The notes under the pieces were generated by a model. It ran no database searches, was not told where the DNA came from, and saw only the letters and a list, made by a program, of their open reading frames with translations. From Lytechinus pictus (Eukaryota), in contig NC_087245.1 in NCBI RefSeq assembly GCF_037042905.1, forward strand, positions 20,586,001 to 20,650,000: a stretch of DNA of 64,000 bases, in the 5' to 3' direction. The translations under genes and the position numbers were made by a program. Position 1 is the stretch's first letter, and the number at the start of each line of letters is the position of its first letter. This document shows, piece after piece, positions 1 through 64,000 of this stretch.

Positions 1-1391
1 TGCGTCTATTTCGGTAGATCATGCGTCCTCTAAGAGTTTACGATTGCCTCCGCCATCACGATGTTGTAGAGAAGAGGACTATCATTGATCGGCGGTAGTG
101 TCGCGCGCTGCATCATCATTATCTTCTTTTCCTTCCTCCAATTATGTCGGAGATCAAAACAAATCATCTTCTTCCTCCGCTTTTGTCGGAGATCAAAACA
201 AATCCTGTCATCAGTGTAGCTTGCAGCATTTGTCCACGTGCCGGCCACCCACAAATTTTAATGTATTTTTTTGTTTTTTAATATCTGCCGATCCGATATC
301 CGAACCGATTTCGATTTTAGGAGCAAATCTTCCGAACCGAACTCCGATCCCGTTATTGCTCTAACTTACAACGTATGGACTCTTGGAGAGAGTTCAAAAT
401 AATATATAGCCCTAAATAATGTATGATGGGAGAGTGGAAATATATACCAAAATATGGCTTTATTCCATCAAATTTATAAGCAGAATTGAGTGCATGTAAT
501 AGACATCGGTTTAAGTAGTCAGTAAACATGATAAAGGGTCTGAAAGCCTTAGTTGAGGAATCGGCGTATGATCCCTAGAAAACCGCATCCAGTATAAGCG
601 CTTCTCGCTGGCATAGGGCGATAGCGGGAAGAATCTTGACTGCAGATACAGCGATTTGGGTCATGTGGGTTTGAGTCCAAGATAAGGTACAGTATATGTA
701 AGAAACACACACACAAAAAAAAACGATAGAGAAACAGGAAGTGAATGAACCGGAAGTCTTGACAATCTTTTGTTATTTTTGGTGGCTGTTGCAATAGGAT
801 AGACTCTTGGAGAAGGATATGACGGACAGCAGTTGGGAACATGAATGTAGACAGATTACCGGCATGAATAACAGACCCTGTATACTAACAATATAGAACC
901 TCTACTGGGCAAGATCCTGGTGGATACAATGATAAAGGATGTGACTATAGTGTTTGGGCAAAAGCTACTAATCAACCCTGTCTAAAGCGCCACTAATCCA
1001 CACTAAAATCTATCACCGTTCTCTATCTTCTATACTGCCATTTATACACATAAAGGACAGCTGGATCACCGCAAACTGCCAAAAGCATGAAAAGATTACT
1101 TGACCTCAAAACCACTACTTTTTCCATCTTTCAGGAACAGTTTAGTCCACCATTTGGTGTATTGAATTGGTCTTACGTGTATACCACTCAAAGCTCAGAT
1201 TTTTTTTTTTTATAGATGTACCAAATCAACACTTCTCAAACAATAAAACCACTATGGATAAGTTAATTAAGGTTGGTAGTGATAAATGTGATCCAAGGAA
1301 ATCTGGAGGGATTTTAGCAAGTTTCTGGCTACAATTCACAATGTTAATTGCGAACTCCTTGTGCTTGTCCAGCATTGTGAATACCCATGAG

Positions 1392-1516
1392 CAGGGGCCG
1401 CGGAACGGTTTTCAAAGTGGGGGGGCTGACCATGCTAAAAATCTAAAACAAAAGTTTTTGTACACGGTTTTGGAAAAAAGTGGGGGGCTCCAGCCCCCCC
1501 GCTTCCGCGGCCCCTG
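1392..1516. mobile_element. Short G-rich MITE with 5-bp TSD
   Basis: TIR CAGGGGCCGCGGAA and TSD ATGAG. Sister copies at 32338-32482 and 43084-43239. Confidence 0.8.
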
Positions 1517-1616
1517 ATGAGTATGTACTCTGCATTGCCCCTAACACTCAACTATGCATCATTTTGTCTAAGAAACATGACAGGGGGATAGGGGAAGGTT
1601 TAAAATTTCATATTCA

Positions 1617-2212
1617 TATCCACCCCAGGAAAATGCTGAGTTGAATAAATAGAGAAAAATCAAACTAGCATAATGCTGAAAACTTCATCAAAATCGGATG
1701 TAAAAAATAAGAAAGTTACGATAATGACATTTTAAATTTTGCTTATTTTTCACAAAACAGTGATATGCACAACTAGGTGAGTCAGTCGATGATGTCCATC
1801 ACTCACTATTTCTTTCGTTTTTTATTGCTTGAATAATACAATATTTAATTTTTTATAGATTTGACAATAAAGACCAACTTGACTGAACCATATAATATTA
1901 AACAATGCTAATTCCACATGTTCAGGGAGGAATTAATTGTTGTTTCACTTGACAATGAGGAGAAAATTAGAATATTTTATATTTCATATAATAAAATACA
2001 AAAGAAATAGTGAGTGGATGAGGTCATCAGTCTCCTCATTTGCATACTGACCAGGATGTGCATATAACTGTTTTTGTGAAATTAAGCGAAACTTTAAAAT
2101 GTCATAACTTTCTTATTTTACATCCGATTTTGATGAAACTTTTCAGTGTTATGCTTGTTGGATTTTTATCTTTTTATTCAAATCAACTTTTTGTTGGGGT
2201 GGACTTGTTCTT
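1617..2212. mobile_element. Kolobok-type MITE, same family as 31481-32080
   Basis: Reverse-complement similarity along its length; ends ggggtggacttgttct|ttaa. Confidence 0.8.
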
Positions 2213-2538
2213 TAAAACAGACGGAAGTAGATGAGGCAGTTGATGACTTTTATCTTGCCAAGAAGGTAGCTCAGTTGCTGAGGAGAGTAGACAGCAGCCT
2301 GTAAAAACTGTATTCTATATAGTATTAGGCCCTGAACATATCTTGGTTTAAGAAATTCCAAAGGAATATCAGGAAGCTCACACAAATATAAGATTGGATC
2401 TGTAGATCCATTTGTCTCTTATTTACAGTTTAAAATGTTATTTTACAGTTTATTTTCCCCTAGGTTTCTTATATTGAGTTGTTGAAGGACTTCATATAAA
2501 TGCTTACAGAACTAAGCTTTTCTTTCTCTTTCATACAG

Positions 2539-2715
2539 ATTTGTTGACTGCTTTAACTTCAGAATGTCCATCATGGCTTCCTGCAGACGAGCGATCCTAC
2601 CTTGATGATAGGTTGCCAGAGACCTTGAGAAGAATAACTAGTCCAAAAACACAGCAAGAATTTGAAGATCTTATTGAGCTTGGAGAGCCCCTCATTATAA
2701 CGGATGCAATGAAAG
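2539..2715 (+). CDS. JmjC-domain (cupin-like) 2OG/Fe(II) oxygenase, first identifiable coding exon (upstream exon not found)
   Basis: Pyrimidine tract plus catacAG acceptor at 2537-2538 and G|gtattt donor at 2716. Encodes LLTALTSECPSW...GEPLIITDAMK(G), which splices in phase 1 to GWESFGTW. This gives the PxIIxxxxxxWxxxxxW pattern that opens small JmjC proteins. Confidence 0.85.
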
Positions 2716-2967
2716 GTATTTTACACTGATGCCCATGTCATATTAGTTTTGTAGAAACAGATCATCCTGGAAGTCAATCATGTCTCAGAATTCATCTTTT
2801 CACAGCAACTTTTGATTGATATATATTGACTTTGATATTATTGAATAGTTTACTGTATGTGCTTTGTAAAATTGAATTAGTCAAATGAGTGATGTATGTA
2901 CAGGTGTAGGCAGTATTTGCTTTACAAATGTATGCAATCTTAAACTTGCTGTTCTATTCTGTTTTAC

Positions 2968-4330
2968 TTTTTGCCTCACCTGCGAAGCAGAGTGAGACTA
3001 TAGGCGCCGCTTTTCCGACAACGGTGGCGTCAACACCAAATCTTAACCGAAGTTTAAGTTTTTGAAACGACAGCATAACTTAGAAAGTATATGGACCTAG
3101 TTCATGAAACTTGGCCATAAGGTTAATGAAGTATTACTGAACATCCTGCCTGAGTTTTGGGTCACATGACAGAGGTCATTTAGGGTCAATGAACTTAGAC
3201 CATGTTAGGGGAATCAACATCAAAATCTTAATCCTGCCTGAGTTTAAAGTCACATGACCAAGGTCAAAGGTCATTTAGGGTCAATGAACTTTGGCCGAGT
3301 TGGGGGTATCTGTTGAATTACCATCATAATGTGGAGCGTTGTGGCCCAGTGGATTAGTCTTCGGACTTTGAAACAGAGGGTCGTGGGTTCGAATCCCAGC
3401 CATGGCGTAATTTCCTTCCGACAAGAAATTTATCCACATTGTGCTGCACTCGACCCAGGTGAGGTAAATGAGTACCTGGCAGGAATTTATTCCTTGAAAT
3501 GCCAACGCGCTGTAAAAGGCTGCGAGGCTAAAGCCAGGGTAATAATATCAAATTAAGCGCATAGGGACGCATTTGGCAGTGATATGCGCTATATAAGCAT
3601 GTTGGTATTAGTTAGTATTATTAACTTTAAAAGTTTATGGATCTGATTCATGAAACGTGGACATAAGAGTAATCAAGTATCACTGAACATCCTGTGCGAG
3701 TTTCAGGTTACATGATCAAGGTCAAAAGTCATTTAAGGTCAAGGAACTTTGGCCAAGTTGGGGGTATTTGTTGAATTACCATCATAACTTTGAAAGTTTA
3801 TGGATCTGATTCATGAAACTTGGACATAAGAGTAATCAAGTATCATTCAACATCCTGTGCGAGTTTCAGGTCACATGACCAAGGTCAATGAACTTTGGCC
3901 ATGTTGGGGGTATCTGTTGAATTACAATCGTAACTTTGAAAGTTTATGGATCTGATTCATGAAACTTGGACATAAGAGTAATCAAGTATCATTCAACATC
4001 CTGTGCAAGTTTCAGGTCACATGACCAAAGTCAAAGGTCATTGAACTTCGCCATTTTGGAGGTAATTATTAGATTGCTGTCATAACTTTCAAAGTTTATA
4101 GATAGTTTATAAAATGTGGATATACATGTAGGGGTAATCACGTATCACTGACAAGTCTTAGGTCACATGATCAAGGTCAAATGTCATTTATTGTCAATGA
4201 ATGTAGTATTGTATCATTATATAAATTGTGTTTTTTGTGAATAATTATTTTATAGTAGTTTTCAAAATCAGCACTGCTGCTATATTGAATTGCGCGATGC
4301 AGGTGAGACTGCCAGAGGCACTCCACTTGT
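2968..4330 (+). mobile_element. Non-autonomous Helentron/HINE-like element with internal tandem subrepeats of ~120-140 bp
   Basis: T-rich start and subterminal IR CTCACCTGC (2975-2983) / GCAGGTGAG (4299-4307). 3' hairpin TGCC-AGA-GGCA. Repeated cataactttgaaagttt...ttcatgaaacttgg...ggtcacatgaccaaggtca units. Confidence 0.7.
3330..3623 (+). mobile_element. tRNA-derived SINE
   Basis: A box TGGCCCAGTGG, B box GGTTCGAATCC (3386-3396), central tgcactcgacccaggtg domain, and an AGCGC...GCGCTATATAAG stem-loop with (TAT)n tail. Splits a subrepeat of the Helentron-like element. Confidence 0.9.
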
Positions 4331-4620
4331 GGCCCAGTGGATTAGTCTTCGGACTTTGAAACAGAGGGTCGTGGGTTCGAATCCCAGCCATGGCGTAATT
4401 TCCTTCGGCAAGAAATTTATCCACATTGTGCTGCACTCGACCCAGGTGAGGTGAATGGGTACCCGGTAGGATTTATTCCTTGAATGCTTTAGCGCCTATA
4501 TGGCCGCTTAGCTACAGCCGGGGTAATAATAATATACCAAGTATATTTCAGCGCCTTGAGCACATAATCAATGTGGATTTGGCGCTTTATAAATACTCTA
4601 TATTATTATTATTATTATTG
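4328..4620 (+). mobile_element. tRNA-derived SINE, same head family
   Basis: Head nearly identical to 3339-3490; ends in gcgctttataaat...(TAT)n. Confidence 0.9.
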
Positions 4621-4833
4621 TTTTTTACTCATGACCTTGAATATTGCTTTCTAAACTTGATCATCAAATTATCATAATCATTGTCATTGTTATCATCATG
4701 TCCTTGTCATAATCATCACCATCATTAAGATCACTTTCATAATAATCGATACCATTATTATTACTATACCTGCCACCACCATCATTATTTCTGTTCTTGA
4801 GAGATTTTCTGATAGATGTTTTCTCTTCTTAAG

Positions 4834-4910
4834 GATGGGAGAGTTTTGGAACATGGGATTGTAGTTCATTCTCCCAACGATATAAGGATGCAGACTACTT
4901 TGACTGGCAG
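4834..4910 (+). CDS. JmjC oxygenase exon
   Basis: ttctcttcttaAG acceptor and CAG|gtaaga donor. Reads (G)WESFGTWDCSSFSQRYKDADYFDWQ, phase 1 in and phase 0 out. Confidence 0.85.
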
Positions 4911-5585
4911 GTAAGATTTTGTTTTAAGTTTTCCATGATTTTTGTTTTACTCCTACAAACGTCAATACAAAATAAAATCTATTGTCACGTACAACTAAAT
5001 GATGAAGTTTCGGGACAAGTATAATGACCATACACTGTTTCTAAATTTTCATTGTCTTCCATACTGGTTTTTTATTTGTTTTAAAAAGGTTGTTCAAATT
5101 TGTGGCCAACAATTTTTAAACTGTATATGTGATTTAGTTATTGGTGCTACTCTACTTTGATTCACTATTTTCATATTTCTAAAATATATTACTTGTATTT
5201 AGTACTATAGTATAGCGCCCTCTGTAATTGTAATGCCTCTAGACTATCTCTTGAGAGCCATGATGACACTGCAGTTGATGAATTGTATGAGGTGATAGTA
5301 GTATTACAGAAAAAAATGGCAAGAGCTATCTATTTAGAAATTCTCTTTAGAACAGAAGTAGTAGTAATTAAGTTAACCATCAATTCTATTTCCTTAACCA
5401 GGGCATAGGCTGGGTAAAGCTATACATTTTTCTTGAAATTTATTGTAAGATTTCTACATTATATTGAATTTCTTATGTGGATACATGTATTCTGAGTCTG
5501 GGAGGACCAGGTGCTCCCCCCTCAATGCTTCATTCATATTTCATACCAATTTACCATATTATTATTTTTTTTGGTTTGGTTTCAG

Positions 5586-5699
5586 GCTAATGTGAAGTAC
5601 CAGCTATCCAATATCAGCAGTAGACCTGGCTACAATGGAATGGCATGTGCAGCAGGATATATAGAACCATTTTGGCCAGAAAATTCAAAATATGTAAAG
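5586..5699 (+). CDS. JmjC oxygenase exon
   Basis: tttcAG acceptor and AAG|gtaatg donor. 114 nt, phase 0/0, encoding ANVKYQLSNISSRPGYNGMACAAGYIEPFWPENSKYVK. Confidence 0.8.
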
Positions 5700-5740
5700 G
5701 TAATGAAAAACTAAAAGGAAGTACAAGACATTACTGACAC

Positions 5741-7088
5741 CAGGCACGTAGCCAGGGGGGTGGTGGGGGCGGTCGCCCCCCCCCCCCCCAAAAGAAAAAA
5801 AAAGAAGAGGAAAATGAGAAAAAGAAAAAACGAAAGGAGAAAAGGGAAGAAAGGTATAGCTCTTGTTTTTTCCTTCGTTTTGGTCAAAAGAATAACAACC
5901 TAAACGAGACGTTATTCTTCTCTCTTCATGCTATAAATTTGCTTCCGCGCGGGGAAAATATCAAAATTGCCATTCCCTTTTGTTTCCCACACCTTTTTTC
6001 TACTCTATTTTTCTCCGTCCCGGCCGTGGGAATCGTATGTTCTTGCCAGAAATTAAAGTATACATGGGTGTAAAGAGTATGAAAAGTATTTTTTTTATAT
6101 TCCATTGATACAAAATTTTGGCTCTTCTGTACGGAGCGGGTAAACATTACGGTCACTCTTGAGTCCCCAAGTGCTTTTTCTTACGCTTTTCAGCAAGTAA
6201 ATTTTGGCAAGGTGTCTGCTCAAAGGGGGAGGAAATAAATTTGTGCCGTGCTAGTTGCAATAGTATGTACGATATTAGATTTTATTCTATATCGCTGCAC
6301 ATCCCTCTCCTGTCTTGTTTTGCATCATTAATTTTAAATTTTGAATATCACTGAACTTTCTTAATAAAAAAAAGAGGCGCTTAATATGAGCGAAATTTTT
6401 TTTCTTTCAAAATAAATCACAGAGGTTTCCGTGCTTCGCGAGCATGGGAAATGAAAAGTCCCTCTTCTAGCTTGCATCATCCCTTTCACATTTTGAGCTT
6501 GTTTTTCTTCTTAATTGAGTTATATATAAACTAAGAAATATCAAAATTAGAACAGGTTAGAGTTTCAGATAATTTTCTAAAAATCAGAGCTTCAACGCCA
6601 TTCGCGGGAAGGAATAGGGCCTATTTTCTTCTGTATATAGCCATTTTCTACTCTGTTTTGCGACTTGAGTTAACGAAATTTAATGTGGATAAAGTTTTTA
6701 CTCTCAAATCTGATGTGACCAAGATAGGCATAATTGTATCATTTCTTCTCTCTCTTTTGTAAAACGTTTAAAAATTCCGCGCTTCGCGCGCAAAGAGAAA
6801 TTATTTCAAATTCTCCAATCTTTTCCCATTTTTTGGAGAGCTCATAATTTCTTTCGAAAACAATATTTTTTTAATCACAGCAAGTCAATATTTGAGTAGA
6901 TAAGGGTACTAGAGACGCCTTCTTTTGATTTGAATTTGATGAGATATCAAAAACTTCGCACTCCGCGGGGGAGGGGGGAAACTCCCCCCTCCCTGCACCC
7001 TCCCCCCTAGGCGCGCGCTCTGTAAGTGTTGGTACGCTTTGCGTGCACTTACCGCCCCCTCCAAAATTATATCCTGGCTACGCGGTTG
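5741..7088. mobile_element. hAT-like non-autonomous element
   Basis: caggcacgtagccagg / cctggctacgcggttg ends, with 8-bp flanks ACTGACAC / ACTGACGC. Confidence 0.65.
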
Positions 7089-7973
7089 ACTGACGCATAT
7101 GTTTAGTTTGAATAATTCCCTTAATTCATTTTTAAAAAATTTAGTAATACCTTTTATATTTACTTTCATTTCATAAAACTGTAGAAAATTAATTGCTTTT
7201 ATGATAACTTTTTATATAATTTACCTATGTAATGAATTCAACTTTATGTCATAGACATAGAACTCTCCCAATAGTGAGCAAATTTTGATGAGTGGTATGC
7301 AAGAATTTTGGAATTCATGTGATTTCAAATAACCTTTATTCACCTTGGGCTTCCACTCTTTTCTTTTCTTTCTACGTATATTATTATTTATATGACACCT
7401 AGATAGATCCTTGTCATTTGATTGGTTGTTTGATATCGATCGTTCAGCCCATTTACAATGATGTCATCAACCGTGTAATTTTGGATCCATTCATCATGCA
7501 ATTTTTGGATCCATACGATTTTGTCCATTACACGTGCGCACCGAGACTACAGGCATCACAAGTAAAACCACTCGTGTTTGCATGCAATGCATATGTTGTA
7601 TGTACGCGACAATAAACAGACTAAGCTTGCACTGCATGATCATATTTTGCATCGAAATTGATAAATTTCAAATGAAAAAGAATCTATTTTTAGGTGTCAT
7701 TTTAACCAAATAATGAATGTTTTTTTCATTTGTGCAATGGACAGAATACTTCATTCGGTGAAAGATGAAATGAATGATCCAGTCAACGAGGCGTAGCCGA
7801 GATGAATGGATCATTTCATCTTTTACCTCATGAAGTATTCTGTCCATTGCACTCATGAACATTTATTATTTGTATATTAAATTGCTTTCAACCAATCAAA
7901 TGACAAGAATCTTTATATGAGTTGTATATTATTATTTGTGTAACTGACATAAATCCATTTGTCTCTAAATCAG

Positions 7974-8123
7974 GATTGGATGAAAAAGATGTCGCCACTT
8001 CCTAGCTTCCTCCCAAGCAATGCCTTGCCTGATGATGCACCAATAACAGGGTTTCTAGGGGTGTCAGGAACGGGTGTATCTCCTCATCTGGATGAGACAT
8101 GTGATACCTTCATGACTGCGCAG
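7974..8123 (+). CDS. JmjC oxygenase exon carrying the HxD iron-binding motif
   Basis: aatcAG acceptor and CAG|gtaaag donor. 150 nt, phase 0/0, encoding ...GFLGVSGTGVSPHLDETCDTFMTAQ. Confidence 0.9.
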
Positions 8124-8712
8124 GTAAAGACAGTAACTGATGATCATTTGGTTTGATGTTTTTCAGAGCTTTTTATCTCACTAGAGGCCATCTGTCTGTT
8201 TTAGGGCAAAATCTGAAAATTAAAGATTAGTGGTCTTATTTTCAAACAGTTCTTTCTCGATCGAACATCCATTTCATCAATTATCCCCGCAGTACAATAA
8301 GGCTCATTTTGTCTTCTAACAGATTTTTAGAAAATACATGATAATGCTCTTCAATATTTTCCTGAAGAAGGAGGATTCTCTTAGCCTGTTTTTTGGTCTC
8401 ATATAGAATCCAATCTTGTGATCTTTTGAATATTTCTTAACAATTTCTGAACATTTTTTTTCATCAAAATTTTGTAAATATTTTTTTTGGTAAGTTCAAA
8501 TTTTAGTGTTTAGATAAGGATTTGAAGTACTTTCATCAACAATTTTCATAGATTAAAGGCACAGAGGCAGGGATGGTGGTAAAATATATAGGGAGATTTT
8601 AAAGGTATGAGAAGTAGATCAATAAATTTGGGAAAAGAAGTTTTTTTTTTGTTGAATGACCATTTAATTGGGGCTTCTCTTTAGATGAGGAGAGTAAGAG
8701 GTGGAACATTTA

Positions 8713-9271
8713 AGGAAAATGAAACCTTTGGAATAAGAAAGCTTGTGTGAAAACAGAAAAATCAAAGAATATCAACGAAAGTTTGAGAAAAATCGGACAA
8801 ATAATGAAAAAGTTATGAGCATTTGAATATTGCGATCACTAATGCTATGCTATATGATGATGTGTGGTGTCACTTGTGAACAACTTTCCCATTCCTTTAG
8901 TATATATTTCACTTAAACTGACTCTTTTATCACATCTATCAGTAGATCATGTATTCTTTCTACAGGAGGGCATGGAATACAGGTTTTCAAAGAATACATT
9001 ATGGATAAAGAGTTTGTATCACCATAAGAAAGAACAAAAAGAGACATTTTGGGGGTATTTTATAGTCCATCAAAGGGAAAGTTGTTCACATGTGACATCA
9101 CACATCTTTATCGCATTGCCAATGGGAGGATCCCCATAGCATTAGTGATCGCAATATTGAAATGCTCACAACTTTCTCATTTTTTGTCTGATTTTTCTCA
9201 AACTTTCTTTGTTCTTCTTTGATTTTTCTGTTTCCACCCAAGCCCACTTGTTCCAAAGGTTTAATTTCCCT
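8713..9271. mobile_element. TTAA-flanked MITE with long TIRs
   Basis: ttaaggaaaatgaaacctttggaa ... ttccaaaggtttaatttccctttaa, with internal IR gcgatcactaatgctatg / catagcattagtgatcgc. Confidence 0.7.
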
Positions 9272-9415
9272 TTAATGATTAATACTGGACTATCATCATG
9301 ACTAAAGAATATATAGAGAAATTAAAGGGCCTGTTTACATATTTGCAGTCTCTATTGAACCAGAAGTTTATGCCCAAGGAAAATTTTTATTTCATTCTGC
9401 TGCCTTTATTTTCAG

Positions 9416-9509
9416 TTCAGTGGAGTGAAGAATTGGAGTTTATCATGGCCTGTGAAAGAAAATGGGGTGGTGAAATGGAGAAAGCCGATAGTCTTCACAC
9501 TTTACCCAG
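9416..9509 (+). CDS. JmjC oxygenase exon with the GxKxW motif
   Basis: tttcAG acceptor and CCAG|gtaaac donor. Encodes FSGVKNWSLSWP...FTLYP(G), phase 0 in and phase 1 out. Confidence 0.88.
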
Positions 9510-11028
9510 GTAAACTTGAATTTCATCCATTTGATTTTTCATGTCTTTTTTGTTTGTTTACTATATATATTTTTTTTTCAATCCCTTCTTTTATACACTT
9601 ATTTGAACCATTTATGTGTGTAAAAGGTGAATTCCAGATGGGATAGCAATGACAACAGACTAACAACGGCGTGTTTCTTTCAGAGACTCGTCAAACGGTA
9701 TTATATACGTAAGTATCCAGAATTCCGGAAAACTTCCCTTTAGAAACAGACGCAATGCGGTTTATTGATAAACTGCATTGTGCAAAATACGGTTTCTCAT
9801 TGCCGTGTTATTGCCGTGTTAATCCGTTTTGAACGTGAGTCAATCGGATTATTCACTCTGTAGAAACAGGTCGGTTTAAGGGCGATACGGTTTTTCGATT
9901 CCGGAAAAGATAAACCGTTTCTGTAGAAACACGCCGATAGTGATCATCAAATGTTCCCATTCCATGTGACAAATGCCTCTGATAGAAAATAGTTCGCTCA
10001 AGAATAGGCAAAATAACCAAGTCTTTCTTTGAGTAAACATGTTTTTGTTTTAGGCTATTATTATGTCCAATGCACATGTGTGTTTATCTTATACATATAC
10101 CCCTACCTGCCATACATAGCTTTTAAGGAGTATATAGGAATCAGCATTTGGTTTGGTGGACAGACTATCTTTGAGTCAGTTGATAATCTTGCAGATCAAA
10201 GTAATTCCTCAGTTTCTGCACAACGCTCATGAGACGAGGTAAACATTATTGGAGTGAAATATTTGCAAGACACTTTTTGTGAATAAGTTGAGTGCTGCTT
10301 TGCCATGGTAATGCCATATTATGACAATAGATCAGAGATAAGTCTTGTAGAGCAAACTAATTCCTCTTGGCTCAAGCATTCGTCTTGGTGTGAAGATGTG
10401 CAACACACTTGAATATTTTGGTTAATGTGTTTCGAGGGTAACGACATGGCTATATATATCAGGAGATTTTTGCAGAGCAAATTATTTCCTTACCATTCTC
10501 TCATTGCCTATGTGACTTAGCACATACGTTGGTCTTGGAGTTGGGATCTCTAAAACACATTTTTGTCTTGCCTGCATAGCAGAGGGAGACTATTGGCGCC
10601 GCTTTTCTGACGGCTGGTGTCGTCAACATTGAAATCTTAACCAAAGGTTAAGTTTTTGAAATGTCATCTTAACTTAAAAAGTATAATTATGGACCCAGTT
10701 CATGAAATCTGGACGTAAGGGTAATCAAGTATTACTGAATATCCTGCTTGAGTTTCAAGTCACATGACCAAGGTCAAAGGTCATTTAGGGTCAATGAACT
10801 TAGATCATGTTGAGGGAATCAACATCAAAATCTTAACCTTAGGTTAAGTTTTTGAAATGTCATCATAACTTAGAAAGTATATTGACCTAATCGCTAGAGG
10901 GTATTCATTTGTCTCGCAATCTACTATGGTCAACAAGGAAATTCGTGATCACTCTCGCAAAAAGTGTTCACTGGCTTTCTAGGAAATTCGTGATCACTCT
11001 CGCAAAAAGTGTTCACTAGCTTACAAGT

Positions 11029-11069
11029 TCACGAGCTTTCGAGTGCCGCTGCAACTCTTTATCAAGTGA
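11029..11069 (-). ncRNA. Second copy of the hammerhead ribozyme in the inverted pLTR
   Basis: Exact reverse complement of 12296-12336. Confidence 0.72.
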
Positions 11070-11170
11070 CGAAAATTATCTGATGACGTACTCTATTTAT
11101 ACTAATCTCCAGGACCGTACGCACGAACGCGAGAACAATAGGTGGGTATTGATCCGTTGCGTCGGTATAC

Positions 11171-12097
11171 ATGAATAGCCAGCAACCGTCCATCCAGTTC
11201 ACTCTGGAGACTGAGCAAGGAGGGAAATTAGCATTCCTTGACACGCTAGTCCAAAGACACGAGGGCGGGAAACACTCCACCTCTGTCTACCGCAAGCCCA
11301 CTCATACAGACCAATACATACCATTTGATTCTCATCACGACAAATCGGTCAAGAAAGGTCTTGTTAAATGCCTGTTCGACAGAGCAGCACGTATCATAAC
11401 TCACCCACCTGAACTCCCGAAAGAAAGAGCACACATACGTGGCGCCTTGTACAGCAACGGCTACCCACGCCGTTTTATCAAGAACACTTTCAAGAAAAAA
11501 CTACCACCAAGGGATCAGAAGGTTTTCAAGACTTGCACAGTCTTGCCATACATAGATGGCCTCTCACAACAACTTAAACGCCGATTAGAAGGTCACGGTA
11601 TCCGAACGGTTTTCCGCTCGGACACCACCTTACACAAACAGCTTGTACACCCCAAAGACCCTATCCCTGATCACAGACGTGATGGCGTAGTATACAACAT
11701 TCCTTGCCAGGGATGTGACGGGTCTTACATCGGAGAAACAGCCCGACCGATAGTTGAACGCATTTCTGAACACAAGCGCGATGTTCGGTTACAGCGAACC
11801 GACACATCCGCGGTGGCAGAACATGCTTGGGAGAAACAACACCACCCAGATTGGGAGGGTGTACATTGCATTGCCAAAGAGAGACATTGGTATACACGCA
11901 GGATTAAGGAGGCTATTAGTATACGTCTTTGTCCTAACAACTTCAACAGAGACAGCGGGATCGACATCCCCGACTTCTGGATGCGAACCATCAGACAGCA
12001 CAATACCCCCTTGCCTGGCAGTGCACGCCGACCCGATCGTTCCCGGCCCCGAACGAGGGACTGCTCAGCTAGTCAGTCCCCGCCCACGGGAAACTAG
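11171..12097 (+). CDS. PLE polyprotein C-terminal fragment: RT motifs 6-7/thumb plus GIY-YIG endonuclease
   Basis: NSxxPxIxFTxExE...LAFLD, VYRKPTHT, NGYP, LPYI, GVVYNIPCxxC..YIGET, RISEH, SAVAEH, IKEAI and FNRD motifs of Penelope/Poseidon-type PLEs. No stops in 308 codons. The RT catalytic core is missing. Confidence 0.93.
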   Translation: MNSQQPSIQFTLETEQGGKLAFLDTLVQRHEGGKHSTSVYRKPTHTDQYIPFDSHHDKSVKKGLVKCLFDRAARIITHPPELPKERAHIRGALYSNGYPRRFIKNTFKKKLPPRDQKVFKTCTVLPYIDGLSQQLKRRLEGHGIRTVFRSDTTLHKQLVHPKDPIPDHRRDGVVYNIPCQGCDGSYIGETARPIVERISEHKRDVRLQRTDTSAVAEHAWEKQHHPDWEGVHCIAKERHWYTRRIKEAISIRLCPNNFNRDSGIDIPDFWMRTIRQHNTPLPGSARRPDRSRPRTRDCSASQSPPTGN

Positions 12098-12270
12098 CGA
12101 GCCCGCCAATTTTGTCTAATTTGCATATCGCCGACCCACGGCGTATTTGCATATACCCCCGGCTTATTTGCATATACGGATTACCGGCCGCGCCGCATAC
12201 CGACGCAACGGATCAATACCCACCTATTGTTCTCGCGTTCGTGCGTACGGTCCTGGAGATTAGTATAAAT
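12078..12270 (+). promoter_or_regulatory. Putative PLE pLTR promoter
   Basis: GC box CCCCGCCC, CCAAT, three ATTTGCAT octamers (12119, 12145, 12166) and TATAAAT at 12264-12270, about 26 nt upstream of the hammerhead. Confidence 0.5.
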
Positions 12271-12295
12271 AGAGTACGTCATCAGATAATTTTCG

Positions 12296-12336
12296 TCACT
12301 TGATAAAGAGTTGCAGCGGCACTCGAAAGCTCGTGA
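12296..12336 (+). ncRNA. Minimal type I hammerhead ribozyme (U3-A8 core variant) in the PLE pLTR
   Basis: Stem I TCAC/GTGA; core TTGATAA(A); stem II GAG-T-TGC(AGCG)GCA-CTC; GAAA; palindromic AGCT minimal stem III; UC cleavage site at 12331-12332. Confidence 0.75.
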
Positions 12337-12828
12337 ACTTGTAAGCTAGTGAACACTTTTTGCGAGAGTGATCACGAATTTCCTAGAAAGCCAGTGAACA
12401 CTTTTTGCGAGAGTGATCACGAATTTCCTTGTTGACCATAGTAGATTGCGAGACAAATGAATACCCTCTAGCGATTATTTCAATCCGCAATAATGAACCT
12501 ATTTAGTATATTGACCTAGTTCATGAAACTTATTTTTTTGTTAAATGTCAAAACTTTGAAAGTACATGTAAATGGATCTGCATGTAGTTCATAAAACTTG
12601 GACATCGGAGTAGTCAGGTATCAGTGATCATCCTGTCTGAGTTTCAGGTCATATGACCAACTTCAAAGGTAATTTATGGTTAATGAACTTTGGCCTTATT
12701 GGGGGTATTTTCTTGAATTGCCATCACAACTTTGAAAGTTTACGGATAGTTCATGAAATGGGGACATAGGGATAAACAAGTATCACTGGTCATCTTCAAC
12801 AATTCCTAGGTCATTTAATGTCATTTAA

Positions 12829-13465
12829 CCCTAAAAGAGCCGGGTTATTTGGACCCATCTCACAGCCGAGGGGGAACGGAATCCGCCCCCCCCCCCCCCC
12901 CCGAGATCTCGGCCGTCGATCACACGAGCGCCGCAAAAATTTGCCCAGTGGTAGTGTGCGATAAAATCTACAAGGCTGTTATTCACAGACTCTTTGTAGG
13001 ATTCTGATCAAATGTACATCAAAAAAAATTTGATATCACAAATTTTGTCTTATGTATTTATTGTTTTTTTAATTTCTTATTTATTTCTCTGTTTTTTTAC
13101 TTTTTGTATTTTTTTTTATGGAAATTGTTGCAGACTTAATTCTGATCATAAAAAAGACAAAATTAATTAATTTCAATCAGTAAAAGTAGAAATAATGATA
13201 CATTTATGTATTTTGGCTAAATACACAATTTGCATTGGATTTGTACGTGAATTCACGTTTTTGAGCAATTTTGGGTCTGACATGCACTTACATAATATTG
13301 CGTAATTTCGTTACCTCATACCTGGGCATCGCAAATTTGATCTCAAAAGTTGCGCGAGACTTGAAACTAAAAAGTCAGTGAGCGGTGCGGTCAAAAAATT
13401 TCGCACGGCGGATTTATCGCCAAAAATGTCGAGTGGGCATATTCTGTCCCCCGGGCCTTTTAGGG
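12829..13465. mobile_element. piggyBac-type MITE
   Basis: TIR CCCTAAAAG(AG/GC)CCGGG with TTAA on both sides (12825-12828, 13466-13469). Confidence 0.8.
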
Positions 13466-13929
13466 TTAAAGTCAATGAACATGTTTAGTTCTATAATGTT
13501 TGGCTTGCTTAAACTGTACCAAAAATTACTAGCACTCAATCTATGATAACGTGATACAATTTAACACGGATTTAGAAAGACTTTCTCTCAAAATGTTGCT
13601 CGCTGCAAGTTTGACTTGGTTAATAATGATTTTAAAAACATTTTTAAGGTGCCAAATATGGATGTTTCAAAATGCAGGGTTGAGCTGATTAACTAATACA
13701 AACAAATCTACTAACAATTAAAAAAATACAGAAAACACTTATAGTGAAAGAAGCGAGTTTTGAGTAATGATTTGAATGATTCCATTGAGGAAGCATTTTG
13801 AATTTATGGGTTGGGAGTTTGCTCTAGAGGGTGGGAGCAATTATAGAAAGGTGCAATCCCCTTATCTGGTCCTCGGGGAGGGCTGTGATTTGAATTACAA
13901 GAGGATGAACAGGGAGGGATCTGACAGAA

Positions 13930-14270
13930 GAGGAAGAGCAGAGGGAGATAAGATCAGTGAGTAATTTTGTGTGCTGTGAGTTGAATTTTAAAGGATATAC
14001 AAGAGTGGTCCGGAAGCTGATGACATGATCTAGGATAGGTGAGATGCGTTTGCTTTTCTTACTGAAGGTAACCATTCTTGCTGCAGTGTTCAGGATTCAC
14101 TGAAAGGGAGAGATGGAAGAAGCAGGGAGGCCAGCAAAGAAGGAGTTGCAGGAGTCTAGATGGGTTGAGCTAAAGCATCAATGATTCTTTCAGTAGAGAC
14201 TTTGTCGAGAAGTCTCCTGAGCTGACTGATATTAAATAAACCCCATGGCACTGATTTGCTGGAATTTCCT
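13930..14270 (-). mobile_element. Decayed L2/CR1-type LINE ORF2 3' fragment
   Basis: - strand translation gives LDSCNSFFAGLP...NTAARMV...ISPIL, matching the L2 pattern LDYCNSLLxGLP...NxAAR...I(T/S)PxL. Frameshifted. Confidence 0.7.
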
Positions 14271-15243
14271 ATTTCTGACTGATGAGGAAGGGGTAGTCCA
14301 AAGTGACAACAAGGTCTTCAACAGAGTCCAACATCTTCAGAAAATTCCTCCCCAGTATTGGAATTCTGGTAGAGGCTCTGTAGCTCTGAACATTTATGAG
14401 AAATGTATCAGTTCTGATTTTCTTTCGTTGAGACGAGGGCTGTTCTTGGCTGATTAGACCTTGATATCCTTGAGGCAGTCAATCAGTGCATTGCATTGAC
14501 AGCTTTGGATTTATGGTCTGTTTCCATGGATATGTAGATTCGGGTGCCTTCTGCATACATAGCATAACATATATCTTGATGTTCAGTAATTATTTTCTTG
14601 AGAGGACCCATACAAAGAAAAAATTGGAGGCCCATAACGGCACAACAGAACTTTGGGGAACTCCACAGCTCGAAACAAAAGCTGCTGAGCAAGTCCTGTT
14701 GATCATAATCTGCTGTGTATGGTCTTTTAGATATGACTTAATCTGATGTAGAGCATTCCCAGTAATGGGATAGTCTGCTTCCTCCTTATATCACCGAAAC
14801 ATTATCACTGCCACTATTGTAAAGAGCTCTGTGCTCTTGTCAGTTATTCCAATGACCTGCTTCAGTACTTTTCTTGCAAATGCAGAGTGTATAACCAGGA
14901 AGTATTGTCATCATTTCTCCTCAAATCTTGATTTAGCAAAGAAGATATTGATTGATCATATACTTGAGGTGGAAAGGTCATTTTGCAATGATACAAAATG
15001 GTTTATGGTTTACTGTAAACAGATATCAACTCCACTAAATTCTTATTTTATTTCAAATAGTATCTGGGCATATCTTGATTTTCTGTTCATATCATCTTCT
15101 TATGGATTTGATTGCAGTGTAAATTGGCTATTTTATAATGGTCTAACTGAATTAATGAATGGTTCCTTGTATGTTACGCTTCATTGTATTTTTGAATTAT
15201 GAACAAAAAAGTAATTTTGGTGCATCTCTTTTTTTTTTTTTAG

Positions 15244-15491
15244 GTGACATGATGTTCTGGTATGCCAACATGAGACACCATACGGAAGTCATCCATGGCT
15301 GCTCCCTTAGCTTTAGTTTCCGCATACAAACTCCAGTACCGAAACTCTACTTTACGGAGCAGCGAAGACTCATCTCTGACCTCGCTGATGAGGACCGATA
15401 CAGGTTGTATGAAGAGACGCACACTCAAAATAAGTTCTTCCTTGATAAATGCCATCTTGTCATGAAATATGATCAGGTCTTCCTTAATTGA
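15244..15491 (+). CDS. JmjC oxygenase terminal coding exon with the distal His
   Basis: Poly-T tract plus AG acceptor. (G)DMMFWYANMRHHTEV completes the LxPGDxxFxxxxxxH pattern of JmjC domains. TGA stop at 15489-15491. Confidence 0.87.
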
Positions 15492-15957
15492 TCCTAGGGT
15501 TCTACAGATTTTTTCCATTGTATCATTTACTGGTAATATTTATTTGCATGAATATTTTGTATCGTTACTAGGCCTGAGAGTGAAACTCAAATAATCAATG
15601 TATTCGACCAGTTTACAAACAATCAGCAACCAAATACTACTTATTCACGTTAATCAAGTGTTCACCAGATGTTGATTATTGATTTGAGATTTTTCGATTA
15701 TCAAAGTTCATGGCTATAATCTTTGATATTTGGAACGGCCCAATGGAAATTGGTGAAAAATAATTGACACGATCCATGCAACTGCTAAAATTACTGACAT
15801 CTTCCCATTTGTTTGCTTGGCTGAGAGAAAATTGCCCGTGTGAAACTAGCAGTTGTTACTGATTTCAAATCTTTATTTATAAAAACAGGGACCGAGAGAG
15901 ACACTCCCACTTTGCCAGTTTGGGACTAGTCCTGAAATGTGCAAAACAGAGATCCAA

Positions 15958-16169
15958 GGGGGTGTTTCACAAAGATTCAAGTATGACTTAGAGTCGCACT
16001 TAAATATCTAGTTGCGCACAGTATAAAAGGCATGACAGTATTGATCAGATCATGCCAAGAGGACACGCACTTCTGCGTATTGATCAATAAGTTTGCGTGT
16101 TACATGTCATGTACACGTCGGCATTTAAGTGCAACCTAAGTCATACTTCAATCTTTGTGAAACACCCCC
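15958..16169. mobile_element. Harbinger-like MITE
   Basis: gggggtgtttcacaaagatt(c/g)aagtatgacttag inverted termini of about 34 bp. Confidence 0.75.
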
Positions 16170-17242
16170 TGGAAATACTTCAGAAATTTGAATGACTGAA
16201 GAAAATTTATACTTTGTTGTTAATTCTTGATAGCGGATATGTTGGTTAATGAATTGGAAAAAAATAATGAAAGTAGATGAAAGTGATGGGGCTATGGAGC
16301 AAGGATAATTTTTTTTCTTTTTTTTTTAATGGCTGTGATGTTTTAGATGTCAACTCAGATATATCTTGAACAGAACTTGATCAGTTTTGTGGATTTTTGA
16401 AATGATATTTTGTATACAGTACATATATTTGTTAGACATGAGTCTCCTTGTAAATCTTGTGCAATGATTCCTTAAATAATTTGAATAAATGTTAAAGTTT
16501 GAAAACCTTCATACTTTACTAGAGAAAGGTAATGTATATTGAGTGCTAGAATGAGCTGTGCAATATTTGGAAATAATCATGCACATTTCGAAATTATTTA
16601 TTGATTTTGTGCCAAATATACCTGACGAATAAAGTAATATACAGATAGCGAATACCTAGGCATGAGTGCGATAGTGAGAGATTTCGCATAAGGTGAAAGA
16701 AAGATGCTCTATTCAACGAGGTGTTAGCTGAGTTGAAATAAAGTGTCTCTTTTTTTAAACAAATGCAAAATCTCGCGCCATTGCACGAATAATAATATTT
16801 GTTTTTTGTGTTGTACAACGCCTCGGAAGTTAATACGAACAATAATCGTTTTTTCCAACGTAAATCTATGAAAATAACAAAGAAAATTTTTAAAGTGAAA
16901 GGAAAAGCCTTTCAAACGCGCATCTGATCTGCAGCAGCAATGCGCATTTTAGCCAGTATGCCCGGCCCTATGCGCATTGCACCTGCATTTACTAAGTGCA
17001 TGCAATGCATTGAATCATTTTTATAGTGATAGCACCTTTTCCTGACTCGTGCAACGGTACATTATGGACGGTACGTGTGCAATGGTACAAATGTTTCACA
17101 TTCAGCCTCTCATTTGCCCGCGTACAACAAGCTAAGTAGACATTGTACAATTGAAGTTGATACCGCCATGATATACATCAACAAGTGCATTAGTGAGAAT
17201 TACAAGATAAGTTAGGAACTGTTTTAACACATCTTCTGGATT

Positions 17243-17628
17243 ACAACTTTTTACTTTTAAAGGTTGGCAGCTCTGTATAATACTTTAGAGTTCAAATATA
17301 AACATACTGTGCACTATCAGTTATTACTGGCGATATTAGCCCCGCCCACAGGATCAGAGATTGATTGCGCATCCATTTAGACGTTAGTGCCTCGTTGCCT
17401 GAAGTGTTGATTGATCTTCATTCAGATCTTGTAACAATTACGACTTTTTACTTTTTAAGGTTGGCAGCTATACTTCACATATATATAATAACATACTGTG
17501 CACTATCAGTCATTACTGGCGATATTAGCCCCGCCCACAGGATCAGATATTGATTGCGCATCCATTTAAACGTTATTGCCTCGTTGCCTGAAGTGTTGAT
17601 TAAACTTCATTCAGATCTTGTAACAATT
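17243..17628. repeat. Local tandem duplication (~190-bp unit x2)
   Basis: aaggttggcagct...gatattagccccgcccacaggatcaga...cttcattcagatcttgtaacaatt occurs twice. Confidence 0.85.
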
Positions 17629-20600
17629 GACGATCTGCCACCACTTGCTACTGATAGTGCTAGTAATCGCAAGTAGGAAAAGAGAATACATCACTTCCTT
17701 GTTTGTCACGAATTTGTTTCCAATGTCATTCAGTTAATAATGATAAAATGGATCTGGCATTTGGCTCTCATATTTCCTCCAATACACATTCTCTGCTTAG
17801 ATGATAAGACTTAATTTGAGCAACATTTATCATGCTTTGTCAGGAGTGCCCTTATCACTTATCATTAGAAAATCTGACAATATGACAACAACCATTGTTT
17901 TTAGGAGAAACAAAATCCAGGATTTGTGCCAAGTCACATCACTTTTTTTACTAAACAACAAATGCCCTTGAAAATTTTAAGTAGCAATTTCTATTTGAAT
18001 CAAGTGCCATTGAATGTTAGAATCATATCAGCAAAAAAATTAAAAGGGAATCCAACCCAAGTCGAATGGTGGAAGTGTGAACAAATCTGAGAAACAATTA
18101 AATTCATGAATTTTTAAAATTTGTAAAAAGTTGTAATCACTATAGCTATGAGGATTTCTAATTGGCTACATAAGTGATGCCCTTTTGATGAAGGTTAGGG
18201 GCATGTCTTTATTTTTGCTTCAATACACAAAATGGCTAGATTAACTTTTTCCTCTGAAAAGTTCTGCTCGGAATGATGTTATTTTTTAATGAAGACAATG
18301 ATATACTATCTATGAATGACACAACAAATGGTTGAATTATCCTTTTACCACTTGCATTATTGATCAACCAAGTTGCCAATTTGATATTTTAAGTACTGGT
18401 ACACCTAGTCTTAGTGTTTTTCATTTTTGTGATAGCCCAAAATTTCTTACTCTGGGTTTGATACCTTTCAGACTTTCATAATTTTTTGATTATTTTTCAT
18501 CTTAACCAACCATTTTACTATCAAGGTTGGATTTCCCAATAAGATAATTTGTGAATGACTATCTCTGAAAACTGAAGCAGTAGTATTGTTAAAATAACTT
18601 CTTATCATGTTTAATGGTGTTTATCTCAAGTTGATGAACCTTGCAATCACTAAACATAATCCCATTCGCTCTGATGATAAAAATTATCTCATGTGTGTTT
18701 CCTTTTGATCACCTGTACATGTCATTACCCTTTCAATTCATTCATTCATGTGCATTTATTTCGTTCATACATTAAAAATAAAATTTACAAAACATATTGG
18801 AGTATACAAGAAATATAAATAATTCATGAAACGAGGAGACAGCTTAGAAGGCAGAGAAGCCTTATTGGTGCTGCCAACAATAGAACAAAGTATAAATTAA
18901 TACAAAAAACATACAACACCTAAAAAACCTAAATATGTAACATAAACAAAGTAACGATAAAGCCTGAATTATAGAAAATGATTTAAGTAGTGTAATTGTC
19001 AATTAAATATGATTTTAGTTCCTTTTGAAAACGGAAAGGGAAGGGCTATCTTTTATATATAAAGGAAGGTTGTCCCATTTTTTTGACCAAAGGATCTCAG
19101 CTCTGACACCCAATTGGAATGCAACTTTTTTTTTTTTTTTTGGCTAAATTTCACAATTTTTTTTTAGAAAATAGCATTATTTGAATGAATTTGCATGTGA
19201 ATATCACACACATGTGAAATATTGAAAGTCCTGAAAAACTGATGAACTTTTTTTTTACTTTGGGTTTCTTGTATTATTTATTGATGTAAATGTAGAAATA
19301 GAATTTCAATCTAATATGTACAAAAATTAAGAGTATTGAGTTTTAATCGATTCATTTTTTTTAGTATGCTTCAGAGTTTCAATGATATAAAATCAATTAA
19401 GAATTTGTAAATGACAGACAATATTTTTGACATTTTCAATTACATTTATTGCATGATAAACTATTGTATGCAATCTTGATTTTCAGCAATATGTACATGT
19501 ATGTTAGTGAAGTTATATAATAATATACAGAGTGCATTGTAATATAACATATTGAGGTTAATTTATATCAAGTAGTGTAAAAGTTTCATATCAGATGTGA
19601 GCTGTTCATGGAATACACTCCCCTCTACCATCCGAACAACACCAACCATATCATCTTTCAAACGACAACTCAAGTCATATCTTTTTCCAAATATCTAGTT
19701 TTCTATTTTCATTTATTTAATATGTATTTGTTCTGATGATATTTGCTATCACTGTTTGGTTTGACTTGGCTAACCCATCTGGGGCCTGGTGGCCTCAAGT
19801 GCTATACTAGAGCTTCTGTGAATGATGTGCTGACCGGGCTTGTCCCTTAAATTGTTGGTGAACGAAGCAGCAAGCAAGAGGCCACCAGGCCTCATCTGGC
19901 GCAGTTGAGAACACCAATAGTTGGTGCAATTTAATGTATACAATTCTATACTTTTTTGTTACTTAATATTTATATTTATATTTTATTTCTGACAATTGTA
20001 AGCGGAGTGATACTTTTTGTGTATAGCGCATATAAATTACCATTATTATTATTCAAACTATTGTTGTCGTCAGAGGTACATGTAGTTGAATATTGATAGC
20101 TTGGGCTGTATCACAATTGTAAAGTTTTCTCTGCATCAAGTTGGTTTTATAGAGTAATGAAACAATGACGTCAGTTGCCATGGTGTCATGGCGGTCTGGT
20201 TCTAAACAAATGAACCCGGAATGAAAGCGTGTGTTTCTCATAGGAGAAAATGGCTGCTATCAGAATGATCGCTTGCAACCAAATTTTCAGACGAGCCAAA
20301 ATGCGTACAGACGATCGTCAGGTGTGACTCTGTTTAGAACCAGCCTGCCATGACACCATGGCAACTGATGTCACACTTCAATACTCTGTTGATAACAACT
20401 GGTAACAAAATAAAAAAAATACTCACAGAATTGAACAAAAAACTGTAAATAAATGATATCTACCTAACATATTTTAATGTTATTTACCAAACACAACACT
20501 TTACAAAACACCCCCCTGGAGGTCTAATTATGTAACACCGTTTTCTCTGACAGCTCATATCTTTTGTTTCAAATTTCTATGCAAATTCCTGGCCATTGTT

Positions 20601-22605
20601 CTTGCCATCATTAGTTCAGTGTCTGCATTCCTTTAATGGAGTAGCCACCCCATCACAAAGCTGGATTTACTAAAATCAGAAAAATAAAACAATGGGATTC
20701 ATATGTGATGCATATAATGTTTATGGGGAGCTGATCAAATGTAAGGCCTTAATAGGCCTTGCTAATCCCCTACATCCACTGCATGTTGGTTCTACCCTTT
20801 CCATTTGTTATTATATTGATTTATAAATCGATTGTTCTTTTTATTGTTTATATGTTGTATATTGTACCTTTTTAATGGATGTGAATAAATTGAATTGAAT
20901 TGAAATGTTCATCACAAATTTATAACATACATTCAGAACTTTAATTCATATTCTTTGGATTTTCTCAAGCATTTATTGATATGTTTCATTGTTTTACTTT
21001 TATCATGACAGACTTAATGGTAGGGTCAAGTTCAGTTACACTGTCCTCTCATGTGCTTATCTATGTCTGTGATCTTCAATGTGATCAGTTCTTAGCCTAC
21101 AGTGTAGATTCCATGATTTTACAAAGTAAGACTAATGAAAATTAATCAGATCTATGCAAGAGATGGTGAGGTCTATACCTTGACTCTAATACCTTTTCTT
21201 GAAATAAGTGTTTGCTGCAACCTCATTATTTAGTCTTAGAAAAAAAGTGCAAATTCCAGACCAGGTACTACAAGATCTGAAGGAGGGGTTCGGATCTGAC
21301 CTGCTTCCCATAAGTGTCTAGTTTGAAACATCAAATGCAATTAACACCTTTGATCGCAGTTTCCAGTGACCTTTTTGTCTTTGTATCCCTGCTTTGTTTG
21401 TTTAGCTATTTTTGTATAATTTGTGTTTATCTCCCATTTTCTTTTCAGAGTCATTTCCTTATTTCATCCACATTGTTCTACAGTTCACATGAACTTATTG
21501 GATGAAAATGAAAGTTCACACATTCAATCAATCAATTATTAAGTCAAGCTTATGGATAATCTATCAACATTTTGTATTGAACATCTTTGAAAAACTTAGT
21601 GGAAAAGGCCTATTATTTACAACCCTTGATTGTGATGATTTCGTCTGCCTCCCTCTAAGAATTTTGTCAGACTTTTTTATGCATGCAAGTTGAATTTTCA
21701 ACATGTCCAAACTTCCAAAGTTTGGAACAACTAGTGTCATATGCCAACCTCTAGATACATATAAAGACCAGTACCGGCCACCGGACCGGCCACCAAGAAA
21801 CATTATTAATGCTAACAGTGCACTAACAGAGACTACAACTTGCAATGTCAAATTGATGCCTCATGTCACCACCATCGTGGATCAATGTTTGACAGTACAA
21901 TCTGAAAGATGTGACTTGGCCTGTTAGTGCTATGTTGGTTCCATGACATTTGCTCTGGCGACAATTGCTCTGATGGTAAATCTGCACATTATTGAGCCAA
22001 ACATAAAACCTTACCTCCAAAACTAAATAAAACCTAATCCTTATCTATAAATTATTCTGACCAAAAACTCTATTACAAGCCAAACTCTAACCCTTAAGTC
22101 CTCTGAGATATATTAAGACCAGAGCAAATGTTGTATCATTGCTCTGTTAAGTGCTATCAATATTCCTGTTTGGCCGATATAGAAGAAATCATGAAAAAAC
22201 AATCAGATGAGTGTCTTACACGTTTTTGGTCAATGGCTGTTTGTAACAGGTCTATAGTGCTACAGTGGCTCCAAGGAAACAGAATCCAGATGGATCAAAG
22301 CTATTACAGACCATATCGAATGGCATATTATCAATTGGTTTCATTGGTCTAACTGTAGCATAAGGAAGTTCCTCAATCGGGGCAACAATTCTGTGTTGAA
22401 AGGGGCATTTGATGTAATTTTACAATGTAATGTATTCATATATATCTCATCTTCTTATTTTGTATTAAAGATAATCTACTAGGTTGCAACCTAGACATTT
22501 CAATTTTGTGTCATCTCAGTTGAACTTTGAATGTAGTTGACCTGTGATTAGTATCTGCAATGTGTCAGAGAGAGTGGTGTGCCATTAGAATATAAAGTGA
22601 GTCCA

Positions 22606-22781
22606 GGGGGGCCGTTTCATAAAGCTATTCGTAAGTTAAGAGCGACTTTAAGAACGACTGGTGAACCTTTCCTATGCACATAACCATCACCAATGAATGT
22701 ATCATTTACCACAAGAAAGGATCACCAGTCGTTCTTAAAGTCGCTCTTAACTTTATACGAACAGCTTTATGAAACACCCAC
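22606..22781. mobile_element. Harbinger-like palindromic MITE
   Basis: About 60-bp inverted repeats gtttcataaagct...gttaagagcgactttaagaacgactggtga. Confidence 0.75.
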
Positions 22782-23162
22782 CTGGATGCTATATGACATG
22801 TTAACAGCATATTTTGATAACTGGACATTTTGGTAATGATAAGGCCATTTTGTGTACCACCTTCTTCATGCAAACTGCTTTGTTTCTTTACGTTAATAAA
22901 GTGATAATGCATGATTTTAACCCCAGCATTACTAACGCATAATGCAACTATAATGTTCACCAAAGTCAAAATCACTTTATGTTCATTCGCGCATGAACAG
23001 ATATCAACCATAGAGTAAATTTATGTAACTTTATTGTATACTTTTGTTTGATCACTGATGGATGATTTGTAAACCTTAAAGATCATTATCATTTGAATTT
23101 TTGATAGATGAAATGATATCCTTTCATTTCATACTCATTACACAATTCTTAATATTTTAATT

Positions 23163-24030
23163 GATTATACCCCCACCAAACAAAGTTTGAAGGGGTATAT
23201 AGGAATCAGTGTACAGTTGGGCGTTCAGTCCGTCCATTGCGAGTCTTGCACATCGAACTACTTCCTCAGTTTTTAACCAATATATGAAATGATATCCTTT
23301 CATTTCATACTCATTACACAATTCTTGATATTTTAATTGATTATACCCCCACCAAACGAAGTTTGAAGGGGTATATAGGAATCAGTGTATGGTTGGGCGG
23401 TCGGTCCGTCCGTTGCAAATCTTGTGCATCGAACTACTTGCTCAGTTTTTAACAAATTTTCATGAGACTTGGCACACATATTAGTGTTGGGGTAAAGATG
23501 TGCAAGACACATTTTTGTGTGTGTCGGAAATGTTGTTGCCATGGTAACAGGATAGTATGGCAAAAATAACATAAAAATCTTGCAGTTTGAACTACTTCCT
23601 CAGTTTTTAACCCATTCTCATGAAATTTGGCTCACTCATTGGTTTCAAGTTAAAGATGTAAGAGACGCAAATTTTGTGTTGTGTATGTTGGAAATAGAGT
23701 TGCAATGGTAACATATTTATATGCCCCAAATTAGGTAAAAATTGTGTGGTTCGTACTTCTTCATCTGTTTTCAACCAATTCTCATGAAATTTGGCTCACA
23801 CATTGGTCTTGAGGTAAAGATGTACAGGACATATGTTTCCATGTGTTAGAAATTGTGTTGCCATGGTAACAACATATATGTTAAAAAATTAGGCAAAAAT
23901 CTTGCGGTTTGAAATACTTCATCTGGTTTTAACCAATTCTCATGACATTTAGCTCACGCATTGGTCTTTGGGTGATACGAGGCAAGACATTTTTTCCCCA
24001 TGTGTTGGAAACTGTTGCCATGGATATCAC
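23163..24030 (+). mobile_element. DINE-1/Helentron-like element with a duplicated 5' end
   Basis: ttataccccc...ggggtatataggaatc 5' inverted repeat followed by GTCC-type microsatellite, present at about 23165 and 23341. Internal gttgccatggtaac subrepeats. A related decayed copy lies at about 10095-10560. Confidence 0.7.
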
Positions 24031-24263
24031 CTTCAGTGATAGTTTTAGTTTCATTCATATTGACAAGAATTGAAACTTAGATATCAAATCTTGTGAACAA
24101 AAATTCAATGGAAGGAATTTTCACTTGAATTTTTATTCATCAAAAATGGATGTAAGATAAGAAAATTATGACAGTATAAAGTTTCACGTAATTTTCCCAA
24201 GTAGTTATATGCACATCCTGGTCGGTATGCAAATGAGATGGGGGGGGCAAAGACATCTTTTTG

Positions 24264-24424
24264 AGGAATTACTTCCTGCCGGTACCCATTTACCTCACCT
24301 GGGTCAAGTGCAGCACAGTGTGGATAAATTTCTTGCTGAAGGAAAACGCCATGGCTAGGATTCAAACCCACGACCCTCTGTTTGAAAGGCGAGAGTCAGA
24401 ACCACTAGACCATGACGCGCCCAC
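24264..24424 (-). mobile_element. tRNA-derived SINE head fragment
   Basis: Reverse-complement similarity to the 3330 SINE head and central domain. Lies within a decayed Kolobok-type MITE. Confidence 0.8.
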
Positions 24425-25329
24425 TTTATATAAAAATAAGTCGCATTAAAATTGCAATTGTAGTATAAATGCGAAATTAAGTAGCAATATAAAATTCAAT
24501 AATTTAGATCATTTGATATTTGTACTATAGATATAGTACATTTTTTATAGGCCTTTTTTTTTTGAGTTGGACTTGACCTTTAATGTACTTTGATTCTTTG
24601 ATATCTTAATGAAACTTCTGATTAACTTATTCAAAATTTAGACAGGCAATATCTAAACGAAAATTGAAGCACATTACATCAAACTACGATATACAAGTAG
24701 GTTTAGAGTAAGTAGATCATTTATTTTTCAGTCTTGATTGTACATCATATTACTTAAGTAGTGTAGGCCTTTGTCAACATTTACATACTTTAAAATTTAC
24801 ATCCTTCAAAGGTGTACTTAAGACACATGTCCTGGGTGTATCAGGACAAAAAAAAACCTAATTTAAAAATATTCTGAGAAAACATGAAATCAGTGAAAAT
24901 AAAACTTAGGTCTCCTGATGTAACTATGTAGGATCATGTATTTCTGAACACCATTATTATGAAAATATTGAGCAAAATTGCGCTTTGTACACTTGCATGC
25001 TGAACACATGGAAATAATGAACAAAGAAAAATGTAATAATAATAATAAGCAGGTTTTAGAGACGCATAATACCATATAAATAGTATTAATGTGTGTGGAA
25101 GAATTATTGTTTTGTATATGGCTAATACGTGTGCTTCTTAAATAGGAATCTTTTTAACACAGGTTATAATCTGTTGCAATCTGTTATTGATCTAATATTA
25201 TGAGGTAGTTTCCACAATTTTGGTGCCATTTTCCCAAAAGCTCTATCACCAAAAGTCTTGGACTTCACTTGTATTTCAGAGAGAAGATTCTTTGATTTTG
25301 ACTGGGTTGATATTTCTGAATTATATCAC

Positions 25330-25960
25330 TGAGGTAATAGGGGCATTCCCATTAATGCACTTAAAAACAAGAGTGAGGACTTTAAACAAAATACAAGCCT
25401 TTATCGGAAGCCAGTGGAGACTACCTAGGATCGGTGTCACTTAAATAAAAAAAAAATTTGTGAACTAAGAGACTTGCAGCTGAAATTTGTTTGCGCTGGA
25501 GTTTAGAAAGCTGAGTATCTGGTACTCCTAGAGGCAGTCCATTATTACAGTCAAGTTAATGAATATAAATGCATGAATAATCCTTTCTGTGGTTGACTTA
25601 TCCAGAAATTGCCATATCTTTCCAATACTATATAGTCCAATGGCGGTGATATTCATATATTATTAACATGAGCTTTCATCTGTAGATAATCCTGAACAAT
25701 TACTCCAAGAACACACACTTTAGAAACTGATAGAATGGTAATATCAGACACAATAATTGACAATGATGATGACATTTTACAGCACGGTCTGATATGCACA
25801 ACTTCAGTTTTTCTTAGATTTAAATTTAGATGAATTTGTGATAACCACACCTGTATTCTACTTAAGCAAGATTCAATCTGAGCAATAATTTTGGCACGAT
25901 TGGCATCATGTTGAGAGGAAATATACATTTGAGTGTCATCAGCATATATCATTCTGCTAT
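25330..25960 (-). mobile_element. Decayed L2/CR1-type LINE reverse transcriptase fragment
   Basis: YADDTQMY...WLSQIHLNLNLRKTE...LGV in ORF 25653-25970, and SLHWLP near 25410. Interrupted by stops. Confidence 0.85.
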
Positions 25961-27517
25961 ATAATACCACATTTCTCTAATTATTGAAATAAAAAACAAT
26001 TTGCCACTTAAACCCATTTCAAAATCTGACAGTTTTTTTAGAACCTCTTGCTTCAAAGTTAAAACATATTGAGTATATTTGAACTCGAAAAAAAACAGAT
26101 ATTATAAATGTCTGAATATATTGGCTCGTATTCTGAAGTCATGTAGACCACGGTCTAACTCTGTGCTAAAATTATGGGGAGCCAAAAAATCAGAAATTCA
26201 GTTTGTATTGTATCTTTCGTATGTTTACTATTTTGTTTCTTTTTGCTTCCATGATGAAGAAAAATACTTTAGATATCATTTCCAGACAATTATGGACAAT
26301 TTGAGTGCCAAATGAGTTGATAAATTGGATGTGCACTGTTAGGGATTTTTGCCCCAATTGGCTCTCCATAGCTAAACCACAAGTTTAAACCAGGGTTCAA
26401 TTTAAAAACTGAGTTCAGAATATGGGCCATTGAGAAATGTTGGTAAAACAATGTGCAGTGGAAGTAAACCACCTGCTATTTTGAACTACTCTGAAGAAAA
26501 TAACTGAAGGACAATGTTCAGAGATTCATGGTGCTATCCAATAGTTTTTTCTTCAATGTTACATTTATTCAAATTAGATATGTTGGGACTCGTATCTTCA
26601 GAATGCTGATAAATCATATTTGTAGGTGAAGTTAGTTTCATGATTATTGGTATTATAATTTTCTCACAAACAATCATGGAAGTTGTTATTGGCACAGCCA
26701 TTTAAATTCTGTTGGATTTGATATTCCTGGTGGTTTGAAGATTTTAAACCCCAGCTTCAGCAAAGTCCCAAACAACATTCCTTCCAGGAAGATATGTTCA
26801 GCACTCTCAAAGTTGTACTTCAATAAGAATCAACTAGATGCCAGTATGGACAACCTCTCTACATCTTTTAAATGTTTCTGTAGCCTTCACATATTCATTT
26901 CCAGGGCTGAATTTTTTTTTTTTTACAAAATTTATAACTCTGCTTCATACCATATTCAAATAATTCATATATTGTGCTAAACTTCACCCCATCAAACAAT
27001 AATGTCATTACTGTAAGATCTTCATTGTTTAAAGGGAGATTCTACTCCAAAATGCACTCTGGATTCAAGAACATAGAAAATGAATTATCAAATGCCCTTC
27101 ATGACAATGAACAGCCAAGAAGTCTTTGTTGAAAATTGGTGATTCAAAACAGCAGCTTTGTCCAAACGACATATTTGCATATTTTTTTGTAGCTAACACT
27201 GAGCATTAACATACTTTTATGTGCATTTGAGGTTCTGTATAACTTTACCAGCCAGTTCCAGAATGCTAATCCAAAACACTTGAATACTAAGTAGATCAAT
27301 TAGCTGACCATACAATGAACCCTCTCGGTCCCTTCACTCGAAGGTTTCTTACCAAAACATGCAGATAACTCTACCAAAGTCCTCAAGACACATTTCCTCA
27401 CTGGAACACTCTCCATGGTTCCTTTACATGAAATAATAAATAACAGAAATCTTAGAGGACAACGATAATGAACTATTGGATGGTTACAAATAAGAGTATG
27501 CCACACCATTCAAGATG

Positions 27518-28512
27518 TTATTCACCAGAACCTTCACCAGATCCGTCACCGGACCAGTCAAGAACTTCCTCACCTGACCCTTCCCCTGACATATCCTCAC
27601 TGGCCCATTCAGAAGAACCACCACCAGACCCTTCACCTGATACCCCATCTCCAGACCATTCAACAGATCTGTCACCGGACCAGTCAAGAACTTCGTCACC
27701 TGACCCTTCCCCTGACATATCCTCACTGGCCCATTCAGAAGAACCACCACCAGACCCTTCACCTGATACCCCATCTCCAGACCATTCAACAGATCTGTCA
27801 CCGGACCAGTCAAGAATTTCGTCACCTGACCCTTCTCCTGACATATCCTCACTGGCCCATTCAGAAGAACCACCACCAGACCCTTCGCCTGATAGTCCAT
27901 CTCCAGACCATTCAAGAACTTCGTCACTAGACCCTTCTGACACATCCTCACTGGCCCATTCAGAAGAACCACCACCAGACCCTTCGCCTGATAGTCCATC
28001 CCCAGACCATTCAAGAACATTGTCACTTGATCCTCCTCCTGACATATCCTCACTGGCCGATTCGAAAGATCCACCACCAGACCCTTCACCTGATAGTCCA
28101 TCTCCAGACCATTCACCAGATTTGTCACCTGACCATTCAAGAACTTCGTCACCCGATGTTTCTCCTGACATATCCTCACTGGCCCATTCAGAAGAACCAC
28201 CACCAGACCCTTCGCCTGATAGTCCATCTCCGGACCATTCACCAGATCCATCTCCGGACCGTTCAAGAACTTTGTCACCCGATCCTTCTTTTGATGAATC
28301 AACATTTGTTTGATTAGTGTCCTTGACTGGAGATGTAGCGTTCTTACAGAATGATGGAGGTGTGAACACTGAGATGTTTGTGATGCCCATCCGGATGCCA
28401 ATGAACTTGGTACTAACTGAATGGACAGTCGTGTGGTTCTCATCCTTCTCCATGACGATTTCTTTCACTGGCAAACAACCAGGGTAAGTGAATGTACCAA
28501 TCCAACTTTCCT
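27518..28512 (-). CDS. Ependymin-related protein A, exon 3: ependymin C-terminal part plus acidic Ser-Gly repeat tail
   Basis: ttttttctgtgcAG acceptor. (K)ESWIGTFTYPGCLPVKE...VFTPPSFC matches ependymin-family motifs and is followed in frame by EGSG/WSGD repeats to TAA at 27520-27518. Confidence 0.9.
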
Positions 28513-29270
28513 CTGCACAGAAAAAAAGAAAATTTAGATATTTTTAAAGCAATTGCACAAATTACTCTCCATTTATGCAGTGGCAAAGGGCAGTCTGCCA
28601 TCCCCCACCCGCCCCCCCCCCCCTCCCCTTTGGCTGATTTCGCCGGGGGGAAAAAACGAAAAAAAAAAATAAAGAAAGAGAACGAGAAGAAAAGGAAGAA
28701 AAAGAGGGAAAAAAGGTAACGGGGGAAAAAGGGAAAGAATAAACATAAAGAGGAGAAGGGTTAAACCGAAGGAAAGGGGGAAAGGAGGGAAAGAACAAAT
28801 CACGAAATACGAATAAATAAGTGAGAAAGGAGATATAACAGATAACAGATTGAACGGGAATTTATGACAGGAAAGGAAAAGAGGCAAGAATAAATGGGAT
28901 ATGAGGGTAGAATGGAATGAGCTAAATGCTATGTGAAAAGTTGAATTGAAAAAAATGAAGAAAAGGGCTGCCGATGATTGTAAATAAAGAACGGGAAGAA
29001 AGAATGGGATGGCGTAGAAGTATGAAGTCTATATAGGTTTGATAAATTTCATGCCATGACGGTAGCAATCAGGACAAAAAATAACTTTGAGAGGTTCCGC
29101 CCAAACATTGTCTATGTCCCTAGCCATGGACCTTCCTCCTCGGTCCATGCCCGATCCAAATTTTCTCGCTCGCAAAGTTATAGGAATTTTTCCACATTTG
29201 CCATATTGTTCCCCCTCAAAATATTTGGTTTATTACACGACTATGTTGTGTAAAACCTAAGTGATATAGC

Positions 29271-29835
29271 CCCACCCCCCCGGGGGGGGGGCACTTACAT
29301 TGACGAGTGGATACCATGCGCGACCCCAAAAACAAGTAAAAAGGATGTCTTTTTCAAGATAGGGCACGTTACGTACGTAACGTAATAAGGGTGTCAAAAA
29401 CACTAAAATAATGAAAAAGGGGTATCTATTTCGCCAGAATAGCTACGTGTTTAGGGTCAAATTTGCAAAGGGTGTAAAAAATTAAGACTAAAATGTTTTA
29501 GGATGTGCTTTTTGCCCCGAGGGTCAACACTATACGTGTTTAGAGTACAATTTGCCCGAGATGTGGGAGGTGGTACTAAACCCAATGATGTAGCCTTGTA
29601 GGTACCGACGACCGCTGTATTGTTTAGGGGTCAATTCAGGGAATACTTGCCAATAGTATCGTTTTATTAATTGTTTCCAATATTTGTTAAGGGTAGGAAG
29701 TTATGATTTCACACGCCAATACTTGTCAAGGGGTTCATTTTCAGAATATTGAAAATACGTGTTAAGGGTGCTTTTCGAGACCCTATGGTCGCGCATGATA
29801 TCCACTCGTCAATGGAAGTGCCCCCCCCCCCGGGG
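29271..29835. mobile_element. MITE with CCCGGGG termini
   Basis: About 45-bp TIR cccggggg..gcactt.cattgacgagtggata.catgcgcgacc, flanked by GATATAGC direct repeats (29263, 29836). Confidence 0.75.
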
Positions 29836-30236
29836 GATATAGCGGCCATCTGTAAAGTTTGATATGGCTGAATCTTGAGAGGTTTCGGTAGCGGAGGAGG
29901 GGGAGCGCTCATCACACTACTCCCGCGTTGAGCTTTGCGCTAATGCTCGCGTACAATCATGAAAACTCCTGTTCACATGATATGACCAGAAAATAGAATT
30001 TTGGCTCTTGCCCCCCACCCCCCCCCCCTCCCCTGACATTTACATTGAAATTGGTGTGATAAAAGATCACTCTTGATTAAAAGCCTCGCTCAAAGACATG
30101 TGTGGCGGTAGGGGATCGAAACCTGGACTTAATTGTGTCTACTCGGGCGCCTTAGACCTAACATCTACGGCACTCCCATTTTATTTTGAATTTTATTGTA
30201 TAGGGCAGATTGGCCAAAAAGATACATCGATGCCCA

Positions 30237-30690
30237 GGGGCCCATTTCATAAAGAGTTGCTATCATAACAGGTTGCTATGATAGCAACTCTGGTAGAATA
30301 GCAACTTGTACTTGCTATGCTAGCAACTTTGCATTTCTCAAAAGCACATTCGCTGGAAAGTCAACTTGAATATCTAACGAATTATTCCTACGAATTATTT
30401 GAAAAGTCATGTAAGAGGCTGATCAGGGGGTGATCCCCTTCCTCTCCACTATTTTGGGGGTAGTACAACGTGATCAGAATTATACCCTTTACAATGTCAA
30501 CTTGACGCTCCCCCATGACCAGCATCAAATATTTAACCCTATTTGACGCTCCAGTAAAAAGTTGACGCTCCTACTGGAGCGTCAACTTTTTATGAAATGC
30601 GCTGCAGCGTCAAATATCAAATTTGACGCTGCAAGTGAGAATTTGATGCTGTTTTGTGACTTGACGCTATATTTTTATGAAATGGGCCCC
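30237..30690. mobile_element. Harbinger-like MITE
   Basis: ggggcccatttcataaa ... tttatgaaatgggcccc with ttgacgct subrepeats. Confidence 0.7.
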
Positions 30691-31073
30691 AGATCTTGTG
30701 ATCTGGGTACATCTCTGTTAGCGTTTACATTACTGACACGCAGAGGCGTCGATCCTGGGGGGCAGGGGGGCGATCGCCCCACCAATGAAAATATTGGGGG
30801 CGCAAACATATCGTTTTACCCCCTCCCCAATAATTCCGCATGCATGTGCAAAAATGAAATAAGATTGCAGTGTTACACAGAAATCAGCAAGCGAGATTGA
30901 GATACACAACTCGTTCTTTATTTAAAATCGTGCTCAAAATGTCACTGGGCTCCCGCCGACTAAAACAACGTACGTCTGGGTCGTGAAAAGATAAATATTT
31001 TTGGAAAGTTAATCTGCATAATATAATTTTTCCCGCGTCGTCTGAAGAGGCTATAGAGAGATAATACACTTAC

Positions 31074-31273
31074 TTTGCTTTCCTGGAATTCTATTTGACC
31101 ACTCCTGCACCATGACGCCGCTTCCTACAATCTCATAGGATTTCTCAAAAGTAGCATTGGGTGGAATAGTGAAGTTGCTCCATGTTCCTAGCTGTTCCAC
31201 TGAGCATGTCTTGTTATCATGATTGATGACGTATTGTATCCCTTCATCATAAAGCATGATATACTCGTAAATA
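31074..31273 (-). CDS. Ependymin-related protein A, exon 2
   Basis: tttttatatcaacAG acceptor and A|gtaagt donor, phase 2/1. Encodes IYEYIMLYDEGIQYVINHDNKTC...IPPNATF...VQEWSNRIPGKQ. Confidence 0.92.
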
Positions 31274-31381
31274 CTGTTGATATAAAAAGAGGAAGGTATA
31301 TAGTAGAAAATATAACTGATAAGCAAATATCTAACGTTAGGTAGGGTATTATAGCTTCTCACACAACCTTATACTGTATGG

Positions 31382-32967
31382 CAGGGGTTCTCAAACTACG
31401 GCCAGCGGGCCGGATCCGGCCCGCGGAGCTTCTCAATCCGGCCCGCAAGACTCTGCTGGGTTTTTTTTATTCATTTTTAAAGGACAAGTCCACCCCAATA
31501 AAAAGTTGATTTGAATAAAAAGAGAAAATCCAACAAGCACAACGCTGAAAATTTCATCAAAATCGGATGTAAAATAAGAAAGTTATGATATTTTAAAGTT
31601 TCGCTTAATTTCACAAAATAGTTATATGCACATCCTGGTTGATATGCAAATGAGGAGACTGATGACATCATCCACTCACTATTTCTTGTGTATTTTTAAT
31701 ATGAAATGCAAAATATTCTAATTTTCTCCTCAGTGTCTGGTGAAACACTGATTAATTCCTCCCTGAACATGTGGAATTAGCATTGTTTAATTCTATATGG
31801 TTCAGTCAAGTTGGTCCTTATTGTCAAATTTGTAAAAAATGAAATATTGTATAATTCAAACAATAAAAACAAAAGAAATAGTGAGTGAAAAACATCATCG
31901 ACTCTCTCATTTGCATGTCACTGAGTTGTACATATAACTCTTTTGTGAAAAATGAGCGAAACTTTAAAATGTCATAACTTTCTTATTTTATATCCGGTTT
32001 TGATGAAATTTTCAGCAATATGCTAGTTCGATTTTTCTCTATTTATTCATATCAACAATTTTCTGGGATGGACTTGACCTTTAAGTCACAATATGAAACA
32101 TAGCTCAATATGATTACATTGTGTATCCATGTAGACCTAGCCGTAATAAAAGTTATGGCATTCAAATTAATTTGACTTTTAAACAAAGTTTAGTGGAGTC
32201 TTTTCTGCCTGTTCGATCTACTTTCTTATTAGATGACCAGCGCTGTTCTCACCATGTTTGGACCTACATACAGATGCGAAAGTGCATTTTCCACAATGAA
32301 CATTTTTTAAGAACTAACTCATACCGAAGTACCTTGACAGGGACCGCGGAACGGTTTTCAAAGTGGGGGGGGGGGGGCTGGCCATGCAAAAATCACATGG
32401 TCATTTTTACGTTTTTGTACATGGTTTTGGAAAAAAAATGGGGGGGGGGCTGAACCCCCCCCCCCTGCTTCCGCGGCCCCTTCTTGACCAGTGAACATTT
32501 GCACCAGTGCCTTCGTCTGGCAATTACACCTTTTGTGCCAAGGTTCAAGCAACTTGTTGCTGACAGACTGTCACTTTTCCCATATTAAAAGTGAATAGGA
32601 GACTGACATCATTGTTAGAGTCTAAAACAGACATGCTCTATTATTCATTCTACTTTGACTACAACAAATATTGATACTTCAAGACATTATCTGTCTCCCC
32701 AATACCAGGTATGTATAGGTACAATCTAGATTCCTTTTAACAAAGTACTACAATTTTGTTATCATTAATATTGACTCTCGCTGTATTTTGAAATCTTTTA
32801 TAATTTCGCCTGCGTTCCATATAAAACTGTTATAAATTTGTTGGATTAAATGCTCCCAAAATAAGGGCCAGATTGCACAAGAGAGCTTCTCGGACCCCGA
32901 CCGCAAGGGTCTTTGCGCTTCGCGCACATTTTTTTTTCTTAGTATCCACTTCATTTGAGAACCCCTG
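31382..32967. mobile_element. Non-autonomous hAT element containing two nested MITEs
   Basis: TIR CAGGGGTTCTCAAA / TTTGAGAACCCCTG and perfect 8-bp TSD CTGTATGG (31374-31381, 32968-32975). Confidence 0.9.
31481..32080. mobile_element. Kolobok-type MITE (AGG ends, TTAA target)
   Basis: ttaa|aggacaagtcca...tggacttgacct|ttaa with long imperfect TIRs. An inverted copy of the same family lies at about 1617-2212. Confidence 0.8.
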
Positions 32968-35170
32968 CTGTATGGAGTAGATACAAATCGGACATCCTTT
33001 CACGAGGGCAGCATCAGGAAAAGTAGATAGGCCTTCAGACATCCTGCAGCCCCACACTTGTAAATTACATTATAAAAATCTTATATTTAAAAAAAAATGT
33101 GTAATGGCAAACAGGGTACATATCCTAGTAAATAAAAAAATGTGAGCGCGAAGCGCGAGCTCAAATTTAGTTTGCATGTTAATTTTTTTTAAATCATATA
33201 AGCACTTTGATTATAAGCATGAATACGATGTATATCTCATCGAACAAGGGCTAAGTGCGCGCTGAAATTTAAGTTAATATGCTGACTTGAAATGGGACAT
33301 TATTTTAATAATCATTTGTAAAAAAAAAAAAAAAAATCATGAGCAGGTAATATATCTTACTAGACAAATAATACGAGCACGAATTACAGGCTGTTTTTTT
33401 TTTATTCAGACCTGAATAATGACATGAACCAGGTGCTTATTTTTAAATTGTTCCAGCATGAGGCGTGAGCTGAAATATTCTCTTATCATTAAATTGAAAA
33501 CTAGACATATTTCCAATCGCTATGTTATCCTCATCAATACAATATGTATACCTTTCAGCAGGCACTTCCTGCGTGAAGCGCGAGCAGACTTTTTATTTTG
33601 AAAATGGAGTGACCTGAAAATGTTGTTATTCGCCAATTCTTTCCCCGATTCGCTTATGGCTAATAATAATAACAGTGATATTGATAATAATTTATAAAAT
33701 TAATGCTAATAATAATAGTGATTATGGATAAATTATGACCGAAATCCCCCATTGTACATTACCTCTGATCTAGATCATGAACAAGCGCATGAAAAGAATA
33801 AGATATGCATATGATGACATATGTTGCCTGATTTAGAACACGTCTGGGTAGCGATATAAAATTTGATTTATCTCTATAATGTTAAAGATTTTCATTAAAT
33901 ATCATGTCAATCACAATTTGAACAGGGGCATTTCTTAGACTTAAGTCATTTTGCCAAGTCTAAATCATTATCATCTGCTCTTTCTTCATCAATATCGCCA
34001 CCGCCATCATCATCACCTTTACTTTATTGTTTTTTATAATTGACATTACATCTTATCTGCCTACCCTCCTCTAACCTTGGAGCTACTACAGTGTTATAGT
34101 ATAGCTCCATGTTCTAACAAGGGACCATCACATCATTATTTCGGTCAATTTTCATTTAGGTCATATTATATAGCCTCTAATGATTTCGTCATGAGCATAT
34201 GTAAATTGACGATAAAACGTTTTCAAACAGTGATAATGCATTCACATCGCGATTCACATATCAGTTATGTTTGTGATTCATTGTTGTAAAAGTGCCTAAA
34301 GTCATTTCATAGTCTTTGCGAGAGAAAAGGTCATATTCAAAGTATTCCTTGTCAAAATATTGTGTTTTGTTTTACAGGTCGCACAATCGTGATCACTGGA
34401 GACAATAAAGACGAAATCAAAATCAAAATAATCCGATCATTTTTTTTCAATTTCACTACTTTCTAACCACTCTTACACATTTTTATCAAGCTAAAACCTG
34501 TCTAGTTATATTTTAGAAATTATTGCCCGCGACCAAATTCTCTCTGGGACGGGGTAGGGCAAACAACATTTTACAAACATCAGACAGAATGCTACTCGTC
34601 TAGCCCGCTGTATGGGGCGGCGATGAGGATTAATTAAATTGAATTAATATATTTCGACATTTAATGTTTGCTATTTTCTATTCCATTTATCGAGCAAATT
34701 TTTATTGTGTAATCGTAGATAAGCTCTGAAAGAGACGCCCCCTATTTCCCGATTTCTTGGAATTTCTTCTCCAGGTGAAGATTTCGGCAGCTCATGAAGA
34801 ATCCCGAGAAAATCGTAAGGTGAGACGCGTATAATCTGTGTAAGAGCCTAAAAATACAGAGCTGGTCATGATTCCTCATAAATTAGTTGGAAATACATGT
34901 ATAATCATATTAAGTGTTTTTTTTCCTCTCATGCACAAGATGATTAAAAACGTGCAGTTAAATACGGATACCCCTTGCCTTTCCACAATTTGGCAACCTA
35001 CGTCGCTATGATATCAGCGACCGCTGTTCTTATTGTTAATTAGTTTACTTCTGTTTCGTATAAAGAAAATTATTAGATTATTTGAAAGCAACCGCTGAAC
35101 ATTGGAAAGGAACACTCGGGGCTCCAAATATTTATATAAAACCAGGTGAAAACGCTTGATAAGTACATAC

Positions 35171-35838
35171 CTTTTTCCTAGGAATTTGGCGTGTTTATCT
35201 ACCAGGATCCGCTTCCTTCGGTTAATGCCATCGAAGGTGATGTGGAAATGGTTTTTGACGCCATTGATGTGGTCCCACTCGGTGGCTTTTCCCTCCCATT
35301 GCGCCGGAGTTTGACAAGGAGAGCTCAGAGGTGGTGAGGGTGGCTGTTCTGTCACAGACTGAATGGGAGTTGACTCGGGAACGTTGATGGTTTCTTTTAG
35401 CTCCGATGATGGCGTTGTTGACGATTTTCTTGTTATGGAGTTCTGAGGAACAGATGAGGTTTGTATCGATTTCGATGAATATGGATTGTACTTGAAGTCA
35501 TTCAATCCATTTCCAGTAAACTGAGGAATTGGTAAGGTTTCTTTCGATTTCGATGAAGATGGCTTGTAATTAAAGTCATTCAATCCATTTCCTGTCATAC
35601 CAAACTTTCCACCGTAATCATTAATGGAATTCTTCGAGTAGAAAGGCTTTGGATGAAAGAAGGAACTTATCTCTTTCTTTAAGTATTCTTTGTTGGTAGC
35701 GTACCCGAAGTATTTCTTCAGGAGTGAATTGCCAGCAGTCTTATGACTCCTGTCATCTTGGCCGATCATCTGCCCCAGTGCAACGGTCGTGAAGGCCAAA
35801 AGTAAAACCAAGAGTTCCCTGAAGAGAGGCATGGTCAT
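35171..35838 (-). CDS. Ependymin-related protein A, exon 1: signal peptide, long N-terminal extension, start of ependymin domain
   Basis: MTMPLFRELLVLLLAFTTVALG signal peptide and the ependymin N-terminal motif PCQTPAQWEG. AG|gtatgt donor, phase 2. Joined CDS is 668+200+995=1863 nt, giving 620 aa. Confidence 0.92.
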
Positions 35839-35897
35839 AGATTGCTCCTTGATGACCGGGGTGGCAAAAATGATACTAAATGAAACTGTTAATCGCG

Positions 35898-35904
35898 TTT
35901 TATA
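35898..35904 (-). promoter_or_regulatory. Candidate TATA box of ependymin-related gene A
   Basis: CTATAAAA on the - strand about 60 nt upstream of the ATG, with pyrimidine-rich Inr-like TCATTT/TTTAGT about 20-30 nt downstream. Confidence 0.5.
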
Positions 35905-38030
35905 GCAGAAGTGGCGCTAGATCATGCATGCTTATTAAGCAGAAGCGCTCCTAACACTAAAGACGGAACTTCCCGTTTCAAAGCGGACACAATGCAATCT
36001 CGGCACACTTCCGACTTCTTTTTTTGATGGTGGGGGGGGGGGGGTGAACGATATGATGACAGAATTGAAATTTGGTGAACAATAGATTGGCTATTTAGGA
36101 GTTAATCTATGATTTGGAAATATATTAAACATGATCGAGCATAATATCCCTTCAATCATGACCACCTTGCTATGTGCATACGTCACAACATCGAACTCCA
36201 CCTCCATACTCATGGTCAATACGACCAGCATCATCGCGATATTTCGCTCTCCAACATCGTCAAACACTAAGATTACTGTTTTCTTCATCTTCTTCTTTTT
36301 TTTCTTCTTTTTCTTCTTCTTCTTCTCCTCCATCTTCTTCTTCCCTTTTCTCTTCTTTTTCTTCTCTTCTTCTTCTCCTTCTTTTCCATCTTCTCCTTTT
36401 TCTTCTCTTCTTCTTCTTCTCGTTCTTTTTTCTTCTTCCTCTTCTTATTATTTTTCTACTTCTTTTATATATCTATATGGATGTATTTAATTTTGTTTAT
36501 GTTAGCAAACTGTTTGCTAACTGTTTGCAAAATAATGTTCGACCCAATTGAAGTTGACATTATGTTCATATATTTGTTACTCTTAATTCGTTTAAACTTT
36601 TTTTTTTTTCGTTTTTAATTTACACGACCCAACAGAAATCAGTCTTGTAACTGTTTGGGATGTCTGATAGTGTTTAAATAAAAATCAATCTAAACTGAGC
36701 TGTAACGCGTTTAAAAACTATCAGTCAATATTACCATCCTCCTGGCACCTTCCTCGTGATAAGAGGGTCTTGTTGATGAAAACTTCTGACCATAAACAAA
36801 ACTAGTAAATGGCTTAATTAACGGAGATACGAACTATTCCGCCCTCGCTGATAATATATGGGGGGGGGCGAGGAAAAATAACCTGAGTTTTTACGATAAC
36901 AAATTTTGTGCAAAAGGGACCCGGAAGACATGGGCGGAAATATATATGATGTCGTATTATTCAAGTGGGGGGGGGGGGTGGAGCAATAGTTTCTCCCCCC
37001 CTGAATAAAAGGTTTGCCGCTTGAATTTTCGTCGGTGCTGGTGGGCACTACTACCCTATTGCCTATTGTTAGCCAACTATGATTTATAGCCCTGCAAACA
37101 CCGCAGCACTACCATCACATCCAAAGACGTCACCACCATTTTGTAACACAAATCATCGCTCAAGCCCCCACAAAATTTTCGACCACATCATCTCACTTCT
37201 TACCACCACTATATTATCTTCATCTTTAGTATTGTCACCACTACCTTGGGGAGCTTTGGGGAGCTGAAACCCCCTCAAAACTCGCTCAAGCCCCCATAAC
37301 AAAAATTCGACCACAAAGAAAATAAAATGTATTTAGGCCCTATATGCGTAGATATTGTATTGAATACTGCAGCATATCATTAATATCGTAAAATTAAAGC
37401 TTTTACTATACAAATTCTAAATTTTCTCGCTTGGTCGCTGTACACTCCCTCGCAAAACACAATAATATCCAAATGCAGAAGACATTAATGCAGTCTTATA
37501 AAGTGCGAGTAAAGTTAATAATCCCCTACAAGAATGCATATTTACTTTTTTTTCTTAAAATTTATCTCCCTACTTCACCCAACACGAATAAATGCCGTAA
37601 AATTCCCGTTTTAACTAGATTTGTGTACATTCGTGTGAAATTTAATAATTCTTCATATGTTGTGCGTTTTTTAAAGAAAATGATTCGCTCACTATCATAT
37701 AGTTTAGAGTCAGGTATGTCGATCCATGTTTCGTATGGGGGTGAAAAATATCAATTTTAAACAGAACTTTGCACATGAAGAGCGCAAACAATGTATGTTT
37801 GATATAGTATTTCAATGTCAAGTATATATAATGGTTTTATAGTGCTTTCCGATGATTTTTCATACTTATTTTGGCATTGAATACTATGAATATTTCAAGT
37901 TGTCAAAATTATTGGGGGAGCAAATTGATATGTTTGGTTCCCCCCCCCCTATATTTTGCCCTTCAGGATCGACGCCTCTGTTTAAAAGTATTTCTATTTC
38001 TCGCAATATTATATACTAAAATGCGTTATA

Positions 38031-38632
38031 CAGTGCGTCCCAGAAAAAACGAAACCAAGATTTAGCGATGATTCATCATAACTTAATCACAAATACAATA
38101 AACTAATGACCTACCAATGTAAAGCTTAGAATCTCCTCTTTCATCTGATATTACTTAGATTATTCCTCATTCACGCATGAGTGAGCAAAAACAATTTGAA
38201 GAAAGGATACCAAAAACTCATTTGGCGGGGTGTATCTGAATTTCAAAAAGAAAATCACATGTCTTAAAAGTTCAATATCTGCTCTTTAATTTGATACCTC
38301 AATTACAGAAAATGGTCAAGAAATAACAAAGTTCTGGTTATTTGAAATAAGGCTTGAATTTCCATAATTTCGTTAAATAAACTGTTTTCACCGGTTTCCC
38401 ACAGAAGCTATTGCATGGTTAACAAAAGACTTAATGCATGGCTGATCGTAAACAAAACGGAGTGTCGAGTGAGTTTGAACGCTAGCCTGTAAAACCTCTT
38501 CATTTTATGAAATTATTGAAATTATTGAGATTCTAAGCTTTACATTGATAGGCCATTTGTCTATTTTATTTGTGATTAAGTTATGATAAATCATCGCTAA
38601 ATCTCGGTTTCGTTTTTTTCTGGGACGCACTG
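38031..38632. mobile_element. Tc1/mariner-type MITE
   Basis: TA|cagtgcgtcccagaaaaaa ... ttttttctgggacgcactg|TA with about 100-bp imperfect TIRs. Confidence 0.85.
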
Positions 38633-40617
38633 TACAGGACAGCGATCCAGGGGTCAGGCTCTTTTGTAAGCCTAATTTCTGTATTTCGAGTATCCCATAA
38701 TAAAGTGCCCCAAATGCTGGGTATCACTTCGAAAACTTTCTCCCGGCCACATTCCCTGGGGACATCTTATAAAGAAGTTTGTACCGTTGATATCATTTAC
38801 ATTCAAATGTATTTAAAATTTTAAGAATATCGCGCTCTAATGATTTTTTTCGCACGATCACTTGGCTCACTTCCGTAAAAAATGAAACGCCTCGAAAAAT
38901 TAAAGCAAGTCGTCTACAAATACATGTACAACACCAATCAGATCCTGATGTGTGTTACACGTAGATGAATGGTTATGAAAAACATGCAAGCATTTTTGTT
39001 TTTTGTTCTCTTGCTCGGTCGCCACGCTCCCTCGCTTAAAATTAGAAACAATATTATTTTGGGGGCCAGGGATGGGGGATAAGCTGCTTAGTCAGATCAG
39101 TATAGTCGTCCACGCACAAATTATGCTCCCCATTATAGGCCATTTCCATTGTGTTGGATAAACCAACGTCAACAATTTCTCACGCCCTTGTAGAAGCCCC
39201 ACCATTAGTTTTGGTCTTGAACGGCGCCTGACATGCATCACTATCACCATCATCTATACTACAACATATTAAACCACCATCATCACCCTTGTTACCATAA
39301 CCACCATCTCCATCATTATCAGCACCACCAATAATATCAACGAGCATCACCATCATCTATACCACAACGAATTGAACCATACACCATCATCATATTTTGT
39401 ATCACCACCATCACTATAACCAATATTAAAATGTATCACCATAATTACCGCCGCACCCCACCACCACGGACGCCACTACGTCACTCCCTGTTTTATTTTA
39501 ATAATTAACAGCATGATATATTCTTGTGATTTACTCATAAACACATAAAAAAATAACATTTAAATGTATAGATGAAGTTGCAAAATGTTTTTAATATTAC
39601 TATCAGCATATTTCATGTTAGTAAAGTTACGCTAAGGCATACATGCACTGTAAAAACTGTGGTGTCAAAACTGACACCAGTTGGTGTTAATAGAGGACCA
39701 CACCCTGAGGTGTAAAAATTACACCCTAGAAATTGAACATAGCACCAAAGAGTGTAAATGTAACAACCAAAGGTGTTGTATAACACCTATAGGTGTTAAA
39801 CTAACACTGCCAATTTAACACCGGTGTAAAATTACTGCTGTGGTCCTCTATGTACACCAGTTAACATCATGGTTTTTGCTGTGTGTGCGTTGAGGGGTTA
39901 AGTAGTAAATAAAACGGGTATTTCGTACTGTGTTAGTTCCTTTAGATAAAGAGCCATTTGATAATCTTACATCTCGAGCACATGCATCTCGTGCTAGACT
40001 GCTATTGTTTGGCGTTTAATCTATCTCGTCTTATAGTTTGGAATACTTCCTCTGTTTTATCTTGAATAAAATACTACGACAATTTATAGATACCAGTGAC
40101 TTCTCCGTCACAATTGTATTTGATCTTGATGGAGGTATTACCTGAGGAAATGAGGAAATGTTTTGGGGAAATGTTAAAAGATTAAATAAAACAAATATCT
40201 TCCAATCAACATTCTTAGGTAGGCCTAACATTATACCTAGTGGTTGTGTCCCGGGGTTGTGTCGGGTTTTCGTTTTTGATATATCGATTACTGAAATCCA
40301 TAAAACACTAAATTATATTGGGTTTTTTTATGAATAAAAAAAGGGTGCTCTTCATGATTAAGCACACCTTCATTTACGTAAATTGATGAAGTAATTTTTA
40401 CGAGCTTTTTAAAAGATGGACTAGGGATTGCTCACTCAATGGGAATTTGTCGATAGTCATATTATCATTCGCGTAAAGAGATATATTGTACATTTAAAGG
40501 TAATAGGGTAATAACGTGTTTTTTAAATCATTTTATAAGATATTTTCAAAGTGTAAATTTGCCTTGACATGCACTATATTCAGGAGAAAACGTGGAATAG
40601 AATGAACGCTGATGTCT

Positions 40618-41132
40618 TTAATCCCTTCTTCCACTCCTCATGGCAGCATCGTATGCTTTGTGCAAGATACCATCGGTCATTCGACCCATCCCTTCGGGGA
40701 TTCGTCGGTGATCTCCGGACAGAATCGCCTCGAGCAGACTGCGTTCGTTTTCCATTCGGCTCGGGTCGATCATTCTCTCTCGCTTGTTCTGGGAGGACCT
40801 CGGCGCTTGTGGTCGGCGGACCGGAACGTTGCTCGGGATTCTTCGGCTGGATTGAAGACGAGTTCGAGGGTTGGCTGGAATTCCATCCCCATACCTAGTA
40901 CGAACTGGTCTTGACCGAGTTTCGGTTTTCTGTGCCTTAGGTGTGACCGTAAGATTGGTGTCGTTACAAAACGATGGTGGTGTGAAGACGGACATGTTTG
41001 CTACATTTTCCCGGAGATCAAAGAACCTGGTACTGACCGATTGAATCATGGTCTTGTTTTCGTCCTTCTCCATGAATATCTCGGTCACAGGCCAGCAGCC
41101 ATTATCGGTAAATGTACCGATCCAGCTCTCTT
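40618..41132 (-). CDS. Ependymin-related protein B, exon 3: ependymin C-terminal part plus Arg-rich tail
   Basis: ttttctcatgcAG acceptor. (K)ESWIGTFTDNGCWPVTE...VFTPPSFC, then a 115-aa basic extension to TAA. Confidence 0.9.
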
Positions 41133-41267
41133 CTGCATGAGAAAATCATGAAAAAGCAAATAAGCAAGAATCAGGAACAAATATCCCTTTTTCTATTTTG
41201 GGACAATGCTTAAGAAGCTATATACTTTGTTCGTAAACATGATAAAGAAGAAAAAAGTGTTACTTAC

Positions 41268-41473
41268 TTTGCCTTCCTGGGATTCTGTCAGACCACTCCT
41301 GCACCATGAAGCCATTTCCTGGAGCACCAATCTCGTAGTAGTCTTCCAGAGTGGCATCAGATGGAATGGTGAAGTTGCGCCATGTTCCTAGCTGTTCCAC
41401 TGTGCATGTGTTGTAGTTGTGATTGATGACGTATTGTATCCCTTCATCATAAAGCATGATGTACTCGTAGATC
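41268..41473 (-). CDS. Ependymin-related protein B, exon 2
   Basis: ttcccctatatAG acceptor and A|gtaagt donor, phase 2/1. Encodes IYEYIMLYDEGIQYVINHNYNTC...YEIGAPGNGFMVQEWSDR. Confidence 0.93.
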
Positions 41474-41489
41474 CTATATAGGGGAAATA

Positions 41490-41800
41490 ATAATGATAAT
41501 GAAAATAATAATAACAATAATAATAATTATATGCAACATTTATATAGCGCTTAATACAATGTTTCTAAGCGCTGCATACTATTACCCCGGTTTTAGCACG
41601 ACTATACCTGATCGGGCGCTATATAGAGCATTCAAGGATTTTTTTTTCCTACCGGGTACCCACTTAATTACTACACCTGTATGGAAAGTGGCAAATGTTG
41701 ATAAACGTATTGTCAAATGACGCGAGTTCCATGGTGCATTCGAACCCCGGACCTTGTGGTTCAAAGTCCGGAGACTTATCCACTGAGCCACAACACCAAC
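41490..41800 (-). mobile_element. tRNA-derived SINE in intron 1 of ependymin gene B
   Basis: - strand reads TGTGGCTCAGTGGATAAG...GGGTTCGAATGC, aagtgggtaccc, gcgctatataaatg and a (TTA)n tail. Confidence 0.8.
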
Positions 41801-42427
41801 GTATTTAGTTGTGATGTTTTTGTTACCAAGCATTTAAGACCCTTTGCATGATAATTATTTTGAGGTTAGATAAGTTTGCTTTACATCCCAGCGACTAGCC
41901 GACCGATTTAAATATCATGATTTTGTTCGAATTTTCATTACTATTGGACACATTTGACTTAATTGTTAACATGCAAAATTTATCAACAAATTTATCAGGC
42001 CTACCAATTCGACAACATCGATATTGAGTATGATTTCGCGAAATAAACGGAATTTCAATTATCCAACTATCGGTCCCATGTGAAATTCATCAACAGGTAT
42101 TTTAAAAGGGGCATGACGACCCAAAGATGACGTCACTACTTTCTATAAGGGGTTTAATAGAGCTACTTGACCTACACCTCGCTTTTTATATTCGTATTTT
42201 TCTCTTTCTTTGTCCTTCCTCTTTCCACCTCTTTTTCCGAGTATTTTCTTTCTTTATTTCGCTACTTACAAAAAAAAAAAAAATACAGGGGCTGTCGTCC
42301 CTGACCCCCCCCCCCCCCCCGTTTCAGGGACCATGAAAGATATAGATACCTATATATGGTGTTGACATGTTTTGCATTACACAAATCTAATAATTAGAAT
42401 GATGTTGTGTTTTTTTTTATTTAATTG

Positions 42428-42665
42428 AAGTAGCATTGAAAACTTTTAATCGAATTGCTCTTTTGATATTAAGAATTATATGAAATCGTTTGAACATTTA
42501 CAAAATTGACATTGGTCAATGGAAAAGTCCCCCCCCCAAAAAAAAAAGTAGCATTGAAAACTTTTAATCGAATTGCTCTTTTGATATTAAGAATTATATG
42601 AAATCGTTTGAACATTTACAAAATTGGCATTGGTCAATGGAAAAGTCCCCCCCCAAAAAAAAAAA
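42428..42665. repeat. Tandem duplication (~118 bp x2)
   Basis: aagtagcattgaaaacttttaatcg...ggaaaagtcccccccc aaaa repeated almost exactly. Confidence 0.9.
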
Positions 42666-42846
42666 AAAATCAGCAACAGCGGGGGAAGGCAATTCAGACA
42701 AATATTTGTTTATTTAATGGCAGCTCCCCCGCTTCATCACCGACACACCCCCTCCTTCTCTCTCCATTTCTCTCTCTCAGACTAAATCGTGTCCCACGCC
42801 AACTCATATTCATCCATGTATAACTCCCAAGTCCCAACACGCACCC

Positions 42847-42885
<39 letters not shown>

Positions 42886-43464
42886 CACACACACAACACT
42901 CCAGACCTTCACACCTTTGTATACTCTCTCATACAATTTCAAAGGGATCATCATCATCATCAAAACACCCACACTGAAAGAAAACAGTAATTTAACACAA
43001 TTTAGGAGGTTACTTGAAGTAGAGTAAAGATGAGTTCAAGGATCACAATCAGGGGCCCGTATAACACAAAGCTTAACAATCATCAGGGGCCGCGGAAGCG
43101 GGGAGGGGGCTTCAGCCCCTCCCCCTACTTTTTTCCAAAACCGTGTACAATTACGTAAAAATGACCATATTATGATTGTGATTTTTTGCATGGTCAGCCC
43201 CCCCCCCCCCCAACTTTGAAAACCGTTCCGCGGCCCCTGATGATCAAAAAACATAATGATGACGATTGACTTCATTGACTATACCATGTACAATCAATCG
43301 TGAAAATCAAGCGTACGATTAATCGCTAAGTTTCGTGTTACGGCACCCTGGTGTCCTTTTTAATTGCTGCATAATTATAGCCCATCGATATTCATATTGA
43401 TATCGATGATAAAAAAAGTCACAGGGTAACCAGGGTATCATGCACAATACGGAAACCGCCTTAA

Positions 43465-44044
43465 AGGGATGGTCCGGGCTGGAAGTATTTATAGCTAAAT
43501 TAATAGTTGAATTCACTGAGCAAAATGCCAAAAATTTCATCAAAATCGGATAACAAATAACAAAGTTTTTGAATTTTAAACTTTAGCAATATTTTGTGAA
43601 AACAGTCGTCATGAATATTCATTAGGTGGGCTGATGATGTCACATCCCCACTTGTTCTTTTGTATTTTATTATATGAAATTAGGTTTATTCAAATTTTTT
43701 CCTCCAAGAACTAGAAGAAAGGGATTGACAGCTGATTTAGTGCATTAGATATTTATTGCTGCAATGTATTTCATTACAAGGGAGACATATTATTCACACA
43801 AGTATGAAATAATGAAAAAATTATGATTTTATGTAATAACATAAGAAAACCGAAAGTGGGGATGTGACATCATCAGCCCACCTAATAAATATTCATGACG
43901 ACTGTTTTCACAAAATATTGCTAAACTTTAAACTTCAATAACTTTATTATTTATTATCCGATTTTAAAGAAATTTTCGGCATTTTGCTCAGTGAATTCTA
44001 CTCTATGTATTAAGATATAAATATTTCCAGCCCGGACCATCCCT
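43465..44044. mobile_element. TTAA-flanked (Kolobok-like) MITE with ~190-bp TIRs
   Basis: agggatggtccgggctggaa ... ttccagcccggaccatccct, with IRs extending to gatgatgtcacatccccactt. Confidence 0.8.
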
Positions 44045-44592
44045 TAAAACCGCGCGATCCAGGGTCCGCTATAACGTACCAACGTTATTCTCGAACGCTT
44101 CCGGTCATTGAGCATTATCGGGGGGGGGGGGCAGATTCTAGTACATGGCTATTCAGAAGAATCTGAAAAGGATGATTTAAAAAAAAATATATAAAAAATT
44201 GCAAGGGACTAATTTAAGAAAAAGAAATTGTAAATGTTTTTCAAAAGTTCGGGCTAATCACTTATTACCAGACTATTTAAGTGATTTAAGACATGGATAA
44301 GATAGTAAGGGACCATCAAAATCCTACTATCAGGAAATTATTCATCATTTTATCGCTTTTATCTTCCTTTATTTCTTGCGATCTCCTGCTAAGTAAACCA
44401 TTATTTTGAATAAGAGTTGCACCATTGCGCAGGGGGGTATACATGTATACTAGATGATCAACAAAAGTTTATTAATTTATTTCTTTATTCATTTATTTAT
44501 TTATCTATTCATTCATTTATAAATGATGAACGAAATATTTTTCAAAATTTGGTGAAATTAGCTTTGATAATTGTGTTAATTGAATATCTCAC

Positions 44593-45038
44593 CTTTTCCC
44601 TGGAAGCTGGGCGTGTTTATCTTCCATGATCCGCTTTCTTCTGTTAACGCCATCGAATGTGATGTTGAAACGGTTGTTTATGCCCTGGATGTGATCCCAC
44701 TCGCTGGCTCTTCCCTCCCATTGCTCTGGGGTGTGGCAAGGGGTGGCGCCCACGGCTGGTCTAAGCCTTGATGCTGTCTGGGCATTGTCTATTGGTTCGG
44801 CGTTGACTGGTTCGTAAACGAACTCATCATTAGGCCTATACCGATTTATTGGGACTTCATCGATGTCGGGGTTACTAACGCGTACCTTGATCGGCCTACG
44901 ATGAAAATCACGAGCTTGGTGTGGTTGGAGTATGGCCCGAGCTTTTCCGAACGCCTTCCCGACATCGACCCGTCCCAAAACGATGCCGAGAGACCCAAGA
45001 AAGATAAGGATAACGAGATCCCTTGTTGGTGCCATCAT
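44593..45038 (-). CDS. Ependymin-related protein B, exon 1: signal peptide, N-terminal extension, start of ependymin domain
   Basis: MMAPTRDLVILIFLGSLGIVLG signal peptide and PCHTPEQWEGR motif. AG|gtgaga donor, phase 2. Joined CDS is 446+206+515=1167 nt, giving 388 aa. Confidence 0.92.
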
Positions 45039-45796
45039 TGCAAACGCGATTGTCGCGTTCTCAAAATGAAATGATACAGTTTTGGGAAAATGTTTTTGCT
45101 ATTAACAATGGGCGGATAGAGAGTGTTGATACAGGTCATAGGCAAGGTTATCGTATTATGATTTTTACAGGAAACAAAGGTGTATGAGAGTTCGGGTAAA
45201 GAGGTACCTGGCGGAGAAAATACATGAGGGGAGGGGTAATTCCGATTTTTCTTCCCCTTCTCCACTTCTTATACATCTCCTTCTTCTTCTTTCCATGACA
45301 TGCGACTCATTCCAGAAGTTGGACAATAAAATGCCAGCAGTCATGACTTTTATTTAGTCATGTCGTTATTGAATGAACAGTAACGCAAAATATGCAAATA
45401 ATTATTTCATTTGAGATTTGGGCATACTTAGGACAGGACCCCTGTGAAAATAAAAGCACGTGCTGGATCGATCAGATTTACACGCAGAAGAAGATGAGTG
45501 TAAAACATTGTGCCTAATCATTTTGCCCAACAGTGGGATAGATTTAGAAAGAAAAGGGGAAGCTACTTTTTGTGTTGTGTCTAGGACCGTGATTTTTTTT
45601 ATCTCACCAGATCGAAAATTCAGTAGTGTAATCAGGTACTTTCTATATAACAGCGGTGGTGTTAGGAGGCTAGAGAGCGAGCCCCCCCCCCCTGATTTTC
45701 AAGCAATAGAAAAATAGAAAATTAGAAAAGGGAAGTTCAAAGGAGGAGTTTGGACAAAATGGTGGTTTGGTACCTGCAAAACATTTGTATTAAAAC

Positions 45797-48601
45797 CAGG
45801 GGCGGAAATCTCTCCCAAAAGGTAGGGGGGACACAGGGGCGGATCCAACCTTCGCTAATAGGGGGGGGGCGGAAATTTGTTTCAGTCATATTTTCCCCGA
45901 TCGGCAGCTCGAAGATAATTTGTGTTTGTTTCTTTGAAGGGGTAGTCCCCATTAGTCACTTCTAAGCTTTATTCTTATAAATTCATATATAATATCATAA
46001 TCCTTATTTATATGATGCGAGCGCGAAGCGCGAGCTACTTTTTGGAAATTTTATGTATTTTTTCCTAAAATTTGAACATTCTGGGCAGTGTTTGTTATCC
46101 TGAAAAAATGTGTATGCAACTTAATAATTACTACGAACGCAAAGAGCGAGCAGAAATGAACTGATGGAAAAGATACCTGTTAAAGACCGCGTGCAGTTAG
46201 CATTTAAAAATCAAATAATGCGAGCGCGAAGCGCGAGCTGATTTTTTTTTGACATTTTCACCTAAAGAATGGAAATTCTAAGCACTTTTTGTAACTCAAG
46301 CAGAATAGGTATATAAGTAGACAATTGATGCGAGCGCGAAGCGCGAGCGGAAAATTTCGAGATTGAGTCTTATAATATTTACTGAACGAGACACTCTATT
46401 CATGTTTTGTAAATCATGAAAAGGATGAGTATTAATAAAGCGAGCGCAAAGCGCGAGCAGAAAATTTTTATATACGTTTTGAAATGGTACCTGTTGAAAA
46501 TGTACCTGTTTTATTTATTTTTTTATTTATTTCAAATATTTAAAAGAAGGGTAGCTCAATCAGCAACAAGCTGGTTTTCGTTGAGGCCCTTCGTGAACAA
46601 ACACAAATATAAAACATGGTAACATATTCAAGTATAAACAAAGAATAGAGCATAAATACTAATATTGAAAAAAAAAATGAAATGAAATAAGCATAATTAA
46701 CTATGGAAAATAACAGAACAAATAAAATATGATACTGTACAGATGTTACCTAAAACTAAACGAAAACATTATATACACATGAAAAGAGATAAAATATTAC
46801 AAAATGAGGAGAAATACCTGTTAAGGACTGCTTGCGCTTGAAGGCGTTACATATTTCAACAATCAAAAAATGCTGCGAGTGCAAAGCGCGAGCTGAAATT
46901 TTTTGATAATTTCTAAAAAAAGAATGGATTTTTTAAATCAATTTTTGTACTCGTGAACAGGATAGCTATATAATTCAACAATTGATGCGAGCGCGAAGAT
47001 CAAGCAGAAAACAAAAATTGAGATTTTAGACCTTAAAATGGGCCACTCTGTTCATGTTTTGTAAACAGCCATAGGCTGATCGAGGGCTTTTTACCGTGTT
47101 TAAATAAAATAAATAAATCAAAATCAATGTTTTGTAAATCATGAAAAGGATGAGTAATATCTTCCTACATATAATGCGAGCACAAAGCGCGAGCAGAAAC
47201 ATTTTGATATTGTGATCTGAAACTGGATAATGATTTAAATAGAGAACAAGTTGAGTATTTGAATAAACATGCGCGCGTGTTTCAATTTAGACCTAGAATC
47301 TGGGCATTCTAAATACATCTTTAATCATGAAAATCATGAAACTTTGATATTCCGATCTGAAAAAAGAGTCAATTACAGCTTTATATTTCAAGCACTTTGT
47401 AAGAAAATGTTAAGGTGGATATGGATCGCACTAAAAAAAAAAGCTAAAATTTTATTTTCATTATTATTACTTTGAGTTTTGACATAGGACTGGGACATCC
47501 CGACGCCATGTCATGAAAATGATGACTATCTTCCTATTCCTCTTGCTAAGCGCGAGATGAAACAAAATGGACAATTTAATTATCAAATTAATATCATATT
47601 TATTAATGCCTAATGAGGGCGCGAAATCTGATGATATTATGGCATAAAAACTGGACATTTCACTTTTGTTATTATGAATAGGATGCATATATTTTTAACC
47701 ATTGATGCGAGCCCAAATCGCGAGCTAAATTTTTTGATAAACTGTCATGAAAAGGGGATTTTCAGTAGTTTGTTGTATAATCAATATTGAATCATACATA
47801 ACTCGCCTATCAAAATGCCAGCGTGCAGCGCTAGCTGATACGTCTTGACAATCAGACCTGAAAAAGGATATTTTGAAAACTTTATGGAATACACGAAAAT
47901 AATAGGTACCTGATAAATCAAAATTTGCGAGCACGCAGCGCAAGCAGCAAATGTTGATAAAATTATTCAGACCATAAAACTGACATTTTTACAGAGCTCT
48001 TTTTAAAAATCAATTTGTAAATCACACAAAATAAGGAAAGTTCGATTTCCGAGGTGAAATATGTTTTGTATATTGACTTCCAAACTTGATATTTGAGCTC
48101 CATATTGAACAAGATATGTAAATCACCTGACAGGCAATGCGAGCGCGAAGCGAGAGCGAAAATTTTATATAGTGGCACGAAAGATTCTTTTTATTTTCCA
48201 AGTCTTCCCCTCATCTTATTTTATGCACTCGTCGTCCTTCTCTTCTTTTTCTCCTCTATTTTCCCTCCTTTTTTCCTTTTCCTTCTTTCTTTCCCTTTTT
48301 TCTTTTTTTAATCCGCCAATAGGGGGGGTGGGGGCCTCGGCCCCCCTGGATCCGCCTATGGGGACAACGGACAAGGGGCGGGAAAATTTGACAAGCAAAA
48401 AAAAGGTTATCATCCCAAAAGTACGGTCATCTCGTCCCAACTCGTCCCAAGATACATGTTTTATTTCGATTTAGAATGATGTATTTCTTACCATCATAAA
48501 AGACAAAAAATAGTAGGGGGGACATTTGATATTGTGTCCCCCCTACTATTTTGAGTAGGGGGGACACGTCCCCCCTGTCCCCCCTGGGATTTCCGCCCAT
48601 G
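45797..48601. mobile_element. hAT-like MITE (8-bp TSD) split by a 2.5-kb nested element
   Basis: caggggcggaaatc / gatttccgcccatg ends with perfect TSD ATTAAAAC (45789-45796, 48602-48609). Confidence 0.8.
45834..48360. mobile_element. 2.5-kb non-autonomous DNA element with a GCGAGCGCGAAGCGCGAGC motif array
   Basis: caggggcggatcca / tggatccgcctatg ends with 6-bp TSD GGGACA. Confidence 0.8.
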
Positions 48602-48826
48602 ATTAAAACTACATTAAGAGGCCGACTATTGTGCAAGAACAATGGCCCCTGAAATGGTGTCTAATCCGGCTGGATACGCGCTTGATGAGGGGACCTCACC
48701 GAGCATGTAGTATTTAATGGACTTGTACAACCAAGGTTCAACACCCATTTGTGTTAATCGGTTTGTTATGTCGACACTGTTTGGTGTTTTATATATTCAA
48801 ATTCCATAGTGTATTGTAACACCTAT

Positions 48827-51105
48827 CAGGGGCGGATCCAACAAGGGAAGGGGTGCAATTTGTTTACACCCATATTTTCCCCGATCGGCCGCTCAAAGTT
48901 GGTTTTTGTTTGGATCTTTGAAGGGGTAGTACTTCTTAGCTATATAAAACAACATTAATATATAATTATCTCCTAAGCCCTATTTATATAGTGTGAGCGC
49001 GAAGCGCGAGCTAATTTTTTGGGGGAAATTTCATGTATTTTGTCCTGAAAATTGAACATTCTTGGCAATGTATGTGATCCTGAACAAGATGCGTATGTAA
49101 CTATATTATTACTGCGAGCTTGAAGCGCGGCGAGCAGAAATGTGCCATTTACGTTCTGGTCTGATCGAAAAGGGACCTGTTAAGAACTGTTGGCAGTCAG
49201 CCATGAATACGATACATATTTCAAGAATCAAATAACGCGAGCGCGAAGCGCGAGCAGAAATGTTTCATATATGTTCTGGCCGGATCGAAAAGAGACCTGT
49301 TAAGAACTGTTGGCAGTCAGTCATGAATACCATACATATTTCAAGAATCAAATAATTCGAGCGCAAAGCGCGAGCAGAAATATTTCATATACGTTCTGGT
49401 CTGATCGAAAAGGGGCCTGTTAATAACTGTTTACAGTCAGCCATGAATACGATACATATTACAAGAATAAAATAATGCGAGCTCGAAGCGCGAGCAAATT
49501 TTTTTTTGACATCCCGACATAAAAAATAAGTACTCTTTTTGCAATTATGAACAGGATAGGTACATAAGTAAACAATGCGAGCGGAAAAAAATGAGTTAGA
49601 CTTAAAAGCGGGACACTCTCGTGTATTGAAAATCATGAAAATTATCGGTAAGTTACATTAATAATGCGAGCGCGAAGCGCAAGCGGAAAATGAGAGTTAG
49701 ACCTAAAAGCGGGACACTCTCATGTTTTGTAAATCATGAAAAGGATGGGTAATTAATGTATGTTCCTACATATTCTGATCTGAAACTGGGTAATCTAAGC
49801 ATGTTACAAATGGAGAACAAGTTGCGAGTCTCAATAAACATTCGTGCGCGTGTATTAGACTTAGAATCTTGGCATTCTAAATACATTTTTATTCATGAAA
49901 ATCAATAATGCGAGCGCGAAGCGTGAGCTGAAAATCTTTGGTATTCCGATCTGAAAATGTGTCAATTTAAGCACTAATTCGAGACTGTAGGAAAATTGTG
50001 AAGTGGATATGGCTCGCACTTAATAAATTATGCGAACGCTAAGCGTGAGCTGATATTTTTATTAGACCTATTATTATTTTGACCTAGGACCGGGACATAC
50101 TAAGGACATTTTATCATCATATGAAAAATGATGACTGTCTTCCTATTCCTCTTCCTAAGTGTGTGATAATGCTTGTCGATATTTCCTTCTGAAAAAGGGA
50201 AAATTTAATTATAAGGAATTCATAAAATGTTATCATCTTATTTTTTATGTAATAAGCCTAACGAGAGCGCAAAACTTGTTGATATTAAGGCCTGAAAATA
50301 TGACATTTTAAGTACTTTTGTAATTGTGAATAGGACGCATGAGTTAATACATATTTTTAAGAATTACTGCGATCGCAAATCGCGAGCCAAAATTTTTGAT
50401 AAACTGTCATGAAAAGGGAATTTTAAATAGTTTGTTATAATATTACTCTAGAGGTATACATTACTCACCAATCAAAATGCGAGTGCGCAGCGCTAGCTGA
50501 TATATTTTGACAATCTGACGTGAAAAGAGGTATTTTCAATTTGAGAACTTTATGGAATACACGAAGGGAATATGTACTTGAAAAATCAAATGCGAATGCG
50601 CAGCGCTAGCTGATAGATTTTGACAATCTGACGTGAAAAGAGATATTTTGAGAACTTTATGGAATACACGAAGGGAATATGTACTTGAAAAATCAAATGC
50701 GAATGCGCAGCGCGATGTTGATACTTAGACAATAAAACGGACCTTTAACAGAGCACTTTTTGAAAATCGATTTGTAAATCAAACAAAATAAAGAAAGCCC
50801 GATTTCCGAGCTGAAATATATTTCGTATATTGACTTCAAAACTTGACACTTTAAGCTCCATATTGGCCTGTTTATTGAGCAGATATGTATCTCATCCAAT
50901 ATGTAATGCGAGCGCGAAGCGCGAGCGAAAATTTTATATAGTGATATGAAAGATTTTTTTTAATTTCTTCCCCTCACCTTGTTTTATTCAATCGTCACCT
51001 TCCTGCCCTTTTTTCTACTCCCTTTTCCCTTCTTTTCCTTATTTTCTTTTCCCCCTTTTTTTTTTGCTCATGGGGGGGGGGGGGGGGGGGCTGGATCCGC
51101 CTATG
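48827..51105. mobile_element. Second, diverged copy of the 45834-48360 element
   Basis: Same termini and colinear internal sequence, with internal tandem duplications (about 122 bp x3 at 49130-49500; about 110 bp x2 at 50477-50710). Confidence 0.8.
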
Positions 51106-52573
51106 CCTTCGGTGTGCGTTCCTGTTACAGCACCGTCTGTTATATGTACAGGGTATTCGCATAACACCCCTATTTATTTCTATACTATCAAAATATACCC
51201 TACGGTACCCCACCACCGCCCTTGCTTTCACAGGGCCAATTGATTCCTAACGAACAGCATTATCTTAACTAGCTATCATTGCCGTCTCCACCTGAACTTT
51301 CACTTCTTGTTATTTTGTTTTATCTGCCCATTTAACGAAATGATGATGATTATGATGGAGCTACACAAATTCAAGCAAGAATCATTTTACTGTTGAATAT
51401 CCTCGACGAAAAATACACAAAACCTTCGCTAACTTAACTGCTATCAACACTCTTAAAACCCCTTTTGGTTTCATTCGAATCGCACTCTTCTATTTTTAAG
51501 CTCCCACGACTTTTGACTTCTTCCGATAAAATCCAACAACTGTTACCAAAACATGTAATTTGTGTTGATCAAATGGCCTCTTCATTTCCCACAGTCGGTT
51601 GCTGGTGCGGGTCCGGGAGGCTTTGTATAAAATGAAGAGAGTATCCCCACACACACACACACATACACACACATGGGATAATGATACGTTCAGGATCAGG
51701 TTCATATGTTTTCCTCCAAATGGCCATGACTTTAATATAGCTCTCAAGCCTCTCAATGAAAAGCAATTTTATCAGGATCATATTTTTTTTATAAACCGAC
51801 TCCCTGTATTCATATAAGGCTTAGTTTTTCCCCTTAGGTATGCCGTAGAAATTTGTCATGATGGGATATTGGAGGTTCCTTTGAGTTTTAATTATTAATC
51901 TCAATATAGGTGTTTTGTTTTTATCCTATGATTGAAACTTTAGTCATCAGACATTCAGAGGGAAAGAAACTTGATCCAATGGATACCAATCACCGACCCT
52001 TGATTTTTTTTCAATGACAAAAAAAATCAATTGATGTCAGTTGATTATCTGTACATTTCCTGTTGATTGTTTCGATGATGGACAGAATGACCATTTTATT
52101 GTGTAAATTTCCCATGATACCAGTTTTAAACAGGTTCTTACATAATCCAGTGGCGGTGCTACAGGGACAGGGGTGCCCGCCTTTGTATTTTTTTTTATAA
52201 GAGTTGAACAAAAAGAAAGAAAAAAGCGAGAAAGAAGAAAGAAGAAATAAATATATTACAAGGGAAGATATAGGTAATGTAACTCTATACTAGCCCTTTT
52301 ATGAAATGTAGGAGAAAAGCCCTCTATATATATCTTAATATGGGGATGGAAATAATCGTTCTAAAATATCAACGGATATTGATACAGACAGCAAAGTGCA
52401 AATGGCAGGGACAGAATAACTATCTGTTCCGAAATGTTACCTCATATACCTGCTTCCTGACTTAAGAAATAAAAATCGCTTCATGCATAATAGTTTGTCT
52501 CGGCGCCATAGAAGGACGGGATGAGATAACCCCAATACATTTTAAAGTGCTAAAAATTAGAGAAAATATTATA

Positions 52574-53563
52574 CAGTGCGTATAAAAAAAAGTTTACACT
52601 TTGAAAAAGCCCTGGGAATTAAATAATATACAACATGTGGGTAATTTTTTCATATACATTCTTGGGTTTGGGTCTCATCTATTCAATGAAAGTAAAAGTT
52701 TTGACAGAATGTTACACTTGAGTGAGCACTGTCCGTTTTTGTAAAGCTCGCAGAAATTTGTTTGCGCAGAAATGCTCGTTTTCACGCTGTGTCAAAGGGA
52801 AAGGGCGAAATCAAACTTACCCTGCGAAACATTTCTTATACATTTCCCTTGCACTTTTAGTCAAATGAAATAAAACGGATACATTCAAGAATTTTGTAAC
52901 AACTTTGCCACCCATATTGAAATTTCAACACTTAGTAAGCACAACCTTTATCCTTGTTGTGCCAGCTGGATCTGAGGACATAACTGAATCTGAACAAAAA
53001 TTTATATCATAATCAGACATCTCCAGCATTTATTCACTAAGTTTTTATTATTTAAAGTGGGTTTGCATTTCATTTTTCATTTAATACTTGTTTTTCCACA
53101 CTTTTCCCAAGCTTGACAATGATTAACAAAATGAAAATCAAGCCTAAGCCATTTCATGTAAATCACAGCTCAGTGTAAAACAAATATTGTCACGATTGCC
53201 TCGGTGTGTGGGGGAGTGGGGTGGGGCGCAATGCACTCTTCAAAGTGTTTTGGGCGAGGAAACAAGTTAAAAAAGGTAAATGATATCTTCAAATCAATTT
53301 TACTAGCTAAATTCCATGTGTTCTTCATGATTAAGGTCTACTTTTATTCGCATAACTATTTCAAAGTTCTGCGCAAATCATTTTTCACTAACTTTTCAAA
53401 AGTAAGTGGTGCTAACTCAAGTGGAAATATTTTTCGACAGTTATATCGTCATTTGCTTAAATGGATCTGTACCAATGTTAAAATGTGGAAAAATCTTCAG
53501 GATATTACAAATGTATAATTCTACAGAATTTTTCTAAGTGTAAACTTTGTTTGATACGCACTG
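52574..53563. mobile_element. Tc1/mariner-type MITE (990 bp)
   Basis: TA|cagtgcgtat.aaa.aaagtttacactt ... aagtgtaaacttt.tttgatacgcactg|TA. Confidence 0.85.
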
Positions 53564-53624
53564 TAGAAAGAGAGGAGAGTCGAAAGATTTTTCCGGGACG
53601 TGTAAGAATATCAAATCCTTATTT

Positions 53625-54449
53625 GAAGAGTTTGGTTGCAAAAGGGTTAGGTCCCCTTTGGACATTCCGAGAAAAATCACGTTTTTTATTGTCACTTATT
53701 GCAATATTCTTATGAGAAACTAAATTGTCATGATGTACCGCCCTATCATGTGAACTTAAAATTGGGTATAAAAAGAAATCTACCTGTCTCCAATTTTAAT
53801 CTCTATACTTTTTTTGTAATTATCATTGTGGACCTCACCCGTTTTGCATGCAAACTGAAATGAATCCAATCTCTTTTGATTGAAAAAAAAAAATTGACAC
53901 TTTTATTCACGTTTTCATGTGAATTTCAAATTTTCTTTGGTATCATCAGAGCGACTAAAAATCTATAGGTTTTGAGACAGAAAACAATAAAATTTATGAA
54001 AAATGGACCTAACCCCTTTTGAAAAATTAGCTCTTCAGAAGAGGTTGGTTGCAAAAGGGTTTAGGTCCACTCCAAGAAAATCATTTTTTTATTCTACCAT
54101 ATTGCAATATTCTTATGCGAAACTTAATTTTCATGATACCCTACGATGTGAACATGAAATTGGGTATAAAAGAAATCTACCTGTCTTCATATTTTTTTTT
54201 AAATATTCTTTTCCCAAAAAATATATTTGTTGACCTAAGCCCTTTTGCAACCAAGCTGAAATGGACCTAACCCCTTTTGAAAAAAGTGATTTTTCTTTGC
54301 CACTTTTTTAACACTTTTTAATGGGAATTTCAACTTTTCTTTGGTATCATGTGAAAGAGTTACTAAAAATCTATACATTGAGACCCCCCAAAAAAAAAAT
54401 CAAATGTGATGGAAAAATAGACCTAACCTCTTTTGCAACTGAGCTCTTC
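53625..54449. mobile_element. Head-to-tail dimer of a ~412-bp TIR element
   Basis: Units 53625-54036 and 54038-54449, each GAAGAG..ttgcaaaagggttaggtc ... gacctaacc..tttg...CTCTTC. ATTT flanks the whole dimer on both sides. Confidence 0.75.
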
Positions 54450-54619
54450 ATTTTCGAAATTAAGTAATGAAGTCATATGTAGATCCCCCATCAGACGTTG
54501 CCCCAGACACACTACATCCAAACATACTGACTGTATCTGTGATAGAATTTATAATGTCAGGAGCTGGGCAGAAACCATATGAGGCGCCGATTGTGCCACT
54601 ATTATATAGAACAATTATT

Positions 54620-55720
54620 TGTTATATAATCATTATTTATTAAATAATAACTATTATTTATATATAATTTACATTTTATTTGTAAATAACTACTATTATA
54701 TAAAATAGCATTTCTAATTATTTATATATAATTCCAAGTAATACTTCATTATTTGTAAATAATAATAGTTCGACATTCCATTATTTATAAATAATGATTA
54801 TTTGTTTTTCATTATTTATAAATAATGATTATTTATTTTTCATTATTTATAAATAATGATTATTTGTTTTTCATTATTTACAAATAATGATTATTTGTTT
54901 TTCATTATTTATAAATAATGATTATTTGTTTTTCATTATATATAGATAATGATTATTTGTTTTTCATTATTTATAAATAATGATTATTTGTTTTTCATTA
55001 TTTATAAATAATGATTATTTGTTTTTTATTATTTATGAATAATGATTTTCGTTTTTCATTATTTATAAATAATGATTATTTGTATATAAATAATGATTAT
55101 TTGTATATAATGCCAAACTGTTAAAATTGTTTATAAATAATGATTATTTATAAATAATGCGATATTGAAACAAAATTGTTATTCATAAATTATGAAACAC
55201 GATGAATTTTCATTATTTATAAATAATGAGGTAGATAATTCATTATTTAACAAATAATGGAAAACTCGAACATTAAATAATGATTATTTATAAATAATGG
55301 GATATTGAAACAAAATTGTTATATATGAATAATGAAACACGATGAATTTTCATTATTTATAAATAATGAGGTAGATAATTTATTATTTAACAAATAATCT
55401 TTATTTATAAATAATGGAAACTCGAACATTAAATAATGATTATTTATAAATAATGAGAATAATGGTGCACTCGAAAAAATTATTTATAAATAATGAAGTA
55501 GACGTTTTCATTATTTAACAAATAATCATTATTTATAAATAATGGAAAACTCAACAAATTATTTATAAATAAAGAAATGTGCACTGGCATTGTTAATAAA
55601 TAATTATTATTTATAAATAATAGAAAACTTATTTATAAATAATGGAAAAACGAATTGCAATTATTTATAAATAATGAAGTATGTAGTGTCATTATTTATA
55701 AATAATGAAGTATGTAGTGT
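54620..55720. repeat. AT-rich minisatellite built on the palindrome CATTATTTATAAATAATG
   Basis: About ten 31-bp units at 54779-55090, plus many dispersed copies of the 18-bp palindrome. Confidence 0.9.
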
Positions 55721-58700
55721 CATCCTTAATTCGAACAAATTTCTTAAACTTTTATACATTATGCACATCATGAAATATTATTCTAAGACACTGCATCGTA
55801 CCAGATGAGTTTAACAAACAAATATCAGAGAAAAAACTTATAAAAGTATATGTGTTGTATATCGATTATAGGGTATAATTAATTGGGAAATCAGCACCAT
55901 GATAAAAATCTCAGCTGTTTATTATATACGGTGCACCGATACAACCGACTCCAAACGAACGGATGTTACGCCATTAGAATAACGTAAAGACTCCAAAACG
56001 AACAGATTTTGTGCCTGAATGTGAAAAAGTGACTCCACTTTGGAAATATGTTACAAATTCATTAGAACGTAAAGACAATGTTATTAATCTTACGAATTTT
56101 GAAAAACTGTTTGGTATAATAACTGATAAGTTTGTAATTTACATTTTCTTGAATGTGAAATATTACATATATATTTGTAAATTTAGAGGTGACACTCCAA
56201 ATGTTGAATCCTTTAAGAATTTCATCAAATCTCAAAGGGAAACTGAATAGTATATATGGCCAAAAAAAAAGAAACAATCTCGCTGTACATAAAAAAAATG
56301 GAGATTTGAGCTTTGAAGAAGTTCACTTGTAAAACATGTTGAATTTTTTTTTATACCCCGCAAGTACAGGTTAATATTTTGCCACGGCTCATTACCTGAT
56401 ATATTGGTTGTACGTATGTGTTCAGATTTTAATTGTTTTAGTTTGTTCTGGATTATGTTACTTGTCACTTTTTTTTTCTTTTTTCTTTATCAATGTTGTT
56501 GTTTTATTTTTGTTTGTTTGATTACGATCATGTCTAATTATGTAAATATTGTGATTTTTTGTAATTGATTATTTATGAAAACAATAAAAACATAATAAAA
56601 AAAAAATGATATAGAACCACTATACTTGCATTTTGCTGACTGAACACAAAGTGGGGGCATATTTCATGTTTCAACTTGCATCCATTGTGCAGAAGGGTTC
56701 TGGAAGAAGTGAAGATATCACCAATTTAGTATATATAAAAAGAAAAATCTTGTTCTTGGAAAGTGAGTATATGCATCCTCTCTGGTAGCCGGGGCCTATG
56801 TATGATGTTGGAAGGAAATCGGTACTCTGGATAGAGCGGTCGCGGACATCCGGTATAAAAACATCTGTTTGCATATTGCTTTTCTCATCTTTGTAGTGAC
56901 CTTGTGCCCTATTGTGTATATGATCTGTTGTTTCAGTATCCTATTTTTACCATCTGTTATATAAAACATGAATAATACCAGGATGTCCTACAAAAAAAAA
57001 AAAAAACTCATTGATGGCTCTGACCATGGACCCTACCATGCTCTGGCCACTGAACTGGAAATACGTATTTCCAGTTCAGTGGCTCTGGCGTAACAGGCGT
57101 AATAAATAAATAGCGCCAGCTCAAGTCCTCAACTGCTAACATCTGACTAGATATCACGGGCCTAAAACATTTCCCATAGACTCGTGCATTAAAGTGGCAC
57201 TTTAAAAAAAAATCATAAAAAATAAGCATGAAATTCGAGGATTGAATGTTTACTACCAGTGGATAGGATATATGTCTGACATTCTGTATCTGACCAGAGA
57301 AGGATACCTCGACCTGCTCATTTTAAAAATAAATCGGCATTTTTTAAGACTACACCTGACAGGATCAAATTCGTCACTTGAGACAGTAAAATGGCTCTAA
57401 TTCTTCCGCCAGTAAAGAATAGTTCCAAAGGGGTGGTAAATCTTCCAAATTTGGAAAAAGGAAGTTCAGTAGCTATACCCTCCCTATAGAATCAGTGTTA
57501 GGTTGTCAATCGTATTCATTCATTTTTGTCAATCAGCAATATCAAATTTTAAAAATTGAGAATGGGTTGGCTCGAATGAATATCTTTGGCCTACAAGTTG
57601 TAATTAGGCCCGTGTAACCGCTAGCAATGCCATAATGCAACATTCTGAGATGTCTATCTTTGTTATATGGGCCCACTTGAATGATAGCATACTAATTTAC
57701 CACTCAATACATACCACACTGATTATGTTAATTGTGTTACCAAGAATAGCAAAACAAATTCTTTCCACTCAAAACATTTTAGCGCTCTGTAGGAATAAAA
57801 TCATAGGCTAATTGATTTTCAGTATTACTAACGGTTATCTCAAAATGTATATTTTAAGACTAGTTATTTCTTATACACAGTCAATGATAGACCACACAAA
57901 ATGCTGGTTAGTTCGCCCCCTCTGAGTTCATTTCAGATATGTTTAATATATTTTTAAAATCTGGTTAAAAGTCTTGATAACTGGTTTATTTGTTTCTCCA
58001 CACACTCCCCCCCCCCCATCTTCTTCGTACAATTTCAAGCATAACAGAAAACTAGAGCCTCCATGCAGTTCACGTCTACGATGAAAGCATATAACTCGCA
58101 ACATGGCACCACTTGGGTCGAGGGGGGGGGGGGCTTGAGGGGATGCGTGGATTAGGAGTAGATTTATTATTTCAATCACCTTTTTCCTCTTGTATCCCAA
58201 ATTGCATGATGTTTATTTTTCGAAACACAATTAACCATGCTAAAAAATGTCTTGGAGAAGAAAGAATAGGGAAACAGGACAAACGTATATTCGAAAATAA
58301 TTATGTTATTAACTCCACAGATCTGAAAGTGCATTATTGATATATATATACTGTATATATATATATAGAGAGAGAAAGAGAAATGACGAGAGAGTCAGAA
58401 AAGGGAAGGACAAATATTTTATTATTCTGAAGTCGGATTCAATTCAAACTCACGTCTTAAGTCGTAGTTTGGATAGCTGATCGTGACATAAATCTCTTAC
58501 AGTAGAGGATCAACGAATCAGCTCATAATGACTTTCAAATCATTCTTAAAAGTATGGGAAGCATAAATAAGATACATGTAATTGTCCTCACTTTTAACGA
58601 ATGAGGAAAGAGCATAGCAAACATAAGAAGCATACAATGTAAACAAAATCTTGATATATTTGGCTCCCATAATTTTAGCACAGATTTAGATCAAAGTCTA

Positions 58701-60720
58701 AGTTAAGCCCGACTTCAGAATACGGATCAGAGAGCGAAAGAAGGAGAGAGTGTAAGATGACATTGATCAACATGGCGATGGTCAGACATCCTTTGGTCTC
58801 CATATCCATTATTGATTATCAGTCTTTCTCTTTCATTTCTGATGCGTGTAAGATATCTTGTCAAGGCTGTTGTTCTGCTCTGTCACGTACGTGTGATGTC
58901 AAAAATTGACTTAATAATACCTGTCGAGAAAAATATGATCGTAATAAGCAAACACGGCTAAAACAACTCTATCTTTCGATCCAGCAGTCCATTTCTTTCA
59001 TTCAGAAGGCCCTACTTAAATTCTTCATTTTAACAGTCATCATAACTAGACCATCTTGAGGAAGAAGACCCTTAATGATTTGGAAGTTTGAGGCTATTTC
59101 CGATGTCCTGAAAAAAGTTTGGACTTCGTATTTCTAATGCTATATCATTACGACGACCTCATTTGGAAGGTGAGTAAACTAGACCTTTTCCTCGCAGTTT
59201 GAATTTCACACAATTGGAAATTATGTTTCCTTGTCCACTCTCTGTCTGATGAAAAATGAGTTCAGGATTTGGGTTAGATCGAGCAATTATAATTATATGA
59301 TTTTTTAATACATTCTCCTTTAATTTTCCCTATGTATCTAGTGCAAATATGTGGGTTGTTTTTTAATATGAATATAGAACAAAAGTGTAGTTTGTCAATA
59401 TGATGTGATCAGCTGTAAATCTGGCTAATCAAGATAACCTTTAGTTTTGTTCATGTATTCATACTGTTATGTGTATTGTAGTAGCCAGTGGTGTGTGCAA
59501 AAAAATTAAGGGACCAAAATGTGGCGGATTGAGCAAAGGCTAAAATCTAATATTGGGATAGATTTTGACATGATATTCAGAAAGAAGTATAATGTTGCAC
59601 TCTTTCCCTTTATCTCATTGTACAAGCCTTTTTAATTTACGAATTGAATTTCATTGATCAAAGATATACTTTAATTAACTATTTATTGCAGGGAACCCAT
59701 ACTAACAAGCTTTGCTTTCCAGTGGGTTCCCTTTTTTAATTTCTGTATATTATATTTTTGGTGTTTTGCTATACATTGTAACTTTTGTTAAATTTTGGAA
59801 TAAAAAAGAATAAATGCAATCAATCAATCTTCTCTCTTTTTCTTTTGGGACCATTGCCCCCGTCTGTATGCCATTGCAGAAGCAGTAGCATTTGTTTTCT
59901 TTAGAGATTCTGCTAGGAGTCTAATTAAGGATCTAATTTGGTTATCTTATCGTGAGAATAGGTCAATATCATGATTAGATAAAAAACGGAAAGGGGTAAA
60001 TAGTTTCTGGGATATATGCTAACAGCGAACTATATATGAGTCACGAATACTGTTCGGATGACGTTTAAAGGTTTGCATGGCATGGCCCTGTATGGGAAGC
60101 GGGGTGCTGGGGGGGCGGGGGTCTGCGTGTATTATTCACCATAGGCAGCACCCCCTGGAAATCTGGTAGTTAGGCAAAATAGCAGAAATGTCATCAAAAT
60201 CAGCTTCATTTGGTATCGAAAACCCTCTTTTGTTTGTTATTTTTTGTTTTGTTTTATTTGTTTTGTTTTTTTGCATGTCAAATCAAATTTGATTGATTGA
60301 TTCGATTTATTGTTTTCTTCTGCATTCGTATACAATAACAATTTTTATTACGTAACTAACATAACATATCGGTAATTGATTTGGCTTGGATCATAAAGAA
60401 AAAAAGTAAATAAAAAAGTCATTATAAACAAATATGATCTACTACTAACAAACAGATTTTAACATTTACAGTTTGCAGGAGCATCGTCATTATAAGCAGA
60501 TTGCTTGAAAAAAAATCCTTGGAACAAAATCACTTCCATTTTCTATAGTGAACCTTTTTTTCTTGCTTGCTCGACAAATTTAAACCAGCAGGTCCCCCGT
60601 TAAAATCCATTCCCAGGGCCCTGCTGCATGGCGGTGTGAACATGTGTATAGTCCCTGAATGGGTTGAGATAAAAGTGGATAGAGGTAGAAATTAAATGGA
60701 GAGGCGAGAAAGTGGAGGTT

Positions 60721-61120
60721 CAGGGTTCCCAGCCCATCAGGGAAAATTATTTTACTTTTTTTTTCCAGTCAGGGAAAAGTCAGGGAATTTTGATTGGCCC
60801 AAAAGTCGAAAGCGCTTACGGTAGTCAGTCAGACTGTTATATTTTGTTGCATATCAAAACAACATCCAGACGGGTTAAGGTGGTTATGGGGTATGGTGGA
60901 TGGCTGTATGGGGAGAAGGGAGGTCATTTATACATGCCTGTGTAATAGTACTAATTAGTTTTGCATTATTGTTTTTTATACTGAAAATACGTGTAATTCA
61001 CTGCAACAACTTAGAAAACATGCAAAAATGGGAGTGGGTTCAAATAATTAACAGGGAAGTTTTAAACTTCATCAGGGAAAAATCAGGGAATTTTGTTTTC
61101 TTGGAAAGCTGGGAACCCTG
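60721..61120. mobile_element. 400-bp MITE with 5-bp TSD
   Basis: TIR CAGGGTTCCCAGC, TSD AGGTT and tcagggaa subrepeats. Confidence 0.8.
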
Positions 61121-62410
61121 AGGTTAGAAAGTAAAGTATCTTTAGAAAATGACTACACTCATTTCCACGACGAATATTATTGTAGTAAAGAGAGAAACAA
61201 TGCTAGAAAAATGACTAGGGGGTGACAGCCGTTGCTATAAACAAGCGAAATGTTATGAGCAATGGGCGACTCTCATTATATTTTCAAGCTGAAATTGAAA
61301 GATATAGATGTAGATTAACTTTTTTACTAAAAATATACACCTTTTAATTTCCGTATTGGAAATTAGCCATCTCGGATTTACTGTCATGTCAAGGTATTTT
61401 GATTCTTCGTATTATATTTGTATTTATTACTTAATACCTGGTAAATAAAACTAATCAATCAATCTCGGGATAAACACTCACATTTTGGTACTTCATCTCC
61501 TGTTGATTAGTAAAATATTAAAAGATTGTATGAACATAATTGTCTAAAAGCACATCACCAGATCTCAAAATAAACATTTACTAAATTTCGGTCTATATTA
61601 TGTCTATTCATTTAATATGCAGAGTTGCTTGACTACCAAAACATTTGGAGGTAAATAAAAATCATGTAAGCTCGTCCCAGACTGACAAATTTATGGCAGG
61701 AAATCTGATTCTTAAGGGAAATGGTGGCCACCCGGGATTATTCCGAGCACATCTTCTTCTTGAACCCAGAGCAAACAATTATGTATTAACGTATGATTGA
61801 TAGAGCGCTACGACTGTTCCCAAAGCAAGCCCCTAAATCACTCGTTTATAGCCCCATCTTGTTAATATGCCTAAGTATGTGTTTTTCTGTATATAAACCA
61901 TTCGCTATGTATTTGGAAATAATGCTGAACATTAACTTAAGGATTCATAGTACCTTTCACATACCAAAGCTTTTTTTTTCTTTTGTGAATTCTCCGGTAT
62001 CAGTCCGTGTACTTTTAAGGGATCACGTATACATGTGAGTTGACAGTATTACCAATAAAGTAATTTCATTACATCAGTGGGGATATACAAATATTTGATT
62101 GATTTATTTGTGATCACGAATTAATTTCGATATGTCTATCACTTTCCCCACCGAATTCACGATACATTTCCTCTAATTATTGGCGTTGTGTAAAGAAAAA
62201 TGAACCGATGCTGGCTGGAATAATTAAGCGCTTTGTTTGCTGGTTATAGATTTGACCCCTGTATATCTTCGGCTATTAAGCCAAACATTGCCATGCATAT
62301 AGGCATAGGTAGGTGTGTTCTGACTGTCGTGGCGTCACTTTGGTTATGTATCACCTGTGCAGTTCCACTCAAGCCCGCACATAACTTTCTGGGAGTTCTT
62401 TAATACTCTA

Positions 62411-64000
62411 CAGTGCGTATCAAAAAAAAGTTTACACTTTGAAAAAGCCCTGGGAATTAAAAGATATAAAACATGTGGGTAATTTATTCACATATAATCT
62501 TGGGTAGGGTCTCATCTATCCAACAGTCAGTCCGCAAGCCCTGAAAAAGTAGCTTCCTTTATCCAAGTGATATTCATGACAAGAGGGTTTTTGCATAGTT
62601 AATGAGCTTGGTGCGAACCAAAACACCTCTTTTTATTCGGCCATTGCTGCTCTAAATATTGACCAAATTTCATGTTTTTGGTATCTTTGTAAAGAAGAAG
62701 AATCATTCATTTAGGTCATGTGTTTGGATTTTTAAAAAAAGGTTGTAATATAGGAAAAACTTTTGATTTAAAACATGAAACAAAATATTTTTTTCATGCA
62801 ACAAAAGTTGTTGTTTTTACACTTAATTTCTGTTTAGGCACAACTGATTTTTAAATCATGATAAAGCTGAAGATCTAAGCTTTAATATGATATAATTTTT
62901 ATAAGAAGATGTATTTTAGATGGGTCAGCAGCCAGCTTTTCATAGGCCAGGTACATTTTGCAGCTCAAAAACAAGAATACTGCGCTCTGATTGGTCATAG
63001 ACCACACACCCACGCAAATTCCAATGTTCCCCACACTGGGCCTCTGCAAGGTCACACTCACCATGTGGTAATCTCGTCAAATTACCCGCGCCTGTTTGTT
63101 TTGAAAACAGTATTCAGCCAATCAGAACTCTGGATTTTATGTTACTCAGAAATTTCTGAAATCTCGTCTTGCATCTTGATGGAAATAACTGGCTGCTGAC
63201 CCATCTAAAAGATGCCACATATCAAGAGTGACTTTGTAAGAAAGTATAGAGTTTGAGCTTTCTGATGATATAAATAATGTTGGTGCCTAAAACACAAAAT
63301 GTTGCACAATTTGCAAGTGAAAACAGAGGAAGAAAATTATGTTTGATGCATCTTTTCAGGTAAAAAATTCACTTATTTATCAAAATATTTCATTCAAAAG
63401 AAATGACTAATATAAAAGGGTAACATTTACTCTTGCCCATGGTACAAAAATAATCAATATTACTCAAGGAGAAAGTGGTTAAATTCTTTGAGAAAGAAAG
63501 TCTCACAATTCACGAGATTTTGCAGGGACATGAATTCAGCCACGAGAGGACTTGGATAAATCTTGCTCATTTGCTCATTAACACAGGGGCTTGCGGACTG
63601 ACTGCCAATGAAAGTAAAAGTTTTGACAGAATGTTACACTTGAGTGAGCACTGTCCATTTTTGTAAAGCTCGCAGAAATCTGTTTGCGCAGAAATGCTGG
63701 TTTTCACGCTGTGTCAAGGGGAAAGGGCGAAATCAAACTTACCCTGCGAAACATTTCTCATAAAATTCCCTTGCACTTTTAGTCGATTCAAATAAAACCG
63801 ATACATTCAAGCATTTTGTAACAATTTTGCCACCCAAATTGAAATTTCAACACTTAGTAAGCACTACCTTTACCCTTTTTGTGCCAACTGGATCTGAGGA
63901 CTTAACTGAATCTGAACAAAAACTTATAACAGACATCTCAAGCATTTTATCACTACGTTTTTATCATTTAAAATGGGTTTACATTTCATTTTTCATTTAA
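62411..64000. mobile_element. Second copy of the 52574 Tc1/mariner-type MITE, interrupted and running off the window
   Basis: Colinear with 52574 onward before 62523 and again after 63605. Confidence 0.85.
62524..63604. mobile_element. 1.08-kb TIR element with 4-bp TSD
   Basis: Perfect 18-bp TIR CAGTCAGTCCGCAAGCCC and TSD CCAA (62520-62523, 63605-63608). An empty site is visible in the sister MITE near 52683. Confidence 0.88.

Follow-up and report, generated by a model that had tools for sequence, protein, structure and literature searches.

The window (the whole 64,000-nt stretch of Lytechinus pictus DNA that was analysed) is AT-rich animal DNA, with 30-43% GC in all 2-kb bins but one, and carries on its minus strand two genes for ependymin-related (EPDR) proteins, gene A and its tandem paralog gene B, Table 1. 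Gene A (35838..27518) has three exons encoding 620 aa. When the exons were joined by script, the spliced coding sequence came to 1863 nt, that is 620 codons followed by TAA, with the frame intact, and both introns are canonical GT..AG introns on the minus strand. The encoded protein is built of four parts: a signal-like N-terminus (residues 1-23), an N-terminal extension (24-174), an EPDR domain (175-345) and an acidic tail (346-620). The third exon lies in a minus-strand frame, 27518..28543, which is open over 341 aa and passes through FTPPSFC before entering the acidic repeat; within this frame, exon 3 begins at 28512, as judged from an AG acceptor with a polypyrimidine tract. This exon contains the entire tail together with the final strand and Cys of the EPDR domain, and because the last EPDR Cys and the tail thus share one exon, the fusion of the two is independent of splice choice. 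A single AATAAA/ATTAAA signal is found within 1.5 kb 3' of the gene A stop, at 26569-26564.

Table 1 Features of the EPDR locus in the window (all on the minus strand)
Feature	Position	Strand	Basis
Gene A, start codon (35838-35836) and predicted signal peptide, residues 1-23	35770..35838	-	hydrophobic core and small residues before Gln24, by eye; helix 2-23 in the ortholog model
Gene A, N-terminal extension, residues 24-174 (151 aa)	35317..35769	-	rich in Ser/Lys/Pro/Thr/Asn; internal duplicated unit of ~25 aa
Gene A, first part of EPDR domain, from Cys175 to end of exon 1; donor GT at 35170	35171..35316	-	joint 31273/35171 in X1, X15 and X5 contigs
Gene A, exon 1	35838..35171	-	GT donor
Gene A, intron 1, 3897 nt, GT..AG	31274..35170	-	joint skips 3897 nt, CT..AC on the plus strand
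Gene A, exon 2, middle of EPDR domain	31074..31273	-	PF00811 match, splice sites and contigs
Gene A, intron 2, 2561 nt, GT..AG	28513..31073	-	joint 28512/31074 skips 2561 nt, CT..AC; X1, X15, X5
Gene A, start of exon 3, C-terminal part of EPDR domain to last Cys (Cys345)	28346..28512	-	PF00811 match
Gene A, linker, residues 346-380: two N-glycosylation sequons, then first acidic Ser-Gly stretch	28241..28345	-	aligns with the single-copy tail of P0002
Gene A, six tandem acidic Ser-Gly/Trp units (42, 34, 33, 42, 42, 42 aa)	27536..28240	-	Tandem Repeats Finder and delimitation; contig coverage by X1, partly X15
Gene A, last five residues and stop TAA (27520-27518)	27518..27535	-	sequence
Gene B, EPDR domain and 115-aa basic tail	40618..45038	-	exon ends approximate

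Structure and expression of gene A

At the N-terminus, a signal peptide was recognised by eye from a hydrophobic core with small residues at -3 and -1, so that secretion is predicted; the C-terminus is without a hydrophobic stretch, and a membrane or GPI anchor is therefore not expected. The N-terminal extension (25 Ser, 16 Lys and 15 Pro among its 151 residues) is placed among disordered sequences by its charge and hydropathy and has a pLDDT below 50 in a model of the ortholog from L. variegatus, XP_041478158.1, in which the extension is conserved with two indels. Intron 1, which follows this region, contains very high-copy interspersed repeats, and the depth of the sequencing runs placed on the locus peaks there at 31374-32246.

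The membership of gene A in the EPDR family is established by profile and structure-based comparisons. The Pfam model PF00811, with a curated cut-off of 32.3 bits, matches exon 2 with E 1.6e-12 (48.1 bits, profile positions 6-79) and exon 3 with E 5.7e-9 (36.6 bits, profile positions 79-128 of 128), the two exons together spanning profile positions 6-128 of 128. With Pfam matches admitted at E up to 1, only PF00811 was found in the reading frames of exons 2 and 3. The whole EPDR domain of the ortholog, which is 93% identical to gene A in this domain and with which the alignment was made, aligns with EPDR1/MERP1 (PDB 6E7O, 6JLA, 6JL9, 6JLD); residues 168-351 match residues 14-194 of the 198 of 6jla_A with E 9.7e-38. 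The original prediction from the letters alone had called the product ependymin-related, given it a signal peptide and placed a splice junction at 31074/28512: the first holds on both exons, the second is borne out by our inspection by eye, and the junction proved to be correct, with GT..AG ends on the minus strand.

For EPDR1, the structure paper describes a LolA-like fold in which a hydrophobic groove runs deep, three disulfide bonds, a homodimer and the ability to bind liposomes of anionic lipid. By homology, the head of gene A would be expected to share this fold and its groove and to form dimers as EPDR1 does, and ligand binding is predicted on the same grounds. Whereas three disulfide bonds are reported for EPDR1, the gene A protein has four Cys (175, 246, 302, 345) and none elsewhere. 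Cysteine profiles with conserved Cys pairs are given in a 2018 survey of the EPDR family (PMC6280359), and in our own reading the four Cys of gene A would fit the first of these profiles. An AlphaFold2 model of the ortholog, built from a 13-row alignment, has a mean pLDDT of 47, with strands at 175-277 and 321-326 and low confidence for residues 248-321. EPDR1 is secreted and N-glycosylated, as gene A is by prediction, with two sequons in its linker; the EPDR1 chains, however, have 194-198 residues and consist of the domain only, whereas gene A adds the 151-aa N-terminal extension and a 275-aa acidic tail.

For evidence of transcription, four public sequencing runs were placed on 27300-36000, three of them as contigs (X1, X15, X5) and one as raw RNA reads (X19). 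The joints 28512/31074 and 31273/35171 both occur in contigs of three of the four runs (X1, X15 and X5, from three studies and under two organism labels); the kinds of these runs are guesses ('RNA?' or '?'), and we take them to be RNA-derived because their joints lack introns. Record 2 of X1 joins 31249-31074 to 28512-28202, and record 8 of X15 joins exon 2 to exon 3 and reaches 28184, which takes both of them about 140-160 nt past the last Cys codon (28348-28346) and into repeat unit 1. A further X1 contig lies at 27977-28189, and X1 has depth in every bin down to 27300, while X15 is without depth in one repeat bin, a gap of the kind expected when short-read assembly breaks off in repeats. 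The original prediction had asked for transcripts across 31074/28512 and on into the repeat, and this is what the contigs provide: they cross the junction, pass the last Cys and enter the repeat, with others covering the repeat and the 3' end. The X5 contigs (90% likeness) have no depth below 28173, so that the tail of that species is not covered by this run, and X19, which is on record as RNA, showed no depth on the gene A exons in the roughly 6% of the run that was read and counts neither way. No joint inside exon 3 is found among the 15 joints listed; 201 further joints are in the data, and minor isoforms beyond those listed are possible. Taken together, we have very little doubt as to the reality of the gene and of its architecture.

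The paralog, gene B, lies 9 kb upstream of gene A on the same strand and has the same three-exon layout. Residues 1-149 of the L. pictus protein LOC129266944 (P0022) are 100% identical to the product of 45038..44592. Like gene A, gene B has N- and C-terminal extensions besides the EPDR domain, and the EPDR domains of the two are 71% identical; the tails, in contrast, are an acidic repeat in gene A and a basic, non-repetitive sequence in gene B. The gene B tail has a charge of +12 and is conserved in a relative from Diadema (P0004, +10) and in a fragment, P0010.

The acidic tail and its relatives

Counted from the last Cys, the tail comprises 275 aa, with 71 Gly, 65 Ser, 40 Glu, 28 Asp, 15 Trp and 8 Lys or Arg, and carries a net charge of -60 before any modification. 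It contains 37 Ser-Gly dipeptides, each of which has an acidic residue at most four residues away, and one to three acidic residues both within +2 to +9 and within -6 to -1; 25 of the 37 take the form SGxG. Trp stands at -1 in 10 of the 37 and at +3 in two, and at +2 in none. The order of the two residues is uneven, with 37 Ser-Gly as against 21 Gly-Ser, and in 5000 shuffled tails the mean number of Ser-Gly was 16.7 ± 3.1 and the maximum 29, so that 0/5000 reached 37, although this test overstates the significance, the six repeat units being mutual copies and the 37 Ser-Gly therefore not independent of one another. With Tandem Repeats Finder two periods are obtained, one of 126 nt (27525-27915, with 96% matches) and one of 102 nt, and DNA identity among the three 3' units is 96%. 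Within the repeat the Trp residues are spaced by 17, 17 and 8, which points to an older inner period of perhaps ~17 aa. With G+S at 49.5% and D+E at 24.7%, the tail lies beyond the charge-hydropathy line, on its disordered side, and in the AlphaFold2 model of the ortholog, which is weak overall, it is without secondary structure at a pLDDT of 31-45; as judged from composition and model, it is almost certainly intrinsically disordered.

These counts agree closely with what had been predicted. The in-frame run past PPSFC into units of 33-42 aa is confirmed, including the unit given as an example; the estimate of about 37 Ser-Gly, nearly all flanked by Asp or Glu, turned out to be exact in number and to apply to every one of them; of those said to lie, in many cases, next to Trp, 10 have it at -1. 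The extent of the repeat had been given as ~256 aa at 27518..28288. This interval does correspond to the last 256 codons and the stop; the tail as such, taken from the last Cys, is the longer one of 275 aa.

When 1.84 billion representatives were searched exhaustively by HMMER, the exon 3 product gave 15 matches at E up to 0.001, among which a single strong one (P0001, E 1e-92) is XP_041478158.1. This L. variegatus protein bears the RefSeq name "hyphally regulated cell wall protein 1-like", with PF00811 precomputed on the same protein, and shares all four parts with gene A, of which it is the ortholog. Its tail has fewer units than the 275-aa tail of gene A (157 aa, 22 Ser-Gly, 8 Trp, charge -33), and ends in the same closing residues. 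In exon 1, the X5 contig differs from gene A by three indels, with 18 nt missing near 35588 and 9 nt added behind 35442; two of the three coincide with XP_041478158.1, where six residues are absent and three are extra. A fragment family of five members, P0002 (108 aa), runs from the EPDR C-terminus into an acidic tail that is present in one copy and contains five Ser-Gly and one Trp. Since this tail aligns with the linker and the first repeat unit of gene A, the repeat apparently started out as a single acidic stretch with Ser-Gly, amplification coming later. The difference between 275 and 157 aa in sister species, together with the 96% DNA identity of the three 3' units, implies that much of the tail length in gene A is recent, and it may be under weak constraint.

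Within its own 812-Mb assembly, a search with the tail returned only the self-match (one among 148 scored candidates), and among 5 candidates a scan with PF00811 detected no exons beyond four, all of which belong to gene A or gene B; both counts are lower bounds. Word-index searches gave none among 7999 scored candidates at E 0.001 for the exon 3 product against longer proteins, two matches among 8000 scored for P0001 at near lengths, and two among 105 for the EPDR region alone. They found no ortholog in S. purpuratus, a result of little weight for this and other urchins, as the same searches also missed the Diadema protein that HMMER detects. In the ESM Atlas, the best score obtained with the tail was 0.79, below the useful level. 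A maximum-likelihood tree of seven EPDR domains (the 41-residue fragment of P0002 being omitted) leaves the order of gene A, gene B and Diadema as an open fork, with a stem branch of 0.18 for gene A as against 0.054 for gene B. The pairwise identities (A-B 71%, A-Diadema 63%, B-Diadema 76%) hint at a later A/B duplication followed by fast evolution of A, if identity can be taken as a guide. Gene A is a transcribed, lineage-restricted gene with a new EPDR architecture.

Possible roles of the tail

What such a tail might do is suggested by its likeness to glycosaminoglycan (GAG) acceptor regions. Of the readings considered we favour, at somewhat short of an even chance, that the tail is a GAG-acceptor region and the protein a secreted EPDR proteoglycan. 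Some of the 37 acidic Ser-Gly sequons would then receive Xyl from a Golgi xylosyltransferase, chains of chondroitin/dermatan or heparan sulfate would grow on these sites, and the EPDR head would become a soluble proteoglycan, kept hydrated and retained in extracellular matrix or fluid; the 275-aa polyanionic tail itself would have arisen as a Ser-Gly/Trp unit of 33-42 aa was recently amplified in tandem. All of the glycosylation steps in this scheme are inferred. GAG addition requires Ser-Gly with acidic residues around it, yet such a context by no means guarantees it, and with sites about seven residues apart not all of them can carry chains. The genome does encode a GAG machinery, as profile searches above cut-offs found, by exon-by-exon matches, one locus for Xylo_C, several for Glyco_transf_64 (EXT/EXTL-type) and three to four for CHGN-type domains.

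The original prediction had also named Ser-Gly in acidic context as the xylosyltransferase acceptor, and determinants of GAG priming are set out in two papers. According to PMC10570366, xylosyltransferases add Xyl to Ser-Gly within unstructured regions, and initiation of chondroitin sulfate (CS) proceeds without sequence selectivity. A 2026 preprint (PMC13405426) attributes the xylosyltransferase-dependent addition of CS to disordered regions to a cluster of acidic residues with a Trp close by, and states that additional Ser-Gly lead to a longer chain and that the sequon is functional in Drosophila too. The determinants named across these two texts (Ser-Gly, several of them, acidic flanks, nearby Trp and disorder) are combined in the repeat units of gene A, with disorder judged from composition. 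At +2 of the acceptor Ser, where the betaglycan and SULF2 sequons examined in these papers carry an aromatic residue, the tail never has Trp; in both sources, however, the +2 aromatic enhances priming and does not define the class of proteoglycan. By analogy with mammalian rules, the combination of acid and Trp would lean towards heparan sulfate as the chain type, with Trp at -1 or +3 in gene A and at +2 in the tested sequons. In published descriptions, the GAG regions of bikunin, betaglycan, syndecans, glypican-1, SULF2 and serglycin resemble the tail in that they are clustered Ser-Gly in disordered acidic stretches with aromatics nearby. This likeness does not extend to sequence homology, the Pfam scan of exon 3 yielding the EPDR family alone, and in contrast to gene A none of those cores has an EPDR partner domain.

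The tail could also be a calcium-binding domain, either densely phosphorylated or simply acidic, in which Golgi kinases of the Fam20C type would act on S-x-E and S-x-D serines and the polyanion would bind Ca2+ or mineral, as in the acidic phosphoproteins of biominerals. Fam20C kinases prefer S-x-E. The 65 serines of the tail include 25 in S-x-E and 23 in S-x-D motifs, and Fam20 domain matches were found at three loci of the animal's own genome; since the same serines form these motifs and the Fam20 loci are present, phosphorylation explains the tail sequence equally well, and the strong negative charge before modification is in line with it. Fish ependymins are described as calcium-binding in PMC2669641, and in the abalone paper plain EPDRs are major proteins of the prismatic shell matrix, although in the same paper these EPDRs, compared with 12 calcifier data sets (one from a sea urchin), matched only the H. 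asinina set, so that in this comparison no sea urchin skeletal protein was among the matches. What this explanation leaves unaccounted for is the conserved Trp beside Ser-Gly and the excess of Ser-Gly over Gly-Ser, and GAG addition and phosphorylation can, moreover, coexist on one tail. On balance we think it unlikely, yet a rival to be taken seriously.

We regard as unlikely the simpler idea that the tail serves as an entropic bristle, a disordered spacer with no modification or with mucin-type O-glycans, which would keep the EPDR domain soluble or pair electrostatically with basic partners such as the gene B tail. The strongly disordered, acidic composition of the tail would suit this role, as would the fast change in repeat number between species, which is seen in many spacer regions, and the conserved basic tails of gene B and the Diadema relative could supply the partner; a mere spacer, however, would need neither the Ser-Gly order that no shuffled tail reached nor the fixed places of Trp. 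That the repeat is not meaningfully translated at all appears highly improbable, whether one supposes an artefact of annotation, the decay of the gene end or an ORF antisense to plus-strand frames rich in Ser, Pro and Asp. The plus strand does have two open frames that span the repeat, one of 285 aa (27456..28313) and one of 152 aa (27472..27930), but the splice ends are GT..AG on the minus strand only, and the EPDR frame runs on without a stop. In addition, pN is smaller than pS in 14 of the 15 pairs of repeat units (small counts, and pairs that are not independent), and frame, motif pattern and closing residues of the tail are kept in L. variegatus despite the other copy number.

Returning to the proteoglycan, a bolder version of it can be formulated, which we put forward tentatively and with more doubt than belief: gene A might be the first ependymin-domain proteoglycan, a lineage-specific secreted core in which a self-amplifying GAG-acceptor cassette (Ser-Gly, acid and Trp) is carried on a lipid-binding EPDR head, partly filling the gap left by lectican and decorin in echinoderms and maybe forming a charge-complementary pair with its basic-tailed paralog. 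If true, the cassette would be a natural invertebrate 'GAG sequon' array, since it is short, modular and naturally repeated.

Novelty and relation to known proteins

EPDRs are widespread, secreted and described as single-domain proteins of about 200 aa, and their function is still unclear. In abalone, the shell-matrix proteins EDPR 1 and 2 are secreted invertebrate EPDRs that serve as extracellular matrix components; they are listed with a signal peptide and an ependymin domain without a repeat annotation, whereas gene A has the repeat tail. A polyanionic, probably glycanated tail would show the EPDR domain in use as the head of an extracellular matrix molecule, and a tailed EPDR of this kind would offer a handle on EPDR function in Lytechinus, a laboratory-model sea urchin genus. 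Echinoderms are without the classic secreted CS core proteins, the lectican and decorin genes being absent, according to a 2023 review of the echinoderm extracellular matrix (PMC10381214), and lineage-specific cores such as gene A are candidates for the role of the missing ones. While gene A is well established, its importance depends on biochemistry that is as yet inferred throughout.

No publication describing a Ser-Gly-tailed ependymin was found in a search with subscription journals and supplements outside its scope. In the 2018 family survey the terms 'repeat', 'extension' and 'low complexity' occur 0 times, as does 'ependymin' in the 2023 review. The statement in the original prediction that this architecture is not known from the family therefore stands with respect to papers and falls short with respect to databases, as the predicted L. 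variegatus ortholog is already in RefSeq under its misleading automatic name: the architecture is already public as an unrecognised, misnamed prediction. That name reflects composition only, and XP_041478158.1 should be re-annotated as an EPDR. For the rules of GAG-site selection that were proposed recently, in terms of an acidic cluster and Trp, the gene A repeat provides a natural test bed.

Extensions of the two EPDR genes

When the Pfam Ependymin profile was run over this urchin's own 812 Mb genome, it recovered exons of gene A, the gene carrying the acidic Ser-Gly/Trp repeat tail, and of its tandem paralog gene B only, a count that is to be read as a lower bound. If it is complete, this urchin would be without a "plain" short MERP-type EPDR, and both of its copies would carry extensions (see table).

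Features in and around the two EPDR genes (window positions)
Feature	Position	Strand	Remarks
N-terminal extension of gene A	35317-35769	minus	duplicated unit inside
Gene B, tandem EPDR paralog	40618-45038	minus	long extensions present, as in gene A
High-copy interspersed repeats	31374-32246 and 29046-29918		gene A introns; contig depth
Open frame, 285 aa, Ser/Pro/Asp-rich	27456-28313	plus	antisense to gene A repeat
Open frame, 152 aa	27472-27930	plus	antisense to gene A repeat

Within the N-terminal extension of gene A, a unit of ~25 aa (Gly-Asn-Gly-Leu-Asn-Asp-Phe ... Ser-Ser-Lys-Ser) is duplicated. The extension is separated from its L. variegatus counterpart by in-frame indels, so gain and loss of units is how both gene A extensions evolve. 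The gene B tail is 115 aa long, without repeats, and is kept, including its C-terminal end motif, both in a Diadema relative (P0004, charge +10) and in a fragment with a similar tail (P0010). Because the gene B tail is basic (charge +12) and that of gene A acidic, these two adjoining EPDR genes have tails of opposite charge.

A crinoid protein with similar repeats

Sequence search also matched the gene A tail (E 7.9e-11) to P0003 (Anneissia japonica XP_033113942.1), an EGF-rich crinoid protein of 2709 aa with a transmembrane-like end. At residues ~300-800 it holds dozens of acidic 17-aa repeats with E-W-A-S-G-D, identical in period and similar in motif to the inner sub-repeat of the gene A tail, a likeness that may reflect either shared ancestry or convergence.

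Intronic repeats and antisense frames

Contig depth is extremely high at the two intronic intervals of gene A in all four public runs, with a maximum of ~1.5e5, and the contigs there have numerous loose ends and internal joints. Both intervals consist of interspersed repeats of high copy number, which seem to occur in transcripts. The two plus-strand open frames were rejected as genes, being by-products of the repeat's composition, but gene finders could annotate them.
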